Origin: an uncultured virus (IMG/VR IMGVR_UViG_3300033148_006048) | Taxonomy: Duplodnaviria; Heunggongvirae; Uroviricota; Caudoviricetes | DNA: 64,000 nucleotides | Direction: 5' to 3' (one strand) | IMG/VR virus record: IMGVR_UViG_3300033148_006048 | In this document: piece after piece, positions 1-64,000 of the stretch | Layout: each line of letters opens with the position of its first letter | Position numbering within the stretch: position 1 is the first letter of the stretch | Position numbers and translations under genes: made by a program | The notes under the pieces: model-generated | What the model was told of the DNA's origin: nothing | What the model saw: only the letters and a program-made list of their open reading frames with translations | Databases searched by the model: none

Positions 1-412
1 ACTTTGCCCAAGCTGGCTGTCTAATCTTTTCATATTCTGCTAAAGCTGACTGTCTAATCTTCTTATATTCTGTCCAAGCTGACTGTTCAATCTTTTCATA
101 TTCTGCTAAAGCTGGCTTAGACAACATATCAACTGGAATACCAAAATAAACAGAATTGAATTTACCCTCTAATAAAGCAACAGCAATATCTTCAGGAAAA
201 TTATCAGGATTTGAAAAGTCAGTAACTTTTCTATCTTTACCACCTTTGTAATCTTCACTGCCGAAAAAATAACGCCTACAAGCTCCATGTCCCTGTACAT
301 CTTCTTTAGCACAATACTTTATCAATGCTTTACCTTTTTTAGTTTTTAATTCTTCAGTGGTTAGAAAATAGTTTTTGTTGTCTTTTTCTATCCAACTTAC
401 TAATTCACACAT
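1..412 (-). CDS. Hypothetical phage protein with an 11-aa tandem helical repeat (partial, runs off the window edge)
   Basis: Manual translation from ATG at 412: MCELVSWIEKD...PALAEYEKIEQSAWTEYKKIRQSALAEYEKIRQPAWAK; 33-bp repeat period visible at 1-117. Confidence 0.75.
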   Translation of the reverse strand, partial: MCELVSWIEKDNKNYFLTTEELKTKKGKALIKYCAKEDVQGHGACRRYFFGSEDYKGGKDRKVTDFSNPDNFPEDIAVALLEGKFNSVYFGIPVDMLSKPALAEYEKIEQSAWTEYKKIRQSALAEYEKIRQPAWAK

Positions 413-550
413 AGGTTTATTACTTTAATAATCTCTACCTAATTTAATAAATTTTACCCCTTCTCGGCGGGCTGAGGATAGGAAAAGAAAGGAGGATTTC
501 TTTAGGTCTAATGACTAAAACCTACCTCAAGCCCCGCCAGGAACGAACCA

Positions 551-1690
551 CTACCGCTTAAAAAATATTTTGTTGTAATTAACAACTCCTTTGCGCGGGT
601 GGACTAAAAATATAATTTGCGTCTCTTCGCTACTCATACCGAGCGTCCTTTGCGCCCAGTCGTCCCCAGAAAGAAATGTGCCATTGCTGATAACCTCAAA
701 ATTATTCCAGACGAAATTAATCGGCGTGTGGAAGTGGCCAGTCACAAGATAATCCCAACTATCCTTAATACTGCCTTGCCATCTCATACCCTTTTGTGTA
801 AGCCCGTAAAATGGCAAATTCATCCACATTTTAACTTGGTCGCCGTGTATTAAAAGAAATTTCCACTTAAATATTTGAACAATCTTATACCACTCCCAAG
901 TAATATCCCACTTAACATTATTAACGTTTTGTGTTGCGCTTTTCAAAAATTCATAAAGTATCAAATCCCAGTTAACTTCCTGCGCGTCAAACTTTGAATT
1001 CCGGCCGTGATTCCCCTTAACACAATGAACGTGTATCTCGCTAAAAAACGGTGATAAACTTTTCAAAAAATCTCCAATCACCGGCATTCCCCATAAAAAT
1101 ATCTGCTTCATCTTGCTTCCACCAATCTCAAAAGGCTGTCCCGGATATATAGCGTCCCCGTCAACCCAATCTCCAAGCCCAAAAATGTGAAGTTCTCTAA
1201 TGTTCCTATTCTGACTAAAAATATCTCTCATCCTCACAATCCTATCTGCCATAATTCCCATTCTTTCTTTGAAAACTGCGACATTGTAATTTGTTGTAAT
1301 CCTCCCAATATGTAAATCCGAAAGCTCAACAACCATCACCTCTTCATCTTTCGTTTTACTCTTGTCAACAACAACCTCTCGGCTTTCGTATTTAATTTTC
1401 GGCACCAATTCGCTAAGCTTGTCAATAATAAGACGCGTCCCAGCCGCCTCTCTAAGTAATTCTTTATAAACTTTATCTTTTGCCTTTTGCGATAGCTTCC
1501 TTTTTTCAGCATTAATAAAGTCTTGCTCCGTCTGCGGTTGCGGTTCAAGCTTAACCCCTTGCCTATACATTTGTTTTTCAACTGCCCTAACGCTTCGTTT
1601 AAGTTCCCTCGCAATCTCTAAAATCGTCCAACCTTCTTTGCGTCTGCTAACAGCGAAATCAATCTCCTTTTTTGTCCATTTTTGTTGCAT
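551..1690 (-). CDS. Calcineurin-like metallophosphoesterase with N-terminal HTH
   Basis: Motifs SDLH, GDWVDG, GNHG, HGD, GHFH; N-terminal EIARELKRS helix-turn-helix. Confidence 0.85.
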   Translation of the reverse strand: MQQKWTKKEIDFAVSRRKEGWTILEIARELKRSVRAVEKQMYRQGVKLEPQPQTEQDFINAEKRKLSQKAKDKVYKELLREAAGTRLIIDKLSELVPKIKYESREVVVDKSKTKDEEVMVVELSDLHIGRITTNYNVAVFKERMGIMADRIVRMRDIFSQNRNIRELHIFGLGDWVDGDAIYPGQPFEIGGSKMKQIFLWGMPVIGDFLKSLSPFFSEIHVHCVKGNHGRNSKFDAQEVNWDLILYEFLKSATQNVNNVKWDITWEWYKIVQIFKWKFLLIHGDQVKMWMNLPFYGLTQKGMRWQGSIKDSWDYLVTGHFHTPINFVWNNFEVISNGTFLSGDDWAQRTLGMSSEETQIIFLVHPRKGVVNYNKIFFKR

Positions 1691-1877
1691 CTCTCAACGT
1701 CAATAAATATACTAGCAAGTCTATCGCCTCATTAATAGACTCATCAATTAACTCTCTATTTTTCAAATGTAATAAATCTCCATTGTGTTCCTCTGCTCCC
1801 TTCCGGTATTTATAATCAAGCCGACCGTCAATCATGTTCTTAATTCTCTTTAAATGCGCTTCCTGTTCTTTTTTCAT
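1659..1877 (-). CDS. Hypothetical protein
   Basis: 72-aa ORF overlapping both neighbours in a coupled minus-strand operon. Confidence 0.65.
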   Translation of the reverse strand: MKKEQEAHLKRIKNMIDGRLDYKYRKGAEEHNGDLLHLKNRELIDESINEAIDLLVYLLTLRDATKMDKKGD

Positions 1878-2140
1878 AAATTGTCCTTATAAACTTGATA
1901 TAAAAGCATCGACAAAGACGCCACAATCTCGTCGTTCAAATCCGGATTACAAGCGTGAATAACCTCGTGTAAAAGCGTCTCTTCCGTTACACTCTCCGAC
2001 ATACCAACTCTTAATTTAATAATTCCGGTCGCGTTGTTACATTCTCCGCAGTCTTCCAAATCTTCAACGAAAAGAATCTTATACCTGTGTCCGCCTATCT
2101 TTAATTCTTTTAAGCTGAATACGTCGCTTTTTTTTCTCAT
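1874..2140 (-). CDS. Small HEXXH zinc metallopeptidase-like protein
   Basis: ETLLHEVIHA motif. Confidence 0.7.
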   Translation of the reverse strand: MRKKSDVFSLKELKIGGHRYKILFVEDLEDCGECNNATGIIKLRVGMSESVTEETLLHEVIHACNPDLNDEIVASLSMLLYQVYKDNL

Positions 2141-2201
2141 ATTTATATTTCTTCTTTGGTCTCCCTCCTCGTTTTATTTGTACATTCTGCCTCGCCATTT
2201 A

Positions 2202-2444
2202 TCATAAAATTATATAGTCAGTCCCTTCCAAATCTCCTTTGCTTAAAACCCATTGATATTTTTTTCCACCGGGCTTCCGCAAAAGCAAAATTTCGTCCTT
2301 CAAATAAACATAATACCCTTTGTCTTCCCATTCAAGCTTGTGAACCTTCTTACCTTCCAAAAGCGCACCAATTATCTGATTAAAATTTAAAGTCTTTTGT
2401 TTGTTATCTTTTTTTTCAAAGACTGGGCTTGTTGTTGTTTCCAT
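2202..2444 (-). CDS. DUF2829 / Tad2-like putative anti-defence sponge protein
   Basis: F..(A)L.EGKKV..xW..KG and W.LS..DL..TDY pattern recalled for DUF2829. Confidence 0.55.
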   Translation of the reverse strand: METTTSPVFEKKDNKQKTLNFNQIIGALLEGKKVHKLEWEDKGYYVYLKDEILLLRKPGGKKYQWVLSKGDLEGTDYIIL

Positions 2445-2446
2445 AC

Positions 2447-2944
2447 TTATTTCCTTAATTTAATTAGTAATTTTTCAAAAGCCTCAACTTCAATTTCAAC
2501 TTCTTCCTCCTTAACGAAATTTTTTATATATCCCTTAAAAGCGTCCAAAATTTCCTCAAGCCGATAGATTACTCTCGGTGTTCCCTTCTTCTCGTTTTGG
2601 TTGACGAGGTATTTCTGCCGTATTTTATACCAACTTACCGTCTTGTCAAAAGTTTCCAAAACGTCGGAAAGTTTGTTGAACATCTCGCAAATTTTCAAAC
2701 AATCATATAAATCGCTTTTGCTAATTCCAATATCCTGCGCAAGCTGTAAAATAAACTCTCCGCTCCCGTGGGCGAATTTCTTATAATGTTCGTCGTTTAA
2801 AATCCGCTTGCCAATCTCCCACTTGCCTTCAATAATTTCCATCTTAGCGTTGAAGCTCTTTTCAACAACCATAGCACGGCAATCCGCAACAATGGATTCA
2901 TACCAATCGGTTGACTTATAATCTACTAAAGATTTTTCTGTCAT
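2447..2944 (-). CDS. Hypothetical protein, DUF1016 N-terminal-like
   Basis: W.IGKRI...G..FI.QLA.D...SW pattern. Confidence 0.55.
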   Translation of the reverse strand: MTEKSLVDYKSTDWYESIVADCRAMVVEKSFNAKMEIIEGKWEIGKRILNDEHYKKFAHGSGEFILQLAQDIGISKSDLYDCLKICEMFNKLSDVLETFDKTVSWYKIRQKYLVNQNEKKGTPRVIYRLEEILDAFKGYIKNFVKEEEVEIEVEAFEKLLIKLRK

Positions 2945-3010
2945 AATTTATTATTAAATAATTCACTACTGCCCCCTAAATCCCAACCAAAACTAGGGGC
3001 AGAAAGTCAA

Positions 3011-3376
3011 TTATTTAATTATGACAACAGTAACAACACCATTGGAATGCTTTGCCAATGGTTGAATTGAGTAAATGCCGGGCTCAAGTTCAATCACCAC
3101 AGTATGGTAAGTTACAACATTATCATCGACTACCAAATTTTCCTCGTTGGTCTTCATGTTTGTGACCAGAATGGTTGATTCGCAAAATTGTGTAGTCAAA
3201 TAATTAACTGTAACTTCATTACCTGTTTTTGTAACCAAATAATTATATTTGCTAACAAAAGTTTTCCACCAATCAGGATAAGAACCTACTATCTTCTCCT
3301 CTTCAACTGTACTAGCAAACACAATAGATGGCAATAAAATGCTAACAAGCAATAAAGCGATTAATAATTTTCTCAT
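3011..3376 (-). CDS. Hypothetical secreted protein (probable start MRKLL at 3376)
   Basis: Signal-peptide-like MRKLLIALLLVSILLPSIVFA. Confidence 0.65.
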   Translation of the reverse strand: MRKLLIALLLVSILLPSIVFASTVEEEKIVGSYPDWWKTFVSKYNYLVTKTGNEVTVNYLTTQFCESTILVTNMKTNEENLVVDDNVVTYHTVVIELEPGIYSIQPLAKHSNGVVTVVIIK

Positions 3377-3412
3377 ATTTTTTATTTTAGTGAATAAATA
3401 TATCAACGACCT

Positions 3413-3745
3413 TTAAGAATAATATTCAATATGGTCTAATATAAACTTCTCATCCTTCTTCGTTAATTTATAACCATTTCTTAAAAGAAACCTTAATGTC
3501 TTTTGGCACATCATTTTTTTATCTTCCTCAGTAAAATGATGTCCATCTCCAATATGACAAGTCATGTTACAAATCGGAGCCGCGTTCAACGGGCTATCCG
3601 CTTCTTCAAACTCTCCACCGAATATATGATGAAGTGCGTCCCAAGTATTCTGTCCGCAAATCCAACACTGGTAATTATACAGAAATAACGCTCGCGTCTT
3701 TTCCGAAAAATTCTTTTGGTATCGTTTAACTCTTTTCTTTATCAT
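3413..3745 (-). CDS. HNH-like zinc-binding nuclease-fold protein
   Basis: CWICG..HHI..N..PIC..CH. Confidence 0.65.
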   Translation of the reverse strand: MIKKRVKRYQKNFSEKTRALFLYNYQCWICGQNTWDALHHIFGGEFEEADSPLNAAPICNMTCHIGDGHHFTEEDKKMMCQKTLRFLLRNGYKLTKKDEKFILDHIEYYS

Positions 3746-3871
3746 TAAAAAATACTAAATCCCATTTCTCGACATTCCTGCCATTGTAAAACAGTCCACC
3801 AAGCCACCAAACCAATAATCACAATAAAGAAAAGCGCGCATAAAATGTAATAAATTGGACTCTCTTCCATA

Positions 3872-4234
3872 TTATTCTATGTCAATAATTATTTTATTTT
3901 TATCTCCGGCCTCAAGTTTAATGTGTAAACTCTCAACCCACTTAATCGAATCGTCCACCAAAACCCCATGCTCAACCAGCGCGTCAATAATCGGCTTAAC
4001 ACAAACTCCATCAACGTCCGGTGTTCTCCCTCTGCCTTTTTTATAGGTAACCAAAAAGGAAAGGTCAACTTTCCTTTTAAACGGCAAGCTTGGTTTGTCC
4101 TCGACCTGATAAATCGCCCAACCAACAAGGTCTTTCCAAATATCAAAAAGACGCTTCTTAGCCCCCCAATGTCTTGCTGTCTTGGTAATAATTTCATTCC
4201 AAGTTACGTATTTTTCCTCCAATTCTATTTTCAT
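3872..4234 (-). CDS. rusA: RusA-family Holliday junction resolvase
   Basis: PDVDG..KPIIDAL...GVLVDDS acidic motif. Confidence 0.8.
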   Translation of the reverse strand: MKIELEEKYVTWNEIITKTARHWGAKKRLFDIWKDLVGWAIYQVEDKPSLPFKRKVDLSFLVTYKKGRGRTPDVDGVCVKPIIDALVEHGVLVDDSIKWVESLHIKLEAGDKNKIIIDIE

Positions 4235-4236
4235 AA

Positions 4237-5457
4237 TTATCCTTTAATTACAGCTAATGGAGTTAATTCAACTTCAATTTTAACTAAGTCTTTTTGATTT
4301 TCCATTACAACATCAATATCTTTATAAGCAGAACTTGCCTCATCCAAATCTTGTTGATTTCTAATACCATGAATAATTCCTTGCTCGTCTAATTTTCTTT
4401 TTTCTTCTTCGAGATTAAGTTCTTTTCTAGCCTTGCTACGAGACATTCTTCTGCCAGCCCCGTGACTGCAAGAGTTAAAACTATCGGGGTTACCAAGACC
4501 ACGAACAATATAGGACTTGCTTCCCTGTGAGCCAGGTATAATGCCAATAGTATCACTGCTAGCAAGAGTAGCACCCTTACGATGAACCATAACATTTTGA
4601 CCAAAATGATTTTCCATTTTTGCATAGTTATGTGCGATATTAATTATTTCATCAAAATCAATTCCACTAACTCTCTCACCCACTTTTGTTTGACCATCAA
4701 AAGTATCGGCAAATATATTTTGTATTCTTCCCATCATTAATTTTCTATTAGATAAAGCAAAATCAACACAATATTGCATTTCACTTAAATATGCTTGACC
4801 TTCTTTGCTATCTAAGGGCAGGAAAGCTAAATCCCAACTAGGTGGAACTTCACTCTGCCATTTTTTGTTTAACTCCTTAGCCAATTTATTATAATGACTC
4901 GCAACTTTCAATCCGATATTTCTGCTACCGCTATGTATCATAATCCAAATATGCCCATCAGACCCTTTCTGAATTTCAATAAAATGATTACCACCTCCAA
5001 GAGTTCCAATCTGTCTTAATGCTGAGTTAAATTCTTGATTCACAATCATTTCATCTGACTCATCATCAGTCAAGCCATTATTAAACTTACCAATACTTGG
5101 CATTAAGCTTTCATTTTGTTTTTCCTTATGATGACTAAATCCAACAGGTACAGCTTTATGAATCTCGCCCATTATTTTTTTCAATGTATCAACATCTATT
5201 TCAGTCAAAGAAGTCCTAACGGCACACATCCCACAACCAATATCAACACCAACTGCGTTAGGCACGACAACACCTTTAGTAGCCATCACACCTCCAATCG
5301 GCATACCATATCCCTCATGAGCATCCGGCATAATAGCAATATGTTTGAAAGCAAAAGGCAAGTTAGCCAAATTTGAGGCTTGGTCTATTGCCCCGCTTTC
5401 ACAATCATCAAGCCAAAGCTTAATCGGTATTTTATTTTTCGAGATTACTTTTTTCAT
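4237..5457 (-). CDS. rtcB: RtcB RNA ligase
   Basis: MPDAH.G, VGVDIGCG, GTLGGGNHF, IHSGSR, HRKGA, SHGAGR, AYKD motifs all intact. Confidence 0.96.
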   Translation of the reverse strand: MKKVISKNKIPIKLWLDDCESGAIDQASNLANLPFAFKHIAIMPDAHEGYGMPIGGVMATKGVVVPNAVGVDIGCGMCAVRTSLTEIDVDTLKKIMGEIHKAVPVGFSHHKEKQNESLMPSIGKFNNGLTDDESDEMIVNQEFNSALRQIGTLGGGNHFIEIQKGSDGHIWIMIHSGSRNIGLKVASHYNKLAKELNKKWQSEVPPSWDLAFLPLDSKEGQAYLSEMQYCVDFALSNRKLMMGRIQNIFADTFDGQTKVGERVSGIDFDEIINIAHNYAKMENHFGQNVMVHRKGATLASSDTIGIIPGSQGSKSYIVRGLGNPDSFNSCSHGAGRRMSRSKARKELNLEEEKRKLDEQGIIHGIRNQQDLDEASSAYKDIDVVMENQKDLVKIEVELTPLAVIKG

Positions 5458-6914
5458 TTCACTTTAATAACGGAATATCTCTCAGAATTAATCGTCTCAA
5501 GCATAACTTCTTCTGGTGTTTTGTTTTCAACCGCAATCTTAAAGATAACCGGTGACAATCCTGAAACCATTGAAACACCTTGCTCGTTTTTGGTAACTGG
5601 CACATTCTGACCACTTCTAGCATCAACATTCCAAAACACTAAATTAGGTAATTTGTAACCAGCCTCTTTGTACTTGTCCTGAATATGCTGGAAATTAGTA
5701 CAATGGGTACAACAACTATCGAACTCCATGTCTGAAATAATGTAAATAGTCTCTGGCATTTCCTCTGCCGGTGTATTTTTATCTATTGCTGTATTCAAAA
5801 CCAAATCAAATACGGCCTGTAAATTAGTATTCATTCCCCAATCTGCTCTCTCAATGCTATTCATTTTGTCCAGCAAAGTATCACCCTTAACCGCTTGTAA
5901 TTTTGGCCTTTCGCTAAAAGTAATAAAGTAATTCTGAAACTGTCCCTTATTTCTCTCGGCAAAATACAAAGCCAAAGAAACCGAAACTGACATAGGGTCA
6001 CCATACATTGAACCTGAAACGTCCGCAACAACTAAAGCATTCTTGCCCTGCGTATAATCTGGCAACTGATTCCAAAGCGCCTCAAGTGTCTTAGAATAAT
6101 CCTGATTAGCTGTCTTGTAAATCTGGTATGGATACAATGTTTTTGCCTGAATCTTAACTTCTCCCTTCTCGGCCTTTTCAATAAAAGCATTATATCGTTC
6201 CTCGTCATGCTTTTTAAATGCGTTTCGGTAAATTCTAGAAGCCTGACTTGGAACCTGAGAATAATTAATATCGCTCCACTTTTGCGCTGACATCTTTTCT
6301 TCAACTGCCTTAATCTGTTTTCTAATTTTTCTAACCATTTTTCTATATTCAACCTCGCCCAATCCTAACTTCTTAGCCATAAACAAAGCTTTAGCTTTTG
6401 TAGTTCTACTAGAAGCATTAATTGTAGGCAACCATTTTGCCAATAAAGTTGGAGTTTCACTACCTGAATCAACCTTCAACTGTTTGCTAACTAAATCAAA
6501 ACATTTCTGGTTGTCGAAAAATAAATCGTCCCATCTCCCATATTCTGAAACGTGTCCAACAATCTGCTCGAACACTTCCGGAACATCTGTTCCCAACCAT
6601 TCTAAACAATTTCTAAATAAATCTCTCTCTCCTTGTCCGCCTCGAACGTCTCTCAAATAAAATAAAATCCGCACGGCCTTTTCTCTATCCTCGGCAAATG
6701 CCTTTTTGAATAATTCTAAAGCCTGCTCCGGGTTTTTTCTCATTGCCCCGGCTTGCGCATAAAAATCCAAAAGATTTGAACCTGAACGGGTATAAGTAAC
6801 CGCCATGTTCTCGGTCAATCCTTTTGAAGTTTCATCATACATACCATTAATCAAACTGTTGTCTGACTCTGGTACCTTCTTTGGTTCTGGTTTAATTTCG
6901 TTTAAATGTCTCAT
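5454..6914 (-). CDS. DUF2828-family Ro60/TROVE-like protein with C-terminal vWA domain
   Basis: RDVRGG.GER, YGRWDD, AKWLP, LYPY, MIDAS DVSGSM, SDMEFD, VFWNV; ATGA overlap with rtcB. Confidence 0.8.
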   Translation of the reverse strand: MRHLNEIKPEPKKVPESDNSLINGMYDETSKGLTENMAVTYTRSGSNLLDFYAQAGAMRKNPEQALELFKKAFAEDREKAVRILFYLRDVRGGQGERDLFRNCLEWLGTDVPEVFEQIVGHVSEYGRWDDLFFDNQKCFDLVSKQLKVDSGSETPTLLAKWLPTINASSRTTKAKALFMAKKLGLGEVEYRKMVRKIRKQIKAVEEKMSAQKWSDINYSQVPSQASRIYRNAFKKHDEERYNAFIEKAEKGEVKIQAKTLYPYQIYKTANQDYSKTLEALWNQLPDYTQGKNALVVADVSGSMYGDPMSVSVSLALYFAERNKGQFQNYFITFSERPKLQAVKGDTLLDKMNSIERADWGMNTNLQAVFDLVLNTAIDKNTPAEEMPETIYIISDMEFDSCCTHCTNFQHIQDKYKEAGYKLPNLVFWNVDARSGQNVPVTKNEQGVSMVSGLSPVIFKIAVENKTPEEVMLETINSERYSVIKVK

Positions 6915-6929
6915 ACATTTTTTTCTCCC

Positions 6930-7117
6930 AAGACCCGTTTAAACAATTCAATTTGACATTGAGTTTTTAAGTTGATTTGCTGTTAGGGTCTTTTAATTAT
7001 TATTATTTAAACACGACTCATTTAAAACATAATGGAGTTTTTGTAATGCTGTTAGAGTCGTAAATTTTTAAACAAGACGCATTTATGTTATAGCCAACAA
7101 AGTATGCTGTAAGCGTC
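6930..7117 (-). ncRNA. Three tandem copies of a covarying RNA stem motif (6930-6992, 7013-7061, 7076-7117)
   Basis: Stems GACCC/GGGUC, GACUC/GAGUC and GACGC/GCGUC, each followed by UWACAGCA and closed after UAAAY. Confidence 0.65.
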
Positions 7118-7188
7118 GTTATGGTAGCCGGCTTGGTGAGCCTATTGGAGGTTAAGCCCACCGAGCCGACCGCCAAGGCCGGCATAAA

Positions 7189-7305
7189 TTAAGCTGGGTC
7201 TTCTTCGGAACCTTCCTCTGAACCTTCTTCTGAACCTTCTTCAGAAGCTTCCTCAGCAGCAACAGCTTCCTCTTCAGTATTTTCGTTTTTTTCATCTTCG
7301 AACAT
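7189..7305 (-). CDS. 38-aa extremely acidic peptide
   Basis: Manual translation MFEDEKNENTEEEAVAAEEASEEGSEEGSEEGSEEDPA; 12-bp repeat with synonymous variation. Confidence 0.7.
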   Translation of the reverse strand: MFEDEKNENTEEEAVAAEEASEEGSEEGSEEGSEEDPA

Positions 7306-7336
7306 AATGTTTGAATTATGAATTAAACTATTTTAA

Positions 7337-8134
7337 TTACACCGAAAGCTTTTTAATCAAAGTGTTTTTCATTTCACTAAGCTTTTTTCTTGCTCCCTCC
7401 GGTGTAGCTTTCATAGCGTCTGCCTTTTTCATATCTTCCTCAAGTTTTTTTTGTTGCGCGTCAATACCTCGTTTTTCAATAATTCTTGCGTCTGGCCTTG
7501 TTTTTTCAAGCCAATTCGTAAATGCCACAATCGGCCGTTTAATCTGCCTATTCGATTCGTTCCACCAGCAAACCATCTTCTGAAGCTGAAATTCATAGTC
7601 CCGGTCTGGAAAACGCGCCTTAATATCTCCCCAGCGCCTACTTTCTACCACGGCCTTCTTTACCTCTAAAAAGTCATTTTTTTCTTTCGTCGCTTTAGTA
7701 TTGTTATTAAGTATTGTTTTATTAGTATTGTTCGTGGTGCCCATTTGATACCCCCCCCGGTGCCCATTTGATACCGGTGGGGTATCTTTTTGATACCGGT
7801 ATATTTTTTTAACTGGTTTGCTATCCACAATCTTTAAAAGGACGTATCTATTCTTTTTGCCTGATGTACGTATAACCTTTATGAAAAAATACTCTTCTAA
7901 CTGCTTAATTGCGCGTAAAACGGTTATTCTCTTCAAACTCGTCATCTTTGCTATCGTCTCAACTCCGGGGAACGCTTCTTGCGTCGTATTATTGGCAAAA
8001 TAGGCTAAAGCATGGTAAATAAGCTTAGTAGAAGGATTTAAGTACGGGTGGTCAAGAATCAGCTTATTTACCCAGTAAAATTCTCCATTTCGCTGGTCTC
8101 TAACCTCGAAATTTTCATTTTTATTATCCTCCAT
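7337..8134 (-). CDS. Phage replication initiator, N-terminal winged HTH
   Basis: AFPGVETIA...R.TV.RAIKQLE...I motif; internal iteron-like repeats. Confidence 0.8.
   Translation of the reverse strand: MEDNKNENFEVRDQRNGEFYWVNKLILDHPYLNPSTKLIYHALAYFANNTTQEAFPGVETIAKMTSLKRITVLRAIKQLEEYFFIKVIRTSGKKNRYVLLKIVDSKPVKKIYRYQKDTPPVSNGHRGGYQMGTTNNTNKTILNNNTKATKEKNDFLEVKKAVVESRRWGDIKARFPDRDYEFQLQKMVCWWNESNRQIKRPIVAFTNWLEKTRPDARIIEKRGIDAQQKKLEEDMKKADAMKATPEGARKKLSEMKNTLIKKLSV
7736..7800. repeat. Iteron-like direct repeats, candidate replication origin
   Basis: GGTGCCCATTTGATACC at 7736-7752 and 7759-7775, partial third copy ending at 7800; AT-rich flanks. Confidence 0.65.
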
Positions 8135-8144
8135 GTCTTTTTAC

Positions 8145-8441
8145 TTATTTGAAGATTTTTAAATATTTATCAGTCATCCACAATAAATCCCTGCGTTTTC
8201 CAGTTCTTATCAACAAGTTAATCACTGTTGTATGGTCTCGCTCTAAAAGCCTGCCAATAGCTGATTCGCTTTGTCCTAGCTTATGTAAAACTGAAGCAAT
8301 AACGCAACGCATATCCACTAATTCCGATTTCCTACATCTCCCAGTCACGTCATAAACCGAGACTCCGTGGTCTTCGGAAACTTTTTTTAAAACTTCATTT
8401 GGTAAATTTCCTCCTAATTTCTTGTTTTTCTTGAATATCAT
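8145..8441 (-). CDS. Stand-alone DnaA C-terminal (domain IV) DNA-binding protein
   Basis: R...LV..R.....S...IGR.L.RDHTTV matches the DnaA domain IV signature. Confidence 0.8.
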   Translation of the reverse strand: MIFKKNKKLGGNLPNEVLKKVSEDHGVSVYDVTGRCRKSELVDMRCVIASVLHKLGQSESAIGRLLERDHTTVINLLIRTGKRRDLLWMTDKYLKIFK

Positions 8442-8449
8442 ACGTCTTA

Positions 8450-8492
8450 AGTATAAACCCTAATGGCTTTTTTGTCAAAATACTTATCCACA
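8450..8492 (-). promoter_or_regulatory. Sigma70 promoter with an upstream DnaA box
   Basis: TGTGGATAA-5nt-TTGACA-17nt-TATACT-8nt-ATG. Confidence 0.8.
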
Positions 8493-8546
8493 AGTTATTA
8501 GTACACTTACTGGGACGCGCTTTTTAGACGCGCCCACGTAAAGGAA

Positions 8547-9305
8547 CTAAAACGGAATATCTTCAACATTAACTTCGTCTTTGGCTGGAGGTAAATTCTC
8601 GTCTGCCTGAATAGTTGGTAGTTCTTCGCCCTTCTTTTTTTTGCTGTCATCGAAATCTAGTTTTTCTACATCAATGCCAGCTTCCTGAGCCCCCTTTTTC
8701 TTCATAGCGGTTACAAACCTCTCAGGGTCATTATCGGTGCTAGCAAGAGCTTCCTGTTCTTTTTTCGTCAAGGCTTTACCAATACTACTTGGTACCAAGT
8801 TTGTGGTATAAGTAGTCTTTTTGTTTTTGGTTTCCTTCGTAATCTTGATGTCAAACGCCGGTGAACCATCCTTGTTAAAAGGATACTCCGGGTCTTTAGC
8901 CCATTCGTTTATAACTTTCGCAACTGAATAGGGTAACTTCGCAAGTTTAACTCCCTTGTCACTTCGGTCAATAACGTTACAAACAAACTGAACATTAACC
9001 GTAGGCAGATTAAATATCTGCTTCTTTTTCTCGTCGTCGGCTAAGTCTTGGCGTCCATTGATTTCCGCAACGCTCTTCTCAACCTCAACACACACTTTAC
9101 ACCCCCTGTGCATTCCGAAACAAACAGATGGCTTACCTCCAATCCAATGCTGACCAAGTGGTGCGAAACCAGACACTATCCTAATCTGGTACGTTCCGTC
9201 TTCCTTCAAGTTGAAGTAGTTAGTCTGATAAGTTTTACCAGCACTATACTCTTCATTACTCTGGTCAAAGGCTTTTTCAATGTCCATATTTTTTCTCCCA
9301 GTCAT
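8547..9305 (-). CDS. Single-stranded DNA-binding protein (gp32-like)
   Basis: H..C...C..C zinc site, IRI/NVIDR strands, acidic tail ending VEDIPF. Confidence 0.75.
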   Translation of the reverse strand: MTGRKNMDIEKAFDQSNEEYSAGKTYQTNYFNLKEDGTYQIRIVSGFAPLGQHWIGGKPSVCFGMHRGCKVCVEVEKSVAEINGRQDLADDEKKKQIFNLPTVNVQFVCNVIDRSDKGVKLAKLPYSVAKVINEWAKDPEYPFNKDGSPAFDIKITKETKNKKTTYTTNLVPSSIGKALTKKEQEALASTDNDPERFVTAMKKKGAQEAGIDVEKLDFDDSKKKKGEELPTIQADENLPPAKDEVNVEDIPF

Positions 9306-9366
9306 AAGATTATTTTTGTTTTGTACTTATGACATTAATTAGTTAATTATGTTTTCGACCTTTGAT

Positions 9367-10329
9367 TTATAATTTCCAAAATGGTTTATGTTCTTTTTTC
9401 TCTTTTGGTTCTTCTTCTGGCTTCTCTCTTTCATCTTCAACCTGATTTAGTTTACTACAATTATTAATAACATCACACAATTTTTCCATCGCCAATGCTT
9501 CAATCTGTCTAATCCTCTCTCGTGTAACGTCAAATTCTTCGCCAACTTCTTTAAGTGTTTTAGAATAACCATCATTAAGCCCAAACCGCATTATAATAAT
9601 CGCCTTTTGTCTCGGTGTAAGTTGATTAATAAAAGGCATAAGTAAATCCCCAATCGTTATCCGCGTTCTTTTTAGTTGCTTTTCCAAGTTAGTAATTTTT
9701 TCATTTGCTTCTCTAAGTAATTTTGAAGTTTCGTAATAGTTTTTTCTCAGTTTTCCAACCTCTGTTTCGCCTCTAATTTCATTCTCAAGGCAGTTTTTAA
9801 CAACCTCAACTGATAATTTTGTTAAATCTGCCAACTCGTCAATATTTGGCAATCGTCCATTTTGTACTTTATACCTAAACATCTCATTAGCTATTTTAAC
9901 TTTCTTTTCAGCTTCTTCCCATTTAGTTGAACCAGTTAAAAATATCCATCTCTCACGCCGGGTGTGTAAATATTCTTTATGCTCTGGTTTATGTTCCTTA
10001 CAATAAACACTATTCCCGGTAGTAGGTTTACTACAAACCCTACAAAATCTATCCTTAAAACCATAATAATTTTTTGTCCATTCTTTAACATGCTTCCTCC
10101 GACATTCAATCTTGTTACACAGTCTTGTATTTCGCCCTTCAAGTTTATCACCACAGACAATACAAAATCTATCCGGCTTTTTTGGTCTTTTTCTTAAATA
10201 ACATTCCTTTTGTCGTTGCCTTACCACTTTTTGATGTGCGATTTTACATTCCTCCTTATCACACAAAGTCCGACCTTTTCCTAAAATTAAGTCCCCGCAG
10301 TAACGACAATAGTAAAGATTTTTTCCCAT
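9367..10329 (-). CDS. Zn-finger repeat protein fused to sigma70 region 4
   Basis: Three CxxC..C..C units; [31 protein letters not shown]. Confidence 0.8.
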
Positions 10330-10330
10330 A

Positions 10331-10657
10331 CTAAACTCCTTTCAATAAATCCGTTAGGATTTCTTTTGTTTTTGGATTCGCTAAATCCAACTTATTTGCT
10401 TTAAATTTATTACATCGGTAACACAATACTTGATACCATTTTTCATTAAAGGTCTTTGCTTCCTCAACAAATTGACTAATAATATCAACCGGCACAATAT
10501 GGTCAATCGTCAAATTATCAGTCGCCCCACAATTAACACACTTTTGCTCTTGGTCTTTAAGCCAAGCCTGTTTCAGTAAAACACAATTCTTTTTTGTTAA
10601 TCTATCAAGTAAATCTTTTTCTTTTAATTCTTTTTTTACTTCTTTTAAGTAACCCAT
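10331..10657 (-). CDS. HNH endonuclease
   Basis: [22 protein letters not shown]. Confidence 0.85.
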
Positions 10658-10965
10658 ACTCCATCAAAATTAGCTTGTTTAACAGGCACGACTTGTAAAT
10701 ATGGACGGCCTTTTTTATATCCCTTCTTCAATCCAACCTCTCTCCATTTTTTATTATCATTCGTTCTTAAAAACCGCTTGCCATCTTTTTTGTGTTTATA
10801 CTCACACCAAAGCTCACCGCTTTTTCTAACATAAACTCTTGGCTTGGTTTTCCAGCTAACAACATTCTTACATTGTTTACAAATAGCAGTCACTTTTCGC
10901 GTATCGTCGTTAAATCTATATTTCCAATTATGATAACCACATTTTTCACAGGGTCTCATTGCCAT
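10645..10965 (-). CDS. Hypothetical zinc-ribbon protein
   Basis: CEKC..CKQC; position within the operon. Confidence 0.6.
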   Translation of the reverse strand: MAMRPCEKCGYHNWKYRFNDDTRKVTAICKQCKNVVSWKTKPRVYVRKSGELWCEYKHKKDGKRFLRTNDNKKWREVGLKKGYKKGRPYLQVVPVKQANFDGVWVT

Positions 10966-10966
10966 A

Positions 10967-11977
10967 TTAAAGACCTTTTTTCTTTATGTAGTCAGCTTTT
11001 ATTTCATCGTTCTTGTCTTTAATCTCGCCCTTAATTGAACTCTCCCAATCTTCCTTATTGTCAAATCCAGTTAAAAGTTTGAACCACGGGCTTCTCTCAA
11101 CTTCCCAATTCTTCTCATAGCAACCTTGAATAATGTATGGCTTCTTGTTTTTCTGAAATCTAATCTTGCCTCGTTTGTTAAAAACAAAGTTGGCTGGCTT
11201 TGGTGGTTCTTTTTTCTGTCTAATAAATTCTGTCATCTCCTCCATATCTTTTTGAACTATCTCTTCCATTTTCTTATCGTTTAAATAAATTGGAAATTCT
11301 GCGGTCATCAAATCGTCCTTACTAATATAAAGCACTCGGCCTTCCGGTTTTTTATTAGCTTTTAAATAAAGCCAACATTGTAATCGGTGCCACGGATATG
11401 CCTCTTGTAAATAATCCTTCTTATTCCAAAAGGCCATTGAATTGATTGATTTAATTTCGTATAGCAATTCCGGCATTCCGTTCGGGTACATCTCCTCTAG
11501 TTTTTCAACCATCATTAATGTTCGGTCGGTTACAAACTCTGAAAGTCCCATAACTTGGCAAGCCTGCTTAGCCGAAAGCCAATTAGGTTTTCCCCCGGCC
11601 AAAACGTCATACTTCCCTAAAACCTTCAGCGTCTTCTCTGTCTCCTCTATTACCGACCAGCCACTATCATCTTGGCTGTTAATAAAAATCCCACAAGCCT
11701 TGAAGACATTCTTCAAAAGATTGTGGAACTCATCACCAGCGGAAAAAACCCTCAAAACTCGCTCTTCATACGGGTTTGTTTCCGGTACCCCCATCATTTT
11801 TTGGTATCTCCCCCAGTAGTCTTTACCAATGTCACTAGGCGAAATGTAATCTCTAACTTTTGGCTCGCGTGCTTTCGTTTCCTTAAGCATTAAATTCCAA
11901 ACTCCTTGAACGCTCCATTTCATTTCTTCGAGCCTTTTTTGTTCTCGTTCGTCGATTTGTTCTTTTTTAGTTGTCAT
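10967..11977 (-). CDS. PD-(D/E)XK nuclease, Cas4/RecB-like (probable start MTTKK)
   Basis: SPSDIG, G..FH, GKYD, EIKS, Q...Y motifs. Confidence 0.75.
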   Translation of the reverse strand: MTTKKEQIDEREQKRLEEMKWSVQGVWNLMLKETKAREPKVRDYISPSDIGKDYWGRYQKMMGVPETNPYEERVLRVFSAGDEFHNLLKNVFKACGIFINSQDDSGWSVIEETEKTLKVLGKYDVLAGGKPNWLSAKQACQVMGLSEFVTDRTLMMVEKLEEMYPNGMPELLYEIKSINSMAFWNKKDYLQEAYPWHRLQCWLYLKANKKPEGRVLYISKDDLMTAEFPIYLNDKKMEEIVQKDMEEMTEFIRQKKEPPKPANFVFNKRGKIRFQKNKKPYIIQGCYEKNWEVERSPWFKLLTGFDNKEDWESSIKGEIKDKNDEIKADYIKKKGL

Positions 11978-11996
11978 AATTTTTCTCCTTTCTTTT

Positions 11997-12179
11997 TTAA
12001 TTATATTCTTCGTGATAATCATCATTGGGATTGCGCCATTTTTTTGGTAAAAATCTTTCATGAAATTTAATTCTTGCTTCTCGTTTCCTGTCCATTTCAT
12101 CTAAAATTTCTTCTATCTCTTTTTCAGATTTTTTTCTTGGCGTTTTTTGTTTTTCCCAATACGGTATAATCCTATTCAT
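11997..12179 (-). CDS. Hypothetical protein
   Basis: 60-aa ORF coupled to the upstream gene. Confidence 0.55.
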   Translation of the reverse strand: MNRIIPYWEKQKTPRKKSEKEIEEILDEMDRKREARIKFHERFLPKKWRNPNDDYHEEYN

Positions 12180-12519
12180 ATTTTTTGTGATTTTTCCATC
12201 TATTTTTTGGCGTGGTTTCCCTTCTTAAACAACCGCAACTTCTCGCACTACCAAACCGCAAATAATCTCGTTTGACATCTTTATAGTTTCCACAATCACA
12301 CAAGCATCTATAATAAGATTTTTTACCTCTAATACCTATATATTCTTTTACTACAAGGCGACCGTATCTCTTTCCTACAATATCACTAAATTTACCATAT
12401 TTCCCATGATTCTTAATCAGGTATGAATTATAGAAATAAATTTCCAAATCCTTAAAACTTTTACCAGAAAACCATAGGTAGAACTTAAATATATATTTTG
12501 ATATTTTTTCTCTTAACAT
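12172..12519 (-). CDS. Protein with a homing-endonuclease-associated DNA-binding module, no nuclease domain
   Basis: GKRYGRLVV..CLCDCG..SCGC motif. Confidence 0.6.
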   Translation of the reverse strand: MLREKISKYIFKFYLWFSGKSFKDLEIYFYNSYLIKNHGKYGKFSDIVGKRYGRLVVKEYIGIRGKKSYYRCLCDCGNYKDVKRDYLRFGSARSCGCLRRETTPKNRWKNHKKYE

Positions 12520-12520
12520 A

Positions 12521-12563
12521 ATTATAAACTAATTTTACTTAAAAATCAAAATACTTATCCACA
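12521..12563 (-). promoter_or_regulatory. Sigma70-like promoter with an upstream DnaA box
   Basis: TGTGGATAA-5nt-TTGATT-17nt-TATAAT. Confidence 0.7.
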
Positions 12564-12565
12564 AG

Positions 12566-12856
12566 TTACTCGTCAAATCTAGTTAAGAATTTGGCAATCT
12601 CTTCTCTTGAAACCGCCAACTCACTTTTTAATCCGCCCTTAAACTTCCTTATCAAGTAATTTCCAACCGCTTTTTTCGGTATCATATACTTTACTTTATT
12701 ATCCAAACTAACGTTAAGGGCTTGAATCTCTCCCATAGCAATAAACTTCAAAATTGTAGTCTGTGAATTTATCGGGAACCAATCGGCTCGCGCCAATTCG
12801 TTCGGCGAATAATAGTCTTTTTTAATCATATTTATTCCTTGCTTCGCTCTGGCCAT
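12566..12856 (-). CDS. MerR/excisionase-like HTH protein
   Basis: YYSP.ELA...TI...I..GEI.A...Y.IP...V..YL pattern. Confidence 0.6.
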   Translation of the reverse strand: MARAKQGINMIKKDYYSPNELARADWFPINSQTTILKFIAMGEIQALNVSLDNKVKYMIPKKAVGNYLIRKFKGGLKSELAVSREEIAKFLTRFDE

Positions 12857-13004
12857 AATTTTTAGCCAAAGTCTTGTAGAAGTCTTTACTATATTGTGTC
12901 TTACAAATTTTTCTCCTTTCTTTATTTATCGTTTTTAACGATTTCACCGCTAAAGTCTTTTGCCACTTTTTCTGCCGAAGTTTCCTTTGATTTTTCTTTC
13001 CCAT
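12822..13004 (-). CDS. Small basic hypothetical protein
   Basis: 60-aa ORF overlapping both neighbours. Confidence 0.35.
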   Translation of the reverse strand: MGKKNQRKLRQKKWQKTLAVKSLKTINKERRKICKTQYSKDFYKTLAKNYGQSEARNKYD

Positions 13005-13290
13005 GAAGATTAATAATCATCCAATAGTCTTTACTCATAACATACTGCCGGTCAAAGCCGAAGTTAACTTCTTCGCGGTGTCGTTCGAAAACGAAAGTTT
13101 GGCATTTAAAAAGTCTTCCTCGGTCTGTCATAATTCGTATTCCTTTAACTTTACCTTTTATTTTATCCCACATATCCGCATCAATACACGGCACTCCGCC
13201 CTTCTGCCAAAGCAAATGTTTTCGTTCGTTAATCTTATTTTTTATTAACTGGCCAAGAACTAGTTGGTAGTCTTTGTAGATGTAAGCCAT
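12922..13290 (-). CDS. Hypothetical protein
   Basis: 122-aa ORF in the operon. Confidence 0.65.
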   Translation of the reverse strand: MAYIYKDYQLVLGQLIKNKINERKHLLWQKGGVPCIDADMWDKIKGKVKGIRIMTDRGRLFKCQTFVFERHREEVNFGFDRQYVMSKDYWMIINLHGKEKSKETSAEKVAKDFSGEIVKNDK

Positions 13291-13303
13291 AATTTTATTT
13301 AAG

Positions 13304-13828
13304 TTATTTTTTAAGTTTTCCCTCTACATAAAGATTATAGCAACTCCACAATCCGGCATCACCTTGCTTATATCGCTTGGCAAAATATCGGGTGCTACAC
13401 CAAATATCCTCAGCACACTCCATATCAACTGTCGGATGCCAATAAAGTATAATCTGCCAAAGGCCAACTGCTCCGCCGTGAGGGTCTTGAAGATTCCGTG
13501 CCTGTGGAAACAACTTACTTTCACACCTTGCCACCGCTATCATCATTTCTTTGTCCAGTCCCTCTTGCCGGGCAACTTCGGATATAACCTCGATAACGTA
13601 TACCCTTGAGAGCTTATATTCTGCGATTTCCCGCATTTGTTGTTGAAAATCGTAAAATTGTACCTCCCCGGGACATTCGACGTTTAAAAGCCCGCACAAT
13701 TCGTAATCGACACTATACTTCGGAACATACCAAAGCAAATAAGCATTCAACAGAACCGCTACCATTATAATTGTCAATTCAACCGCCACTAAAACTTGCC
13801 ATCGAAATTTTGTTTTTGTTTTTGCCAT
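13304..13828 (-). CDS. Membrane-anchored lytic transglycosylase (SLT-like)
   Basis: N-terminal TM helix; A.CES...A.N...GA.GLWQI catalytic motif. Confidence 0.75.
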   Translation of the reverse strand: MAKTKTKFRWQVLVAVELTIIMVAVLLNAYLLWYVPKYSVDYELCGLLNVECPGEVQFYDFQQQMREIAEYKLSRVYVIEVISEVARQEGLDKEMMIAVARCESKLFPQARNLQDPHGGAVGLWQIILYWHPTVDMECAEDIWCSTRYFAKRYKQGDAGLWSCYNLYVEGKLKK

Positions 13829-13836
13829 ATTTTTAA

Positions 13837-14007
13837 TTAATTATAAATTCCAATATAAACATCATTTAATTGGTCATCAAAATATATCTGGTCAACATCT
13901 ATTTTTGAAGTTTTTTTATCATGGCTATGATAAATACTTACTTCAACGTTTCCTTGTTTTTGTTCGATTTCTTGTAGCTTGTTAATTAGCTCATAAATTG
14001 TCGCCAT
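13837..14007 (-). CDS. 56-aa hypothetical protein
   Basis: Manual translation MATIYELINKLQEIEQKQGNVEV... Confidence 0.55.
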   Translation of the reverse strand: MATIYELINKLQEIEQKQGNVEVSIYHSHDKKTSKIDVDQIYFDDQLNDVYIGIYN

Positions 14008-14229
14008 ATTTCTTTAGTTATTAATTAATTGTTTGTGTAATTTTGCCAAGCGATTAAACTCCTCCCAATCGCCACGCATAATACACTCATCAATTTTTTT
14101 GTTCAGTTTTTGGATTGTTTTTTCTTTGTTCATAATTTTTGTTTTTATTTTTTAGGTTATCAGGGTGGTATCACTCTTGCGACTTTGCCGGCATAGTAAG
14201 TGAGTTTTTACGTTTTTACCACCCCTTAA

Positions 14230-14482
14230 TTATTTAATTGCTTTTGGCATTACTTCACTTATCTTTTTTTCTCCAATATATAGGTCTCGCTCAATGCCTA
14301 ATCCTAGCTTACCTTTGAATTCTTCTAACTCTGCTAGGCTGAAACTTCCCCATTCGTCATTCCAATCTCCGAATATACTTACATAACCAAAGAAGATTTT
14401 TTCTAAAATTCGGGTCTTTTACTTCTTCTTGAGAGCCGACTTCTTTGAATCGTGCCTCAAGTTCTGGTGTCATAAGTTTCAT
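14230..14482 (-). pseudogene. DUF2958-like gene broken by a frameshift and probable internal deletion
   Basis: MKLMTPELEARFKEVGSQEEVKDP in one frame; IFFGYVSIFGDWNDEWGSFSLAELE..LGLGIERDLY in another. Confidence 0.7.
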
Positions 14483-14496
14483 AATTTCTCCTTCCT

Positions 14497-14832
14497 TTAT
14501 TGTAAGATTAATTCGCCAAGTTTATTTTCCTGAAATTCTGATTTACAATCAGGGTTGTCACAAATCCAGTTAGCTGTTCTAGCCCAGTTCTCAAACGGAA
14601 CATCTTTATTTCCAATCCTTTCATTTCTCAATTCGTATTCTTTACATATCGGGCATTTATAGACTTCCTCTTCAGCATCTTCATTTTTTATTAAGTCTGT
14701 GATAGTTGGCGGGACAATTCCGCTTCCGTCGCAAACATGACAAACGTCCATATTAACTTCGCCCTCACCACTTTCAACTGGAACTTTCCCAGAACCACCG
14801 CAGTTGTGGCATTTGTTGTAAAATCTTTTCAT
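14497..14832 (-). CDS. Zinc-finger protein (CxxCxGxG repeats)
   Basis: CHNCGGSG, CHVCDGSG, CPIC..C...C. Confidence 0.7.
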   Translation of the reverse strand: MKRFYNKCHNCGGSGKVPVESGEGEVNMDVCHVCDGSGIVPPTITDLIKNEDAEEEVYKCPICKEYELRNERIGNKDVPFENWARTANWICDNPDCKSEFQENKLGELILQ

Positions 14833-14876
14833 ATTTTTCCTTTCTTTTTTAATTAGTCTTTTTATCCTTTATCTTA

Positions 14877-14905
14877 ATTATAAACCTTTTTGAAAAACTT
14901 GTCAA
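14877..14905 (-). promoter_or_regulatory. Consensus sigma70 promoter heading the early operon
   Basis: TTGACA-17nt-TATAAT, perfect consensus. Confidence 0.85.
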
Positions 14906-15024
14906 AACCCTAAGCCCCTAGAAAACGACCAAAAAACCCCCAAAAAACAAGGTTTTATAGGAGTTAAAAGTTATCCACCATTATTTTATTAAAAAAGTAA
15001 AAAGTTATCCACTACTATAATAGC

Positions 15025-15051
15025 AAAAAACCGCCCCAAAAAAGGACGGCT
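15025..15051 (-). terminator. Intrinsic terminator ending the structural/lysis operon
   Basis: GCCGUCC-loop-GGGGCGGU stem followed by a U-tract. Confidence 0.75.
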
Positions 15052-15082
15052 TTTGCCGGAATCCGTGATTGACACTCGGATA

Positions 15083-15280
15083 TTATTTCTTTTTCTTCAG
15101 CTTGAAAGCTCCAAGTGCTACTTCCTGTTTTCTTCCGAATAAATAAACTACCACTGCTGAAACAGCAACAGCTAACCACTCAGGAATTTGAACATCGGGA
15201 AGTAGTACAGAGTGTAAAACAGCACCGGCGACGATTACGATGCCTACTACAACTAATAAGATTGTTATTGCTTTTGACAT
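15083..15280 (-). CDS. Putative holin (two TM helices, basic tail)
   Basis: Two hydrophobic segments, ends KLKKKK, next to the peptidase. Confidence 0.55.
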   Translation of the reverse strand: MSKAITILLVVVGIVIVAGAVLHSVLLPDVQIPEWLAVAVSAVVVYLFGRKQEVALGAFKLKKKK

Positions 15281-15436
15281 TTTTTGTAAAGTTTAGTTAA
15301 TTAAATAATCTGGTAGGGGGCTAGACCTAATTGTTCGTTTTGGGTATATGAGGCACAAACAATCGACCTTTAGAAAATGGTAGTCTCGCCCCCAAACCAA
15401 ACCTTACAAAATAGCGACTATATTAATTCGCTATTT

Positions 15437-17449
15437 TTATTTTAAAAATCCGAAAGGGTGCCAGTCAATCTCATACTCATCAAGACTATCAACTGTTACA
15501 AATGGTTTTATCCAACCATCAGTAAGCATTTGTTGATAGCTTTCCCAACCACCAACCCAACGAATTTTATTACTTGTGTTTGATTTGGCAAAAATTTCTG
15601 GTTTGCCTTTCTTTTGAATTGTTTCAATCATATTTTTTATCTTAATATTCTTTTGGTCAATTAGTACCCAAGAGGTATAAACATTCCCACTCTTAAAATA
15701 ATCTTCATTCAAATAACCATAACCTTTGTCACCCCAATTAGTACTCCAAGAGTTAGCAAATTTAATTGCTTTTTTTCCATTTCTCATTAAAGCACCAATC
15801 CCATAAAAAGCGTGTCCCCAATTTAAAGCACCTGGCTCAACATCTGGCTTGTTCCAACCATCGTTTCCACCTTTAGCGGCCATTAATAAAGTTTTATGGT
15901 TTCGTAAGGCAATAGCAACATCGTCAATAGTCTTCGGAACAGAAAAGTATCTTAAACTTTTATACTTCTCTGCCTTACTTCTAAGCTCATCATCAATCTT
16001 TTGCTCTGTCATAAACTTTTCAGTAGGACCATTGTAAACAATTCTTCCATCAGACATCTCAACAGTCGTATAAGACGGTAAATCTTCTTCAAGATTAAAA
16101 CCATACTTAACAGCTATCTTACAAGCCTCTCTAGTATAAGCACCACCGCTAGGTAAATAAATCTGTTCATAGACTCCTTTAGCAGAAAAATCTTTCCATT
16201 TCTTAGTCTCAATAAAGTTTAACAAATCACCTATTGATGAAGTTGCTTGACCAACACAATTATGAACAGCAACAGTCTCAACAATATAACTATTATCTTT
16301 CTCTACTTCTATATTATAAATATGCCCACCAGCATAACTTAAAATTTTATCTATCAAATCAATCTTAATATAAAAATTCTTTTCATCCTCGTAACCATAT
16401 TGACTTTTATATTTTATATCAACTTTACCTAACAATTTTTTTGAGGCATCTCGTCCAAATTGTAACTCATAAACTTGCAACTTGTTTTCTTCTTTTTTTC
16501 GTTTTCTTATAGCAGTTCTAATTCCATTCCTTTTAGCAATATCATTCATTTGTCTAACTAATTCCTTAGAAGTAGTAACCCCAATATAACAATCTTGTTT
16601 ATAACAACCATCACCATCCATCCATCCTCGTAATATATTTAGTTGTTTTTTTGGTTCTAAAGTTAAAAATTTCTTGTGTAATTTTTTGTTAAAACACAAC
16701 TTACTACCATAATCCAAAAATCTTTCTGCCCATATTTTCCCAAGTATACTAACAGTTCTGCTTAAAGTATTTTTCTTGTCACTTATACTTACATTAGTAC
16801 CTAATCCACCAAAAATCTTCTCAAGTCTATTTTGATAATCTACTTCATCTTGATGAATTGAGAAATGAACTCCATAATCACTAACTGAACCCTCGGCCAG
16901 ATAAAATCCAATCGCCCAAAGAAAATTATCATCTAATTCAAATTCATAATCTAGTTTATCTTTTTTTATTTTATTAGTTTTAGGAATAGTCAGATACATA
17001 CCTTTCTGTAATCCTTTCGCTTCAACCCATTCATTATTATCAAGCAAAAAAGGATGTTCTGGAGATACAATTATAGGAAACAACCCATAACCTTTAATTA
17101 CAAACATTGTTCCTTGCCATTTTCGTTTTAATGTGTTATAAACTTTTTTTGGTATTCCATTATGAGTTACAACTCTCTCTCCAATATGTATCTTTTCAAT
17201 ATCTTTATAATTCAAATCTTCCATTAATACTTTAGTTCCTGCTGGAAAACAAGACGATGAACCATTTTGGTTTTCGATTTTAACCTTGGTATTAAATTCT
17301 TTTTCAAAGTCATAACCTTTTTCCCAATCAAAAGGTTTATCAACTCCCATTGCCATAGCTAATGGCGCATACTGTAAATCTCTATCATCAGGCCTGTCAG
17401 GAAAAGCGCCGGGATTAAAATTCTCGTCGAACTTAAATTCTTCTGCCAT
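15437..17449 (-). CDS. Papain-fold (C1-like) cysteine peptidase, possible endolysin, interrupted by an intein
   Basis: QNGSSS|C, WGHA, NSW..WGD.GY motifs; 339 aa after splicing. Confidence 0.85.
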   Translation of the reverse strand: MAEEFKFDENFNPGAFPDRPDDRDLQYAPLAMAMGVDKPFDWEKGYDFEKEFNTKVKIENQNGSSSCFPAGTKVLMEDLNYKDIEKIHIGERVVTHNGIPKKVYNTLKRKWQGTMFVIKGYGLFPIIVSPEHPFLLDNNEWVEAKGLQKGMYLTIPKTNKIKKDKLDYEFELDDNFLWAIGFYLAEGSVSDYGVHFSIHQDEVDYQNRLEKIFGGLGTNVSISDKKNTLSRTVSILGKIWAERFLDYGSKLCFNKKLHKKFLTLEPKKQLNILRGWMDGDGCYKQDCYIGVTTSKELVRQMNDIAKRNGIRTAIRKRKKEENKLQVYELQFGRDASKKLLGKVDIKYKSQYGYEDEKNFYIKIDLIDKILSYAGGHIYNIEVEKDNSYIVETVAVHNCVGQATSSIGDLLNFIETKKWKDFSAKGVYEQIYLPSGGAYTREACKIAVKYGFNLEEDLPSYTTVEMSDGRIVYNGPTEKFMTEQKIDDELRSKAEKYKSLRYFSVPKTIDDVAIALRNHKTLLMAAKGGNDGWNKPDVEPGALNWGHAFYGIGALMRNGKKAIKFANSWSTNWGDKGYGYLNEDYFKSGNVYTSWVLIDQKNIKIKNMIETIQKKGKPEIFAKSNTSNKIRWVGGWESYQQMLTDGWIKPFVTVDSLDEYEIDWHPFGFLK
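16259..17251 (-). mobile_element. 331-aa intein with a LAGLIDADG endonuclease
   Basis: Begins CFPAGT, block B PEHPF, IGFYLAEG and LRGWMDGDG, ends VHN|C. Confidence 0.93.
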
Positions 17450-17466
17450 ATAATTGAAGTTAATAA

Positions 17467-18180
17467 TTATCTATAAAAATAAGCTGTACCAGCGCAAGTA
17501 ACTCCTGCCACACCACTAGGTGTTAGCGTAATTTCATTACCAGACCAACTAGCAGTAACAGTAACATGATAAGGAGTTGTTGTCCCAGGGTATTGCGCAA
17601 ACGAACCACTTGTCTTTCCTTTTCTTGATATAAAAATATCACCACCAGAAGGGTGACCACCATTATCAAGAGTAGCGGCAACAATCGCATGTCTAGCAAC
17701 GTCAGGAACAGTAATCACATCAGCACTATCACTAGCCGAACCACAATATTGCATTCCCGGTGCTTCAAAAATCATAAGCTGTGTTGCGTCTAAAGCAATA
17801 CCAACCATTGTTTCATAGGTACCGACAGAAGTTCCAATAGTTCCATCGTCTTGAACATAGTATGTTGAACCTCTTGTCAGTCCAGTAAAATCCTCTACTA
17901 TCGTTCCTTTTCCTGTCATCACTTCAACAAAATCTCCCTCTGAGATATTCTGACCATAAATAGCAAAACCAACAAATTCTAATTTGTCTTGGTCGTTAGC
18001 GTCACAAAGACCAGCCCAACCATTACTAGCAACATAAATTGGCTTAGGAATCGAAGTAGTATCAATAGCTTCATTAGCTTGTAACTCAAAACGTCCATCT
18101 CTAGCTTTCAGATAGTTTGAATTTGCTGTGGAAGCTTCAATTTTATCTCCAGCAGTAAAAGTATGTAACGGATAACCCAT
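17467..18180 (-). CDS. Putative tail-associated structural protein
   Basis: Gly/Thr/Ala-rich beta protein, GL..G..YY motif, last gene of the tail module. Confidence 0.55.
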   Translation of the reverse strand: MGYPLHTFTAGDKIEASTANSNYLKARDGRFELQANEAIDTTSIPKPIYVASNGWAGLCDANDQDKLEFVGFAIYGQNISEGDFVEVMTGKGTIVEDFTGLTRGSTYYVQDDGTIGTSVGTYETMVGIALDATQLMIFEAPGMQYCGSASDSADVITVPDVARHAIVAATLDNGGHPSGGDIFISRKGKTSGSFAQYPGTTTPYHVTVTASWSGNEITLTPSGVAGVTCAGTAYFYR

Positions 18181-18297
18181 ACGTTTTTAATTAATTATTT
18201 AAGATATAGTATATAAATTTGATTTTAATTTTGGTTTATTTTTCAATCCATGATGTCTTTTATAAAGTATCTAATTGTAAAAGTCAAATCAAGTGTA

Positions 18298-18777
18298 TCA
18301 TAATATCACTATAGAATAATCCACAGTCAAAGTTTCGGTCACTGTCTTCGCAATACCACTCGGAGCATTCAAAAGAACCCGGCTAAACAAAATACCAGAA
18401 TCCGTAGAAGCACTTCCGTCTGAAAATAAACCAGCTTCATAATAAGTTCCATTACATTCCGTTGCGGTATAAAAAGCCGTACAATAAGCAACATTATTCG
18501 CATTCGTTTGCGAAGCCGTCAATTTTCGGTACGCTTCCGTGTCCAAAGTCGTATCTCCATTAGCCACGGCCGTACTTCCAGTCCCAAGCGCAGTATAATT
18601 AATACGCATTGTGTTGTCTGGGCTTGTTTCCGTCAGATTATTGGCAATCATAGTCCGACCGACCGTCGGTATGATATTTTCCTGAATATACGTTCTTTTG
18701 ATTTTTCCAGTCTTGGCATCACGAATAGTGATTTTCCAAATACCTTTTAAACCGATTGAGTCTTTAATTTTTTTCAT
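18298..18777 (-). CDS. Tail tip / baseplate-like protein
   Basis: ALGTG.TA...DT.L..E, EAGLF, LFSR motifs. Confidence 0.65.
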   Translation of the reverse strand: MKKIKDSIGLKGIWKITIRDAKTGKIKRTYIQENIIPTVGRTMIANNLTETSPDNTMRINYTALGTGSTAVANGDTTLDTEAYRKLTASQTNANNVAYCTAFYTATECNGTYYEAGLFSDGSASTDSGILFSRVLLNAPSGIAKTVTETLTVDYSIVIL

Positions 18778-18794
18778 ATTGTTTAATTAAATTA

Positions 18795-20816
18795 TTATTC
18801 AAAATAAGCGCCATCAAAAAGTCCATTCCTATCGTTGTTTGTCGGTGTTATATCAGCATAAACAAAGTCAATATCCCAATTCAAACTCTGTGCTGTAACT
18901 GTTGTTTCCGTAACTGATAAACTTTCCGTCTGCGCATTATGTGAAGTAGATGTCACATAATCGGCCGTCAAAGTAACAGTCTCATCAAAAGTTTCAACAA
19001 CGTCAAGTATCTCATTCTCATTAATAATAATTTCCTTTTTGTTTGCAATCGTCTGCTGTATCAAATATTCAATTATTCCTAAAGTTTTAGTAGTCACCAA
19101 AGAAACCTTATACTTCGGACTATCATGCGTCCAAGGAACTATTATAACTTTATTAATAATGAAATACTCATCAATACTATGAGCCGAAGAATTAATCCTA
19201 ATTCTCTGGCCTGACCTCAATCCATCTGTGTATGTTTCAAATTCACCTTCAGATAAGGTGTCTTTATAAGCATCAAGTTCTGCCCTTGCCCTTTCCCGCG
19301 CACCTTCTCTGGTGTTAATTGTTTGGTCAATAATAACATACTCATACTCACCATCTCCGCCTTCGGCTGTTTTTGTAGCGTCAATCGAATTCTGGTCTCT
19401 AAGTTTAACCCGAACTGGTAAATAAGGACTGCCGTGTAAAGTAATAACTGAATCCACACTAGGTATTCTATCGCTTCTAAATTTTAAACGCTTCTCTTCT
19501 CTATCCCAAACATAATCATAAGCACTCTCATCTCCCTGTCCTTCTAAAACACCATCCCAAGTCGTCCCTGTAACAGTAACCAAAAGGTCATCATATTTAT
19601 AACCAAGCGCATAAACCTGTTGCTCTCCATCTGAAACATACTTAGGTGCTAAGGCGCTACCAAGATATTCACCACCACGAACATAAATAACATTTTTTTT
19701 CTGGGAATCGTCCCTTCTAACAACTAAACTTTTAAAAATATAACTCCCGTCATCGTCTTGTATATCAAAACTAGCCGTATTATCAGTCTTACCAAAAAAG
19801 TTTATCACCCGACCATAATCAATATACCAATCGTAATTCACAATATCAGCAAGCTGTGTCAAAACATTATCAAATTGTTCATATCTAAAAGCAACATAAT
19901 CAGCTTCATTTGGACAATCAACTTCTAAATCTGCTAAATACCCGCAAACAATATCGTCAATCCTACAATCCGTCATATCTGTCTGTCCAGCCGAATAACT
20001 TATTCGCAACATCGCATAGTCCAAGGCCGAACTGTTTGGTGAACCCATCGCCCCGGCCTGAGCCGCACTCTTCCAGCTAAATCTTAAAATATTCCACCCG
20101 TCAGCAAAAGAAGTCTCATCGTGTTGTGTAGTAACCGTATCACTCCAATAATTGCTCGAATCGCTTCCCCATCTAAAAGTAAACCCAATAACATTCGTCG
20201 AATCCGGAATATAATACCACATAAAGAAATAACCATTGCTGTCGTATTCTGCTAAATTAACAGCCGTCATATCGTCAATATAAACGTCCGCGTAATTATT
20301 CGCTGACTGCGAAACATCAACGTCGTAATTAACACAACCACTTCCTCGTTTATAAATTGTTGTATCTGTCGTAACATTTAAAGCATCGCTCGCTCCGTCC
20401 GCCGTCCAAGTTCCGTCTCCGTCGTAGGTGTCCATGTTGTGGAACACGTCCATCGTATTTAAAGTAGAAAGGGCATTCCTAATAATGGTTTCAATCGTTT
20501 GATTTTCAAAACTATCGTTTAAAAGTTTTCTGCCTAAAAGCCGGCCATAATCGTTACATTCAACCTTGTATCTTATAACTTTATAATCATCAGCGTGATG
20601 AGTTACTTTCACCACAACACCAGCAAAAATTAAATCACTATCATGTCTAACCTTAACTTCCTGACCAACAGTTGGAGCCGTTAAACTTCCACAGGCAGAC
20701 CGCAAAACAAACTGACAACGGTTAATCTGCCTCGTTAAAATATCTTCTATACGCAAAGTATTGCGGTCGACAGATTTGGTATAATCTGTTCCCGCTACTT
20801 GTAAAGTAATTGCCAT
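18795..20816 (-). CDS. Tail tip hub / minor tail protein
   Basis: Directly follows the tape measure gene; GQ.I.I C-terminal motif. Confidence 0.7.
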   Translation of the reverse strand: MAITLQVAGTDYTKSVDRNTLRIEDILTRQINRCQFVLRSACGSLTAPTVGQEVKVRHDSDLIFAGVVVKVTHHADDYKVIRYKVECNDYGRLLGRKLLNDSFENQTIETIIRNALSTLNTMDVFHNMDTYDGDGTWTADGASDALNVTTDTTIYKRGSGCVNYDVDVSQSANNYADVYIDDMTAVNLAEYDSNGYFFMWYYIPDSTNVIGFTFRWGSDSSNYWSDTVTTQHDETSFADGWNILRFSWKSAAQAGAMGSPNSSALDYAMLRISYSAGQTDMTDCRIDDIVCGYLADLEVDCPNEADYVAFRYEQFDNVLTQLADIVNYDWYIDYGRVINFFGKTDNTASFDIQDDDGSYIFKSLVVRRDDSQKKNVIYVRGGEYLGSALAPKYVSDGEQQVYALGYKYDDLLVTVTGTTWDGVLEGQGDESAYDYVWDREEKRLKFRSDRIPSVDSVITLHGSPYLPVRVKLRDQNSIDATKTAEGGDGEYEYVIIDQTINTREGARERARAELDAYKDTLSEGEFETYTDGLRSGQRIRINSSAHSIDEYFIINKVIIVPWTHDSPKYKVSLVTTKTLGIIEYLIQQTIANKKEIIINENEILDVVETFDETVTLTADYVTSTSHNAQTESLSVTETTVTAQSLNWDIDFVYADITPTNNDRNGLFDGAYFE

Positions 20817-20817
20817 A

Positions 20818-23472
20818 TTAAACTCTTACGTTTTCTTTAAGTCTATCAATAATCATGTCGCCGACTTCTATGGCGGCAGTTTCAGATAAAAATGTTCCTG
20901 TGATATTTAAAACAATATTTCCTAATCCACCCATTTTATTTAAAGGAATAACTGCTTCAGGACCAGCTTCACCAATCAAAGCATTGGTTGGACTTGTAAC
21001 TATTCCACCTTTAGCAAAAGGAACTGACATCATTGGAGCAGCAGTATAATAAGCAGAAGTAGAACCACCGTAAAGTATAGCGTTGGCTTGTTCAATTTCT
21101 TTGGCTCTTCGTTTCTTATTTTCTGCTATTAGGTCATCATCTGCAATTACCGCATCTCTAACTAAACCAGAATTAATAATCTTAATATCAGTAGTTTTAT
21201 TATTCATATCTATAATTAAATCTGCTTTTTCTTGTTCTTTATCCATCTCATCTTGTATTCTGTCTAATTCATCTAAGTACGCTCTATTATATTTCATCTG
21301 CTCCTTACCAAGATTTTCAAGTGTTCTTTGAAAATCAGTCAAAGCATTAACACGTCTAACTTCTGCCACTTCATTTTCATAAGCAGTCTCAATATTCTTT
21401 TTAGACTCTAAAAGATGTAAATTCAAATTGTAAGCGTCCTCGGCTTCCTGAACTTCGTTTCTTAAATTATTTATTCTATCCTTATGCCCTATTAAATCTT
21501 CAGTATAACCAGACTTTGTCATTTCTTTCTTTAATTCAGCTTTTTTTCCTTCTAAATCTTCTAATTGACTAGCGACAAGTTCTTCCTGTTTAACATAAGC
21601 TTCAGCGTATCGTGTTTTAAAATCTAAAGTTTTTTTAGCATACGCAACTTTCAACTTCTGTTCTTCTGCTTGTAAATCCTTAATTTTTTCTAAAATCTTT
21701 TCATATTCTTCAGCAGTATCTTTAGCCGCTCCACCCGCGTCTTTAGTAGCTTCAGTTATACCATCAAAGGCTTCCATTCCAATACTACCTAAATTGTTAA
21801 CTGAACTACCAGCAAAATCAGCCGCACTAGCATAACTCATCATTGCATCAGTAGAATACCCAGTTAATTCTACTAACTGTCCACCTTGTCTTACAAGCAA
21901 TCCTCTCATTACTAATTCATCTTCAAATTGACTAATTTGGTCTCTATGGGCTTGACTTTGTCTTTCAGCAAGACCATCAATAGCATCAAATTGATTTTGC
22001 AACGAATCCATTTTTAGTTGAGCATAACGACGAACATCTTCATTTTCGCTTTCCATCATTCCTTTATATCTTTCAAATCCTCTACTTCTCATATCAATAG
22101 TCTCTTCTTCTGCTTTATGTACTTCATCTATTCGCTTTTTAAGCTGTATAAATCCATCTATAACCTTATACAAACCATAAGCTACAACTGTAATTGCCAC
22201 TAACGTTGGTATAGCCAATAATGCAGTTCCAAGTAAACCAGTAGCAGTAGTAGTTAATCCAATAGCACCACCTAATGCGGCTAAAGCACCCATTATTGTA
22301 CTAACAGCAGTAATAGTTTTTGCCACAATACCAATAAACAACAAAAACGCTCCAACCATAAGAACATATTTAGCTTTAGTAGTAACAATTTCAGCAATTA
22401 AATCTTTGTGTACTTTTATCATTTCAGTAACATCTTTAACATAAGGGACTATTTTATCGCCAAGTTCTATCATTATATCTCTTAACTCTTCCATTGCTTG
22501 TTTCATCTGGAATCCGGGACCTTCTGCCATATCTTGGAAATAACCACCTACTGTTATTGTATCATCACCAGCAGTCATTAATGCCGTATTATAATCCTCA
22601 ACGGCTGTTCCTACCAATGGGAATAAAGCTTGTAACGCACGAACATTCGGAAACATATCAGCTAATGCGGCTGTATTATCACCATACTGTTCTCTCAATT
22701 TTTCCAATACACCAGTTAAGCCTATTGCTTTAATAGCCATTTGACCACTATCATACCCAAGACTTCTTAGCCATTCTCCTAATTTTTCAGATGGTTTATT
22801 TAAAGCTGTAAAAGTAGCATTAATAGCAGTAGCCGCTTCTTCTGTACTACCAGCAGTTTTTGTTAAAGTAGCAAGAGATGCACCAACTTCATCAAAAGAA
22901 ACACCTAATGAAGCCGCCTGAACAGCCGCTCTTGGAAATGACTGAGCAAGTTCTTCAAACGTAAGCAAACCAGCATCTACAATCCTAAACAATTTATCCA
23001 TTGTTTCTCTAGCTTGATTACCGCTATAACCAAAAACATTCATCGCTTTCGATAATGCACCAGCAACATCGGCCGCATTCGCCATACCAGCAGTAGCCGC
23101 TTCGCCAACAACAGTTAATACTTCCATTGATTCTGCTCCTCTAAAGCCTGCAGAACCAACTACATACATTGCTTCTTGCATTTCATTCGCGCTTTTACCA
23201 ACCTGTATGGCAAGCTCCCTAACATCTTTTTTCATCGACTTAAAAGCACTGTCATTTAATTTAAGCATTTGATTTGTAGCTCTTGCTAATGTATCATAAT
23301 CAGCAGCCGCTTTTAATGCCGCACCACCAACAGCAATCGAAGCTCCAGTTATTAATGCGCCTGCTTTAAATGATTTTTGACCGAGTTGTTCAAAACTAAG
23401 ACCAGTAGCCTTCAATTGCTTTGAAGCCCTATCTACTGCTGTAATAATAATTTGTAGTTTAGTGCTTGCCAT
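20818..23472 (-). CDS. Tail tape measure protein
   Basis: 884-aa helical Ala-rich protein with TM segments and GEAGPEAVIPL. Confidence 0.92.
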   Translation of the reverse strand: MASTKLQIIITAVDRASKQLKATGLSFEQLGQKSFKAGALITGASIAVGGAALKAAADYDTLARATNQMLKLNDSAFKSMKKDVRELAIQVGKSANEMQEAMYVVGSAGFRGAESMEVLTVVGEAATAGMANAADVAGALSKAMNVFGYSGNQARETMDKLFRIVDAGLLTFEELAQSFPRAAVQAASLGVSFDEVGASLATLTKTAGSTEEAATAINATFTALNKPSEKLGEWLRSLGYDSGQMAIKAIGLTGVLEKLREQYGDNTAALADMFPNVRALQALFPLVGTAVEDYNTALMTAGDDTITVGGYFQDMAEGPGFQMKQAMEELRDIMIELGDKIVPYVKDVTEMIKVHKDLIAEIVTTKAKYVLMVGAFLLFIGIVAKTITAVSTIMGALAALGGAIGLTTTATGLLGTALLAIPTLVAITVVAYGLYKVIDGFIQLKKRIDEVHKAEEETIDMRSRGFERYKGMMESENEDVRRYAQLKMDSLQNQFDAIDGLAERQSQAHRDQISQFEDELVMRGLLVRQGGQLVELTGYSTDAMMSYASAADFAGSSVNNLGSIGMEAFDGITEATKDAGGAAKDTAEEYEKILEKIKDLQAEEQKLKVAYAKKTLDFKTRYAEAYVKQEELVASQLEDLEGKKAELKKEMTKSGYTEDLIGHKDRINNLRNEVQEAEDAYNLNLHLLESKKNIETAYENEVAEVRRVNALTDFQRTLENLGKEQMKYNRAYLDELDRIQDEMDKEQEKADLIIDMNNKTTDIKIINSGLVRDAVIADDDLIAENKKRRAKEIEQANAILYGGSTSAYYTAAPMMSVPFAKGGIVTSPTNALIGEAGPEAVIPLNKMGGLGNIVLNITGTFLSETAAIEVGDMIIDRLKENVRV

Positions 23473-23683
23473 GTTTCATTTGCGATTTTTTAACTTCAAG
23501 ACGTTGATATTCTGCGTCAAGATTTATTTTTTGTTGGAGTCCCGTGATAAACCAATCAGGCTGTTTCAAATAGGTAAAATAATCCCAGCCCATCTTTTCA
23601 CACAACAAGATGATAGCTAGTTCATTACTAATTCTAGCTCTACCGCGACTTAAAAGTTCACGATACTCCCCTTCTATTTTTTT
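23459..23683 (-). CDS. Tail assembly chaperone GT extension reached by a -1 frameshift
   Basis: A-AAA-AAA at 23677-23683 just before the TAG; -1 frame open to 23459 (LCEKMGWDYFTYLKQPDWFI). Confidence 0.75.
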   Translation of the reverse strand, partial: KKIEGEYRELLSRGRARISNELAIILLCEKMGWDYFTYLKQPDWFITGLQQKINLDAEYQRLEVKKSQMKHGKH

Positions 23684-24015
23684 GCAGTGGTTTCTCCTGT
23701 TCCTGTAATTGTGTTAATTTCATTGATAACGAAATCAAAGTCTTTAGTCGGCAGATTTAAGACTGTTTTCAAAACATCTTCTGCTAACTTACCGTCTTGT
23801 TTAACACTTACGACTACTGCCTTGATTGTTGCATCTTGTGATTTATTAACTGCATCTCCACTTATTTTTGGCTTTACTTTCATGTCGTCGGCATATTCAA
23901 TATCATCTAATAATGCCTTGGTTACTTGCCGTCTTTCGTCTGCAGTAATCCAACTTTTTAGAGTCACTTCTGTCTTAGTGACAGGCGTTGTGACTTTGAT
24001 GTTTTCTCGTTCCAT
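23674..24015 (-). CDS. Tail assembly chaperone (gpG-like)
   Basis: Between tail tube and tape measure genes; ends at a slippery site. Confidence 0.8.
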   Translation of the reverse strand: MERENIKVTTPVTKTEVTLKSWITADERRQVTKALLDDIEYADDMKVKPKISGDAVNKSQDATIKAVVVSVKQDGKLAEDVLKTVLNLPTKDFDFVINEINTITGTGETTAKK

Positions 24016-24260
24016 AATTTTGTCATTAATTATAAGTTCCGCATTTAGTACATTGTCGCTCTTGCGGAATTAAAAGAGCCAACAAACCAAAGGGAAAAAA
24101 CAACACAACAATAGCCCAAATAAGGCAACTGTAATGTGATTTATGTTCTGTTGACTTTTTACACTTAGAACAATATTTTTTCATACTTCTCCCTTAAATA
24201 GCTTCGGGGGCTACTCGCCTTTGGGGTTTTCGCCCCAAGCCTATTTTAATTATTTTTACC

Positions 24261-25247
24261 TTAGTAAGATGAAACTGCATTAATTAATGTGCAGGAGTTT
24301 ATTACATTGTCGTTTGTACCCGCGTCGTATAAAGCGGTAAAGCTCAAGGTCTGTGTCACTACTTCATCAAGGGCAAAATCAGGCTCCCACGCTTCAAACA
24401 TAACCTTACTCAAATCAAGTGTCCACTGGTACTTAGTTGTAGCACAACCAGTAATAGTGTCATCGTGAGTCATGTCAATTCTAACGGCTCGGTTTGTAGC
24501 ATTCTTAACATAATTCAACCAAGTTCTGTCTTCATAGTTGAAAACAATTTCACCAGTAATGTTAAACCGCTTATTAACAATGTCTTCCGGTTGAACGGTT
24601 GACAATGTTGCCTGAATTTCTGCGTTCTTCTCGAATCTCAAAGTCAAACTCTTCAGATTGATTGAAGTTCCCGGTAAAGCACCAGTATTAGCCGCGGTAC
24701 TGAAAGTCAAATATCTACCAACGAATTTCTTTTCTGCTCCATAGGAAGCTGTCTGGTTAGCGCTTGTAGCACTAGCTTTTGACAAGAAGTTAACCGTATA
24801 ACTAACAATAGCATCTGGCAAGAAACTAATCTCTAAAGTGTTAATCATTCCCATTTCAAACATAAGCTGTCCAATCGGGTCAATAGTGTGAATAGACAAA
24901 CTATCGTGACAGTTATCATTCTGAAGCGTATAGGTATGCGTATAAGCGGCAGTATCAGTCGGACCCGTAGTAGTTAATGTTCCTAAGGTGGCAAGTAAGA
25001 TAGCCCCAAAGCTTTGGTCACCAAGTTCAACTGTCATATCTCCCTCAGCGTGTTCCAAAGTTTTAGGCGCTTGGTCTCCACCCCAAATTCCACCAAATCC
25101 GGCTTCTGATAAAGCTCTCGTCGGCACATCTCTAAAGCTAAAAGCAGTACAATTAAGCCAATAAGTAGGAGCAACACCAACCCCTCTGGTTGATTCAACC
25201 CCAATACCAATCGACTCTCGTCTGCCAATCCATAATGTACATGCCAT
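24261..25247 (-). CDS. Major tail tube protein
   Basis: 328-aa beta-rich protein, synteny, downstream hairpin at about 24196-24246. Confidence 0.8.
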   Translation of the reverse strand: MACTLWIGRRESIGIGVESTRGVGVAPTYWLNCTAFSFRDVPTRALSEAGFGGIWGGDQAPKTLEHAEGDMTVELGDQSFGAILLATLGTLTTTGPTDTAAYTHTYTLQNDNCHDSLSIHTIDPIGQLMFEMGMINTLEISFLPDAIVSYTVNFLSKASATSANQTASYGAEKKFVGRYLTFSTAANTGALPGTSINLKSLTLRFEKNAEIQATLSTVQPEDIVNKRFNITGEIVFNYEDRTWLNYVKNATNRAVRIDMTHDDTITGCATTKYQWTLDLSKVMFEAWEPDFALDEVVTQTLSFTALYDAGTNDNVINSCTLINAVSSY

Positions 25248-25298
25248 AATATTTATTTCCTTTCCTTGTTTATTACTCGACCTTTAATATTTTAATAA

Positions 25299-25745
25299 TT
25301 AGCTAATTGAATTCAAATCTACCGAAACTCTACATCTAACGGTTATTTCCGCTACTCGGTATATGTCTTCTCTCTCAGCATATCCCCAAGTAGACGGCAA
25401 AGCGAAAATGTTAATCGGACAATATCCTGTCGGCGAAGTCAAGTCCGCCAAATTGTACTGTCGGTCAAAATCGTCCAAAATAGCACTCACGCATTTTCTT
25501 AAAATTCTATCTGCGTCCTTTTGGCCGAAATGCTTCATATTAACATAAACTCTCACGTTAAAAGCGTAAATTCTAATGTTCTCTTCTGTTGTATTATAAT
25601 CACTCTCGTTCTCCGAAGGCGTAACAGTCGCCGAAGGTGAACCCTTAAACTTATCTGTTTCGTATTCATAAACCTCCTGAATTCCGTTAGACGACTTATT
25701 GTCGCGTAAAATATCGCAAATTCGGTCAATCAAGCATTCCCACAT
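25299..25745 (-). CDS. Tail terminator / completion protein
   Basis: Size and position upstream of the tail tube gene. Confidence 0.6.
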   Translation of the reverse strand: MWECLIDRICDILRDNKSSNGIQEVYEYETDKFKGSPSATVTPSENESDYNTTEENIRIYAFNVRVYVNMKHFGQKDADRILRKCVSAILDDFDRQYNLADLTSPTGYCPINIFALPSTWGYAEREDIYRVAEITVRCRVSVDLNSIS

Positions 25746-26269
25746 ACTTTTATTTTTCCTTTCTTAGTTAAATCGTGACAATTTCTACAAAGCGTAACTC
25801 CATTATTTAAACTCCATAACTCATCACAATTTAACGCTTGTTTCAATGTTTTAATTTTATTCTCCTCAATTATCACTGACATTTCTTTAATATGATGTAC
25901 TTCCAAATAACAACCTCTCTTACGACAAGTTTGACAAGTCCAATTATCTCTTTGAAAAATATCTGAACGCCATTCTTGATATTTCCAACAATCTCTTATC
26001 TTTCTATTTATATCTTGATTACCCTTCCAAAGATAATGTTTTTCACCTCTTATATTTAATCTTGGTTTTCCTATTTGAGCATTTCTTATTTTTTCTCCAA
26101 TTTCTTTAGGACGTTTAATTCCTCTTCTTGCTTCCCAAACTGGTTCCAAACTTTTTCTTTGTTTATCTGATAATTTTCTACCAGTTAAAGCCTTACTAAT
26201 CTTGTCAGCCCAAGTGATTTTTCTGCCTTTATTAGCTTTACTAATTTTTCTTTTAGTTTCTTCCGTCAT
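25730..26269 (-). CDS. Free-standing HNH homing endonuclease with NUMOD3-like repeats
   Basis: EETKRKIS repeats, WKG, RDNWTCQTC, HH, LCRNCH. Confidence 0.88.
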   Translation of the reverse strand: MTEETKRKISKANKGRKITWADKISKALTGRKLSDKQRKSLEPVWEARRGIKRPKEIGEKIRNAQIGKPRLNIRGEKHYLWKGNQDINRKIRDCWKYQEWRSDIFQRDNWTCQTCRKRGCYLEVHHIKEMSVIIEENKIKTLKQALNCDELWSLNNGVTLCRNCHDLTKKGKIKVCGNA

Positions 26270-26273
26270 AAAT

Positions 26274-26717
26274 TTAATTTATTTTTTCTAATGTTTTATC
26301 AATTACTGTTTTAAAAGTCTTTTCAATCTTTAATTTAGAATTATCTAATCCTCTTTGCATAAATCTATTAGGCTTAGTTCCAGGGTGTTTAACACTCATA
26401 ACTGGGTGCATAGCACCTTGCCAATAAAGCGCTTTTTTCCTGATAGGATAAATAGTATGCGGTCGCGTTCCCTCGTGTACGAATATAGCATATTTCTTGT
26501 GCGGTTCAATAACAGCCCTTAAATGTGTAATGGTTGGCCTAACGCTTGATTTCAAAGCTCCAGTCTTCGTTGGTGTTTCCTTTTTAACTTCATCCGTAAC
26601 TTCCAAAGCCGATTTACTAATAGCAACCTGTAAACCAGAAGCAATCCAACCCGGGAATTTCTTAAACTTAGACCTTAATTCATTAAGTCTGGGAATAGTA
26701 ACCTTTATTTCCGGCAT
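26274..26717 (-). CDS. HK97 gp10-like neck protein
   Basis: TP.KTG.L..S, YA.FVHEGT, P.RFM. Confidence 0.8.
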   Translation of the reverse strand: MPEIKVTIPRLNELRSKFKKFPGWIASGLQVAISKSALEVTDEVKKETPTKTGALKSSVRPTITHLRAVIEPHKKYAIFVHEGTRPHTIYPIRKKALYWQGAMHPVMSVKHPGTKPNRFMQRGLDNSKLKIEKTFKTVIDKTLEKIN

Positions 26718-26718
26718 A

Positions 26719-27048
26719 TTATTCCTCCGTCAATTCAAGCCAAACTTCTTTATAATCAAAACTTCCGAAGGTTCGTCTTGAAACTCCACCATCCGGCACA
26801 GTATATTCATTAGAATCTTCGTCTCTAACCCGGTCACCATCCTGTATATCAACACACCCATCAACCCATAATCGGTGTAACTTTCCGTGTACACCCTCCG
26901 TTAAGCTGGCCTTTGTATCTCTCAACGGCTGTATATGAGCCATAGAAGAAGTCACGGTCGCAAAAGCAACCTTATCAACGTCTCCGCTTGGCGGTGCTAA
27001 TCTGGCAATAAAAATCTGCTTGTTTAAAAGGTGGACTATTTTTGGCAT
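26719..27048 (-). CDS. Head closure / stopper protein
   Basis: Synteny; DI..GDRV motif. Confidence 0.65.
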   Translation of the reverse strand: MPKIVHLLNKQIFIARLAPPSGDVDKVAFATVTSSMAHIQPLRDTKASLTEGVHGKLHRLWVDGCVDIQDGDRVRDEDSNEYTVPDGGVSRRTFGSFDYKEVWLELTEE

Positions 27049-27049
27049 A

Positions 27050-27649
27050 TTAACACACCTCCAAAACTCTATGCTGGTTTAAAATCTGCTTAACTCCTAA
27101 TCGAACGGCAGACTCATCTAAATCAGCATAGGTCACAGAATAATCACCTAAGGTCTCGTTGGTAATCTTACCACTATCTCTACCTTGTTTAATGATGTCC
27201 GCTACCAACATAGTCGCTACCAATTCAATATCTTCCGGTACTGTTGCTGAGTGTCCCCAAACTCCTGTCAGCTTTATCCTTTTCGGACCTGTAAGCCAAA
27301 CTCCAATTTGTGAACTAGCAACCATTATCAACTTGTAATACGGAGTCTCATTATACGGATACAAGATATAATCATCATCAAGACCTTCAGTTAAAGTATA
27401 CTTTACATCTTCACCATTCACTTCTAGAATCTCTACTGCTGTGAGTGAGGTAAAATCATCAATTATGATTTCTGTCTTGCCATTTCCATCAAAGTAACGA
27501 GTTTCAGTCGTTCCTTCAAAAGACTTTCCAGTATACTTGTCAATATAATTTTCGGCCGCAGTAATCCAACTCGAAACCTGACTCGAGAAACTCGGGTCTA
27601 TATCTGTCATCAGGTAATTCTCAATTTTTGCCTCCGTGGTATAGCTCAT
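27050..27649 (-). CDS. Head-tail adaptor protein
   Basis: A...IDKYTG..F, WG...VP.DI, E.LGDYSVTY. Confidence 0.75.
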   Translation of the reverse strand: MSYTTEAKIENYLMTDIDPSFSSQVSSWITAAENYIDKYTGKSFEGTTETRYFDGNGKTEIIIDDFTSLTAVEILEVNGEDVKYTLTEGLDDDYILYPYNETPYYKLIMVASSQIGVWLTGPKRIKLTGVWGHSATVPEDIELVATMLVADIIKQGRDSGKITNETLGDYSVTYADLDESAVRLGVKQILNQHRVLEVC

Positions 27650-27656
27650 AAATTTA

Positions 27657-27857
27657 TTAATTTATTACTAAAATATTTAATCCAATCGCCTCTTTTAAAA
27701 TTTGTTTGTGTATGACAACTTCTACAATAAGTTTTTTTCTATGTTTTTCTGAAAATTCTTTACCAACTTTATTTAATCCAGCACACTTATAACTACAAAA
27801 TTTCGTCGTATTTTTACGATGCGGATTTTTCTTTTTAGCATCACATGGTCTTCCCAT
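27657..27857 (-). pseudogene. Degenerate homing endonuclease remnant
   Basis: KFCSYKC and SEKHRKKL fragments, no catalytic core. Confidence 0.5.
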
Positions 27858-27868
27858 AATTAGTTATT

Positions 27869-30800
27869 TTATTTTTTCTTAGTATATGCTGAGCAAGAAT
27901 CTTTAGCACTATAAACATCTGGCTTCTTTTTATAAATTACTTCTGAAGGGCTAATAGACGGTGAAACACTTGCGCTTAAACTCGGACTCAAACTAGCACT
28001 TAAACTTGAACTCAGGCTGGCACTTAAGCTTGGCGACAAACTAGGGCTTAAAGAAACAGAAGGACTAACTGAAGAACTTAAGCTTGGCGATAAACTCGGT
28101 GAAAGCGAAGCTGAAAATGAAGCTGATAAACTTGGCGAAAGTGAAGGTGAAAGCGAAGCTGAAGGGCTGACTGAAGCTGAAATCGAAGCGCTTAAGCTTG
28201 GGCTTAGTGAAGGACTCAAGCTGGGCGATAAGCTAAATGATAAACTAGGACTAACCGAAGGCGATAAACTAGCACTCGGTGAAACACTTGAACTTAAACT
28301 CGCACTTAAACTAGGTGACAAGCTTGGAGATAAACTAGCACTTGGCGAAACACTAGAACTGATTGACGGTGATATACTAGGACTCAAGCTTGGTGATAAA
28401 GAAGCACTACCTACACTCGGCGATAAACTAGGACTGATTGATGGACTAAAACTAGGTGAAAGTGAAGCGCTTGGTGAAACTGACGAACTGATTGATGGAC
28501 TCAAACTTGGAGAAATCGAAGGGCTAATTGACGGGCTAAGACTCGCACTCAAGCTAGGTGATATACTTGGACTATAACTCGCACTTAAGCTCGGTGAAAG
28601 GCTAGGACTTAAAGAAGCCGACGGGCTTACAGAAGAACTCAAACTTGGACTAACACTCGGAGACAAAGATGGTGAAACTGATGAGCTAATACTTGGTGAA
28701 AGACTAGGACTCAAACTAGCAGACGGTGAAACTGAAGAACTAATGCTCGGACTTAAACTTGGCGACAAACTCGGTGAAAGCGAATAGCTACCAACACTTG
28801 GTGACAAACTAGGACTAATCGAAGGTGAAAGTGACGGACTTAAACTTGCGCTAGGGCTAACCGAAGAACTAATCGAAGGGCTAAGGCTTGGACTCAACGA
28901 AGGTGACAAACTCGGGCTTAAGCTTGATGAAAGCGAAGCGCTAGGGCTAACAGAAGAACTGACTGACGGCGACAAGCTAGGACTAATCGAAGGTGATAGC
29001 GAAGGTGAAAGACTAGCGCTAGGTGAAACAGAAGACGATATGCTCGGAGACAAACTCAGAGACAAGCTTGGCGACAAACTAGGGCTTAAACTGGCAGACG
29101 GTGAAACTGAAGAACTAAGACTAGGACTAAGGCTTGGACTAAGACTTGGACTTAAACTCGGCGACAAAGACGCACTAGGCGAAACACTTGAACTTAAACT
29201 CGGGCTTAAAGATGATGATATGCTCGGACTCAAGGAAGGTGAAAGCGACGCACTCGGACTTACAGAAGAACTGATTGACGGAGAAATACTTAGACTTAAA
29301 CTAGGGCTTATGCTTGAACTTAGTGAAGCCGAAGGACTAACACTTGACGATAAACTTGGACTTAATGATGGAGATAAACTTGGACTAACACTTGGAGACA
29401 AACTAGAAGACAAGGAAGCAGAAGGACTCACCGAAGAACTAATACTCGGTGAAAGGCTAGGGCTAATTGAAGAGGACAAGCTGGCACTTGGTGAAACTGA
29501 CGAACTCAAACTAGAACTGATTGACGAGCTTAAGCTCGGACTCAAGCTTGAACTCAAGCTTGGGCTTAAGGACGGACTCAAACTCGGTGACAACGAAGCT
29601 GAAGGACTAACCGAAGAAGATGTGGAAGGCGAAAGCGACGGCGAAATCGAAAGACTCAAACTCGGTGACAACGAAGCTGAAGGCGAAACAGAAGAACTAA
29701 TTGACGGACTTAGACTTGCTGAAAGTGACGGACTTAAACTTGGACTTAAGGACGCTGATAGACTAACACTTGATGAAATCGACGGGCTAATACTAGGACT
29801 CAAAGACAGACTAATCGAAGGTGAAAGCGAAGCCGAAGGACTAACAGATGATGATATGCTCGGACTAATTGAAGGCGACAAACTTGGGCTAATAGACGGT
29901 GACAAACTGGCACTCGGCGAAACGCTAGAAGAAAAACTTGGAGAAATAGACGGACTCAAACTAGGCGAAAGCGATGGACTTAAACTTGGACTTAAACTTG
30001 GACTGATTGAAGCTGAAGGGCTAACAGAAGAACTGATACTCGGGCTAAGTGATGGACTAAGACTAGAACTAAGACTCGGCGAAGCACTAACAGCTAAATC
30101 TTCAGCAACCAAAGACAAATTCATTATCTTCATTGTTCCACTACTACCACCGCATACTAAAATATAATTAACATCATCACCAGCAATAGCATTAACAGTA
30201 TCGGAAGTATCTTCATATATACCAGTAGTTGAATCTGTAATCGTAACCGCCAAATCAGTATTCGCCCCATTCTTTCTAAATATCAAAGTAGAATCACCAT
30301 TTATTGAATTAGATGATACATTTGCAATTAAATCTGAAAAATCGAAACTACGTAATGGGTCTAATTTTACTTTCGTTTCATTGTCAAAATTTGATTCATT
30401 TATATTAACTCCACCAATCGCAAGATAATTAGTAGTGCCATTATCAAAGGCAGAAATAGACTTACCACCATTTGACAATATATTACCACCACTTGTCGTC
30501 TCATATTCAATAGACAAAGTCTCTATATAAAAATTCCCACTCCCAGCACTATCAACAGTAAAAGAATAAACAACATCATCACCAACCGAAATTGAATCAG
30601 TATTTGAATTATCCTCAAATACACCAGTAGAAGCCGCCGAAACAGAAATTGAAGAATTGCCATCAGCACCTTCAATTCTAACCTTTAAAGTAACTGAATC
30701 ATCTCTACTATTAGCTGGAACATAAGCAAAATAATCTCTCACAGTACCAGCAACTCTAACTCTAGTAGCCGCAATAGTTTCATTCAATGCTTGTCCGGGA

Positions 30801-31282
30801 AATCCACTACCTAATGGAAACCAATATGTCGTTTCTGTTGTAAAATAAGAACTAGAATCATTTACTCCCAATCTAGCAACACAATTACTATCAGCATCAA
30901 AAGTACAAGCAATTATACTCGGTTGTATTGAACCTGAACTAAATGTAGCATCAATCTCATAATTAACTTCGTCACCATCAGACACATCATCACTGCTAGA
31001 TGTATCACTAAATTCACCAGTAGTAGAACTGCCAATAGAAACTGATAAATTTCCATCAACACTATTAATCCTAGTCCTAACAACAGTAGTAGAAGCAATG
31101 CTATTTACCATTATTCTGACAAACAGATTCATCAAAGTTCCAGCAGTTCTATAAGTGATAGCGCATTTAGCTTCAGCATTACTCGGTTCAAAAACACCAG
31201 TATAACAAGAACTCCAACGAGTAGTATTGTCTAATACTGAAAGATTTGATGAATTTGATGAAACCAATAATGCTTTTGCCAT
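27869..31282 (-). CDS. 1137-aa protein: about 395-aa beta-rich domain plus about 715-aa Ser-X repeat
   Basis: [18 protein letters not shown] repeats over about 27945-30090. Confidence 0.85.
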   Translation of the reverse strand: MAKALLVSSNSSNLSVLDNTTRWSSCYTGVFEPSNAEAKCAITYRTAGTLMNLFVRIMVNSIASTTVVRTRINSVDGNLSVSIGSSTTGEFSDTSSSDDVSDGDEVNYEIDATFSSGSIQPSIIACTFDADSNCVARLGVNDSSSYFTTETTYWFPLGSGFPGQALNETIAATRVRVAGTVRDYFAYVPANSRDDSVTLKVRIEGADGNSSISVSAASTGVFEDNSNTDSISVGDDVVYSFTVDSAGSGNFYIETLSIEYETTSGGNILSNGGKSISAFDNGTTNYLAIGGVNINESNFDNETKVKLDPLRSFDFSDLIANVSSNSINGDSTLIFRKNGANTDLAVTITDSTTGIYEDTSDTVNAIAGDDVNYILVCGGSSGTMKIMNLSLVAEDLAVSASPSLSSSLSPSLSPSISSSVSPSASISPSLSPSLSPSLSPSLSPSISPSFSSSVSPSASLSPSISPSLSPSISPSISSSVSPSASLSPSISLSLSPSISPSISSSVSLSASLSPSLSPSLSASLSPSISSSVSPSASLSPSLSLSISPSLSPSTSSSVSPSASLSPSLSPSLSPSLSSSLSPSLSSSISSSLSSSVSPSASLSSSISPSLSPSISSSVSPSASLSSSLSPSVSPSLSPSLSPSLSSSVSPSASLSSSISPSLSLSISPSISSSVSPSASLSPSLSPSISSSLSPSLSSSVSPSASLSPSLSPSLSPSLSPSLSSSVSPSASLSPSLSPSLSLSLSPSISSSVSPSASLSPSLSPSISPSLSPSVSSSVSPSASLSSSLSPSLSPSLSPSLSPSISSSVSPSASLSPSLSPSISPSLSPSVGSYSLSPSLSPSLSPSISSSVSPSASLSPSLSPSISSSVSPSLSPSVSPSLSSSVSPSASLSPSLSPSLSASYSPSISPSLSASLSPSISPSISPSLSPSISSSVSPSASLSPSFSPSISPSLSPSVGSASLSPSLSPSISPSISSSVSPSASLSPSLSPSLSASLSSSVSPSASLSPSVSPSLSFSLSPSLSPSLSPSLSASISASVSPSASLSPSLSPSLSASFSASLSPSLSPSLSSSVSPSVSLSPSLSPSLSASLSSSLSASLSPSLSASVSPSISPSEVIYKKKPDVYSAKDSCSAYTKKK

Positions 31283-31285
31283 ATC

Positions 31286-31705
31286 CTAATTTACAATTAC
31301 TTTATCTTTCAACTTATTATCACCACTAATTAAATTTTCAAGTTCAGTTTTATTTGAACTACTAAATCCAGTCAAATCTAAAACTAAATTTCTGTCTTTA
31401 TCAAAAGACCAACCATAATTAACTCCAATTTTCAATTCCTTTACTGTTTTTCCATCAACCAATTTTTCATCAACAACATCAGTAATATTGTCAATTATCT
31501 TTCCATAAACAATATTTTTTCTTTGGTTCTCATCTAATACTTGATTATATTTAGCACTATCACCAACTAAATTTTTATGGGCATCACAAACTTTTAATAT
31601 TTTACTAACACTGTGAGTTCTATCTTTTTCAGCAACATCACTATCCCACTCATACTCAATTTTACAATCACAAGTATCGGGTGACCAAGTAGTTTTTTTA
31701 ATCAT
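31286..31705 (-). CDS. Hypothetical protein
   Basis: 139-aa ORF, WSPDTC.C motif. Confidence 0.7.
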   Translation of the reverse strand: MIKKTTWSPDTCDCKIEYEWDSDVAEKDRTHSVSKILKVCDAHKNLVGDSAKYNQVLDENQRKNIVYGKIIDNITDVVDEKLVDGKTVKELKIGVNYGWSFDKDRNLVLDLTGFSSSNKTELENLISGDNKLKDKVIVN

Positions 31706-31776
31706 ATTTTTCCTTTCTATTATGGGCTTTCGCCCTATTTGTCAACGAGCTATGAGCTAAAACCCGTATTAATTTA

Positions 31777-33777
31777 TTAATGCCTTTGTTTAAACGGAGT
31801 AGGCTTTTCTTTGTAGACATCACATATCACCTCTGGCAAATCTGGCTTTTTAAAGTATGGTGGACACTTAACCCTATAAGTCGCTGATGGCGAAGCTGAA
31901 GGGCTGATTGACGCACTAGGACTAGCTGAAGGACTCGCACTCGGTGATAAGCTAGCACTCAAAGACGGACTCAACGAAGCTGATAATGATGGCGAAGCTG
32001 AAGGGCTTAGCGAAGCACTAGGACTAACGGAAGAACTAATGCTTGGCGATAAACTCGCACTAAGGCTTGGGCTAACACTTGGGGACAACGAAGGTGACAA
32101 CGAAACCGAAATTGAAGGGCTAAGTGAAGAACTCAAACTCGCGCTAGGACTAACACTCGCTGAAATACTAGCAGATAAACTCGGTGATAAACTGGCGCTT
32201 GGGCTAACGCTCGGTGAAACTGATGGCGAAATTGACGGGCTAACAGAAGGACTTAAGCTTGGTGAAAGCGAAACTGAAATCGAAGCGCTTAAGCTTGGAC
32301 TAATCGACGCAGATGGTGATACTGAAGCTGAAATCGAAGCGCTTAAGCTTGGACTTACACTAACAGATAAAGAAGGACTAAGGCTTGCAGAAGGACTAAC
32401 CGAAGCTGAAATACTAGGCGAAACTGACGGACTTAAACTAGCTGATAAGCTAGGTGATAAACTAGCACTTGGACTTACACTTGGTGAAATACTAGCAGAT
32501 AATGAAGGACTTAAAGATGGACTAACTGAAGGACTCAAACTAGCACTTGGTGAAAGCGAAGGACTTACAGATGGTGAAATGGACGGTGAAAGCGAAGCGC
32601 TTGGGCTAACTGAAGAACTTATCGAAGGAGATATACTCGGTGATAATGAGGGACTCAGCGATGGACTTAAACTCGCTGAAGGTGAAACCGAAGGCGATAT
32701 GCTCGAACTAATGCTTGAGCTTAAAGAAGGACTCAAGCTAGTCGAAGGGCTTACGCTAGAAGATATTGACGCACTTAATGAAGCACTTAAACTAGGACTA
32801 ATCGAAGACGACAAAGACGGACTCAAGCTAGGTGATATACTTGGAGATAAACTAGCCGACGGACTAACTGATGACGATAAACTTGGAGACAAACTTGGAG
32901 ATAAACTCGGGCTAATACTTGGTGAAATACTAGCACTAGGTGAAACTGATGAACTGATTGAAGGAGATAACGAAGCACTTAAACTAGGTGATAAACTCGG
33001 CGATAAACTTGGAGACAATGAAGCTGACAGACTTACAGAAGAAGAAATACTTGGCGACAAGCTAGGTGACACTGAAGCTGAAATGCTAGGTGACAAGCTA
33101 GGAGAAAGTGAAGCACTACCCCCACTAGGTGAAATACTAGGTGAAATTGAGGCACTTAAGCTAGGAGATAATGAAGCACTTAAGCTTGGTGAAAGCGATG
33201 CACTCGGACTTACCGAAGGACTAACTGATGGTGATAAGCTGGCGCTTAAACTTGGACTCAATGAAGCTGAAGGTGAAACACTAGACGAAATTGAAGCACT
33301 TAAACTCGCGCTTAGTGATGGACTAAGGCTTGGACTTAAACTTGCTGAAGGACTAACACTTGATGACAAACTCGGGCTTAAACTCGCTGACAAACTAGCC
33401 GACAAAGACGGACTTAAACTAGCGCTAGGTGATACTGAAGAACTAATTGAAGGCGATAAAGACGCACTTAAGCTGGCACTCAAACTTGGCGATAACGACG
33501 CACTCGGAGAAACAGAAGAACTAATACTCGGCGATAAACTGGGTGAAATACTAGCACTAATTGACGGACTCAAAGAAGGCGACAATGAAGCACTTGGTGA
33601 TTGTGAAGAACTAATACTCGGACTTAAGCTTGGACTCAAACTTGGGCTTATACTCGGGGATAAACTCGCCGAAAGAGATGGCGAAATCGACGGGCTTATA
33701 CTCGGAGACAAGCTCGGAAAAAGGTTTGTTAAATAACCATTATATTCAATTTGATTATATAGTGTCGCATTGTACAT
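31777..33777 (-). CDS. 666-aa protein that is almost entirely Ser-X repeat
   Basis: Short aromatic N-terminus, about 610-aa S-[PLAVIS] repeat, basic C-terminus. Confidence 0.85.
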
Positions 33778-33944
33778 CTCATCGCCTTAATTCTATATAG
33801 TTATTTAGTAAAGAAGGGAAGGAGGAACAGCCGTTGGTTGGGCTGAGGGCTTCCCTGTGCGGGAATGGTAGGTGACTGTTCCTCCTAAAAGGGTCGGGGA
33901 GCTTCTTGATAATGAGTGTGTGCAACATCCATGTTGCCTCTTTG

Positions 33945-34115
33945 TCAATTGCCCCCCGTCAAGGTGCGTTTCTTTCGCCACACTTTGTGGCATCGTTTAC
34001 AAAAAAGGTGGTGGGTGGTTTGTCGCAGGCTGTGGTCTCTGACACGACACTTGGTGTATTCTCGCCAGACGTATTTCCAGCTTCTCTTTATGGGTTTCCT
34101 TTCTTTCTTTTTCAT
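33945..34115 (-). CDS. 56-aa basic Cys/His-rich protein
   Basis: Manual translation MKKKERKP...HHLFCKRCHKVW..; GGAG upstream. Confidence 0.5.
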   Translation of the reverse strand: MKKKERKPIKRSWKYVWREYTKCRVRDHSLRQTTHHLFCKRCHKVWRKKRTLTGGN

Positions 34116-34117
34116 TC

Positions 34118-34300
34118 TTAATCTCCGCCGCTATCTTCGTAGACGGCACACTCTTGTCGTACTTCTTGCAGGTGTTGTTTGTTGAGCTCCTGCCATTCTT
34201 TGCAGGTCTTACACCACAAGAGGTGATGACGAAGAACGCAGCCTTCGCCGTTGGGGTGTGCTGGACACTTGTCCGCAAATTCACATTCATAGCTTCCCAT
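34118..34300 (-). CDS. 60-aa Cys/His-rich protein
   Basis: GAGGAG SD; HHLLWCKTCKEW. Confidence 0.55.
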   Translation of the reverse strand: MGSYECEFADKCPAHPNGEGCVLRHHLLWCKTCKEWQELNKQHLQEVRQECAVYEDSGGD

Positions 34301-34538
34301 AGCTTTTCTCCTCTGGTTGTACTAAAGGGACTCAAATCCTATACTCTTCCACATCTTACTCACCTCCAGACTTAATTCCTAAATACAGACCAGCATATTG
34401 ACGTCTCCCTGTATAAGAAATTAAGTTGGGAAGCGACTAAAATATACAAAAAGCATTATTGCTATAAAGACCATAAAAACCGCAAAGACTACAATTGTTA
34501 ATCCTTCATTATCTCCACCTTGTGGTTCAGGGTACATA

Positions 34539-34808
34539 TCATTTTCTTCCATTGAACAGCCTATCTATTCTATCTCCAAGTTTTTCAGTAACTCGGGTAT
34601 TATTTACCATTGAGTCATTCAACTTAGTCAGTGACTTAGCTAATTCTATATCAGCATCCGTCTGATGCTTCATATGGTTAGAAACTGTTTTATTAAAAGA
34701 CAAGACTATCTTTGCCACGCACCCAATTAAAACCAAAATTACAAAAATCAATGCGATAATAATTCCACCGATTCCAGCTTCACTTAGTTGCCAAAATTGC
34801 TCAGGCAT
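34539..34808 (-). CDS. Single-TM holin-like protein
   Basis: N-terminal TM helix followed by a coiled coil. Confidence 0.55.
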   Translation of the reverse strand: MPEQFWQLSEAGIGGIIIALIFVILVLIGCVAKIVLSFNKTVSNHMKHQTDADIELAKSLTKLNDSMVNNTRVTEKLGDRIDRLFNGRK

Positions 34809-34833
34809 AATTCAATCTATTAATTGTTAGATT

Positions 34834-35025
34834 TTATTTATCTTTTTTATCTGTCTCATTAGACTTTTCTTCTATTTTTTGACTTCGTTTTTCCGTTACT
34901 TCTTTGGTAGCAATCAGATTGCCTACTTTTTGTAGAAGATTCGCCATTGTTACGGCTTCATTACCATTAATAGTTACTCTGTTTAAGAAAATAGCTATAA
35001 TTCTTAATTCTTCTGAGGTAAACAT
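34834..35025 (-). CDS. Hypothetical protein
   Basis: 63-aa ORF in the operon. Confidence 0.6.
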   Translation of the reverse strand: MFTSEELRIIAIFLNRVTINGNEAVTMANLLQKVGNLIATKEVTEKRSQKIEEKSNETDKKDK

Positions 35026-35045
35026 ACTTTTTTCATTATTAATTA

Positions 35046-35711
35046 TTATTTACAAAACTTTTGTTTTTCTACTAACCTTGAGATACCCAAATCAATTCTA
35101 CCTTCATCATTTATACTACCAATATCACCAGTTTTAAATCCATTGATTACTATTTCGTCTTCAATGATTTCAACCTTTATATCTTCAGGAATTACATAAC
35201 CCTTTTCTCTCTCGCCATATTTAGTGACAAAACAAATTCCAGTTTCTGTCATTCCATAGACACTTAATAATTTAGCATTGGGTAATTCTTTTTCAACTAA
35301 CTCAACTAAATCCTGTAGGGCTGGACCACCGCCAGTAATAACTTGCCTTACTTCTTTTAATAACTCTTTTGGTGTTTCCTTAATAACCTTACTTAAAGTC
35401 TCTGACAATCCAGCAATTAAATTAGGTTTGTAAGATTCAAACACCTTTGGTAAAAATCCTTCAGGTGCATTACCCAAATCAAAGTTTCTAATCCAATCAT
35501 AGTTACTTAATTGAGTGCACTGCCAAAATCCTAAATTAGGAAGTGTAGCAGGAAATAAATTGTAAGTGTTGGCAGGTTTTTCTTCCGTGCCTTGAACATC
35601 AGCCAAGACTACAAAACTATCCATAGTCTTAGTCACTTGTTCCATCATTTTTTTAGTATACGGAATTACTTTCGGAAACCCCGTAGTACCACTTGTACAC
35701 ATAATTCTCAT
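35046..35711 (-). CDS. Minimal ANL-superfamily adenylate-forming enzyme (phenylacetate-CoA ligase-like core)
   Basis: TSGTTGFPK, YGMTE and TGD motifs. Confidence 0.75.
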   Translation of the reverse strand: MRIMCTSGTTGFPKVIPYTKKMMEQVTKTMDSFVVLADVQGTEEKPANTYNLFPATLPNLGFWQCTQLSNYDWIRNFDLGNAPEGFLPKVFESYKPNLIAGLSETLSKVIKETPKELLKEVRQVITGGGPALQDLVELVEKELPNAKLLSVYGMTETGICFVTKYGEREKGYVIPEDIKVEIIEDEIVINGFKTGDIGSINDEGRIDLGISRLVEKQKFCK

Positions 35712-35723
35712 ACATTTTTTACA

Positions 35724-36494
35724 TTAATTAATTAATTTAAGAACACTACCGCTCGGTATTAATATCTTAGAACCACTATCTTTAACCGATACAGTTCCAT
35801 CAAGGTCAGTAAGGTTAAATCCATTCATATCCAAATATTGACCATCTTCCACTAAAACGCTTCCAGCCTTATTGCTACTTTTTAGTAGAGTACAACTACC
35901 AGTCGTTGTATTAATCCATATATTCCCAGTTGTGGCATCTACATTACAAGCATGACTATGAGTGATTTCAAGTACTGCCCTATGAAGAGTAGAATTAGCG
36001 TTATCATAATCCCATGAATAAGCATCTCTGCCATCATCACTTTTATCTGCATTTGTAGAATCCATCTTTAGTGTTATATAATTTTCAAAACTATATCCCA
36101 CTCTATCAATAACATGCTGGATTAAAGTTTTAATATCTGGTGAGGTATATTGTACAGTTGCCGACCAAGCACCAGCATTCCAAGTTACATAAGTTCCCCA
36201 CATAGTCCTTAGTTGTAAATTTTCGGTAGTTCCAAATTGAGCAGAATTATCCACATCTTCAATATATATTCTAGGGTCAAAATCATCACTCTGCGCCCCA
36301 TAAGAAGTTAATTTAAGATATGCCGAATTAATAGTTGCATCAGGATAAATACCTGATAATTGAAATCTGAAAAACCCATCTTGATTATCCTCACATTCTA
36401 CACTATTACTAGTATAATCAATCGTTCCAAGATTTGAGCAATCAGCATCATCAATGCTGGCACCTATTAAAAGTGTTTCAGTTCGTTGTCCCAT
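35724..36494 (-). CDS. Putative beta-sandwich structural protein
   Basis: F.F.L..I...ATI.SAYL.L motif. Confidence 0.55.
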   Translation of the reverse strand: MGQRTETLLIGASIDDADCSNLGTIDYTSNSVECEDNQDGFFRFQLSGIYPDATINSAYLKLTSYGAQSDDFDPRIYIEDVDNSAQFGTTENLQLRTMWGTYVTWNAGAWSATVQYTSPDIKTLIQHVIDRVGYSFENYITLKMDSTNADKSDDGRDAYSWDYDNANSTLHRAVLEITHSHACNVDATTGNIWINTTTGSCTLLKSSNKAGSVLVEDGQYLDMNGFNLTDLDGTVSVKDSGSKILIPSGSVLKLIN

Positions 36495-36999
36495 TTTGCC
36501 AATCTCCTTTCTCCGCTAATTCCATTGCTTGGTCAAAGAGCCCTCCCTTCCCAAAAGCCTCATCAATACATTTCTTCAATTCACCGATACAAGATTCTTT
36601 TGTAGCATCAACACATTCAGGACACCATTTTTCGGCCTTGTGATTCCAACGACTTTTATCTCCACCTTCACTTAAATTAATTAGTATTTTAGCAATCGTT
36701 GTAAACTTTTTATAAATAGGTGCAATCATTGAATCCTCAACATAAACATCTAGTATAGTTCCCCTAACACACTTTTGGTCATTCCCAGTAATCGTTTTGT
36801 CAATACAAGTAATTTCTTCTCCATTAACAGTCTGGTCTTTTGAAACCTGTAAAAACTTTTCAGATATACTTCTTATTTCTTCCCAACCCATATCTATATT
36901 TATTTCACCCATCAATTTCAAAGCAGTATCTTCCCAGTATTTTCTTATTTCGGTGAAGATTTCAGTTGCTGGATATGTTGTTGTGATTTCTTCTGCCAT
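36478..36999 (-). CDS. Hypothetical protein
   Basis: 173-aa ORF in the operon. Confidence 0.6.
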   Translation of the reverse strand: MAEEITTTYPATEIFTEIRKYWEDTALKLMGEINIDMGWEEIRSISEKFLQVSKDQTVNGEEITCIDKTITGNDQKCVRGTILDVYVEDSMIAPIYKKFTTIAKILINLSEGGDKSRWNHKAEKWCPECVDATKESCIGELKKCIDEAFGKGGLFDQAMELAEKGDWQNGTTN

Positions 37000-37520
37000 A
37001 CTTGTTTAAAACTTAATGAATTCTTAGATGCTTCCTCTATTGATTCACGATAAAGTGGGTAATAAAGTTCTAATTCTGCCTTAGCATCATCAAATGCTTT
37101 TTTTCTTATCCCTTGCATCTCTTTAATCCAATCTTTTACTTTCTTTATGTCTTCCTTATTCTCGGCATTATGAATCATACGTTCAGCTTTTCTAACACCG
37201 TGATATAATTTAGTCAGTCCTCTTTTTTCACCATCAACTAAACTTAACTGATTAGTACTGGCGAATGGATTCATTTCACAATCAAGTCTTTTCATCGGGT
37301 AATCTTCTAAACCTCTACCAGTTCTAAACTTCCTTATTTTTAACCGCCATTCTGCTTTTAATTCCTTATCTCCGTCATCAGGTATAAGGTCAACAAGTTC
37401 ATCAAATTTCTCAGTAAAATATTGTTCCCAATCATTTAGATTGGATAATAGTTCGTGTTTTAGGTACATAATCGGGATTATAATCTTTAATTGAAAATAT
37501 TTGTTTACCAATATGACCAA
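36945..37520 (-). CDS. Hypothetical protein (true start possibly MYLKH, about 37469)
   Basis: ORF in the operon. Confidence 0.55.
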   Translation of the reverse strand: MVILVNKYFQLKIIIPIMYLKHELLSNLNDWEQYFTEKFDELVDLIPDDGDKELKAEWRLKIRKFRTGRGLEDYPMKRLDCEMNPFASTNQLSLVDGEKRGLTKLYHGVRKAERMIHNAENKEDIKKVKDWIKEMQGIRKKAFDDAKAELELYYPLYRESIEEASKNSLSFKQVWQKKSQQHIQQLKSSPK

Positions 37521-38100
37521 GTTCTAAAGTAGTATCAACATAAATTTTATAATCTAATTCTCTAGCTCTATGACAAAAAGCATAATCTTCTGATAAATAC
37601 TCACCAGTTTCATTTTCCATTGGCATAAAAGGATACTTATAATTATCATAAATCTTCTTCAAGCAATCTTTTTTAATAAGCATAAATCCAGTACCAGTAT
37701 AGACTACTTCCATTAATCCATATTCAATCTCTGTCCTCTTTGGATTTTTCTTTTTAGCGATTAAATCTTCTTGTGTATCAAAACTTCTTAATACAGGGTG
37801 ATGGTCTAAAGCCCTAGTAACATATAACCCACAAGCAATATCTTTCCCATAAGAAATTAATTTATCAACAGGATTCTCTTTACTCTTCCAAACTATGTCA
37901 TCATCAACCATCAACAAATAATCACAATCAGATTCCAACGCTTCCTGACCAATTATATTTCTAACTCTACTTATTAATCCATCTCCAATTTTTAATCTCC
38001 AATCTATTTTATGTTCTGAAGTTCTAATCATATCCAAGACGCATTGCATTGTTTCGGGTTCCATTGAATTTAAAATTGGGGTAACTAACTTTATTTTCAT
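37432..38100 (-). CDS. GT-A fold glycosyltransferase
   Basis: RN, LLMVDDD, GTGFMLI, SEDY.FC, LGH. Confidence 0.85.
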   Translation of the reverse strand: MKIKLVTPILNSMEPETMQCVLDMIRTSEHKIDWRLKIGDGLISRVRNIIGQEALESDCDYLLMVDDDIVWKSKENPVDKLISYGKDIACGLYVTRALDHHPVLRSFDTQEDLIAKKKNPKRTEIEYGLMEVVYTGTGFMLIKKDCLKKIYDNYKYPFMPMENETGEYLSEDYAFCHRARELDYKIYVDTTLELGHIGKQIFSIKDYNPDYVPKTRTIIQSK

Positions 38101-38101
38101 A

Positions 38102-40735
38102 TTAAACTGCTACTATTTGTAATTCAGAATCAGAGGTATTCCAAAGAATATAAGCATCATTATCAGTTCCAAAAAATATTTCTTTATTATCTACAATATG
38201 AACTGTACCATCCATCTCTACTCCAAAATTAATAGTTCCTTTTTCAGTAGTTCTAACAGCTATTGCTCTAAAACTTGCTTCAATAATAGTTCCTGAGTTT
38301 ACAATATCTAACATACAGCTATCCGTAGCACCTTTACTTATTGTTCCACTAGTATAAAGTAATTGTAATAACGAACCATCATCTTCACCTGAACCCCAAC
38401 CGTCAGTATCCCAAACTCTCATACGACCAATTTGATAACCAGAACTTGAGCCAGTAGTTCTAAAATCCCACAACGCTTCATTAGCCGCATCATCATAAGC
38501 TGTTGAATTAGCAACATATATCTGTGGGTCACCAGAACCAGTTGATATTCGCAATGAACCACCAGATACAGTAACGTGAGTAGCTGTTAATAATCCAGTA
38601 CTAGAATTGAATGTAAGGTTACTTCCTGTCTTTGCGGCTAAAGAACCTGAAGCCGCAGTGAAATATCCTACATAACAACTTGTATCTGCACTTTCATCGG
38701 CTACTGTTATTGTAGAAGCTAATGTAGCTGTTGCCGCATTGCCTGTACAACTTCCTGATGAACCACTTACATTTCCTGTTACATTACCAGTTAGATTTCC
38801 AGCAAATGAAGTTGCCGTGAGTAATCCAGTGCTTGAATTAAACGTAAGATTGGTTCCTGTTTTAGGAGAAACTGTACCAGTTGCAGCTGTGAAAAAACAT
38901 GGGAAACAAGTAGTATCAGCACTTTCATCAGCAGCAGTAACAGAAGCTACTGCCGTAATATTAGTTCCTGTAAAAGTTGGTGTTGCTCCAGAAATAACTG
39001 ACTGGTCTATAAAACTATGGTCAGAACCATCAGAACCTCTATGAGTAGTGTTGGCCGCTACGTCTGTTGCTATGTCAATTCCATCTACTGTGCCCGTAAG
39101 ACCAATATTGCCATTAATATACACATTATCGCAAAAATCAAACCTTGCATTTGCAATATCCCAACTCAATGATTTAAGAAAATCTAATGTATCTCCTACG
39201 AATGTAACGGATGGATCATTGCTACCATCTTCTATAACTGCTAACATACCCAAAACTCCGATACCAGCACTTAAAACGGTTGGTGCTCCGTGTATATATG
39301 GTGCATACCCTTGATTACCTATGTCTGAACCTGTCCAATCTATTTCATCTATTAATACGGTAGATGAGTTAGTGAGAGTTCTTGCTGACTCTACTGGCAT
39401 ATACTGTGTATGGTCATCATCTGCGAGACCAGCAAGCTCTCCGTGGTCAGGCGCCGTAGCTGTTGCGAATAAAGTATCAAACGCAGTCCCTATTTCTACT
39501 ATTTCAGCATTCCCTTCTTGGACTATAACTCTTGCCACTAAAATAGCAAACTGATTCACCAACGGAGGTAAAGAAGCTGGGACAACAGCATTTTGTGCTT
39601 CTATGAGTTTATAATTTCCTTGTCCGTAGACTACATTACAGTGACTATCTACATCCATAAATACCCAATGAACACCGTATCTATTTGTTCCCAAATTTGC
39701 TAATCCAGTAGCGACATCATTATATTGAACAGCATCTAGTTGAGTATTCCCAGTAGTTTCGACCCAATCAGCACCACCTCCCAAGTCCCCGTCATAATAC
39801 CAAGCATCAAAAGTATCAGTCCCAGAAGTATCTATACCAGTAATACTTAGTTGATTTAATCCGGCGTATACTACTCCATTAGTTATTGAAAAATGTAATG
39901 TTCCCTCATCTCCAGTTACTAGTCCCGAAGCTCTTTCAAATCCCCTTAATTGCCTTGCTCTGTGATGAGTTCGTCTTGCCAGGTTGTATATCCTTGTTCC
40001 TGCTTCATTTAAAACGTGCATGGTAGTTCCGTCATAAAAGACAGAACCAATCGCAAACTTTGTAGTATGGTCTACATCAGCAGTCGGATTATTAGTAATC
40101 AACACCGCAGGCGAAGCATCATAATCTACATAAACCGTATATCTGTTTCCATCATTTGCAATCGCTATTCCATTTCTCGCGGCAAAATCTACAAACACAG
40201 TAGGACTAATTTCAGTATCAGCAGTCTTTGCCATACCACACCCTGCTGTTACATTTATATTTCCACCACCAGCGTCAGATATTACTCCACCAGAAATAAG
40301 TCCAGATGACTGAGTAGTACCGGCCCAATCGTGGAGTGAGGTATAAGTAGGAGTACCATAGGCCATATCCGACAATGCCGAATCAACAAAAGTTGGACTA
40401 TCAGTAGTTTTTAAATTTTGGTCAAAAGCATCATCAAATGTTCCGGCCGTAATAAGCATAGCCACAGTATCTCCTGAGCTATGAGCATTATCACCAGTAC
40501 TTTCTTGGTTTTTTGTAACTGTCAAAGTATTCCCAGCAACACCAGTACACCGAACAATTTCCATATTCGGGTCATCTGCAGGATTCGGATAACTATTATC
40601 ATCCCAGCAAGTCAATAGAAAATCACCAGATGCTGGAAAAACTGAAGCATCCGCAACGTCCCATGCTGTTTCGCCAACCGCAATATCTTCAGACAAAGTG
40701 GTCTTTGCATTGTTTTTCTTTTGCAGAAAAGCCAT
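38102..40735 (-). CDS. Long tail-fibre-like structural protein
   Basis: NNA.TTL N-terminus, H..L.GL..DDH.QY, GNxxGN repeats, internal duplication AADESADT..LTFNSSTGLLTAT. Confidence 0.75.
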   Translation of the reverse strand: MAFLQKKNNAKTTLSEDIAVGETAWDVADASVFPASGDFLLTCWDDNSYPNPADDPNMEIVRCTGVAGNTLTVTKNQESTGDNAHSSGDTVAMLITAGTFDDAFDQNLKTTDSPTFVDSALSDMAYGTPTYTSLHDWAGTTQSSGLISGGVISDAGGGNINVTAGCGMAKTADTEISPTVFVDFAARNGIAIANDGNRYTVYVDYDASPAVLITNNPTADVDHTTKFAIGSVFYDGTTMHVLNEAGTRIYNLARRTHHRARQLRGFERASGLVTGDEGTLHFSITNGVVYAGLNQLSITGIDTSGTDTFDAWYYDGDLGGGADWVETTGNTQLDAVQYNDVATGLANLGTNRYGVHWVFMDVDSHCNVVYGQGNYKLIEAQNAVVPASLPPLVNQFAILVARVIVQEGNAEIVEIGTAFDTLFATATAPDHGELAGLADDDHTQYMPVESARTLTNSSTVLIDEIDWTGSDIGNQGYAPYIHGAPTVLSAGIGVLGMLAVIEDGSNDPSVTFVGDTLDFLKSLSWDIANARFDFCDNVYINGNIGLTGTVDGIDIATDVAANTTHRGSDGSDHSFIDQSVISGATPTFTGTNITAVASVTAADESADTTCFPCFFTAATGTVSPKTGTNLTFNSSTGLLTATSFAGNLTGNVTGNVSGSSGSCTGNAATATLASTITVADESADTSCYVGYFTAASGSLAAKTGSNLTFNSSTGLLTATHVTVSGGSLRISTGSGDPQIYVANSTAYDDAANEALWDFRTTGSSSGYQIGRMRVWDTDGWGSGEDDGSLLQLLYTSGTISKGATDSCMLDIVNSGTIIEASFRAIAVRTTEKGTINFGVEMDGTVHIVDNKEIFFGTDNDAYILWNTSDSELQIVAV

Positions 40736-40744
40736 GTTAAATTA

Positions 40745-41344
40745 TTTTAATTTTTTTAAATCGTCATCTGTCCAACCCTTCACCGGCCAAAATTTCTTTA
40801 ATACATATGAAAAGCCAAGAAGCTCCCTTTTGCTAATTTTAAATATCTGTCCTAGCGTTGAGTTATGTGAATGCGAAACTGATATGTCTGAAAGATATAA
40901 AAAACTTCTGCCCTTTTTATGCTGATTGAGCTAAACTAATCTTATCTTTGGTTTCCTTAGAATGTTTGTGACCCAAACTTGAACCCGCTGTTGGATTTAT
41001 GTTAAACATATTATCCCACCCAATCTTTTCTTTGTATACATTAATAAATTCTTGTTCTTTTTTTATTAGATTATTCTCTGTACAAAAATATAAAATTCCA
41101 AACTCTAAATTATCTTCACCATGCTTATCCCAAGTATTCTGTAAATAAGCATTATGATGATTACCACATTTTAAAGATTTAACATGCTCTAAAAATCTAC
41201 TTGACAAATCCTTTGCTGAACCAATATATATTTTATTATTTATCAAACTCTTTATATAGTATATCCCAGATTTTTTAACTTTCATCTCCTCTTTTTTTAA
41301 TTTTTTTAAATCGTCATCTGTCCAACCCTTCACCGGCCAAAATT
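40745..41344. repeat. Perfect 50-bp direct repeat (40745-40794 and 41295-41344) flanking a GIY-YIG module
   Basis: Both copies encode FWPVKGWTDDDLKKLK. Confidence 0.9.
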
Positions 41345-42257
41345 GCTCTACAATTTTTGATAAAGGATAGATTTGCTTTCCCCATTTATTCTCCCAGAAT
41401 AAATCTCTAATATATTTCTTTGTTTTTTGTACTACTCTGCCTCTTTGTTCATACGGAAAACTAAAGTCACCACCCTGTGTGCGAAACATATGAGCATACC
41501 AAGTGTCGTAATTAACCAACACTCTGCCACCAGCCAGTCTCGCCTTGGCGGCTACCTCAAGTCCTTGATTCCCCCAACTTCCAGCTTTCTCGTCACAAAG
41601 CTCCCACTCCCAATATTTTTCCCGAGTACTCATAAAACAACTTCCCTGTAAACTCATTGTTTCAGTATAACCATTTTCTTCTAAGCTTTTTTTAAATGCC
41701 GGCCGTTTAGTATAATCGTTGAAATACTGAAAATGCGGTTCAGAATCAAAACAATAAGATTTTGATTGTGGTCGTTCTTTGCCCTTCCAAATCATCTTAC
41801 GCTTTATTTTCTTCGTCTCTCCGCAGTCCGGACATTCTGTTGGTGTTGGACCCTGATATTTTTTCCAACCACATTTATAACATTTCCAGTCAAAAGCCCA
41901 AAGATTCCGCATAACCGGAACTGCCACAACGTCCTCACCAACTTTTTTCATAAAGTCAATCATTTTCCTATCAAATCCTTTGTCAAAGGAGCAATGCGCG
42001 TCAACCTTCATAACATACTTAGCCTTGCTCATTCTAACTGCCATGTTTGCTGTCGCCCGTTGCCCGATTGATTTTGGCACGTAAATTATATTTACCCGTT
42101 CGTTTATTGGAATAGGCGGATTCGCCCATTCCCCATCTAAAACTGCGATAATTTCTGTATCAGCTTCTATATTTTTTAAAATGTCCCCTATCGTCTCACG
42201 CAAGAAAATTTCACAGCGACTCGGTATTACGATACTAAGTTCCATTGTTAATTCCAT
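40917..42257 (-). CDS. GT2 glycosyltransferase fused in frame to a GIY-YIG endonuclease domain
   Basis: SIVIP, DAHC, QGSCF; then GIYYI..N.KIYIGS..R..H and a NUMOD3-like segment. Confidence 0.85.
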   Translation of the reverse strand: MELTMELSIVIPSRCEIFLRETIGDILKNIEADTEIIAVLDGEWANPPIPINERVNIIYVPKSIGQRATANMAVRMSKAKYVMKVDAHCSFDKGFDRKMIDFMKKVGEDVVAVPVMRNLWAFDWKCYKCGWKKYQGPTPTECPDCGETKKIKRKMIWKGKERPQSKSYCFDSEPHFQYFNDYTKRPAFKKSLEENGYTETMSLQGSCFMSTREKYWEWELCDEKAGSWGNQGLEVAAKARLAGGRVLVNYDTWYAHMFRTQGGDFSFPYEQRGRVVQKTKKYIRDLFWENKWGKQIYPLSKIVEQFWPVKGWTDDDLKKLKKEEMKVKKSGIYYIKSLINNKIYIGSAKDLSSRFLEHVKSLKCGNHHNAYLQNTWDKHGEDNLEFGILYFCTENNLIKKEQEFINVYKEKIGWDNMFNINPTAGSSLGHKHSKETKDKISLAQSA

Positions 42258-42921
42258 ACTTTAATGCTTGGTTATATTTTTTTTCTAATTTACTTTTTTT
42301 CCAAGTGTGATGACTCCCCCGTCCAACTCTTTTGTCTTCAGAACTCATATAATCACCCATTCGCAATTTCCGTTCAATAAATTCGTCTGTCCAAGGACTA
42401 AAAACGTATTTGTAAATCCACTCGGAAGATTTTATTACTTTATGTTTTGTGCTATGTCTACCAACACCATAATTCCCATTATAATAATTGTGTAAAAATC
42501 TATACCGGTTAGCACTCTTATCAACAAAACCAAAATGTTTTTGCTCTACCAATGGCCGGTCGTATGTCGGCCTATTTTTTGGCTCAACATCGACCATTCT
42601 TAACATCGGTATAGCAAAAGCTGTCAGCTTCGTTTTCAATTCTGGCACACCCATCAAAAATTCCGTAGTTGTTAAAACCATTTTATATCCCTTAAACTCC
42701 CTCTCCGCTTCCATCCATTCTCTATCGTTATCCGAAAAATCCCAATTTCTATTTTTTGTATCCCTAATCTCCCAAGTCGGACAAATCTTTTTAATAATCT
42801 CCACCGACTTGTCTGTTGAAAAATAGTTCACAAGCACTCCGTGTTCAAATATTTTTTTGTGATGTTCAAGCCACCAAGGCAATAAATACTCTTCGTTATA
42901 GAAACTACTAAACAAAATCAT
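42235..42921 (-). CDS. GT2-like glycosyltransferase
   Basis: YNEE.LLPWWL.HH..F..G...STD.S. Confidence 0.7.
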   Translation of the reverse strand: MILFSSFYNEEYLLPWWLEHHKKIFEHGVLVNYFSTDKSVEIIKKICPTWEIRDTKNRNWDFSDNDREWMEAEREFKGYKMVLTTTEFLMGVPELKTKLTAFAIPMLRMVDVEPKNRPTYDRPLVEQKHFGFVDKSANRYRFLHNYYNGNYGVGRHSTKHKVIKSSEWIYKYVFSPWTDEFIERKLRMGDYMSSEDKRVGRGSHHTWKKSKLEKKYNQALKYGINNGT

Positions 42922-42927
42922 ATACTC

Positions 42928-43476
42928 TTATGTTTTTACAAACCACCAACTTGATGTACGCTCATCCGTCAAATACAATGTTTTAATATTATGAGCTTTC
43001 ACGTAAGTATTAACCGCCAACACAACATCCGGCCATATCTTAGAGTTATAGTCATGTCCCGAAACAATTCCACCTTTCCTAACTCTTTTCGACCATTCAA
43101 TTATATCCTCCATCACATAATCGAAATGATGTGAAGCGTCAATATAAACGAAATCTATTGAATTATATGGTACTTCCTGAACAGCCTCTAAACTGGTTTT
43201 ATTAATAATTTCACAATTATATTTCTTTAACCTGTACTGTGCTATTTCGTAATTAACTTTATGTGTATCTTTCCCTAATCTTGCTGAAGCTTTGTCTCCG
43301 GGCACAACATCGAAAATATCAACTGTTTTTAATTTCAAATTTCTATTATAGGCACAAAGAACTTTAGCATATCTACCCCTAAGCGTCCCTATTTCGTAAC
43401 CATTATTAAATTTTTTTCTAGCAAATTTTATAGCTAAACCTTTTTTTGTCAATCCCTTAATTTTTTCTGTAACCAT
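42928..43476 (-). CDS. Class I SAM-dependent methyltransferase
   Basis: EIGT..G, DFVYIDA.H, GG..SGHDY. Confidence 0.85.
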   Translation of the reverse strand: MVTEKIKGLTKKGLAIKFARKKFNNGYEIGTLRGRYAKVLCAYNRNLKLKTVDIFDVVPGDKASARLGKDTHKVNYEIAQYRLKKYNCEIINKTSLEAVQEVPYNSIDFVYIDASHHFDYVMEDIIEWSKRVRKGGIVSGHDYNSKIWPDVVLAVNTYVKAHNIKTLYLTDERTSSWWFVKT

Positions 43477-44014
43477 AATTCCGTAATATTATTAAAAAGT
43501 CATCTGGTTGTTTATATAATTCTCGTAAATCAATAAGTTCAATAGAATAATTTGTATTCTTCCGTATCTTTTCAAACCAATGCTCTGGTGCTTGACAGTC
43601 TTCAATAATCATTACTCCTTCCGGCTTCAGCTTAAAATTTTTAACCGTATACACCACGTCACTCAACCTATGACTCCCATCATCAATAACAATGTCATAT
43701 TCCTTTTCCGGTTTAAAATTTTTAACGTCCGAAATAACATATTTAATATTCTCTCGTTTTTTTTCAACTTTATCTTCAATATCAATACCCGTCACATTCG
43801 CGTTCGGGAAGAATTCCTTCCAAGCAATTAAACTACCACCAAACTCTGTACCAATTTCTATAAGGTCAAGTTCAGCGTTTTTGTCAAAGTGCTTAAAAAT
43901 ATTATCATAAGCCAAACCGTAACAATGACCATGTTTTTTACATCTATTCTTGTCTGTTCCATGTTCACAGTCAGACTTATAAGCATATTTTGTTAAAATT
44001 TCTGATATTTTCAT
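43457..44014 (-). CDS. Class I SAM-dependent methyltransferase (sugar O-methyltransferase-like)
   Basis: GTDK, EIG..GGSL..W, IIDDGSH-like, IIED. Confidence 0.85.
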   Translation of the reverse strand: MKISEILTKYAYKSDCEHGTDKNRCKKHGHCYGLAYDNIFKHFDKNAELDLIEIGTEFGGSLIAWKEFFPNANVTGIDIEDKVEKKRENIKYVISDVKNFKPEKEYDIVIDDGSHRLSDVVYTVKNFKLKPEGVMIIEDCQAPEHWFEKIRKNTNYSIELIDLRELYKQPDDFLIILRNYGYRKN

Positions 44015-44425
44015 AATTTTTTGTAAAGTGGAGTCAAGGAATTAATTAATTAGCGTTCTCCGTCTCCGAAGTTATATTTTTTCAAGCGGTTGCGCTGATA
44101 ATGGCGCAACATTCTGAGCATTCCTATCTTCAATCCAACCAGCCATCTCGGCATGGTAACGCATATTCTCAATCGCATTCCTATACTCATCATTAGCGAA
44201 TCCCTTAATAAGACCTTTTAGTGCTTCTACTTGTTGTTTATCTGATATAGAAGCTTCAATCAGATTGTATAGCTTAGCTTTGAATCGGTTAAAATTGCCA
44301 GAAACAATATTCTCCAATCCCCAGTAGGAAAAGCTAACTCCTACCTCTACCAAGTTTTCGTTGTCGTTTTTTTTACTTGACATAACGTTGACTCCTTAAC
44401 TTGACTCCACTTTACAAAAAATTAT
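44013..44425. repeat. Perfect 26-bp inverted repeat (44013-44038 / 44400-44425) enclosing one gene
   Basis: ATAATTTTTTGTAAAGTGGAGTCAAG and its reverse complement. Confidence 0.9.
44072..44383 (-). CDS. Hypothetical protein inside an inverted-repeat cassette
   Basis: AAGGAG SD, 103 aa. Confidence 0.7.
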   Translation of the reverse strand: MSSKKNDNENLVEVGVSFSYWGLENIVSGNFNRFKAKLYNLIEASISDKQQVEALKGLIKGFANDEYRNAIENMRYHAEMAGWIEDRNAQNVAPLSAQPLEKI

Positions 44426-45160
44426 TTATATTTTTCCCCTTTGTGGTGTATCTTTAAAATCATCACATAAGCTTAATAATAAATTTTTATCCCAATACGG
44501 AACATCGTCCAAGGTAGCTTCTCTCCAATTCTGACAATGTTTCTGATTACGAAATTCATCAGGGTTCATTCTGAAAACACCCGTCCAATTATCTCCATGT
44601 CGAACGTCAACATTCGGTAATTCGCTCCACCATCTTTTAAACGGCATTTTATCTATTTTTCTGCTCTGGCCAGTCCCAGGTTCCCAACCGTAAGCCCTTT
44701 TACCTTCAGCTATCATTTTGAGTCTCTTCTCATAATGCTTTATCAAAAGTTTTCTGTTGGCACATAATTGCGAAAGCCAGTTACAGTCATAGCCAATAAT
44801 TTTTTTATCTGATAAACGATATTTATAAACATTACTATTGTAATAATAAGTATCATCTCTCGGCGGTCTAAAATCAAAATGGCTAGGATGATAAATAACA
44901 TCATGCTCGCAAAAGAATAAATAATCCTCTTTGGCATTTTTCAAACCTACAAGTATCTGGTTGTAAAGAACTGTATGACTTCGACCTTTCCATTTGGTAT
45001 AAATAATATTATTCCCGAAATCAATCGGCTTCTGCGTAACGCTCGTTATCGGCAAACCTGAAGCCAGAATTGTTTTTCGACAAAGGTCATTAAGCTTCGT
45101 TCCATCAAGCTTATTCTCCGAATAATATAAAATTCCGATTGTTTTCTTTAATTCTCCCAT
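44426..45160 (-). CDS. GT-A-like glycosyltransferase
   Basis: FFCEHDV.Y, D.RH motifs; lies in the GT cluster. Confidence 0.6.
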   Translation of the reverse strand: MGELKKTIGILYYSENKLDGTKLNDLCRKTILASGLPITSVTQKPIDFGNNIIYTKWKGRSHTVLYNQILVGLKNAKEDYLFFCEHDVIYHPSHFDFRPPRDDTYYYNSNVYKYRLSDKKIIGYDCNWLSQLCANRKLLIKHYEKRLKMIAEGKRAYGWEPGTGQSRKIDKMPFKRWWSELPNVDVRHGDNWTGVFRMNPDEFRNQKHCQNWREATLDDVPYWDKNLLLSLCDDFKDTPQRGKI

Positions 45161-45696
45161 ACTTTTTCAAAGAACCTAATCCAATATTCTCTATCAAAAT
45201 TTGTTTTCATATGACACTTCCTACACAAAGATATCAAATTATTTGGGTCTAAATTATTCTTATCATAATCTATATGATGAACATCAAGTTTTGTGTAGGA
45301 ATCAACCAATTCATCTTGATGTATCCCACATAATTGACAAATATAATTATCTCTTTTTCTAATACTATCCCTTAAATCATCAGTCCATCCAAAACTATAT
45401 TCTTCGAATGATTTACCACCCTGCCAATTAGGATGATTTTCTTTTGATACACTTTTACTTATCTTTATCTTTGTTTTTTTAGATAATCTAACACCTTCAC
45501 GACCATTTGGTTTACCTTTTTTAGCTATACTCATTCTCTTTTTTGTTTCTTCAGATAGTTTTTTCCCTTTATGTGCCTTACTTAATTTTCTTTTATGTTC
45601 ATTTGAAAGTTTAACTCCTTTCCGTGATGGTGGTTTCGTTCCTCTTTTCTTATGAGATTCACTCATTTTTTTTCTAATTTCTTTAGAATATTTCAT
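45148..45696 (-). CDS. Free-standing HNH endonuclease with NUMOD3 repeats
   Basis: RDNYICQLC, HHIDYDK.N, LC..CH. Confidence 0.88.
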   Translation of the reverse strand: MKYSKEIRKKMSESHKKRGTKPPSRKGVKLSNEHKRKLSKAHKGKKLSEETKKRMSIAKKGKPNGREGVRLSKKTKIKISKSVSKENHPNWQGGKSFEEYSFGWTDDLRDSIRKRDNYICQLCGIHQDELVDSYTKLDVHHIDYDKNNLDPNNLISLCRKCHMKTNFDREYWIRFFEKVWEN

Positions 45697-45699
45697 AAT

Positions 45700-46266
45700 T
45701 TATTCCCAATCTTTAAAAAACCAGAAGGATTTAACTCTCTCATCAGTCATATAAACAGTCTTAACTCCGTGCATACAAGTATAAGCCTCAACTGCTTCAA
45801 CAATACCACCATTAACAAAGTGGTAATAATCATGTCCAGAAATTATCCCGCCTTTTTTAACTCGCTTCCCCCATTCAATTAAATCCGCCATCACATAATC
45901 AAATCCATGTCCGCCGTCAATATAAACAAAATCTATTGAGTTAAGCGGAAATTCTAATGTAGCGGCCATACTGGTTTTTTTAAGAAGTTTGTAATTCGGA
46001 AAAGGTTTAGTTCTTTTCAGCGCTCCTTTATAAAACTTATGTTGCGCACTGGCCCCTTTTCTTTCAGCCCTTAATTCAATAATGTCATAATCGTCAACCC
46101 CGTAAAGTTCAACTCCGGACATAGTCTTACAAAGCTGTTCTGAAAATTCCCCTTTATAGACTCCAACTTCAACGCCTTTGGTAAAACCTTTTTCATGAAA
46201 CATTTTACCAAAATCATCTCGTTTGAAGTTAGCAACTGTTATGTTTTCAATTTTTTTCATATCCAT
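45700..46266 (-). CDS. Class I SAM-dependent methyltransferase
   Basis: EVGV..G, DFVYIDG.H, SGHDY; paralogue of 42928-43476. Confidence 0.85.
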   Translation of the reverse strand: MDMKKIENITVANFKRDDFGKMFHEKGFTKGVEVGVYKGEFSEQLCKTMSGVELYGVDDYDIIELRAERKGASAQHKFYKGALKRTKPFPNYKLLKKTSMAATLEFPLNSIDFVYIDGGHGFDYVMADLIEWGKRVKKGGIISGHDYYHFVNGGIVEAVEAYTCMHGVKTVYMTDERVKSFWFFKDWE

Positions 46267-46984
46267 ATTGTTTTGCTAATGTCTTAATATATTCACGACT
46301 CTTAGTCCTATCTGTCGTATAAAATCTGCTCATCCTCGCGTGAGCATACCAAGTCTTTTTATTCCTAACAACTCTACCTCCATCATATTTAACTTTCATT
46401 GTTATTTCCGAAGCTTCATTACCAGAACCCGCAAAATTAACATCGTCAAGCAATCCAAGCTTTTTGAAATAGTCTTTTTCAATAAAATAGCAACTTCCCT
46501 GAAAAGTCTCAGTATCGTCAATCAATTTTTTCTTCAAGTCCTTATTTCTATTTTTACCTCCACACTTCACACCAATAAAATCTCTATTAAAATACATATA
46601 ATCAATATCAGGTAAATCACTATCCTCTAACTGCCAAGTTTTATAATACAACCTTTTTCTTCTTGGTATCTGAATCCAGTTTGGTTGGTGTTCTGTTTTC
46701 AAAATTTCGTCAATACCATCATCTAACATACAATGAGCATCAAGCTTCATTAAATATTTACCTTGTGCTATCTCGACTGCCTGATTAATCGCAGTCCGCA
46801 TTCCTTTTGATTTTTCATTGTAAATGTACTTCACCCCTTCAACACGTTCTGCGTCCTTTCCGTCTAAGGTAACTATTATCTCGTAGTCACCCTTTAATTT
46901 ATTTTTTACTTCTTCAATAGTTTTGTTTAAATACCTCTCTCTGCGGGCGGGTATAATTACACTTACTTTACTCATATTTTCCAC
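46247..46984 (-). CDS. GT2 glycosyltransferase
   Basis: SVIIP, DAHC, QGSC. Confidence 0.85.
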   Translation of the reverse strand: MENMSKVSVIIPARRERYLNKTIEEVKNKLKGDYEIIVTLDGKDAERVEGVKYIYNEKSKGMRTAINQAVEIAQGKYLMKLDAHCMLDDGIDEILKTEHQPNWIQIPRRKRLYYKTWQLEDSDLPDIDYMYFNRDFIGVKCGGKNRNKDLKKKLIDDTETFQGSCYFIEKDYFKKLGLLDDVNFAGSGNEASEITMKVKYDGGRVVRNKKTWYAHARMSRFYTTDRTKSREYIKTLAKQYGYEKN

Positions 46985-47757
46985 TTAGGCTTAATTTCCT
47001 TGAAGTAATAATCTTTCCAAGTATCATAGCAATGCTGTATATTCGGGTCACCATCTTGACTGCCATAACTATGCGCACGAGGAAATGTATAATGCTTGTG
47101 CGCAAACCAAGTATTCTTATTAATCATCATCTTACCTCCAGCCTTCCAAGTCTTAAAAATCATCTCGTGCGAATCCTGATAATGTGAACCGTAACCTTTC
47201 GTCTGTAATTCTCCAATAACTTTATCCCACCAACTTTTCTTCATCACCCAGCAACTGCCCTGCATAGCCATTGTTTCGTCAATCATTATATCTTTACGTT
47301 CCCTAGTTCTCGAATTCCATCTCACCCCTTCGAATTTCTTTTTTCCGTTATCAAACACTCTCTCTTTTAGCTTCTCATAATCAACAGGCGGCAAATTCAT
47401 CACCTTCCATTTGACAGGGTCAAGGAAAAACCGCCTCGGAGTTACTATCCAGTTGTCTTTGCATGTCTCTGTCAATACTTTATCGTAGCCTTTGGCGAAC
47501 ATACAATGTTCATCTGTTCGCATTATATACTCACCTCGGCTAATAGAAATCCCAGCGTTAATCGCACCTCGCATTCCTCTATTTTTACCTAAATGTAAGT
47601 AAACAACTCTATCATCACAAACAATATCTTCCGGTTTCGGCCAATATCCATCCAAAACAGCAATAACCTCTATTTCTCCTTCCGCACCATCAAGTAAAGA
47701 TTCTATGGTTTTCTTGAGCAAGGGGTCTTTATAGCTGGGTATAATCACTGAAAGCAT
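46972..47757 (-). CDS. GT2 glycosyltransferase
   Basis: SVIIP, DEHC, QGSCW. Confidence 0.85.
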   Translation of the reverse strand: MLSVIIPSYKDPLLKKTIESLLDGAEGEIEVIAVLDGYWPKPEDIVCDDRVVYLHLGKNRGMRGAINAGISISRGEYIMRTDEHCMFAKGYDKVLTETCKDNWIVTPRRFFLDPVKWKVMNLPPVDYEKLKERVFDNGKKKFEGVRWNSRTRERKDIMIDETMAMQGSCWVMKKSWWDKVIGELQTKGYGSHYQDSHEMIFKTWKAGGKMMINKNTWFAHKHYTFPRAHSYGSQDGDPNIQHCYDTWKDYYFKEIKPKWKI

Positions 47758-47831
47758 AATAATTTTTCATTACTTTATTAACATCACCTCATTGTCTTCC
47801 GTGGGGAACTATAAAGAACCCCACGGAAAAC

Positions 47832-48620
47832 TTATGTAGAAGGACTAATACTTGGACTGATTGAAGGACTTAACGAAGCACTAGGGCTCATTGATGAACT
47901 CAAAGACGGACTCAATGAAGCACTAGGGCTCACTGATGAACTTAAAGACGGACTCAAAGATGGTGAAAGCGAAGGACTTAACGAAGCACTAGGGCTAACA
48001 CTAGAACTCACACTGGCTGAAACTGAAGGCATAATTACATCATTAGTATCAGCATGTTCATACCAAACTAATTCAAGTGAAACTTGAACAGCCGCATAAG
48101 TAGTCACAGAAACAACATAGCTTGTATTCTGTTTCAAAACAAATTCATTAATTCCACGACCCACTCCGGTAGCAATCGTTTTGCTAGCATTTCCAGTAGA
48201 ACCAGAACGAATAGTGTACACCGTAGTAGCACCATCGGTTGAACCACCAGTTGCACCTCGAAGAACCCGGGTCTCCGCAGTACCAGTAGAATTTCGGTTG
48301 TGATTAATAGGTGTCAACGCAGTTCCAGTATCTCTATCCGCTCCTTCTGTAACAAGAAGTAACATCTCACCAGTACATTCAACATTAAACACCATATGTG
48401 ACCACTCTGTTGTGTTCGGAGTAATAACTAACCACTTTTGGGTAGTAGTACTAACACTCTGAACATCTGAAACAGTAAACATTTTACCAGCGTGTACTTC
48501 ATGATGCTCATATTCAATGGTCTGCAACGTATTTGTTGAAAAGTCAACACCTCCACGATTGGAGTCGTAATTAACACCTACTATTGCTTGTCTACCTGTT
48601 GGTAAACTTTTAAATTCCAT
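47832..48620 (-). CDS. Putative structural protein with a C-terminal Ser-X repeat
   Basis: HHEVH.G domain followed by about 65 aa of SPSASLSPS repeat. Confidence 0.75.
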   Translation of the reverse strand: MEFKSLPTGRQAIVGVNYDSNRGGVDFSTNTLQTIEYEHHEVHAGKMFTVSDVQSVSTTTQKWLVITPNTTEWSHMVFNVECTGEMLLLVTEGADRDTGTALTPINHNRNSTGTAETRVLRGATGGSTDGATTVYTIRSGSTGNASKTIATGVGRGINEFVLKQNTSYVVSVTTYAAVQVSLELVWYEHADTNDVIMPSVSASVSSSVSPSASLSPSLSPSLSPSLSSSVSPSASLSPSLSSSMSPSASLSPSISPSISPST

Positions 48621-48683
48621 ACTGTTTATTAATTATAACGATATTTTTGCCTCATTTAATATCTAATTTATTATTTTACTTTA

Positions 48684-49172
48684 GTCTTTACTTAGTGAGG
48701 TCAAAGATTATTAATTAACCAATGTAGAATTCCTTCGTAGTGCCATTTGCACAAGTAACAATATAAGTACCTGCAGTGGCATCAGTAAAGAAATTCTCTT
48801 GTGAACTTGTTGTTCTCCTATCAACATACGCCCAAGTTACGCCAATACCATTTGAAAAAGTATTGCCTAACTGTTCATCACTTATTGGTGATATCTCTCG
48901 AACTTTTTGGGACTTTCCATGTCGCTCTCTAATCTTTTCGATTTTACCTTTACGCAAATCTTCCATATCTAATTTAAGTATGCGCATAGCTTCCTCGGCT
49001 GCTGATTTCTTTTCTTTTTCCTCTTGGATTTTTTGAAGAATTAACTTCATTAGGGTTTTAAGTTCTTGAATCTTTTCATTTTCAAGCTCTTCTTCAGCCT
49101 CCCTAAAGGCTTTCTCGTTTTTAGTCATAGTGTTAGTCTCCTATGGACAACTTGACCCCACTAAGTAAAGAC
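48684..49172. repeat. 21-bp inverted repeat with one mismatch (48684-48704 / 49152-49172) enclosing one gene
   Basis: GTCTTTACTTAGTG(A/G)GGTCAA. Confidence 0.85.
48715..49128 (-). CDS. Hypothetical coiled-coil protein inside an inverted-repeat cassette
   Basis: AGGAG SD, 137 aa. Confidence 0.7.
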   Translation of the reverse strand: MTKNEKAFREAEEELENEKIQELKTLMKLILQKIQEEKEKKSAAEEAMRILKLDMEDLRKGKIEKIRERHGKSQKVREISPISDEQLGNTFSNGIGVTWAYVDRRTTSSQENFFTDATAGTYIVTCANGTTKEFYIG

Positions 49173-49175
49173 CAA

Positions 49176-49415
49176 CTACTTTGTTCGTACTTTTCTTCGT
49201 TGGCGACGTAATTCACTTCTCGACATTGGTCTTGATGGTGGAGAATCAAATGCTTTAGTCGCCCCAAACTCAGGTCTAACAAGAGAGTCTGCGCTAGTAG
49301 CAAATCTCCCTATGCCCCCTTCAACCAAACCATAAGCGACATTCTGACTAACACTAATAGTTTCACCAGCTTGATGCTCTTGATATGGTTCTAATAAAAA
49401 TACTTTTCTAGACAT
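49176..49415 (-). CDS. Small hypothetical protein downstream of the capsid gene
   Basis: 79-aa ORF, G..I.V...A..LV..G pattern. Confidence 0.65.
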   Translation of the reverse strand: MSRKVFLLEPYQEHQAGETISVSQNVAYGLVEGGIGRFATSADSLVRPEFGATKAFDSPPSRPMSRSELRRQRRKVRTK

Positions 49416-49480
49416 AATTATTTAGATTAAAGGCTGATAGGTGGTGAAAGGCTACCCACCCAACTGCCAAATTACTCAGA

Positions 49481-52400
49481 CTAAGGAATGCTGTTTAAGC
49501 ACTTCAAGGCTGTTGCTCTAACAACAGTACCACCGATTCTGTTTACAACTCTACAATTTTGTTATCACAATTTTTTTAATTATTGTTTCACTATATTACT
49601 ATAGTGTTCAGACTATATCATCCCCTGATAAGCAAAAAAGTAATAAACTTTATTGCTTATTACTTCATACATACTTTATTTATTTAATTGCGAATCTATT
49701 GCTTCATTTTCTGTTTAAAATGTTTCTCCCAATATTCTCTATTATGGTTAGCTTTAAGATTACAAGGATTACACAAAGTTAATAGGTTATCCCAATTACA
49801 ATTCTTCTTATCATAATCAATATGGTGGACTGTTAGATAATTTTTTCTTCTTCCTAATCTATCCTTACCTTCTAACTTTAAATCATCATCTGACTTCAAA
49901 CATTCCTGACAAGTATAGTTATCTCTCTCTCTAATCTTTCTTTTCAAACCATTGTTAAATTGAGGACTATAAGGCTCAAATGAACTGCCATTATTCCAAT
50001 ATAGTATGTATGAAGTTGTCAATGTTCAGGAGTGCGGCGCTCGTGGCTATATTATCGCCCCATAAGGACTTATAGCTAGTCGTTGCACCTTCCCAGAAAT
50101 TGCTCTCTGGGCTTGGCTCAGGATTGTCCTTTGCAGGAGTTTCCCTGAATTCACCGCATTTTTAACTATATGTCGCCATATAGTGCCACTAAAGTTAATG
50201 GCTGTCTGGTCTTGCTCGAAAGCTTTTGATTCGTCTTGACTAATCTTAACGGTCATTCGCTTTCGGTCACCAAGATAATAAGCTAGTTTCAAGCAACCAA
50301 AGTAAATCTCGGCTTCTGGTAAGTTATTGTCTTCAATAACTGGATTAGTTATATTATCGCAGAAGCATTTAACTTCTACATCTCATAGTTTCCTATGAGC
50401 TTGGACTATATCATATTGTTTTTTACAAATAAATAAAAGTAACTTTTATGTTACTTCACATATACTTAATTTAATTTATTTTACTAGAATCGCTTTGCTA
50501 TTTTTTTACATAAATCAATAAATTCGTCATGATTTAAAATCCACTTAACACGATTACATACTTCGCAACAAGGAACACAATTTTCTATTGAGTATCCTTT
50601 ACTTGAATCTTTTCTATCAATACCAGAAAATCCATATTTTCCCATTCTACCGCAATAATGACAAGGTTGCTTTGTAATTTCCTCAAATTCATCAATAGTT
50701 AAATTCCAACTGATATTTCTTCTTTTTCTTGTTGCGTCTGCCTTGTAAACAAAATATCTTCCCCTCACTGTCTTCATGTATTCTTTCCGCCATTCTTTAC
50801 ACCTAGCCTTATTTTTTCTGTAATATTCTCTAGTATACTCCTTTTCCTTTTCTCTATTTTTCTGATAATACTTTCTTTTTTCAATTCTACTGCACTCTTT
50901 ACAGTAATAACTAAATCCACTATTTCTTTTACCTTTGCTTCTATAAAAATTATCAGCATTAAGGTCTAATACTTTTTTACATCTTTGACATCTTCTCTTT
51001 CCTTGTTTGATTAGGTTTTCTTTTCTTTGTTTATTATCGTATGACATATAGTTATACACAATTATATCTTATAATATTATTGTATATAATACAACAAGAA
51101 ATGTCAAGTATATGTGTTTATTTGTAAAGAACAATGACGGCGCTCGTGGCTACATTACTGTCCACATAAGGACTCGGTAGCTAGTCTCTGAACCTTCCCA
51201 AAGATTGCTCTCTGGGCTTGGCTGCTGATTGCCCTCGCCTTAAACGTTAGGGTTTTCCAGCAATTCACCGTCTTTTCTATCAATCTCACGACTGATAGGG
51301 GCATCCAGTTTAAATACCCATAAATGGTTGAAGGCTGACCGGGTGATGGACTATCCATCCAAATATATCTGTTATTGCTATCTTTAACTTTTCGAAGTTC
51401 TCTGATGTTATTCTTATGAACAAAGAAAGTACAATCAGGTCTATTTCTATACTTAGAAGGTAGCAAATAAATTAGGTCAATGATGTCATCAAAACCTAAA
51501 TTACCAGCAACAGCTTGACACTGAATACCAAGACCACCTGAAGCGTAACCAGTTGGCTGGCCTACACCAGTACCAACAGTAATTACTCTGTCTTCTTCTA
51601 AACCGATTTCCTCTGCGAATAAACCAATAATGTGCTGTACAATATCAACAGTATCGCAATCTTCAATTAGTTCATCCGTGGCATAAAGACAATTTTGTTA
51701 TCGTAGATTTTTAATTTCTACTTCTCTGCGTTACCGCAGAGTTCAGACTATATCATCCCCTTTTAAAACTCACTTATTTACGCCGATAGCGATATTTTGT
51801 ATAATATAGAAAATATGCTATAATGACTATATAATTATTAACAGTAAAATTATGAACAAAAACAGTCTGAAGAATCTAACTCATCGATTTCAGAAAGGAC
51901 ATAAAACTTGGAATAAAGGTTTAACTAAGGAAACCGATAAACGAATCAAGAAATATGCTGAAGCTAAAATGGGAGAAAATCATCCTTTATGGAAAGGCGG
52001 TAGAGCTAAAGTTACTGGAGGTTACATAAAAATTAAAATGCGAAACCATCCTGATGTTACTAGTGAAGGTTATGTCTTAGAACATCGTCTTGTAATGGAG
52101 AAAAAATTGGGACGGCGATTAAAGCCATTCGAAGAAGTCCATCATAAAAACGGTATAAAAGATGATAACCGACCATCTAATCTAGAACTTGTCATTAAAA
52201 CTAAACATTGCGGTGAAATTAAGTGTCCTTACTGTCAAAAATTATTTAAGATTAAGTGAGTTGTAATGTACGGGGAACGGCGCTCGTGGGTCTATTATAT
52301 TCTCCTGTGCGGAGTTTCAAGACCTAGTCGTTGAACCTTCATCTGCCATTTAGACAGAAGCTTGGCTGCTGATTGTCCTACTCTGTAGGAGTTCCCAGCA

Positions 52401-54837
52401 ATTCACCGTTTTTTTAATTGCATTTTTCAATACAATGCGACTCTTTTTAAGTGCGTTAATCGCGGCACATTTATAGGCAGTTAGAGTATGTTCAGTATAG
52501 GTAGCAGTAGTACAATTTTGTTATCGCAAGGGCTCTTTATCCCTTGCTTCACCAGTTTTATTTATAGCTGGTGTTCAGACTATATCATCCCCAGTAAGCA
52601 AAAAAAGTAGTTTTGCTTACTACTTCATATATACTATATTTTTAGTTGTCTATTCTATTTCAACTTTTTTTCCAATTCCCTAATTCTCTCTTGTAATTTT
52701 ATTTCAAAAGTATGATTCTCGTGATTATGAACATTGAATTCTGAACTCCACCTTTCCATCTACCATTATATTTACCATTCTTTCTTTTACTATTACACTT
52801 ATCATTACAGTAGATTCCTCTACCTCTATTATAATCTCTTGGCAAAATCTCAAAATTTTTACCACAATATAAACATTTCATCACATATCTGAATACCCTC
52901 TTTCCTTTAGGTTTATACCTTTTAACAATTATTCTTTTGTTTATTGAATTACCCATAATTATAAAGTAAATGGACAGATAAATCAAATGAGTTATCCACA
53001 ACAGTCCATCAAGTAGTATATATGAAGTTGTCAATGTTCAGGGGGACGGCGCTCGTGGAGCCATTACTGTCCCATAGGGACTCGGGCTCTAGTCGTTGAA
53101 CCTTCTATCCAGTTGCCTGAATAGCTTGGCTGCTGATTACCCTCGCAAGGGCTTCCCAGCAATTAACCGTCTTTTCTACAAGACTTGAACAAATCTTGTA
53201 GCCATTATTACTAGTGGATTTCGCGGCTCTCTCATCTGTCCAGTACACTCGTGGACCGTCAACTAATCCCGGAATCTTCATCACATCCCGTTTCATAGGG
53301 ATTACGGTAACTCGAGAACGCATGTGTGGCATTTCTTCTAAATCCCGAATAATTTCTGCTCGGAATTCCAATTATGTTATCGTGGTTTTTTTAATTACCA
53401 CTTCTATATGTCTCCATATAGTTCAGACTATATCATCCCCTTACAAGCAAAAAAGTAGCTTTTGCTTGAGCTACTTCATACACGTTAACTAATTTTTTAT
53501 TTTATTTACTCTCTAGTGTTATATTTTTTATGGCACGGAATATCACATAATGTTTTACCATTATCAATATCCCATAACTCTTTACAATTCAATGCTTGTT
53601 CAAAAGTTTCAATCTTGTTTTCAGTCCAGATTTTCGAGAAAGACTTCTTATGATGCGCTACTAATTTCTTTCCTCTGACTCCACAATCTTGACAAGTCCA
53701 ATTATCTCGCTTAAAAACTGCTTTTATCCAGTCACGATACTTCCAACAATGCCTGACCTTTTTAACAAGCGGGGTTCTCCCATCAACATAACTCGGATTT
53801 TTCTTACCTGTCATCTTGCCTCTATGAGCCTCACTCATATGTTCTCTGTATTTCGGCCTTTGCCAAAGCAGTTTAGTCTTGTTATTTTTTCGCTGTTTCT
53901 CTTTAGTCTCTTCTGTATGTTTTTTGCCAAGCATTCCGACTACACCTATTTTATTATACATTCTAGTCTTTTCAGCAGTTCTTTTAAGGCGGTCATCTGT
54001 CTCCTTAGTTAATCCTTTACTCCAAGGAATCTGACCTTTATGACCTAAACTCACTCTTTTTCTTTGTGTTAATGTCATTTTTGAACCTTTTCTCATATAC
54101 CTTAATTATATAGTATACTCAGCAAAAAATCAAGCAATTATTCACACTAGAGCTAACGTGTATGAAGTTGTAATGAACGGGGGTCGGCGCTCTTGGAGAT
54201 ATTATTGTTGGGACTCAATCTCTAGTCGTTGCACCTTCCTGCGAACCTATGCCCTCGCAGGCTTGGCTCAGGATTACCCTCGGCTTTACGTTAGGGCTTC
54301 CCCTGAATTCACCGACTTTTCTTACAATCATTATGACTGTAAGCGACTAATTCCTTAATCGGGAAATAGATATCCACCTTCGGAAGCAGTACCTTCAGAT
54401 AAAGCTTTCAAAGCGGCATGGTCGGCTCGAACCATAGCTTGGAAAAATCCAACAATTTTTTCTTTGACAGTCATTTCTGAAACATCTTTTTTCATCAACT
54501 TTTCAAGGTCGATTAAACTAGTAACTTTCTTTTCTTTAGTCATTGTATCCTTTCTAAGGGATTTAAGGACTTTTTCCTTAATAACTTCTGGGTCTAGCTT
54601 GGCCATAATCTTCTCAGCAACTTCGTCAACTTTTTCGTCTAGTTTTTCTTCTTCCTCTTCCTTTCCTTCACCAGCTTCTTCTTTGCCGGCTTCTTCTTCA
54701 ACTTTTTCTTCCTCTTCTTTTTCCTCTTCTTCCTCAACAGCTTCTTCTTCGTTTTTTTCTTCCTCTTTGTCTACACCTTCTTCCTGTTCCTTTTTAGAGT
54801 AGTAAACTACTCCGTCAGGACCTGTAATTGGGCTCAT
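49481..54837 (-). CDS. HK97-fold major capsid protein, 427 aa, six exons: 54837-54358, 53368-53214, 52512-52459, 51689-51316, 50345-50198, 49553-49481
   Basis: Exons sum to 1284 nt and join in frame ([51 protein letters not shown]); follows the prohead protease. Confidence 0.93.
49554..50197 (-). mobile_element. Group I intron 5 (644 nt)
   Basis: P1 GCCAU/GUGGC, P10, AAUCCUGAGC, GACUA/UAGUC P7, ends AUAACAAAAUUG. Confidence 0.92.
49696..50022 (-). pseudogene. N-terminally truncated HNH endonuclease in intron 5
   Basis: [21 protein letters not shown]; no ATG or promoter, reading frame begins inside the stem arm. Confidence 0.7.
50484..51059 (-). CDS. HNH-type homing endonuclease in intron 4
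   Basis: CHYCG..GIDR.DS.KGY..ENCVPCC..CN..K. Confidence 0.88.
   Translation of the reverse strand: MYNYMSYDNKQRKENLIKQGKRRCQRCKKVLDLNADNFYRSKGKRNSGFSYYCKECSRIEKRKYYQKNREKEKEYTREYYRKNKARCKEWRKEYMKTVRGRYFVYKADATRKRRNISWNLTIDEFEEITKQPCHYCGRMGKYGFSGIDRKDSSKGYSIENCVPCCEVCNRVKWILNHDEFIDLCKKIAKRF
51079..51107 (-). promoter_or_regulatory. Intron-internal promoter for the intron 4 endonuclease
   Basis: TTGACA-17nt-TACAAT. Confidence 0.75.
51690..52458 (-). mobile_element. Group I intron 3 (769 nt)
   Basis: P1 GCGAU/GUCGC, P10 AAAGA/UCUUU, core motifs, ends AUAACAAAAUUG. Confidence 0.92.
51852..52259 (+). CDS. HNH endonuclease encoded antisense within intron 3
   Basis: [35 protein letters not shown] at 51816-51824. 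Confidence 0.9.
52699..52956 (-). pseudogene. C-terminally truncated homing endonuclease in intron 2
   Basis: CLYCG..YC..KC..WKGG, then no HNH core. Confidence 0.65.
52958..53000 (-). promoter_or_regulatory. Intron-internal promoter with an upstream DnaA box
   Basis: TGTGGATAA-5nt-TTGATT-17nt-TATAAT. Confidence 0.7.
53506..54096 (-). CDS. HNH endonuclease with NUMOD3 repeats in intron 1
   Basis: [18 protein letters not shown]; paralogue of 25730-26269. Confidence 0.9.
   Translation of the reverse strand: MRKGSKMTLTQRKRVSLGHKGQIPWSKGLTKETDDRLKRTAEKTRMYNKIGVVGMLGKKHTEETKEKQRKNNKTKLLWQRPKYREHMSEAHRGKMTGKKNPSYVDGRTPLVKKVRHCWKYRDWIKAVFKRDNWTCQDCGVRGKKLVAHHKKSFSKIWTENKIETFEQALNCKELWDIDNGKTLCDIPCHKKYNTRE
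54105..54133 (-). promoter_or_regulatory. Intron-internal promoter for the intron 1 endonuclease (near-leaderless)
   Basis: TTGATT-17nt-TATAAT-8nt-ATG. Confidence 0.7.
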
Positions 54838-54839
54838 GT

Positions 54840-57413
54840 TTATTTTTTCTTCCTGCTAACTTTATTTTTTCTTAGGGTGGCACTTGCATTAGCAACAAGT
54901 ACCTTCAAGACTCTCTGCGCGACCTTGTCAACAACGACATCGCTGGTAACAATTTTGCGGGTGCGTCTTGAGGTTCGACTTTTATCATCGTCACCGCCTT
55001 TCAACCTCTCTGGAGTTTGAACTTTTTTTGGCTCCTTATCTACGTCTGGTTTAGTAGACTCAGTAGCTTCCAAAAGCTTCTCCAGGGCAGTGACGGCTTC
55101 TTTTGACGCCATAACAGCGTCGGTAATTATTCTTTTATTTTTACCTGATATTACTCTGCCTTCTTTTTGGCTCGCATCTATTGCCTTTTCAATCATTCCT
55201 TTTATTGTTTTGGTTCTTTCCTTCTCTTTTTCAATTTCTCCAATTAACTCTCTCTGCTTCTGTAATTTCTTGAGGCTTACAGCCAGTGCCTTATCCATAC
55301 TAATTTCTTCGTTCTTGGCAATCATTACGGCGTAGTCTATGAGTTCCCTGATGTAAGCTCCTGAGAATCCTTTCGTCTTCTCCACGGTATCGTCTAATGT
55401 CTTAGTTTCAATCTTGTCTGTCCATTTTGTAATCATCTCCCTGCGGACACTGCTATTCGGTAGTTCGAAGTTAAGCACATCGTGGAATCTTCCAGGTCGG
55501 TCCAACAGGGCCTTGGGAAGATTCTCTGGAAAATTAGTCGTGAGAATCGTGACTATGCCCTTGTTTTCTCTAATCCCATCCATTTCAATCTTGAGCGTGT
55601 CAATCGCACTACCCCTAAGCCAACTATCGATATCCTCAATAAACAATACTGTCGGAGCTAAATCTCTTGCCAATTTGAACGAGAGCCCCAAGAGAGAACC
55701 GCTAGACATCCTCTCAAAGTCCTTAGAGCTAACCCAAATGAAAGTTGAATCAGCTTCTTTCATTATCACTTTCCCCGAATATGTTTTCCCTGTTCCGGGC
55801 TCACCCATAAACAATAAACCTCTACTTCTCAATTCATCTTTTTCTTTATTTAAGACTTTTATCGATTTCATTATCAATCCCTTAGTTTCTTTCTCAAGAA
55901 TCACATCATCCCAAGTCTTCTCTGACTTAGGCAAAAATTCACCACTAATCGCGAACTTCTCGCCTCTGAGGAAGTTATACTCCCTCACCCACTTATGAAT
56001 ATCTCCCAACAGACTCTTATTAACTTCTTTCTTAGCTGAATTATTGATTATCGTCACATCTAATCCTGACCAAGTGGGACTAAACTTTATGATTAAAGCA
56101 TTCTCACCATTACTCTTGTAGAAATTCATCCCGGCGATAAGGAAATCATCAGACTTCTCGGAGTTGAGTTTGATTACCTCGTACACTGGAGGCACTTCTC
56201 CACCGTCATCAGCAAAACTACGAGTATCAACTAATTCGAATCTATTCATCAACTCCTTAAACCCAGCGAGATAGGTTCCCAATAGTGGGCTAGGAATTAA
56301 GTAATTGTTAAGGAAAACATCCTTAATTTTACAATCAAGAAACTTAGTATAAATCTCATACTCAAAAGTAGCTGGTTTACTCTCAACTTTCTCAATGTCA
56401 AATACTTTAGACAAACTCGGATTCCATCTTTTAGTAACTTGTTCTCCCATTTCACGCCCCTGTCCTGGCCTCTCAACTCGTCTCATTTTACCTCCACACT
56501 TTGGACACTTGATATCTACGCAGTGCTTATCAGAAGTTACCTTATACCTACAATCAAGACATTCACAGCTATAAGTCTGTTTCTCCTCTTCTTTACCAGT
56601 CGCTGGCTCGAACTTTATACCTTTGTGCGCCTTACAATGACTCCTCGCCGAGGATTCAGTCCAGGTATCTTTCGAATAACGATAACCCTGTTCCTCCCAT
56701 TTTGAATGGTCATCTTTTCTGCGACAGGTGAGAATACTGTATTTTTTCCCATCACTTGTCCTACTCGTTCTGCGACAAGTATCATATTTGCCTGGGTCTT
56801 TTAACCTACAAGAATGCTCGTTGGGGTAAGGCTTTTCCACTATTTCTTCTTTTTCTGATGTTTTACATTCTTCCCCTTCACATTTTTTAGTCCAATCCTC
56901 AATATCCTTAATCGTCTTGTCTTCCAATTTGTCGGCCTTCTCAATCCCCTTCTCAACCGTAGTCAACGCCTCGGCATTGGCGGGAACGGCGACGGCTGAA
57001 ACCTCCAACAGCTCGTTAAAGGTCTTGACTTTCTTCTTGCCATCTTTCTCCTCCTCGTCCTCCTCATCTTCGGATTTCGGGATATAACCGACGCTCCACG
57101 CCTTAAGCACTCCTCCAAGATACATCTCCTTTAAGTCTCTCGCTAACTGCGTAAACGTATGGAAAACCGGCTCGAAAACAAGCCGCTTCTGTTTATCTAT
57201 GTGAATATCCTTCGCAACGCCAATAGTATACTGTGGCTTATAATCATGTCCCGCTTGTAGTACAGGATTCTTCTTGAAGTTTTTTAAGTTCCAATCTTCC
57301 GCCTTTAGTGAATCGCCAATTCTGTCTTCTGATTCAGTTGAAGCAATAGCAATCAGCTTTCCGCCTTTTTTTTCGGTATGCGCTTGTACGTGTTTAAGAT
57401 TTTTCTTCGACAT
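54840..57413 (-). CDS. HK97-type prohead protease with inserted domains including an AAA+ ATPase
   Basis: N-terminal NPV...H, WSVGY, LLEVSAV.VPAN; GEPGTGKT, FIEDID, RPGRF; KEGRVIS tail. Confidence 0.88.
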   Translation of the reverse strand: MSKKNLKHVQAHTEKKGGKLIAIASTESEDRIGDSLKAEDWNLKNFKKNPVLQAGHDYKPQYTIGVAKDIHIDKQKRLVFEPVFHTFTQLARDLKEMYLGGVLKAWSVGYIPKSEDEEDEEEKDGKKKVKTFNELLEVSAVAVPANAEALTTVEKGIEKADKLEDKTIKDIEDWTKKCEGEECKTSEKEEIVEKPYPNEHSCRLKDPGKYDTCRRTSRTSDGKKYSILTCRRKDDHSKWEEQGYRYSKDTWTESSARSHCKAHKGIKFEPATGKEEEKQTYSCECLDCRYKVTSDKHCVDIKCPKCGGKMRRVERPGQGREMGEQVTKRWNPSLSKVFDIEKVESKPATFEYEIYTKFLDCKIKDVFLNNYLIPSPLLGTYLAGFKELMNRFELVDTRSFADDGGEVPPVYEVIKLNSEKSDDFLIAGMNFYKSNGENALIIKFSPTWSGLDVTIINNSAKKEVNKSLLGDIHKWVREYNFLRGEKFAISGEFLPKSEKTWDDVILEKETKGLIMKSIKVLNKEKDELRSRGLLFMGEPGTGKTYSGKVIMKEADSTFIWVSSKDFERMSSGSLLGLSFKLARDLAPTVLFIEDIDSWLRGSAIDTLKIEMDGIRENKGIVTILTTNFPENLPKALLDRPGRFHDVLNFELPNSSVRREMITKWTDKIETKTLDDTVEKTKGFSGAYIRELIDYAVMIAKNEEISMDKALAVSLKKLQKQRELIGEIEKEKERTKTIKGMIEKAIDASQKEGRVISGKNKRIITDAVMASKEAVTALEKLLEATESTKPDVDKEPKKVQTPERLKGGDDDKSRTSRRTRKIVTSDVVVDKVAQRVLKVLVANASATLRKNKVSRKKK

Positions 57414-57473
57414 AAATTTTTTATTATTCCTTTCAAGGAGTCGCCTCTGACCCTTGATTAATTTATTTTTTTA

Positions 57474-58283
57474 TTAAATTTCTATGTAAATTGGTGACAA
57501 ATCACAACGGCAATTTGGGTGAAGTGGTGCGCCCGGAACATCGTCAAAATCAATGTTCAAAACTGCACCTTCCGCGCTAGTCACCGTGTCTCCTTTAGTA
57601 AAATAAGTATCTCCAAGCGGTGCTACCTTTCCTTCCAGTACGGCACAAAACGGGCAAGCGTCCGGCTCGGTAACCCAAACCTTCGCCTCAACAACTCCTG
57701 AATCAATGAAAGCCTGTTCTGTCGCCTGAACCGAAGTCCTAATACTCTCTGTCCGGGCAATCATAGTTGCTCTTGTTGTTTTAACATTCTCGAAAACGTC
57801 TTCAACTCTATTTGAAAGTTCGTATATACTTTCGTTAAGTTCAATCCCTTCTGTCAGTTGTTTTCCAATAGCTATATTTGTCGTCTCCGTGGCTGACTTT
57901 GAAAATTTCGTAGTTCTTTTTTCAATAAACCCAACTGCTACCGGCGAAGTCCCATCTCCGTCAATATCAACTCCTAAAAAATCAAATGTTTCATTCTCAC
58001 TCTGCTCGAACAAATCCTGTAAAATCGGCATTACCACCGGTAAAGTTCGGTCAAACTCTTCCTTTTGTTTTAATAATACCGCGTCAATGTTAATCGCTTT
58101 TATCGCCTTCTGGCTTCTCAGTCTTTTCTTTGTCAGTTTTCTCTGCTCTTCGAACACTTTGTCCACCAGACTTTTCTTTAGTATCTGGTAGTAATGTTCC
58201 GCCACTCTCACTTTTATCTCCCAAAATCTCCTTTTCATCGCTTCCGTTGGTTGTGTTGTTTTTAATTTCTTCTTTGATGGCAT
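57474..58283 (-). CDS. MuF / SPP1 gp7-like minor head protein
   Basis: RA.MIARTE, K.W, CPFC, PLHPNCRC. Confidence 0.9.
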   Translation of the reverse strand: MPSKKKLKTTQPTEAMKRRFWEIKVRVAEHYYQILKKSLVDKVFEEQRKLTKKRLRSQKAIKAINIDAVLLKQKEEFDRTLPVVMPILQDLFEQSENETFDFLGVDIDGDGTSPVAVGFIEKRTTKFSKSATETTNIAIGKQLTEGIELNESIYELSNRVEDVFENVKTTRATMIARTESIRTSVQATEQAFIDSGVVEAKVWVTEPDACPFCAVLEGKVAPLGDTYFTKGDTVTSAEGAVLNIDFDDVPGAPLHPNCRCDLSPIYIEI

Positions 58284-59676
58284 CTTTAATTCCCTTTTTT
58301 AAATCTTTTTTAACAATTAAACCACGCATAATATCCTTCTTCGTTTTCTCTTTCGTCTTCTTCAAAATTTCTTCAACCTTCTTGTCTGCTAGTCTCTCAA
58401 GTTTAGTTCGAGCCTGTAAATGTCTAACCCTATCCTGATAATTATTAGCACCCTTAATTTTTTGTTCAGGTGTGCTTCCAATCGGTACAACATTAAGCGG
58501 TAAATAAATACTATCCCCACCAGAAACAAGCGGTGGTAAACCTTCAAGTTTTCTAACTTCATTTCGTGACATCCAGCCTGCTCCAATAGCCTTTTCGTAA
58601 TAATTCACCTTTGCTTCCTCGTCTTCTGGAATCGGGTTTTCATAATCTAAAAATAAATTCTCCCCGTCATTAAACATCGGAACCAAAAATTCATTAAGCT
58701 GTTGAACAATTCTCTCCATCTTAGGCTGAATTGTCCATCGTGCGAATACATATTGCGCAACCTTCGCACTAGCGAAGTTAGTACCTTCTGTTTGCGAAAC
58801 AATCGCTTTTGGTACACGGAACATACCTAAAATTTTATCCCGTGTCATTTTTTGTTGTGCCTCGAATCCCATTTCCTGTTGACTAAAGCCGAATTTATCC
58901 AGCTTCATACCACCAAATAGAACCATAATCTGATGGGCTTTATCTAAGCCCTCAAAGTTTTTCCTAATGCTAGCCTTTAATTTCTTTTTTTGTTCATCGG
59001 TCATCTGCGGGTCTTCCACAGTTAAAACCGAATTAGGCGTAGCGTTCTGCTTAAAAAATCGCCAATTCCACTCTTCCGAATAGTTATCCACATCTACTGT
59101 TCGTGAAGCGGCCTCCAACGTACCAAGACCTCTAAGCGGTTTAAGTGGGTTTGGATACTTTAAAAATATAACCTCGTCTGGTTTAAGTGTTACCTTCTCG
59201 TGCTGGCCAACATCATACTTATAGCCTTTAATAATTGTTTTTTTGTCCGGTATAATTTCAAGTCTGTCTGGCCGTAAAAAGTAAATAGCCGTCACTTCGC
59301 CATTACTCTTCTCCAAAAACCAAGGCGCTTCACCAACCAGCTCTAAATAAGCTGAAGTTAGCCAAAATTGGTCAAATTTTGTAGTATAATCGTTAACCTT
59401 ATAAAGTAAATCTAAGATGGCATGCTCCTTAACTTCCTCAACCTTATCCCCCTTCTTCCTGTAAAGCTTAAGGTCAATAGCCGCGATTTCGTCCGAAATA
59501 GCGCTAACACAAGTAAAGACCCACCCCTTCATCTCAGCAAGGTAGTCGGCCTGTTTGTCGGAAGATAATCCTTGATACCCATAAGCCGCAGTTTCATAAC
59601 CAGTCGGATTAGACCTGTCTGGTGTAGCCGTTGCCTTTTTGCGGAACGGGCTGATTAAATTTGTAAGAAAACTCAT
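58090..59676 (-). CDS. HK97-family portal protein
   Basis: V..CV..I, GEA, P...RGLG, FF.QNA.P, F.VP, M..NEVR..EGLPP..GGD. Confidence 0.93.
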   Translation of the reverse strand: MSFLTNLISPFRKKATATPDRSNPTGYETAAYGYQGLSSDKQADYLAEMKGWVFTCVSAISDEIAAIDLKLYRKKGDKVEEVKEHAILDLLYKVNDYTTKFDQFWLTSAYLELVGEAPWFLEKSNGEVTAIYFLRPDRLEIIPDKKTIIKGYKYDVGQHEKVTLKPDEVIFLKYPNPLKPLRGLGTLEAASRTVDVDNYSEEWNWRFFKQNATPNSVLTVEDPQMTDEQKKKLKASIRKNFEGLDKAHQIMVLFGGMKLDKFGFSQQEMGFEAQQKMTRDKILGMFRVPKAIVSQTEGTNFASAKVAQYVFARWTIQPKMERIVQQLNEFLVPMFNDGENLFLDYENPIPEDEEAKVNYYEKAIGAGWMSRNEVRKLEGLPPLVSGGDSIYLPLNVVPIGSTPEQKIKGANNYQDRVRHLQARTKLERLADKKVEEILKKTKEKTKKDIMRGLIVKKDLKKGIKDAIKEEIKNNTTNGSDEKEILGDKSESGGTLLPDTKEKSGGQSVRRAEKTDKEKTEKPEGDKSD

Positions 59677-59852
59677 AATCCCATAAATATATTTATTTAA
59701 CTATCGAAAAACACCCATCTGCGCGTAGAAAATACAAGCAGGGCTTAGTTTTTAGCCAAGCTGACAGCATTTTCCGCGTACGGATGGGTGCTAAATTTTT
59801 CCAGTAACCTTAGTTACTAATAAATTTTTCGCCCCTTTAAATTGACACCTTT

Positions 59853-59881
59853 GTTATAGCACATACTAGAAGTAAAGTCAA
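59853..59881 (-). promoter_or_regulatory. Putative promoter for the portal/head operon
   Basis: TTGACT-17nt-TATAAC with TG extension. Confidence 0.6.
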
Positions 59882-59887
59882 TCACTT

Positions 59888-61006
59888 CTAGTCATGGGTA
59901 ATAATTTTATCAAGTCCTTCTCGGCTCTGTATATATTTCCTCAAATTCTTAATGTTGTTTTTCAACAATTCGTCCGCATTAAAAGTATGATTGCAACTCT
60001 TACACCGGAATATTCCGTCCATCAAAAATGGTTTTTTCGTCTTAAGTATTATAGCATTACAGGTCGTTCTAGGACAAGACCATATATATTCTTCCTTTTC
60101 AACAATCCCGGTCGCACACTTATTTTCTTTAATTTCATCAATAATTTTTCTAAATTCTTCCACAGATTGTTTAGCGTCCCATTTCTCCTTAATTTCCTTC
60201 AATCGTTTTTCTGCCTCTTGAACTCTCGCCTCCTCTTCCATATATTTCTTAAGTTCATTAACATTATGCGCAACTGGCATTCCTAACGCCCAAGCCGTCA
60301 AAGTCTTATTATTACTCTTGTATTTCCATTTGCCCTTCTGGGAACGTGGGTTAATAACAAAATCTCCCTTAAGAATATCTGAATTAACAGTTTCAAGTTT
60401 CCACGGCAAATTCGTAACCTCAATATAAAATTTATCTTCTGCTGGTTGACCTGCCGGTGGTAAAAAATAGCTAGGCAAAACAAACCCTGAATCCGAAATA
60501 ACAATTAAATTAAGTTCCAGTTTTCTAATCTCTGATAAACAAGCCTTAAGTAAATGAAAACCAGTAGAATATCCAAACCAAACAACTGTCTTGGCCTTTC
60601 CTTGTCCTCGGTGGTCTTTTCTCTCATGGTGATATTCAAGGTCAAGTCGGTCTGGTATATGAACAACCGGCTTCTTAGTAAAAGACTGAACCGCGTCCCT
60701 CAATGTCTCCGTCGAAGTTGTCACCGCGTCAACCTCTTCAATCATCTCCTTCGTCTGATAAATAAAACTCAAAAAGTCCGGGTCGCAAAGGTCTAAAATT
60801 TTAACTCCATCAAAAGCCCGCGCGTGTTCCGGCCAATAAACCTTCTGATAAACAACAGTGTCATACTTTTTTCCTTGTATAAACTCTTCTGCCTCTGGCC
60901 AATTTTTAAGAAGCCAATGCCCCCTAATTCTTGAACTTCCAATATTTCGTCTGCCATGATAACGTTCAAAAGTTAAAAGTCCAATTTTTTTATCTTCTTC
61001 GGTCAT
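59888..61006 (-). CDS. GT-B-like glycosyltransferase with a C-terminal zinc ribbon
   Basis: SSRIRG, VWFG, KSNNK...WALG.PV; two C-terminal Cys pairs. Confidence 0.7.
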   Translation of the reverse strand: MTEEDKKIGLLTFERYHGRRNIGSSRIRGHWLLKNWPEAEEFIQGKKYDTVVYQKVYWPEHARAFDGVKILDLCDPDFLSFIYQTKEMIEEVDAVTTSTETLRDAVQSFTKKPVVHIPDRLDLEYHHERKDHRGQGKAKTVVWFGYSTGFHLLKACLSEIRKLELNLIVISDSGFVLPSYFLPPAGQPAEDKFYIEVTNLPWKLETVNSDILKGDFVINPRSQKGKWKYKSNNKTLTAWALGMPVAHNVNELKKYMEEEARVQEAEKRLKEIKEKWDAKQSVEEFRKIIDEIKENKCATGIVEKEEYIWSCPRTTCNAIILKTKKPFLMDGIFRCKSCNHTFNADELLKNNIKNLRKYIQSREGLDKIITHD

Positions 61007-62037
61007 ATTCTTAACCTCTTCTTGGAGCCGTGCTTCTCCAAAGCTTTATTAATTAAATCCGCCCATTCTCCCTGATACCTTTTTAAATCAAACTTTTCAA
61101 TCGCCGTTTGTTTTCCTCGTTGTCCAACTTCAATCGCTTTATCATAATTTTTAAGCAAAAGTTCAATAAGCTGTACCACGTGTTCTGGATTCCTTCGACA
61201 AAAAAATCCATTCTCACCATCTTTAATAAACATATCCGCGTCCTGATTGTTAGTAGTAATAACACAACACCCACTCAACATGGCCTCGGTTCTCCCCCGG
61301 CTCATCGGCGCTTCCCTCATCGGGTGGAAATAAAGCAAACTTCTACCAACAAACTGACGGTAATCTTCCCATTTCTTAAAAGTAGCGTCCACAGTAATCT
61401 GACAATGAACAATATCCCTCTCATAAAGCGCCTCTCTTACTGCCTTGTGAAAAACCCTATCATAATACTTGTCAAGTCCTCCCGGGCTAAGCATAGTCAC
61501 AACCCTCGGCTCTTTTGGCAAATCAAACCATTCGTCCGCGTCAAGCCCGTGCCAAATCGGAATCCCGTGTCCCCATTGTTTAGCCGCAGTATAAGAATTA
61601 ACAACCATAATGTTGTCCCCAATAATCTCTTTACATCTCCTAATCAATTCGCTAGACATTCCCACTTGGTCTTTGGTGAATCCTTTTTCTTCATAATTAT
61701 CGTTAGTAATATCGCAAACAAAATTCTCAGGGTAATAAGGCGTTCCGTGCATAATAACAATCTTTGGTATATCGTCAATAACAGCATTAAGTTCCCGATA
61801 CAAACTGCCTTTTCCTCTCTCCCAAATACTATCCTCAAAACATTGCTGGTCTAAATGTAAAATCGCCACGTCGTATTTTCCCGGCTCATAATAAGGCACT
61901 TCTTTAATGTTAAACTTTCCCTTCAAATCCCCTCTCGGACCCTGATTATATCCACGCCGGTGTTGAACCAACCAAGTCCATTGTGTACAAGGAATCTTAC
62001 AAAGTTCATATTGATGAGCAATATGACTTATCACCAC
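61003..62037 (-). CDS. GT-B (GT4-like) glycosyltransferase; N-terminus uncertain
   Basis: HG, EAM.SG..V, I.DGENGF, G..TA.E.F. Confidence 0.85.
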   Translation of the reverse strand: MVISHIAHQYELCKIPCTQWTWLVQHRRGYNQGPRGDLKGKFNIKEVPYYEPGKYDVAILHLDQQCFEDSIWERGKGSLYRELNAVIDDIPKIVIMHGTPYYPENFVCDITNDNYEEKGFTKDQVGMSSELIRRCKEIIGDNIMVVNSYTAAKQWGHGIPIWHGLDADEWFDLPKEPRVVTMLSPGGLDKYYDRVFHKAVREALYERDIVHCQITVDATFKKWEDYRQFVGRSLLYFHPMREAPMSRGRTEAMLSGCCVITTNNQDADMFIKDGENGFFCRRNPEHVVQLIELLLKNYDKAIEVGQRGKQTAIEKFDLKRYQGEWADLINKALEKHGSKKRLRI

Positions 62038-62097
62038 GGGTAGTTAAAGATACGAACTGCACCAAAACCACCCGTGTTATTCTCCTTTATATTAGTT

Positions 62098-62486
62098 TCA
62101 TTTGTCATAAACTAATTTAATTATTTTATTAAAATATTTAGTCCAATAACTTCTCTCACTTTTTCTATTAACAGAGGTATTACATTTGTGACATAAAGTT
62201 ATTAAATTTTTTTCATCACAATTTTTCTTATCGTAATCAATATGGTGAACTGTCAACCAATTCTTTGATTTCTTTAAATCTCTTGGTTTTTTAGTATAAA
62301 ATCCACATTTCTTACAAGTATAATTATCTCTAACTTTAATCTTATCTTTCAATTTTTTACACCAAAAAACTTAATTTCTGCAAATCTTTTTTCAATTCTT
62401 CTGCCACAATTGCAAAAATTATCTGATTGAGCAAAAATATTTTTATTATATTCTTTTCTTAATTTACATTCAAAACATTTTTTCAT
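62098..62486 (-). pseudogene. Frameshifted HNH endonuclease
   Basis: MKKCFEC.. frame stops near 62350; RDNYTCKKC..HHIDYDK..LCHKCN continues in another frame. Confidence 0.65.
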
Positions 62487-62490
62487 ATTT

Positions 62491-63078
62491 TTATTTAATT
62501 ATTTTATCAATTATTCCAAACTTTAATGCTTGTTTAGTAGTTATAAAATCATCAATATTTGAATCCATATAATACTTAATCTGCTCAACTGTCATTTTAG
62601 TTTTTTCTTTTATTATGTCCATTAAAATTTTATTATAATAATCGGATGATTTTACATAACTTTTAGCTTGTGTATTTTTTTGATATCCTAAATCATAAGC
62701 AATTTCATGTATTAAAATATCTGAATGCTCAAATGCTTTTCTCTTGTGACCACAAATCAATAATATTGCTCCTGCGCTATATGCTTTACCAAGAACAATT
62801 GTATTAATTTGTTTTTTAGAGTTTTTTATCAAATCAATTAATGGAACTAATGCCATAACTTGACCACCATTACTATTAATATAAATAGTAATTTCTTTTG
62901 TATTATTATCTTTAATCATTCCATCTAATTTGAAAAAAATATTTTCCATCATTTCATCATTAAATTCAGAATTAATAATAACAATTCCCTTTTTTTCTAG
63001 CCCAGTTCTATTTTTGATATTTTCTTCAATTATCTTTTTTTCTAACTCTTCTTTATTTTTATCAATTGATTCTATCAT
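62491..63078 (-). CDS. clpP: ClpP-like serine protease
   Basis: YINS.GG, G.A.SAG, H and D triad, A..FGIID.I. Confidence 0.85.
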   Translation of the reverse strand: MIESIDKNKEELEKKIIEENIKNRTGLEKKGIVIINSEFNDEMMENIFFKLDGMIKDNNTKEITIYINSNGGQVMALVPLIDLIKNSKKQINTIVLGKAYSAGAILLICGHKRKAFEHSDILIHEIAYDLGYQKNTQAKSYVKSSDYYNKILMDIIKEKTKMTVEQIKYYMDSNIDDFITTKQALKFGIIDKIIK

Positions 63079-63098
63079 AAGTTTCTAATATATTAGAA

Positions 63099-63863
63099 TT
63101 AAATTAAATACCTAGGGTCATTCTCCATTCCGCTTTTAATGCCGTGCTTCTCATTAACATAAGTCCGGTTTTTATTCTTAAGTTCTTCAAGGTTTTCCAA
63201 TTTACTAAAACTTGCCCCGTGGTGGTGGTGAATAACAATGCTCTTCTCAACCCCAATATGTAAACCCTCTTTTTTAACCCTAATACAATAATCCATATCG
63301 TCACCCATTCCAATATCAATCTTCTCATCTAAAAATCCAACCTTCTGAACAACATATTTACTCGTTATAGCGCAAACAAATGGAATAAAAGTTAAATACT
63401 GGTTGTCTTTTTCTTTTTGATAATTCTCCCAATAAATATCTTGGTCTTTAGCGTCCACTAACGGTGAAACCAAACCAAGGCTTTTGTCTTTTTTAATTTT
63501 TGTTTTAAGCGCCTTAAGCCAACCCTTCGGAACTTCCGTATCGTTATTCATAATAACGACATAATCCGCATCGCCTTTCAAAAATTCTTTTAATCCCTGA
63601 TTAACCGCCTTCACCCAACCAACATTTTCAGTATTCTGCTTAACCAAAAGATTCTTAGGCCAGATAACTTCTCTCTGGACTTTTTCTAAAACTTCTATAG
63701 CATTATCAGAAGCATTGTTAATTAAAATTACTCGATAAGGCACGGTTGTCATTTGAGAAATACTCTCCAAGCATTTTAAAGTCAACTCATTATTATTCCA
63801 CCAAGGAACTATAATATCTATTGGCTTTCCAACTGGTTGTTTTTCTCTTTTTTCTTCTCCCAT
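63099..63863 (-). CDS. GT2 glycosyltransferase
   Basis: DIIVP, N.G..KA.NQG, NNDT, DD.DYC, HH. Confidence 0.88.
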   Translation of the reverse strand: MGEEKREKQPVGKPIDIIVPWWNNNELTLKCLESISQMTTVPYRVILINNASDNAIEVLEKVQREVIWPKNLLVKQNTENVGWVKAVNQGLKEFLKGDADYVVIMNNDTEVPKGWLKALKTKIKKDKSLGLVSPLVDAKDQDIYWENYQKEKDNQYLTFIPFVCAITSKYVVQKVGFLDEKIDIGMGDDMDYCIRVKKEGLHIGVEKSIVIHHHHGASFSKLENLEELKNKNRTYVNEKHGIKSGMENDPRYLI

Positions 63864-63885
63864 ACATTTTTCGTTAATTTATAAA

Positions 63886-64000
63886 TTATTTTAAATAATT
63901 ATCAATCCTTTTAACTACTTGACCAATTTGTTTTTGTGGTTTGTAAATATCGTCACCTTCTACCATCATTTGAAATCTAAATAATAAACTAGACAATTCT
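63886..64000 (-). CDS. 3' end of a gene entering from outside the window
   Basis: Open frame ..ELSSLLFRFQMMVEG..DNYLK-stop. Confidence 0.5.
   Translation of the reverse strand, partial: ELSSLLFRFQMMVEGDDIYKPQKQIGQVVKRIDNYLK

What the first reader, a model, noticed from the sequence alone, without database searches (positions are those of the whole stretch)
49481..54837. Major capsid gene split by five group I introns
Seen: six exons join in frame into a 427-aa HK97-type capsid protein. Each of the five gaps has P1, P10, P3, P4 and P7 pairings and a shared 3' tail, and about 76% of the locus is intron; exon 3 is only 54 nt. Known: most described phage group I introns sit in DNA-metabolism, terminase or lysin genes, usually one to three per gene. 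Inference: the most abundant virion protein needs five splicing events, which could delay or throttle capsid production.
Basis: partly seen in the sequence, partly recalled or inferred. Interest (0 to 1): 0.9.

Follow-up and report, generated by a model that had tools for sequence, protein, structure and literature searches.

The report
Phage capsid gene with five introns
The only major capsid gene in this uncultured tailed phage is cut into six pieces by five related self-splicing (group I) introns, and its relatives carry the same intron family at many sites in the same gene, so this is an extreme case of a known kind.

Summary
Observation confirmed. On the minus strand, 54837-49481, six exons (480, 155, 54, 374, 148, 73 nt) join in frame into a 427-aa HK97-family capsid protein. 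It aligns without gaps at all five junctions to 11 intronless homologues, and 76.0% of the locus is intron. All five gaps hold group I cores: three Rfam RF00028 hits lie above the gathering score and two just below. The cores share compensatory P3-P7.2 and P9 pairs.

Close relatives lack introns 1, 3 and 5 exactly at the predicted junctions. The same intron family occupies about 14 sites in this capsid family, with up to six introns in one gene.

Each intron carries an HNH-type endonuclease gene in P8. One gene is antisense and one has an internal deletion.

Two colinear junctions are non-canonical: C instead of U before intron 2, and A instead of the terminal G of intron 4. Both recur in diverged relatives.

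Capsid-gene introns, including a capsid gene split into five fragments, are already published, and this scan has noted capsid genes with 10 and 16 introns elsewhere. The throttling idea is untested. No RNA data were available.

The parts
54358..54837 (-). Exon 1 (480 nt, 160 aa): acidic N-terminal region plus the start of the capsid domain. It ends after a U that sits in a U.G pair of P1. The intron begins with an in-frame TAA.
53369..54357 (-). Intron 1 (989 nt), group I, canonical U/G ends. It is absent from relative L012 exactly at this junction.
   Evidence: RF00028 48.8 bits; R1 161.7 bits; L012 contiguous
53506..54096 (-). Intron-1 endonuclease gene (196 aa, NUMOD3 + HNH), in the P8 loop.
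   Evidence: Orthologues at 54-62% identity sit in introns one codon upstream in L075, L061 and L084.
53214..53368 (-). Exon 2 (155 nt). The colinear junction ends it on a C opposite an A in P1.
52513..53213 (-). Intron 2 (701 nt), group I, C at -1 and G at omega. It is present at the same site in L012 (900 nt).
   Evidence: RF00028 43.4 bits partial; R1 189.1 bits
52655..52956 (-). Remnant of the intron-2 HNH gene. Residues 1-74 and 139-164 of the 164-aa L012 version survive, in two frames. The middle part is deleted.
52459..52512 (-). Exon 3 (54 nt).
51690..52458 (-). Intron 3 (769 nt), group I, canonical U/G ends. It is absent from L012 at this junction.
   Evidence: RF00028 59.8 bits; R1 170.9 bits
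51852..52259 (+). Intron-3 HNH endonuclease gene (135 aa), on the strand opposite to the capsid gene.
   Evidence: Pfam HNH_3 6.6e-11; phrog_20891 1.8e-31. Orthologues occur in the same-site introns of L030 (antisense) and of L036, L072 and L084 (sense).
51316..51689 (-). Exon 4 (374 nt), the largest conserved capsid piece.
   Evidence: Pfam PF05065 75.8 bits, profile positions 81-205
50346..51315 (-). Intron 4 (970 nt), group I, U at -1 but A at the omega position under the colinear junction. Relative L015 shows the same.
   Evidence: RF00028 66.3 bits; R1 179.6 bits
50484..51059 (-). Intron-4 endonuclease gene (191 aa, endonuclease VII / HNH-like).
   Evidence: phrog_1035 5.4e-26; 87% identical copy in L015
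50198..50345 (-). Exon 5 (148 nt).
   Evidence: Pfam PF05065 26.7 bits, profile positions 206-260
49554..50197 (-). Intron 5 (644 nt), group I, canonical U/G ends. It is absent from L015 at this junction.
   Evidence: RF00028 59.3 bits; R1 180.4 bits
49696..50022 (-). Intron-5 HNH endonuclease gene (108 aa as listed from a TTG inside P8).
   Evidence: Pfam HNH 3e-5; phrog_119 1.1e-10
49481..49553 (-). Exon 6 (73 nt, including the stop at 49483-49481).

Best explanation
This is the phage's single HK97-family major capsid gene. It lies just downstream of the portal and prohead-protease genes and is interrupted by five mobile group I introns of one family. The family has the phage-type core with P7.1/P7.2 and carries its ORF in the P8 loop.

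Inferred mechanism: the late transcript must lose all five introns by the usual two-step guanosine-initiated self-splicing to give a 427-aa capsid protein. Each intron carries, or carried, its own HNH-type homing endonuclease. That enzyme cuts intronless alleles of related phages during co-infection, and repair then copies the intron in. This would explain why close relatives differ by presence or absence of introns at exactly these junctions, and why the same endonuclease type tracks the same site across phages.

Shown here: exon colinearity, ribozyme cores with covariation, intronless alleles, and the link between endonuclease type and site. Inferred: actual splicing, homing activity, and the use of the two non-canonical junction nucleotides (C at -1 of intron 2, A at omega of intron 4).
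For: Capsid identity:
- Exon pieces match Pfam PF05065 colinearly (profile positions 8-62, 81-205, 206-260).
- The exon-4 search returned 135 relatives at E<=1e-3; the 120 listed each carry PF05065 in the precomputed Pfam column, and several sources name them HK97-family major capsid protein.
- Homologue P0002 hits solved HK97-family capsids at 2.5e-25.
- There is no second capsid copy in the window.
- Portal and S78 protease genes lie upstream.

Junctions:
- The 427-aa product aligns without gaps at the junctions to 11 homologues.
- L012 (about 89% aa identity) reads straight through the intron-1 and intron-3 sites.
- L015 (about 91% aa identity) reads straight through the intron-5 site.

Ribozymes:
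- RF00028 hits.
- ORF-less family members in relatives score 97.2, 91.2 and 78.9 bits.
- My core model finds 49 hits in 573 kb, all on the gene strand.
- On 40 distinct cores, 93.6% of cells pair against 70.2% in shuffles (0 of 500 shuffles reach it). 30 of 37 pairs show double changes, and slid controls give 32-47%. That alignment is fitted to the model.

Endonucleases.
- The intron-1 type sits in introns at the adjacent codon in 3 other phages.
- The intron-3 type sits in 4 of 4 other introns at that site.

Constraint: the intron-4 ribozyme parts are 94.9% and 96.4% identical to L015, against 85.6% for its endonuclease gene and 80.5-82.8% for the flanking exons.
Against: - There is no RNA evidence of splicing.
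- Two of five Rfam hits are below the curated cut-off (48.8 and 43.4 bits against 50).
- The colinear junction of intron 2 needs a C rather than the near-universal U at -1.
- The colinear junction of intron 4 needs an A rather than the near-universal terminal G. The P7 G-C pair that would bind it looks unchanged (my reading).
- In-frame alternatives exist: +7 aa for intron 2, and +4 or -2 aa for intron 4.
- Only intron 1 has a stop right at the 5' splice site. The upstream frame runs 34-50 codons into the cores of introns 2-5, which could interfere with folding if translation follows transcription closely.
- The identical copy (L001) may not be an independent sample.
Confidence: 0.9

Rival explanations
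1. The five elements are group I introns, but one or both odd junctions are not the colinear ones. Intron 4 would ligate at a nearby G (12 nt upstream, adding 4 aa, or 6 nt downstream, removing 2 aa). Intron 2 would cleave after the U 21 nt downstream, adding 7 aa. The capsid protein would then carry small insertions or deletions.
For: - All these alternatives stay in frame.
- Terminal G and U at -1 are the rule in this family: 21 of 28 resolved introns are U/G.
- No compensating change is seen in the P7 G-binding pair (my reading).
Against: - None of 11 homologues has an indel at either place.
- P10 and P9.0 covary and place omega at the A. The window pairs CUGGAU with AUCCAG, and L035 pairs a GGGG run with CCCC. 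J7/9 GAGC goes with a CUG/CUA tail, and GAAC goes with UUG.
- The 21 nt after the C site form P2, with a compensatory C-G to U-A change in L012. They are only 4 of 7 identical as codons, against about 89% aa identity in the exons.
- A second intron, in L019 two codons upstream, also needs C at -1 opposite A.
Confidence: 0.3
2. The introns have a regulatory role: serial splicing, or translation running into the introns, times or limits capsid synthesis.
For: - Capsid protein output depends on five splicing events.
- Four introns lack an early in-frame stop.
- One intron has a non-G terminal nucleotide that might slow exon ligation.
Against: - Close relatives make do with fewer introns at the same sites, and most of the capsid-gene relatives searched show none (64 of 91 loci have no hit). 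The introns are therefore dispensable for regulation.
- The presence/absence pattern and the endonuclease-site association fit selfish homing.
Confidence: 0.15
3. The locus is a decaying, non-functional capsid gene in a defective element or assembly, riddled with insertions.
For: - One endonuclease gene is internally deleted.
- One intron has A at the omega position.
- The sequence comes from a metagenomic contig of unknown viability.
Against: - All six exons are intact and in frame, with no stops, and are 55-65% identical to homologues over the full length.
- It is the only capsid gene in a window with a full head-tail gene set.
- The ribozyme parts are more conserved than the exons between diverged relatives.
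Confidence: 0.04

Closest known systems
Capsid (MCP) gene of a crAss-like Zeta-group phage genome (Yutin et al. 2021, PMC7886860; passages read)
   Same: A phage major capsid gene split into five fragments. [quoted passage not shown]
   Different: That case is a crAss-like phage with four interruptions, identified through protein domains. Here there are five interruptions in an HK97-family (PF05065) gene of an unrelated phage. All five have ribozyme cores and mapped junctions, and intronless alleles were found in close relatives.
Mycobacteriophage LittleE capsid intron (Pope et al. 2013, PMC3706429; passages read)
   Same: A spliced intron in an HK97-type capsid gene, shown by RT-PCR and N-terminal sequencing. 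Its endonuclease gene lies on the opposite strand, like intron 3 here. Its splice site lies within a mature N-terminal peptide that holds a GGY..P motif, like the hotspot around intron 1 here (my inference from the quoted peptide).
   Different: It is a single intron with a LAGLIDADG-like ORF, in a high-GC host phage, and its type is only 'most likely group I'.
Staphylococcus phage Twort orf142 (Landthaler & Shub 1999; seen only as a title in a reference list)
   Same: Several group I introns in one phage gene (three).
   Different: Three against five. Further details are recalled, not read.
Faustovirus E12 capsid gene (PMC6247863; abstract read)
   Same: A viral major capsid gene scattered over many exons, five of whose introns are group I.
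   Different: It is a giant virus of amoebae with a double-jelly-roll capsid protein, 13 exons over 17 kb, and spliceosome-like introns as well.
Jug jumbo gut phages (PMC12880540; passages read)
   Same: Essential phage genes such as terL are split into 2-3 fragments by group I introns with HNH and other endonucleases. Splicing was confirmed by metatranscriptome reads for 37 of 76 predicted introns.
   Different: The introns there are spread over many genes (18.5 per genome). Here all five detected in 64 kb sit in one gene.

Membership tests
Group I catalytic intron (Rfam RF00028) | Conserved core helices (P3-P8, with the P4-P6 domain) recognised by the family model | tested here: met
   Three hits above the gathering score and two just below it. 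P3, P4, P5, P6 and P7.1/7.2 are recovered with compensatory changes. ORF-less relatives score 59-97 bits.
Group I catalytic intron (Rfam RF00028) | 5' splice site after a U that forms a U.G wobble in P1 | tested here: inconclusive
   Met for introns 1, 3, 4 and 5. At the colinear junction, intron 2 has C opposite A. The same holds in L012, and in a different intron in L019.
Group I catalytic intron (Rfam RF00028) | Terminal guanosine (omega G) at the 3' splice site | tested here: inconclusive
   Met for introns 1, 2, 3 and 5. Intron 4 has A at the aligned omega position, as does L015. Same-site introns in L035 and L084 have G.
Group I catalytic intron (Rfam RF00028) | P7 with a G-binding G-C pair formed between the core and the 3' part | tested here: met
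   GACUA and UAGUC are complementary in all five introns. L051 has the doubly compensated GCAUA/UAUGC. This is my reading; it was not scored by a tool.
Group I catalytic intron (Rfam RF00028) | Precise excision restores the host reading frame | tested here: met
   The product aligns without gaps to 11 homologues. Intronless alleles exist at the intron-1, -3 and -5 sites in L012 and L015.
Group I catalytic intron (Rfam RF00028) | Self-splicing with exogenous guanosine | not testable with these tools
   No RNA run could be listed. This needs in vitro splicing or RT-PCR.
Subgroup IA (phage-type, P7.1/P7.2 present) | Extra helices P7.1/P7.2 between P7 and P3' | tested here: met
   Two nested helices at alignment columns 158-193 of A2, with compensatory changes. 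No subgroup-specific models were available, so IA2 versus other IA types was not tested.
HK97-family major capsid protein (Pfam PF05065) | Match to the family profile over its length, in order | tested here: met
   Exon 4 scores 75.8 bits and exon 5 26.7 bits, both above the cut-off of 24.2. Exon 2 scores 21.6 bits, just below it. Profile positions 8-62, 81-205 and 206-260 are colinear. Homologue P0002 hits solved HK97-family capsids.
HNH homing endonucleases | HNH-type nuclease domain encoded inside the intron | tested here: met
   Introns 1, 3, 4 and 5 have Pfam or PHROG HNH / endonuclease VII hits. The intron-2 copy lacks the middle part. Cleavage activity was not tested.

The most novel reading that the evidence does not exclude
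Intron 4 may be a natural group I intron that ligates exons after a terminal A instead of the near-universal G. This state is kept in an essential capsid gene in two phages whose exons differ by about 18% in nucleotides. Its position is fixed by covarying P9.0 and P10 pairings, and there is no visible change in the P7 guanosine-binding pair. Together with C.A in place of U.G at the 5' splice site of intron 2 (and of an unrelated-site intron in L019), this would mean that the family tolerates, in nature, splice-site nucleotides that I recall only from mutant ribozymes.
Probability: 0.4. Interest if true: 0.7.

Novelty: new member of a known kind. Interest (0 to 1): 0.55.

Why it matters
Five group I introns in one phage gene is more than in the published phage cases I could read: four interruptions in a crAss-like capsid gene, three in Twort orf142.

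The comparative set found here gives a natural record of homing. It shows about 14 insertion sites in one capsid family and up to six introns per gene. Endonuclease type tracks the site, while ribozyme cores do not.

Practically, such genes are mis-annotated as capsid fragments (for example the truncated 250-262-aa products P0001, P0003 and P0013). Capsid-based phage classification will therefore miss or truncate them.

If intron-encoded nucleases act as weapons between co-infecting phages, as shown for PhiPA3 (PMC11620839; abstract start seen in a search listing), a capsid gene loaded with five of them would be a strong competitive marker.

The two non-canonical splice-site nucleotides are cheap to test and bear on ribozyme specificity.

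Tried and rejected
- Sequencing runs: none was listed for the locus and no RNA holder was listed.
- Own genome: the assembly is not held. The nearest record, G001, shares 59% of sampled words but does not cover the capsid locus.
- Rfam on L012 found nothing even at E<=1, although my core model scores its intron 2 at 177.7 bits. A blank from Rfam's filters is therefore not informative here.
- Conserved-target idea: the five sites lie at the 65th-93rd percentile of local conservation. This is a modest trend only, and other family sites lie at the 12th-38th percentile.
- Terminator-like hairpin plus U-run after the endonuclease genes: I read it as part of a conserved distal P8 hairpin, with a compensatory change in L012, and not as a terminator. 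This is not tested.
- Promoter-like hexamers: the five best of 37 matches lie just upstream of the endonuclease genes of introns 1-4. They are consensus matches only, and the intron-2 match abuts the ATG too closely to serve it.
- Core tree: drawn without support values and used only descriptively. The pairwise identities carry the point.
- The first automated splice-site tallies were flawed by tie handling and were replaced.
- In one search my intron-2 ORF query was one base out of frame. replace that row.
- Inteins, or separately translated capsid fragments, were rejected. The gaps are not in frame, the exons lack their own starts, one exon is 18 codons long, and every gap has a ribozyme core.
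- Literature: searches. I found no paper describing this phage family's introns or a natural terminal-A group I intron. One search was a loose search and does not show absence.
Full report
WHAT IS THERE

The window is a stretch of an uncultured tailed phage with nearly all genes on the minus strand. Annotated genes include the portal (58090-59676), a prohead S78 protease fused to an AAA+ ATPase (54840-57413), tail genes, a tape-measure gene, and replication and RNA-repair genes. The finding lies directly downstream of the protease gene.

A stop-to-stop ORF list and a direct reading of the minus strand show six open pieces. Pfam assigns three of them to colinear parts of the Phage_capsid profile PF05065:
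- exon 2: profile positions 8-62, 21.6 bits (just below the 24.2 cut-off);
- exon 4: positions 81-205, 75.8 bits;
- exon 5: positions 206-260, 26.7 bits.

A search with exon 4 among longer proteins returned 135 relatives at E<=1e-3 (120 listed). Most are 340-430 aa and are up to 65% identical over exon 4. Several are named HK97-family major capsid protein by their sources.

JUNCTIONS

tblastn of six intronless homologues against the locus gives six colinear segments. Joined by coordinates, the exons are 54837-54358, 53368-53214, 52512-52459, 51689-51316, 50345-50198 and 49553-49481.

This model gives 1284 nt and 427 aa with a single terminal stop. It aligns to 11 full-length homologues with no gap at any of the five junctions. 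Introns make up 76.0% of the 5357-nt locus.

Homologue P0002 matches solved HK97-family capsids at E=2.5e-25. No other capsid copy is present in the window.

THE GAPS ARE GROUP I INTRONS

Rfam RF00028 matches all five gaps on the gene strand. Three hits exceed the gathering score of 50 (66.3, 59.8 and 59.3 bits). Intron 1 scores 48.8 bits full-length, and intron 2 scores 43.4 bits over model positions 47-158. In the whole window at E<=0.1, 6 of 7 matches are RF00028, and all 6 are inside this gene.

The five 5' cores align at 68% mean column identity. RNAalifold recovers P3, P4, P5, P6 and P7.1/P7.2, and 18 of 37 pairs keep pairing through changes on both sides.

The five 3' parts share the P7 3' strand, a P9 hairpin, a second hairpin and a 13-nt tail. 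11 of 16 pairs are compensated.

In each intron the ORF sits in the P8 loop (my reading). The P7.1/P7.2 helices place the family in the phage-type subgroup IA. I could not test IA2 specifically.

INTRONLESS ALLELES IN RELATIVES

An IMG/VR contig (L001) carries the identical five-intron locus. It may not be independent.

Two diverged relatives are informative:
- L012 is about 89% identical in protein. It reads straight through the intron-1 and intron-3 junctions exactly as predicted, and it has intron 2 at the same site.
- L015 is about 91% identical. It has intron 4 (970 nt) and reads straight through the intron-5 junction.

The window's gene therefore differs from its nearest known relatives by presence or absence of three introns at the predicted nucleotides.

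THE WIDER FAMILY

One metagenome scan gave 80 more capsid loci. A covariance model of the five cores (R1) was searched over the window plus 91 loci, 573 kb in all. It found 49 hits at E<=1e-3, all on the gene strand: 5 in the window and 44 in 24 of the 91 loci. A 3'-part model (R2) found 50 hits, and together the two models mark 27 of 91 loci. Some loci are duplicates: L081/L084, L069/L074, L047/L048 and probably L075/L078.

Of the 44 hits in relatives:
- 39 map inside the capsid gene;
- L041:1749 also maps inside it;
- L078:5 lies at a contig edge and could not be mapped;
- 3 weak hits (34-38 bits: L047, L048, L077) lie a few hundred bases downstream of the capsid gene.

In our residue numbering the occupied sites are about 149, 155, 159, 160, 177, 209, 211, 230, 355, 369, 377, 396, 404 and 423.

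L084, from a 99-kb contig, has six cores and six 3' parts in its capsid gene. Five introns is therefore not the maximum even in this family.

On the 40 distinct cores, 93.6% of cells form standard pairs against 70.2% in shuffles (0 of 500 shuffles reach it). 30 of 37 pairs show double changes, and slid controls give 32-47%. The alignment is fitted to the model, which favours it. ORF-less family members score 97.2, 91.2, 78.9, 67.0 and 59.4 bits against RF00028.

ENDONUCLEASES AND HOMING

- Intron 1 encodes a 196-aa NUMOD3 + HNH protein.
- Intron 3 encodes a 135-aa HNH protein on the opposite strand.
- Intron 4 encodes a 191-aa endonuclease VII / HNH-like protein.
- Intron 5 encodes a 108-aa HNH protein.
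- Intron 2's gene keeps residues 1-74 (88% identical) and 139-164 (85% identical) of the intact 164-aa HNH gene of L012, in two frames. The middle is deleted, and the intron is 199 nt shorter.

Endonuclease type follows the site. Intron-1-type genes (54-62% identical, full length) sit in introns one codon upstream in L075, L061 and L084. Intron-3-type genes (62-75% identical) sit in all 4 other introns at site 230, antisense in L030 and sense in L036, L072 and L084.

Ribozyme cores do not follow the site. Intron 5's core is 77% identical to intron 4's but only 58-63% identical to the other site-404 introns. Intron 3's nearest core (81%) is at site 149 in L084. I read this as endonuclease-driven homing with exchange of ribozyme modules. 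The exchange is an inference.

TWO NON-CANONICAL JUNCTIONS

For 33 non-duplicate introns with both ends found, I asked which junction restores colinearity. The result was 21 U/G, 4 C/G, 2 U/A, 1 unresolved and 5 with no stop-free join (neighbouring introns were too close). One of the four C/G cases, L047, has a score too low to trust.

Intron 2 and its L012 copy need C at -1, opposite an A in a P1 helix conserved in both. L019, at a different site two codons upstream, shows the same. The in-frame alternative for intron 2 is a U 21 nt downstream, which adds 7 aa. That U lies in a hairpin that matches P2 of the other introns and carries a compensatory C-G to U-A change in L012. No homologue has an insertion there. 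From memory, a C.A wobble can replace U.G in mutant ribozymes; I did not retrieve a paper on this.

Intron 4 and its L015 copy end in A where 46 of the other 48 aligned 3' parts show G in the tail; the two L047/L048 rows lack the tail. Same-site introns in L035 and L084 end in G. Two covarying pairings fix the position:
- The guide sequence pairs over 6 bp with the first six exon-5 bases in the window, and a different guide-exon pair forms in L035.
- The two bases before omega pair with J7/9, and this pairing covaries (GAAC with UUG; GAGC with CUG or CUA).

The P7 G-C pair appears unchanged. The only in-frame G alternatives add 4 aa or remove 2 aa.

Between the window and L015, the intron-4 ribozyme parts are 94.9% and 96.4% identical. 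The endonuclease gene is 85.6% identical and the flanking exons 80.5-82.8%. The ribozyme with its terminal A is therefore conserved, not decaying. Which junction is used cannot be settled without RNA or protein data.

Capsid production requires all five excisions. Nothing here shows that this throttles synthesis. Relatives with fewer or no introns show that the introns are dispensable.

Only intron 1 has a stop at its 5' end. The upstream frame runs 34-50 codons into introns 2-5, which could make splicing sensitive to translation. This is an inference.

A benefit through endonuclease-mediated competition between co-infecting phages is plausible by analogy with PhiPA3 (PMC11620839; abstract start seen in a search listing).

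WHAT IS KNOWN

- Capsid-gene introns are published for LittleE, and for Tuc2009 as cited there (PMC3706429; passages read).
- A crAss-like capsid gene split into five fragments is published (PMC7886860; passages read).
- Faustovirus has 13 capsid-gene exons (PMC6247863; abstract read).
- Intron-dense jumbo phages are published (PMC12880540; passages read).
- This scan's own unchecked notes list capsid genes with 10 and 16 group I introns in other genomes.

This is therefore a well-supported new member of a known kind, with a useful comparative set and two unusual splice-site nucleotides worth a bench test.

Noticed in passing
window 54840-57413 (-): An 857-aa protein fuses a prohead S78 serine protease domain (residues 86-160) to an AAA+ ATPase domain (residues 533-650), directly upstream of the capsid gene. 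A second, ClpP-like head-maturation protease gene lies at 62491-63078.
   Followed up: no
window 57474-58283 and 58090-59676 (-): Two overlapping ORFs match consecutive parts of one portal profile (phrog_2662 positions 54-473 and 492-707). The portal gene may be read through a frameshift, or may be fused to or split from a MuF-like head-morphogenesis domain.
   Followed up: no
window 4237-6914 (-): An RtcB-type RNA ligase gene (phrog_1075, 2.4e-124) lies next to a 486-aa 'RNA-binding protein' gene (phrog_850, 2.3e-147). This looks like an RNA-repair pair in the phage.
   Followed up: no
window 40917-42257 (-): A 446-aa ORF among the tail genes has a C-terminal third that matches homing endonucleases, including a GIY-YIG type (phrog_314, 2.5e-23). 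No group I core was found nearby.
   Followed up: no
L084 3238-8021 (a 99-kb metagenome contig): The capsid gene of this more distant relative carries six introns of the same family, three of them within about 30 codons around the GGYLFP motif.
   Followed up: partly
L047 1987-2283, L048 5472-5768, L077 1649-1867: Weak hits of the intron core model (34-38 bits) lie a few hundred bases downstream of the capsid gene, with an intron-5-type HNH gene beside them. This may be a diverged intron in the next gene.
   Followed up: no
proteins P0001, P0003, P0013: Database 'capsid proteins' of 250-262 aa from long contigs start at internal methionines. They end by reading into a group I core (tails such as ...VNCW...ISSQA...), so public gene calls truncate intron-split capsid genes.
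   Followed up: partly
window 53452-53477, 52590-52630, 49625-49670 (-): A conserved hairpin with a U-run follows the endonuclease ORF in introns 1, 2 and 5, with a similar one in intron 4. One copy is scored as terminator-like. L012 shows a compensatory change, so it is probably a structural part of distal P8.
   Followed up: partly

Follow-up and report, generated by a model that had tools for sequence, protein, structure and literature searches.

The window, by which we mean the whole 64-kb stretch of phage DNA that was analysed, carries an HK97-type major capsid gene that is interrupted by five group I introns. The gene, its introns and the endonuclease ORFs within them are arranged as follows.

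54837-49481, minus strand: HK97-type major capsid gene with five group I introns
54837-54358, 53368-53214, 52512-52459, 51689-51316, 50339 (or 50345)-50198 and 49553-49481, minus strand: the six capsid exons
53369..54357, minus strand: intron 1, group I, 989 nt (Rfam)
54096-53506, minus strand: intron 1 ORF in the P8 loop, HNH/NUMOD3 endonuclease (Pfam NUMOD3; PHROG HNH endonuclease, 1.8e-7)
52513..53213, minus strand: intron 2, group I, 701 nt (core from Rfam, junction set from homologues)
53034-52699 and beyond, minus strand: intron 2 ORF, decayed endonuclease (the orthologous ORF in relative G002 is ~190 nt longer)
51690..52458, minus strand: intron 3, group I, 769 nt (Rfam)
51852-52259, plus strand: intron 3 ORF, HNH, antisense to the capsid gene (Pfam HNH_3, 6.6e-11)
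50340..51315, minus strand: intron 4, group I, 976 nt (Rfam)
~51047-50484, minus strand: intron 4 ORF in P8, endonuclease VII-like (PHROG endonuclease VII, 4.8e-27)
49554..50197, minus strand: intron 5, group I, 644 nt (Rfam)
50022-49696, minus strand: intron 5 ORF, short HNH endonuclease whose sole start is TTG, with no ATG (Pfam HNH, 3e-5)

Removal of the introns restores an open capsid frame of 425 aa that is homologous to intron-less capsid genes; exon 4 contains the Pfam PF05065 match (1e-20). Compared with the intron-less relatives L269 and L270, the spliced product is gap-free across four of the five junctions (1, 2, 3 and 5), and a 2-aa gap appears at junction 4 if the nearest G is taken as the intron end. 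In the relative G002, which is without introns 1 and 3, exons 1-2 and 3-4 are joined exactly at the predicted positions. As read from the sequence, the 5′ splice site lies at a U·G wobble of P1 in four of the five introns, the exception being intron 2 with a C opposite A. A terminal G at the intron 3′ end is likewise found in four of five; intron 4 has an A at the corresponding place (50346), with a G only 6 nt further along. For intron 2, a 5′ site after ...AAGAU, with P2 taken for P1, was considered and ruled out by the other introns and by the intron-less capsids. Capsid relatives were found at 12 loci, and the 10 that were scanned with Rfam gave no group I match at E ≤ 0.01.

The 5′ cores matched Rfam model RF00028 with 66.3 bits (intron 4), 59.8 bits (intron 3), 59.3 bits (intron 5), 48.8 bits (intron 1) and 43.4 bits (intron 2). 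Three of the five pass the gathering score of 50 bits, and introns 1 (E = 1.8e-10) and 2 (E = 7.7e-9) stay below it because the ORF splits P8. The J8/7-P7 motif occurs five times in the window, compared with 0.04 expected occurrences, and the endonuclease ORFs are located between P3′ and J8/7, i.e. in the P8 loop. Different nuclease families are represented among the sense ORFs, and thus the intron flanks behave as a common scaffold.

A first-pass annotation of this DNA had described a long stem closing the endonuclease ORFs, an AU-rich hairpin and U-run directly after the 3′ arm of this stem in introns 1, 2, 4 and 5, and a third pairing that covers the U-run in introns 1, 2 and 5. All three elements were recovered, and the arms of the long stem, which is an extended P8, were verified. 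They are referred to here as stem A, hairpin B and hairpin C.

54168-54154 / 53487-53473, minus strand: intron 1 stem A, 15-bp duplex, -20.3 kcal/mol, pairing probability ~1 in the complete P8 domain
53028-53014 / 52636-52622, minus strand: intron 2 stem A, duplex, -17.4 kcal/mol
52261-52253 / 51776-51768, minus strand: intron 3 stem A, arm coordinates verified
51116-51106 / 50467-50457, minus strand: intron 4 stem A, arm coordinates verified
50016-50003 / 49675-49662, minus strand: intron 5 stem A, duplex, -18.0 kcal/mol
53476-53453, minus strand: intron 1 hairpin B, -8.3 kcal/mol, also found by the built-in terminator scan
52626-52604, minus strand: intron 2 hairpin B, followed by a run of 9 U
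50457-50436, minus strand: intron 4 hairpin B, about -5 to -7 kcal/mol
49665-49638, minus strand: intron 5 hairpin B, -9.4 kcal/mol
53468-53444, minus strand: intron 1 hairpin C, -8.4 kcal/mol
52620-52594, minus strand: intron 2 hairpin C, excludes B
49660-49628, minus strand: intron 5 hairpin C, -11.1 kcal/mol
53452-53447, 52603-52597 and 49637-49632, minus strand: U-runs of introns 1, 2 and 5
51128-51117 (5′) and 50433-50422 (3′), minus strand: P8 strands of intron 4, the U-rich run being the 3′ strand

Stem A is the most stable of the three helices (-17.4 to -20.3 kcal/mol, compared with -4.8 to -9.4 for B and -6.5 to -11.1 for C). Its 3′ arm and the bottom of hairpin B have the bases GAAGU in common; in intron 1, the final four bases of the arm are the first four of the hairpin. 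This overlap amounts to 4-5 bases in introns 1, 2 and 5 and in G002, and to 1 base in intron 4. Hairpin C, which buries the U-run, is mutually exclusive with B. A simultaneous formation of B and C as an H-type pseudoknot was ruled out, as there are no linker bases between the strands. The predicted native fold of P8, the one competent for splicing, is a three-way junction of a short base (CCCC/GGGG), stem A and hairpin C, and the module comprises about 35-40 nt plus the 15-nt upstream arm.

The U-run consists of 6-9 U in introns 1, 2 and 5 (counting the last Us of the stem) and reads UUUUAUUUAUUU in intron 4. It lies on the coding strand directly after B and 25-40 nt past the ORF stop, as in an intrinsic terminator. 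Hairpin B with its U-run follows all four sense ORFs. Intron 3, with its antisense ORF, has stem A and no B, C or U-run, in agreement with the earlier description of this intron as lacking the hairpin. A window-wide scan for a hairpin followed by a U-run found 11 such sites on the coding strand, four of which are supplied by the introns.

It had further been proposed that folding depends on the presence of the 5′ arm. The nascent RNA ending at the 3′ end of B was examined by partition-function folding with the 5′ arm of A left free, removed or forced unpaired. With the arm free, the probability of the bottom pair of B was 0.08 in intron 1, 0.01 in intron 2, 0.02 in G002 and 0.09 in intron 5. 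Forcing only the 5′ arm to be unpaired resulted in values of 0.68, 0.68, 0.98 and 0.69, respectively, and removal of the arm by truncation gave 0.66-0.98 in the same four sequences. In these sequences, the bottom of B is thus predicted to form when the arm is absent. Intron 4 shows no such dependence: stem A, hairpin B and P8 can all form together in the prediction, the probability of B is 0.65-0.97 with or without the 5′ arm, and it is the 5′ strand of P8, not a C hairpin, that covers the U-run. The extent of the effect varies: in intron 2 and G002 the whole of B is lost when the 5′ arm is present (at most 0.11), whereas in introns 1 and 5 the arm weakens only the bottom 2-4 pairs and the upper pairs remain at 0.85-0.99. 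When the whole P8 domain is folded, the probabilities of A and C are close to 1 and that of B is 0.00 in all four sequences (introns 1, 2, 5 and G002). Without the arm, B reaches at least 0.85 in three of these (intron 1, G002 and intron 5) and C wins in intron 2. The arrangement that defines an attenuator, i.e. exclusive helices of which the upstream one shares bases of the terminator 5′ arm, is thus found in introns 1, 2, 5 and G002 and not in intron 4.

The 5′ arm of A is located 330-680 nt upstream, the gap to be bridged being about 330 nt in intron 5 and 670 nt in intron 1. It is predicted to be partly paired locally before the partner appears; in intron 2 and G002, its first 5-7 bases are unpaired with probabilities of 0.02-0.28. 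Because of this distance and the local pairing, it has to be assumed that the long-range pairing is fast enough to act on the polymerase. C cannot be the antiterminator, since the U-run is the 3′ arm of C and the polymerase would already have moved past the release point. Judged from the order of the strands, only A can be an antiterminator, and C can lock the fold afterwards.

Covariation, which had been noted between the introns for the arms of the long stem, was observed for A, B and C. The stem sequences differ between the paralogues and pairing is kept. Between intron 2 of the window and its G002 orthologue (86-87% identical), one exact compensatory change in A converts A-U to G-C, another in C converts G-C to A-U, and a U-to-C exchange turns the bottom G·U of B into G-C. 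Across the five sequences, two positions of B change on both sides with Watson-Crick pairing kept (G-C/A-U and C-G/U-A), and no pair is disrupted. The MAFFT alignment of the five modules was out of structural register, and for this reason pairs were counted by hand. Owing to the G·U pairs, the structures are specific to the RNA of the coding strand. The covariation comes from only a handful of independent changes, all within a single phage lineage.

To assess chance, bistability was defined as two mutually exclusive perfect hairpins of -6 kcal/mol or lower, each, within 34-40 nt. None of 1000 dinucleotide shuffles matched this for any of the four modules, which are homologous and hence not independent. 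The intron 5 module is folded better than its shuffles (z = -4.45); the intron 1 module alone is not (z = -1.02). Our data indicate that the bistable RNA element is real. It is a three-state RNA switch in the P8 arm of the paralogous introns 1, 2 and 5, with a simpler relative in intron 4.

The doubts that had been expressed about the strength of the AU-rich hairpins were borne out. The stems of B comprise 7-11 bp with 2-3 G-C pairs, which does not correspond to the stable, usually G+C-rich stem-loop of an intrinsic terminator. With a terminator scoring formula, B reached -1.9 in intron 1, -5.8 in intron 2, -12.1 in intron 4, -2.9 in intron 5 and +3.9 in G002, and on the same formula the canonical terminator of the phage scored +30.1. 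The built-in terminator scan detected only the intron 1 hairpin among the B hairpins. The canonical terminator is located as follows.

15056-15022, minus strand: canonical terminator, -19 kcal/mol, z = -4.25

The modules of introns 1 and 2 have the flanks GCAAAA / UUUUGC in common with this terminator.

Sigma-70-type promoters downstream of the 5′ arm had been noted in introns 1, 2 and 4. Promoter-like sites that match 10-11 of the 12 consensus positions are indeed present in these introns, although the one in intron 4 overlaps the end of the arm, and such matches are not enriched in the window as a whole (26, compared with 21.3 ± 4.4 in shuffles).

54133-54105, minus strand: intron 1 promoter-like site TTGATT-17-TATAAT, 10/12 consensus, 21 nt past the 5′ arm of A, putatively active
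52986-52958, minus strand: intron 2 promoter-like site TTGATT-17-TATAAT, hexamers and spacing conserved in G002 and L281
52999-52991, minus strand: motif GTGGATAAC before the intron 2 promoter-like site
51107-51079, minus strand: intron 4 promoter-like site TTGACA-17-TACAAT, 11/12 consensus

In intron 5 the promoter scan found no recognisable site. The motif GTGGATAA precedes the -35 hexamer at 8478, at 12549 and in intron 2, with seven matches compared with 2.05 expected, and a perfect TTGACA-17-TATAAT is found at 14905, after the canonical terminator. Host-type transcription signals thus appear to be in use in this phage. A sigma-70-family gene of the phage (9370-10329) suggests that the late genes are transcribed by the core polymerase of the host, and hairpins of this kind would be recognised by that enzyme.

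The distribution of the module was examined with a 20-nt J8/7-P7 motif, which matched five loci in two viral contigs, eight loci in metagenome contigs and five loci in genome contigs; one of the two viral contigs is also in the metagenome set. Among these loci, only a near-twin of the phage and the 5-kb contig G002 carry the module, and the remaining matches are short-P8 introns, several of them in Patescibacteria genome bins. A looser 17-nt motif gave at least 125 stretches and 67 sites with enough upstream DNA, and none of the five P8 ORFs at these sites was followed by a hairpin and U-run. All 110 distinct matches to GAAGUA combined with a J8/7 pattern were unrelated introns on inspection, and the nearest record (G001) had no match to the J8/7 motif. 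Relatives of the endonucleases were found at 32 loci. Of the 17 that were scanned, only L281 gave an Rfam group I match, and an intron in L282 was recognised by eye. In both, the orthologue of intron 1 carries the endonuclease and has no A, B or C. A further intron of L281, near the intron 2 site, shares the promoter-like sequence and stem A, whereas B, C and the U-run are all missing from it. As related introns elsewhere are without the module, it is not needed for this type of intron or nuclease.

According to the first-pass annotation, endonuclease transcripts terminate whereas the capsid pre-mRNA reads through. The folding dependence in introns 1, 2 and 5 is consistent with this; intron 4, the weak hairpins and the lack of a promoter in intron 5 weaken it. 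On balance, a conditional terminator seems a plausible reading of the folding predictions, at a confidence that falls somewhat short of even. A further-reaching reading, which we put forward tentatively and regard as rather doubtful, is that the extended P8, a structural helix of the ribozyme, has a second function as an antiterminator acting over a long range. The choice of promoter would then lead either to a terminated endonuclease mRNA or to a spliceable capsid pre-mRNA, and the U-run would be recycled as a strand of the hairpin that completes the three-way junction. In the reading as a conditional terminator, host RNA polymerase would start early in infection at the sigma-70-type promoters in the P8 loop, past the 5′ arm of A. 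Because this arm is missing from such endonuclease-only RNAs, the GAAGU of the A 3′ arm would be free and, together with ACUU, would complete B against 6-9 U. The resulting weak intrinsic terminator would keep the transcript out of the capsid exons. The late capsid pre-mRNA would start upstream and carry the 5′ arm, so that the 14-15-bp stem A could form once the 3′ arm emerges. Stem A would hold back the bottom pairs of B beside the U-run, and the polymerase would therefore read through. After read-through, the U-run would pair onto the loop of B to give C, locking the junction for splicing. It also counts against conditional termination that intron 5 has the strongest B yet no promoter, and that the nuclease gene of intron 2 is decayed.

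The same elements might also be read in other ways. B and its U-run might be an unconditional weak terminator, or a 3′-end stabiliser for endonuclease transcripts, which the capsid pre-mRNA would pass owing to this weakness or a phage factor; the A overlap and C would then only serve to accommodate a U-rich insert in the native fold without loss of splicing. The low scores of B relative to the canonical terminator speak for this, as do the presence of B and a U-run in intron 4 without any competition with A (the run there being simply the P8 3′ strand), the sequence order that makes C too late for a termination decision, and the sigma factor that the phage encodes. The GCAAAA / UUUUGC flanks of introns 1 and 2 would be compatible with descent from an ordinary terminator. 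However, the shared GAAGU comprises exactly the pairs of B beside the U-run, and its capture by A shifts the predicted occupancy of B 8- to 50-fold. Three paralogues and one orthologue have retained the arrangement, with all three helices covarying, and the late gene with the highest expression would pay a price for four serial sites if they were not masked. We consider an unconditional terminator unlikely. Alternatively, B and C might be a folding device of the ribozyme that is unrelated to transcription. B would form first and later resolve into A and C, for instance to time or chaperone the closure of P8 or to keep the RNA waiting while the ORF region is being transcribed, and the U-run would just be the 3′ strand of a helix (C, or P8 in the case of intron 4). 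The final fold with A and C is strongly predicted, A and C show compensatory changes, the U-run of intron 4 is a P8 strand, intron 5 retains the module without a promoter, and the hairpins are weak by terminator standards. On the other hand, the module is missing from intron 3 and from the ORF-bearing introns of L281 and L282, which presumably fold and splice too. A hairpin followed by 6-9 U at 25-40 nt past the stop codon is the textbook layout of a terminator, and the introns hold 4 of only 11 such coding-strand sites in the window. A role restricted to ribozyme folding is also unlikely in our view.

Finally, the module might have no function and be a recent insert that recombination of the near-identical scaffolds carried into introns 1, 2 and 5, the pairings being by-products of A-rich and U-rich sequence. 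When viral, metagenome and genome collections were scanned with the 20-nt motif, the module turned up only in this phage and a single close relative. The orthologues of the intron 1 nuclease in L281 and L282 occupy a different P8 context, so the flanks have been exchanged, and the intron 1 module alone folds no better than shuffles. But the bistability was not matched by any of the 1000 shuffles per module, the stems of the paralogues diverge in sequence and stay paired, and the orthologue shows exact compensatory changes. We consider a functionless insert very improbable.

Gott et al. 1988 is said to be the primary paper on the independent expression of T4 intron ORFs. In the T4 introns of td, nrdD and nrdB, the ORFs (I-TevI, I-TevII and I-TevIII) have their own middle or late promoters and hairpins that hide the ribosome binding site in the pre-mRNA, and I-TevI is autorepressed (PMC2988022, PMC3073962). 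As far as these reviews were covered, the phage introns resemble this system in that a homing-endonuclease gene in a peripheral group I loop has its own promoter and is kept from disturbing the host gene, and in that RNA structure tells pre-mRNA from endonuclease mRNA. T4 differs in that control, as described there, acts on translation by sequestering the ribosome binding site and on promoters by repression. The covered parts of both reviews describe neither a terminator within an intron nor its masking by an intron helix; the word 'terminator' does not occur in those of PMC3073962, and in those of PMC2988022 it is used for free-standing genes only. Such genes, mobE and segF of T4, contain intrinsic terminators, the one in mobE stopping ~30% of transcripts (PMC2988022). 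To the extent that this account covers them, they too link weak intrinsic terminators to homing-endonuclease genes within an essential operon. Their terminators, however, are unconditional and fall within the 5′ portion of the nuclease coding sequence. What rescues the essential gene further downstream is an additional promoter instead of an alternative RNA fold.

In classical attenuation, such as in the trp leader, T-boxes and riboswitches, the helices are exclusive, the antiterminator shares bases of the 5′ side of the terminator and is made first, and the decision falls while the polymerase is on the U-run. The phage module likewise has mutually exclusive helices of which the upstream one shares the 5′-side bases of the terminator. 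In contrast to the classical systems, its competing strand lies ~330 nt (intron 5) to 670 nt (intron 1) upstream across the whole ORF and not tens of nucleotides away. The signal would be the promoter that made the RNA instead of a ligand, a tRNA or a ribosome, and the antiterminator would be a structural helix of the ribozyme, with a third helix (C) that later re-uses the U-run. A full-text search of the literature retrieved no intron-internal conditional terminator among the texts covered, and promoter-dependent masking of a terminator by an intron helix would be a new form of attenuation.

Homing-endonuclease genes that reside in introns of essential, highly expressed genes need to be expressed without harm to the gene that houses them. 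Translation and promoters are the levels at which the known solutions operate, and a terminator masked by an intron helix would add a transcriptional one. If the model is correct, it would constitute a new means of separating the expression of parasite and host genes, for which support is so far computational, and attenuation would have the origin of the transcript as its input instead of a metabolite or ribosome. A ribozyme helix could then hold a second, regulatory role, and the short module might serve as a compact promoter-dependent terminator part. Even if it is not a switch, the element would still be a clean natural bistable RNA with covariation for both states.

A minor observation concerns the starts of the endonuclease genes. 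An ATG follows 1-9 nt past the -10 hexamer (9 nt in intron 1), and leaderless endonuclease mRNAs were considered. The leader in L281 is 26 nt long, and intron 1 has a second ATG behind the Shine-Dalgarno-like AAAGG.

The minus strand carries all genes of the 64-kb window, and five group I introns interrupt the HK97-type major capsid gene, whose exon 4 matches Pfam PF05065 (1e-20). Our exon model places the gene and its exons as follows.

Major capsid gene and exons in our exon model
54837-49481, minus strand, HK97-type major capsid gene
54837-54358, minus strand, exon 1
53368-53214, minus strand, exon 2
52512-52459, minus strand, exon 3
51689-51316, minus strand, exon 4
50339-50198, minus strand, exon 5
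49553-49481, minus strand, exon 6

The spliced frame is open (425 aa) and aligns without gaps over junctions 1, 2, 3 and 5 with the intron-less capsids of related phages. In G002 (locus L267), a 5-kb contig of 74-87% nucleotide identity that keeps intron 2 as the only intron of its capsid gene, exons 1-2 and 3-4 are fused exactly at the predicted joins. Rfam RF00028 matched the 5′ cores of the introns with 66.3, 59.8, 59.3, 48.8 and 43.4 bits and their 3′ pieces separately, and the J8/7-P7 motif occurs 5 times against 0.04 expected. The Rfam alignments place each ORF between P3′ (GAGCGCCG...) and J8/7, and thus in the P8 loop. After the P7 5′ strand, 31-37 nt are inserted; this insertion resembles the P7.1/P7.2 of subgroup IA. 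The intron ORFs encode HNH-type nucleases of differing families, with HNH/NUMOD3 in intron 1, an endonuclease VII-like protein in intron 4, HNH in intron 5 and, on the opposite strand, HNH in intron 3. Of the four endonuclease genes in sense orientation, those of intron 2 (52699-53034, minus strand) and intron 5 (49696-50022, minus strand) appear decayed. Compared with the G002 orthologue, intron 2 has lost about 190 nt of ORF sequence and 7 nt from the spacer that separates the -10 hexamer from its ATG. The intron 5 ORF has no ATG, its sole start being a TTG inside the stem that closes the ORF, and a promoter scan of this intron found no promoter.

These closing stems (stem A) are extensions of P8, with the 5′ arm upstream and the 3′ arm downstream of the ORF. 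The first-pass annotation had proposed long stems at 54151-54168/53473-53490 (intron 1), 53014-53028/52622-52636 (intron 2) and 50003-50016/49662-49675 (intron 5), and we found them there as duplexes of 14-15 bp (-17.4 to -20.3 kcal/mol); the stem is shorter in intron 4 (11 bp) and intron 3 (9 bp). It had also described a hairpin with a U-tract in introns 1, 2, 4 and 5, a third pairing that buries the U-tract in introns 1, 2 and 5, and the lack of the hairpin in intron 3 with its antisense ORF. Our analysis agrees: directly past the 3′ arm of A, all four introns carry an AU-rich hairpin (B) followed by a U-run; in introns 1, 2 and 5, B shares GAAGU with this arm and an alternative hairpin (C), which excludes B, pairs the loop of B with the U-run; and intron 3 has neither B nor C. 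Scanning the whole window for coding-strand hairpins with a U-run returned 11 sites, four of which are these B sites. Two mutually exclusive perfect hairpins within 34-40 nt, both of -6 kcal/mol or better, occurred in 0 of 1000 dinucleotide shuffles for each of the four modules tested, which counts as one observation rather than four since the modules are homologous.

The influence of the 5′ arm of A was assessed by folding the nascent transcript that ends at the 3′ end of B, with the U-run taken as still within the polymerase. The same RNA was compared with the arm free and with the arm forced unpaired.

Predicted formation of the bottom pair of hairpin B
Intron 1: 0.08 with the arm free; 0.68 with the arm forced unpaired
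Intron 2: 0.01 with the arm free; 0.68 with the arm forced unpaired
Intron 2 orthologue in G002: 0.02 with the arm free; 0.98 with the arm forced unpaired
Intron 5: 0.09 with the arm free; 0.69 with the arm forced unpaired

With the arm free, all of B is lost in intron 2 and G002 (at most 0.11), and the upper pairs of B remain in introns 1 and 5 (0.85-0.99). Truncated RNAs gave the same outcome. For the complete P8 domain, the prediction is close to 1 for A and C and 0.00 for B in each of the four RNAs (introns 1, 2 and 5 and G002); removal of the arm raises B to at least 0.85 in intron 1, G002 and intron 5, and C prevails in intron 2. In the nascent RNA, the arm itself is predicted to be partly taken up by local pairing. 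In intron 4, A and B have one base in common, B stays at 0.65-0.97 with or without the arm, and the U-run supplies the 3′ strand for 12 bp of P8. The comparison of folds with and without the 5′ arm, which the first-pass annotation had suggested as a check, thus demonstrates a thermodynamic effect of the arm on the bottom pair of B in introns 1, 2 and 5, but not in intron 4.

Outside the window, the only copy of the module is the intron 2 orthologue in G002. Relative to intron 2 of the window, it shows an exact compensatory change from A-U to G-C in stem A, another from G-C to A-U in hairpin C, and a U to C change that converts the bottom G.U of B to G-C. Among the five sequences, both sides of B change at two positions with no pair disrupted, and the outer pair of C changes on both sides (C-G in intron 1, U-A elsewhere). 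The G.U pairs indicate that the helices are specific to the coding-strand RNA. The events are few, and this covariation supports all three helices, two of which cannot coexist.

Promoter-like sites in introns 1, 2 and 4 match 10, 10 and 11 of 12 consensus positions. Such sites had been described as starting downstream of the 5′ arm, and in introns 1 and 2 they lie just downstream of it, but the site in intron 4 overlaps the last two bases of the arm. Window-wide, promoter-like matches are no commoner than in shuffles (26 versus 21.3 ± 4.4). G002 and an intron of the related locus L281 have kept the intron 2 site. Directly before it stands the motif GTGGATAAC (within 52981-52999, minus strand), which also directly precedes the -35 element of minus-strand promoter-like sites at 8478 (8473-8491) and 12549 (12544-12562) and occurs twice upstream of a perfect TTGACA-17-TATAAT (14905), in the stretch that separates this promoter from a terminator (15056-15022). 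This operator-like motif may be a binding site of a phage regulator. The terminator, on the minus strand ahead of that perfect promoter, is the canonical G+C-rich one of the phage (-19 kcal/mol, z = -4.25). Host-like promoters and terminator, together with an encoded sigma-70-family protein (9370-10329, minus strand), point to the use of signals of the host type. The host core enzyme, which is sensitive to intrinsic terminators, probably transcribes the late genes of the phage. The canonical terminator (15022-15056) and the modules of intron 1 (53447-53465) and intron 2 (52598-52616) have GCAAAA ... UUUUGC flanks in common, and intron 1 and the terminator share as much as GCAAAAGC and UUUUUUGCU. 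This flank pair is found 3 times in the window (0.68 expected), a count that 3 of 100 shuffles also reached. An ordinary terminator with paired A- and U-tracts may be the ancestor of the intron modules.

We tentatively propose that the A/B switch is a conditional terminator that is read through by the capsid pre-mRNA. An endonuclease-only RNA would start within the P8 loop, so that it lacks the 5′ arm of A; B would then fold against the U-run and lead to release. In the capsid pre-mRNA, which has the arm, stem A would form first, deprive B of its bottom pairs and let the polymerase continue. After read-through, the U-run would fold back as C and complete the three-way junction used in splicing. 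The analysis shows mutually exclusive helices that covary and a folding effect of the arm; internal starts, release, read-through and locking by C are the steps that we infer. The first-pass account needs correcting on one point: C cannot act as an antiterminator, since the U-run that makes up its 3′ arm has yet to leave the polymerase at the moment of decision. For introns 1, 2 and 5 the conditional reading is plausible; it does not extend to intron 4 with its arm-independent B. It also requires that the 5′ arm must reach its partner over 330-680 nt within about a second. Such a design would be unusual; what suggests it are predicted folds and a few compensatory changes, all from a single lineage of uncultured phages.

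The weakness of B counts against this model: with 2-3 G-C pairs, B bears out the earlier caveat that these AU-rich hairpins are of doubtful strength. A hairpin-plus-tail terminator score of the classical type is low for the B copies of the window (-12.1 to -1.9) and for the G002 copy (+3.9) compared with the phage's own terminator (+30.1). Low scores sit easily with a pure folding device that plays no part in transcription, and the U-run after each B less so; we consider this account rather improbable. Exceptions within the gene count against the model as well: B of intron 4 shows no conditionality, intron 5, whose B is the strongest, lacks both a promoter and an ATG, and the nuclease gene of intron 2 is decayed. 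B might be an unconditional weak terminator in an insert that the intron fold merely accommodates, which fits intron 4 and is, set beside the arm effect in the other introns, unlikely.

Relatives, too, weigh against the conditional model. In the intron 1 orthologues of L281 and L282 (nuclease 58% identical), the ORF runs straight into J8/7 and A, B and C are absent; in the L281 intron near the intron 2 site, the promoter and stem A are present and B, C and the U-run are absent. These relatives indicate that the module is dispensable and lineage-specific. Restriction to one lineage would suit a functionless insert homogenised between paralogous introns, which, with the compensatory changes weighed against it, seems very unlikely to us. 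For the conditional terminator, the mechanism class would be attenuation by alternative hairpins; it would differ from ordinary attenuation in that the competitor is very long-range, the input is promoter choice and the antiterminator is a ribozyme helix.

In the available sections of two reviews, T4 intron ORFs are described as controlled by promoters of their own, hairpins that hide the RBS and, for I-TevI, autorepression (PMC2988022, PMC3073962), and the free-standing T4 genes mobE and segF as having weak internal terminators (PMC2988022). On these sections, both are the closest known systems to the intron switch, and no intron-internal terminator masked by an intron helix is described there. 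The word "terminator" is absent from the available part of a 2025 paper on Bastillevirinae introns, and that of a phage long-read transcriptome paper gives intron ends solely as excision products. Our search of the open-access full-text literature found nothing closer.

A free-standing 115-aa ORF at 12172-12519 (minus strand; PHROG HNH-endonuclease match, 1.8e-21) is preceded by TTGATT-17-TATAAT-T-ATG, the same arrangement as for the ORF of intron 2, and has no hairpin plus U-run downstream. At the 5′ splice site of intron 2 (53205-53220, minus strand), comparison with the other four, homologous introns identifies the intron-internal hairpin at about 53204-53179 as P2. P1 is then the small hairpin CCAC|UA-GUAA-UAAUGG, which puts the splice site after a C opposite A rather than at the usual U.G; the C/A arrangement recurs in the G002 orthologue, and the resulting KSTTTATY agrees with the intron-less capsids. 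The 3′ end of intron 4 (50340-50346, minus strand) has an A (50346) where the other four introns have their terminal G, 13 nt past GAUAA. A 6-bp P10 (AUCCAG/CUGGAU) and the YGYPVIE of homologues favour an exon start at 50345, and ending at the next G (50340) would make the capsid 2 aa shorter; this intron would have either an unusual 3′ end or splicing at a shifted site.

Relatives differ in the introns of this capsid gene: five interrupt it in the window, G002 keeps intron 2 and lacks 1 and 3, L282 has intron 1 only, and L281 has at least three, the one near the intron 2 site lying a few codons upstream of the window's site. Ten other related capsid loci (among L269-L278) gave no group I introns by Rfam. 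Several Patescibacteria (CPR) genome bins (loci L248-L260) also contain group I introns, with a short P8, that have the exact 20-nt J8/7-P7 motif, a possible clue to the host range of the intron family. Pfam further identified five proteins on the minus strand (15440-17449, 4240-5457, 9370-10329, 40920-42257 and 54843-57413): an intein-bearing protein (Hint plus LAGLIDADG), an RtcB RNA ligase, the sigma-70-family factor, a glycosyltransferase with a fused GIY-YIG nuclease domain and, immediately upstream of the capsid gene, a fusion of prohead protease and AAA+ ATPase (857 aa).
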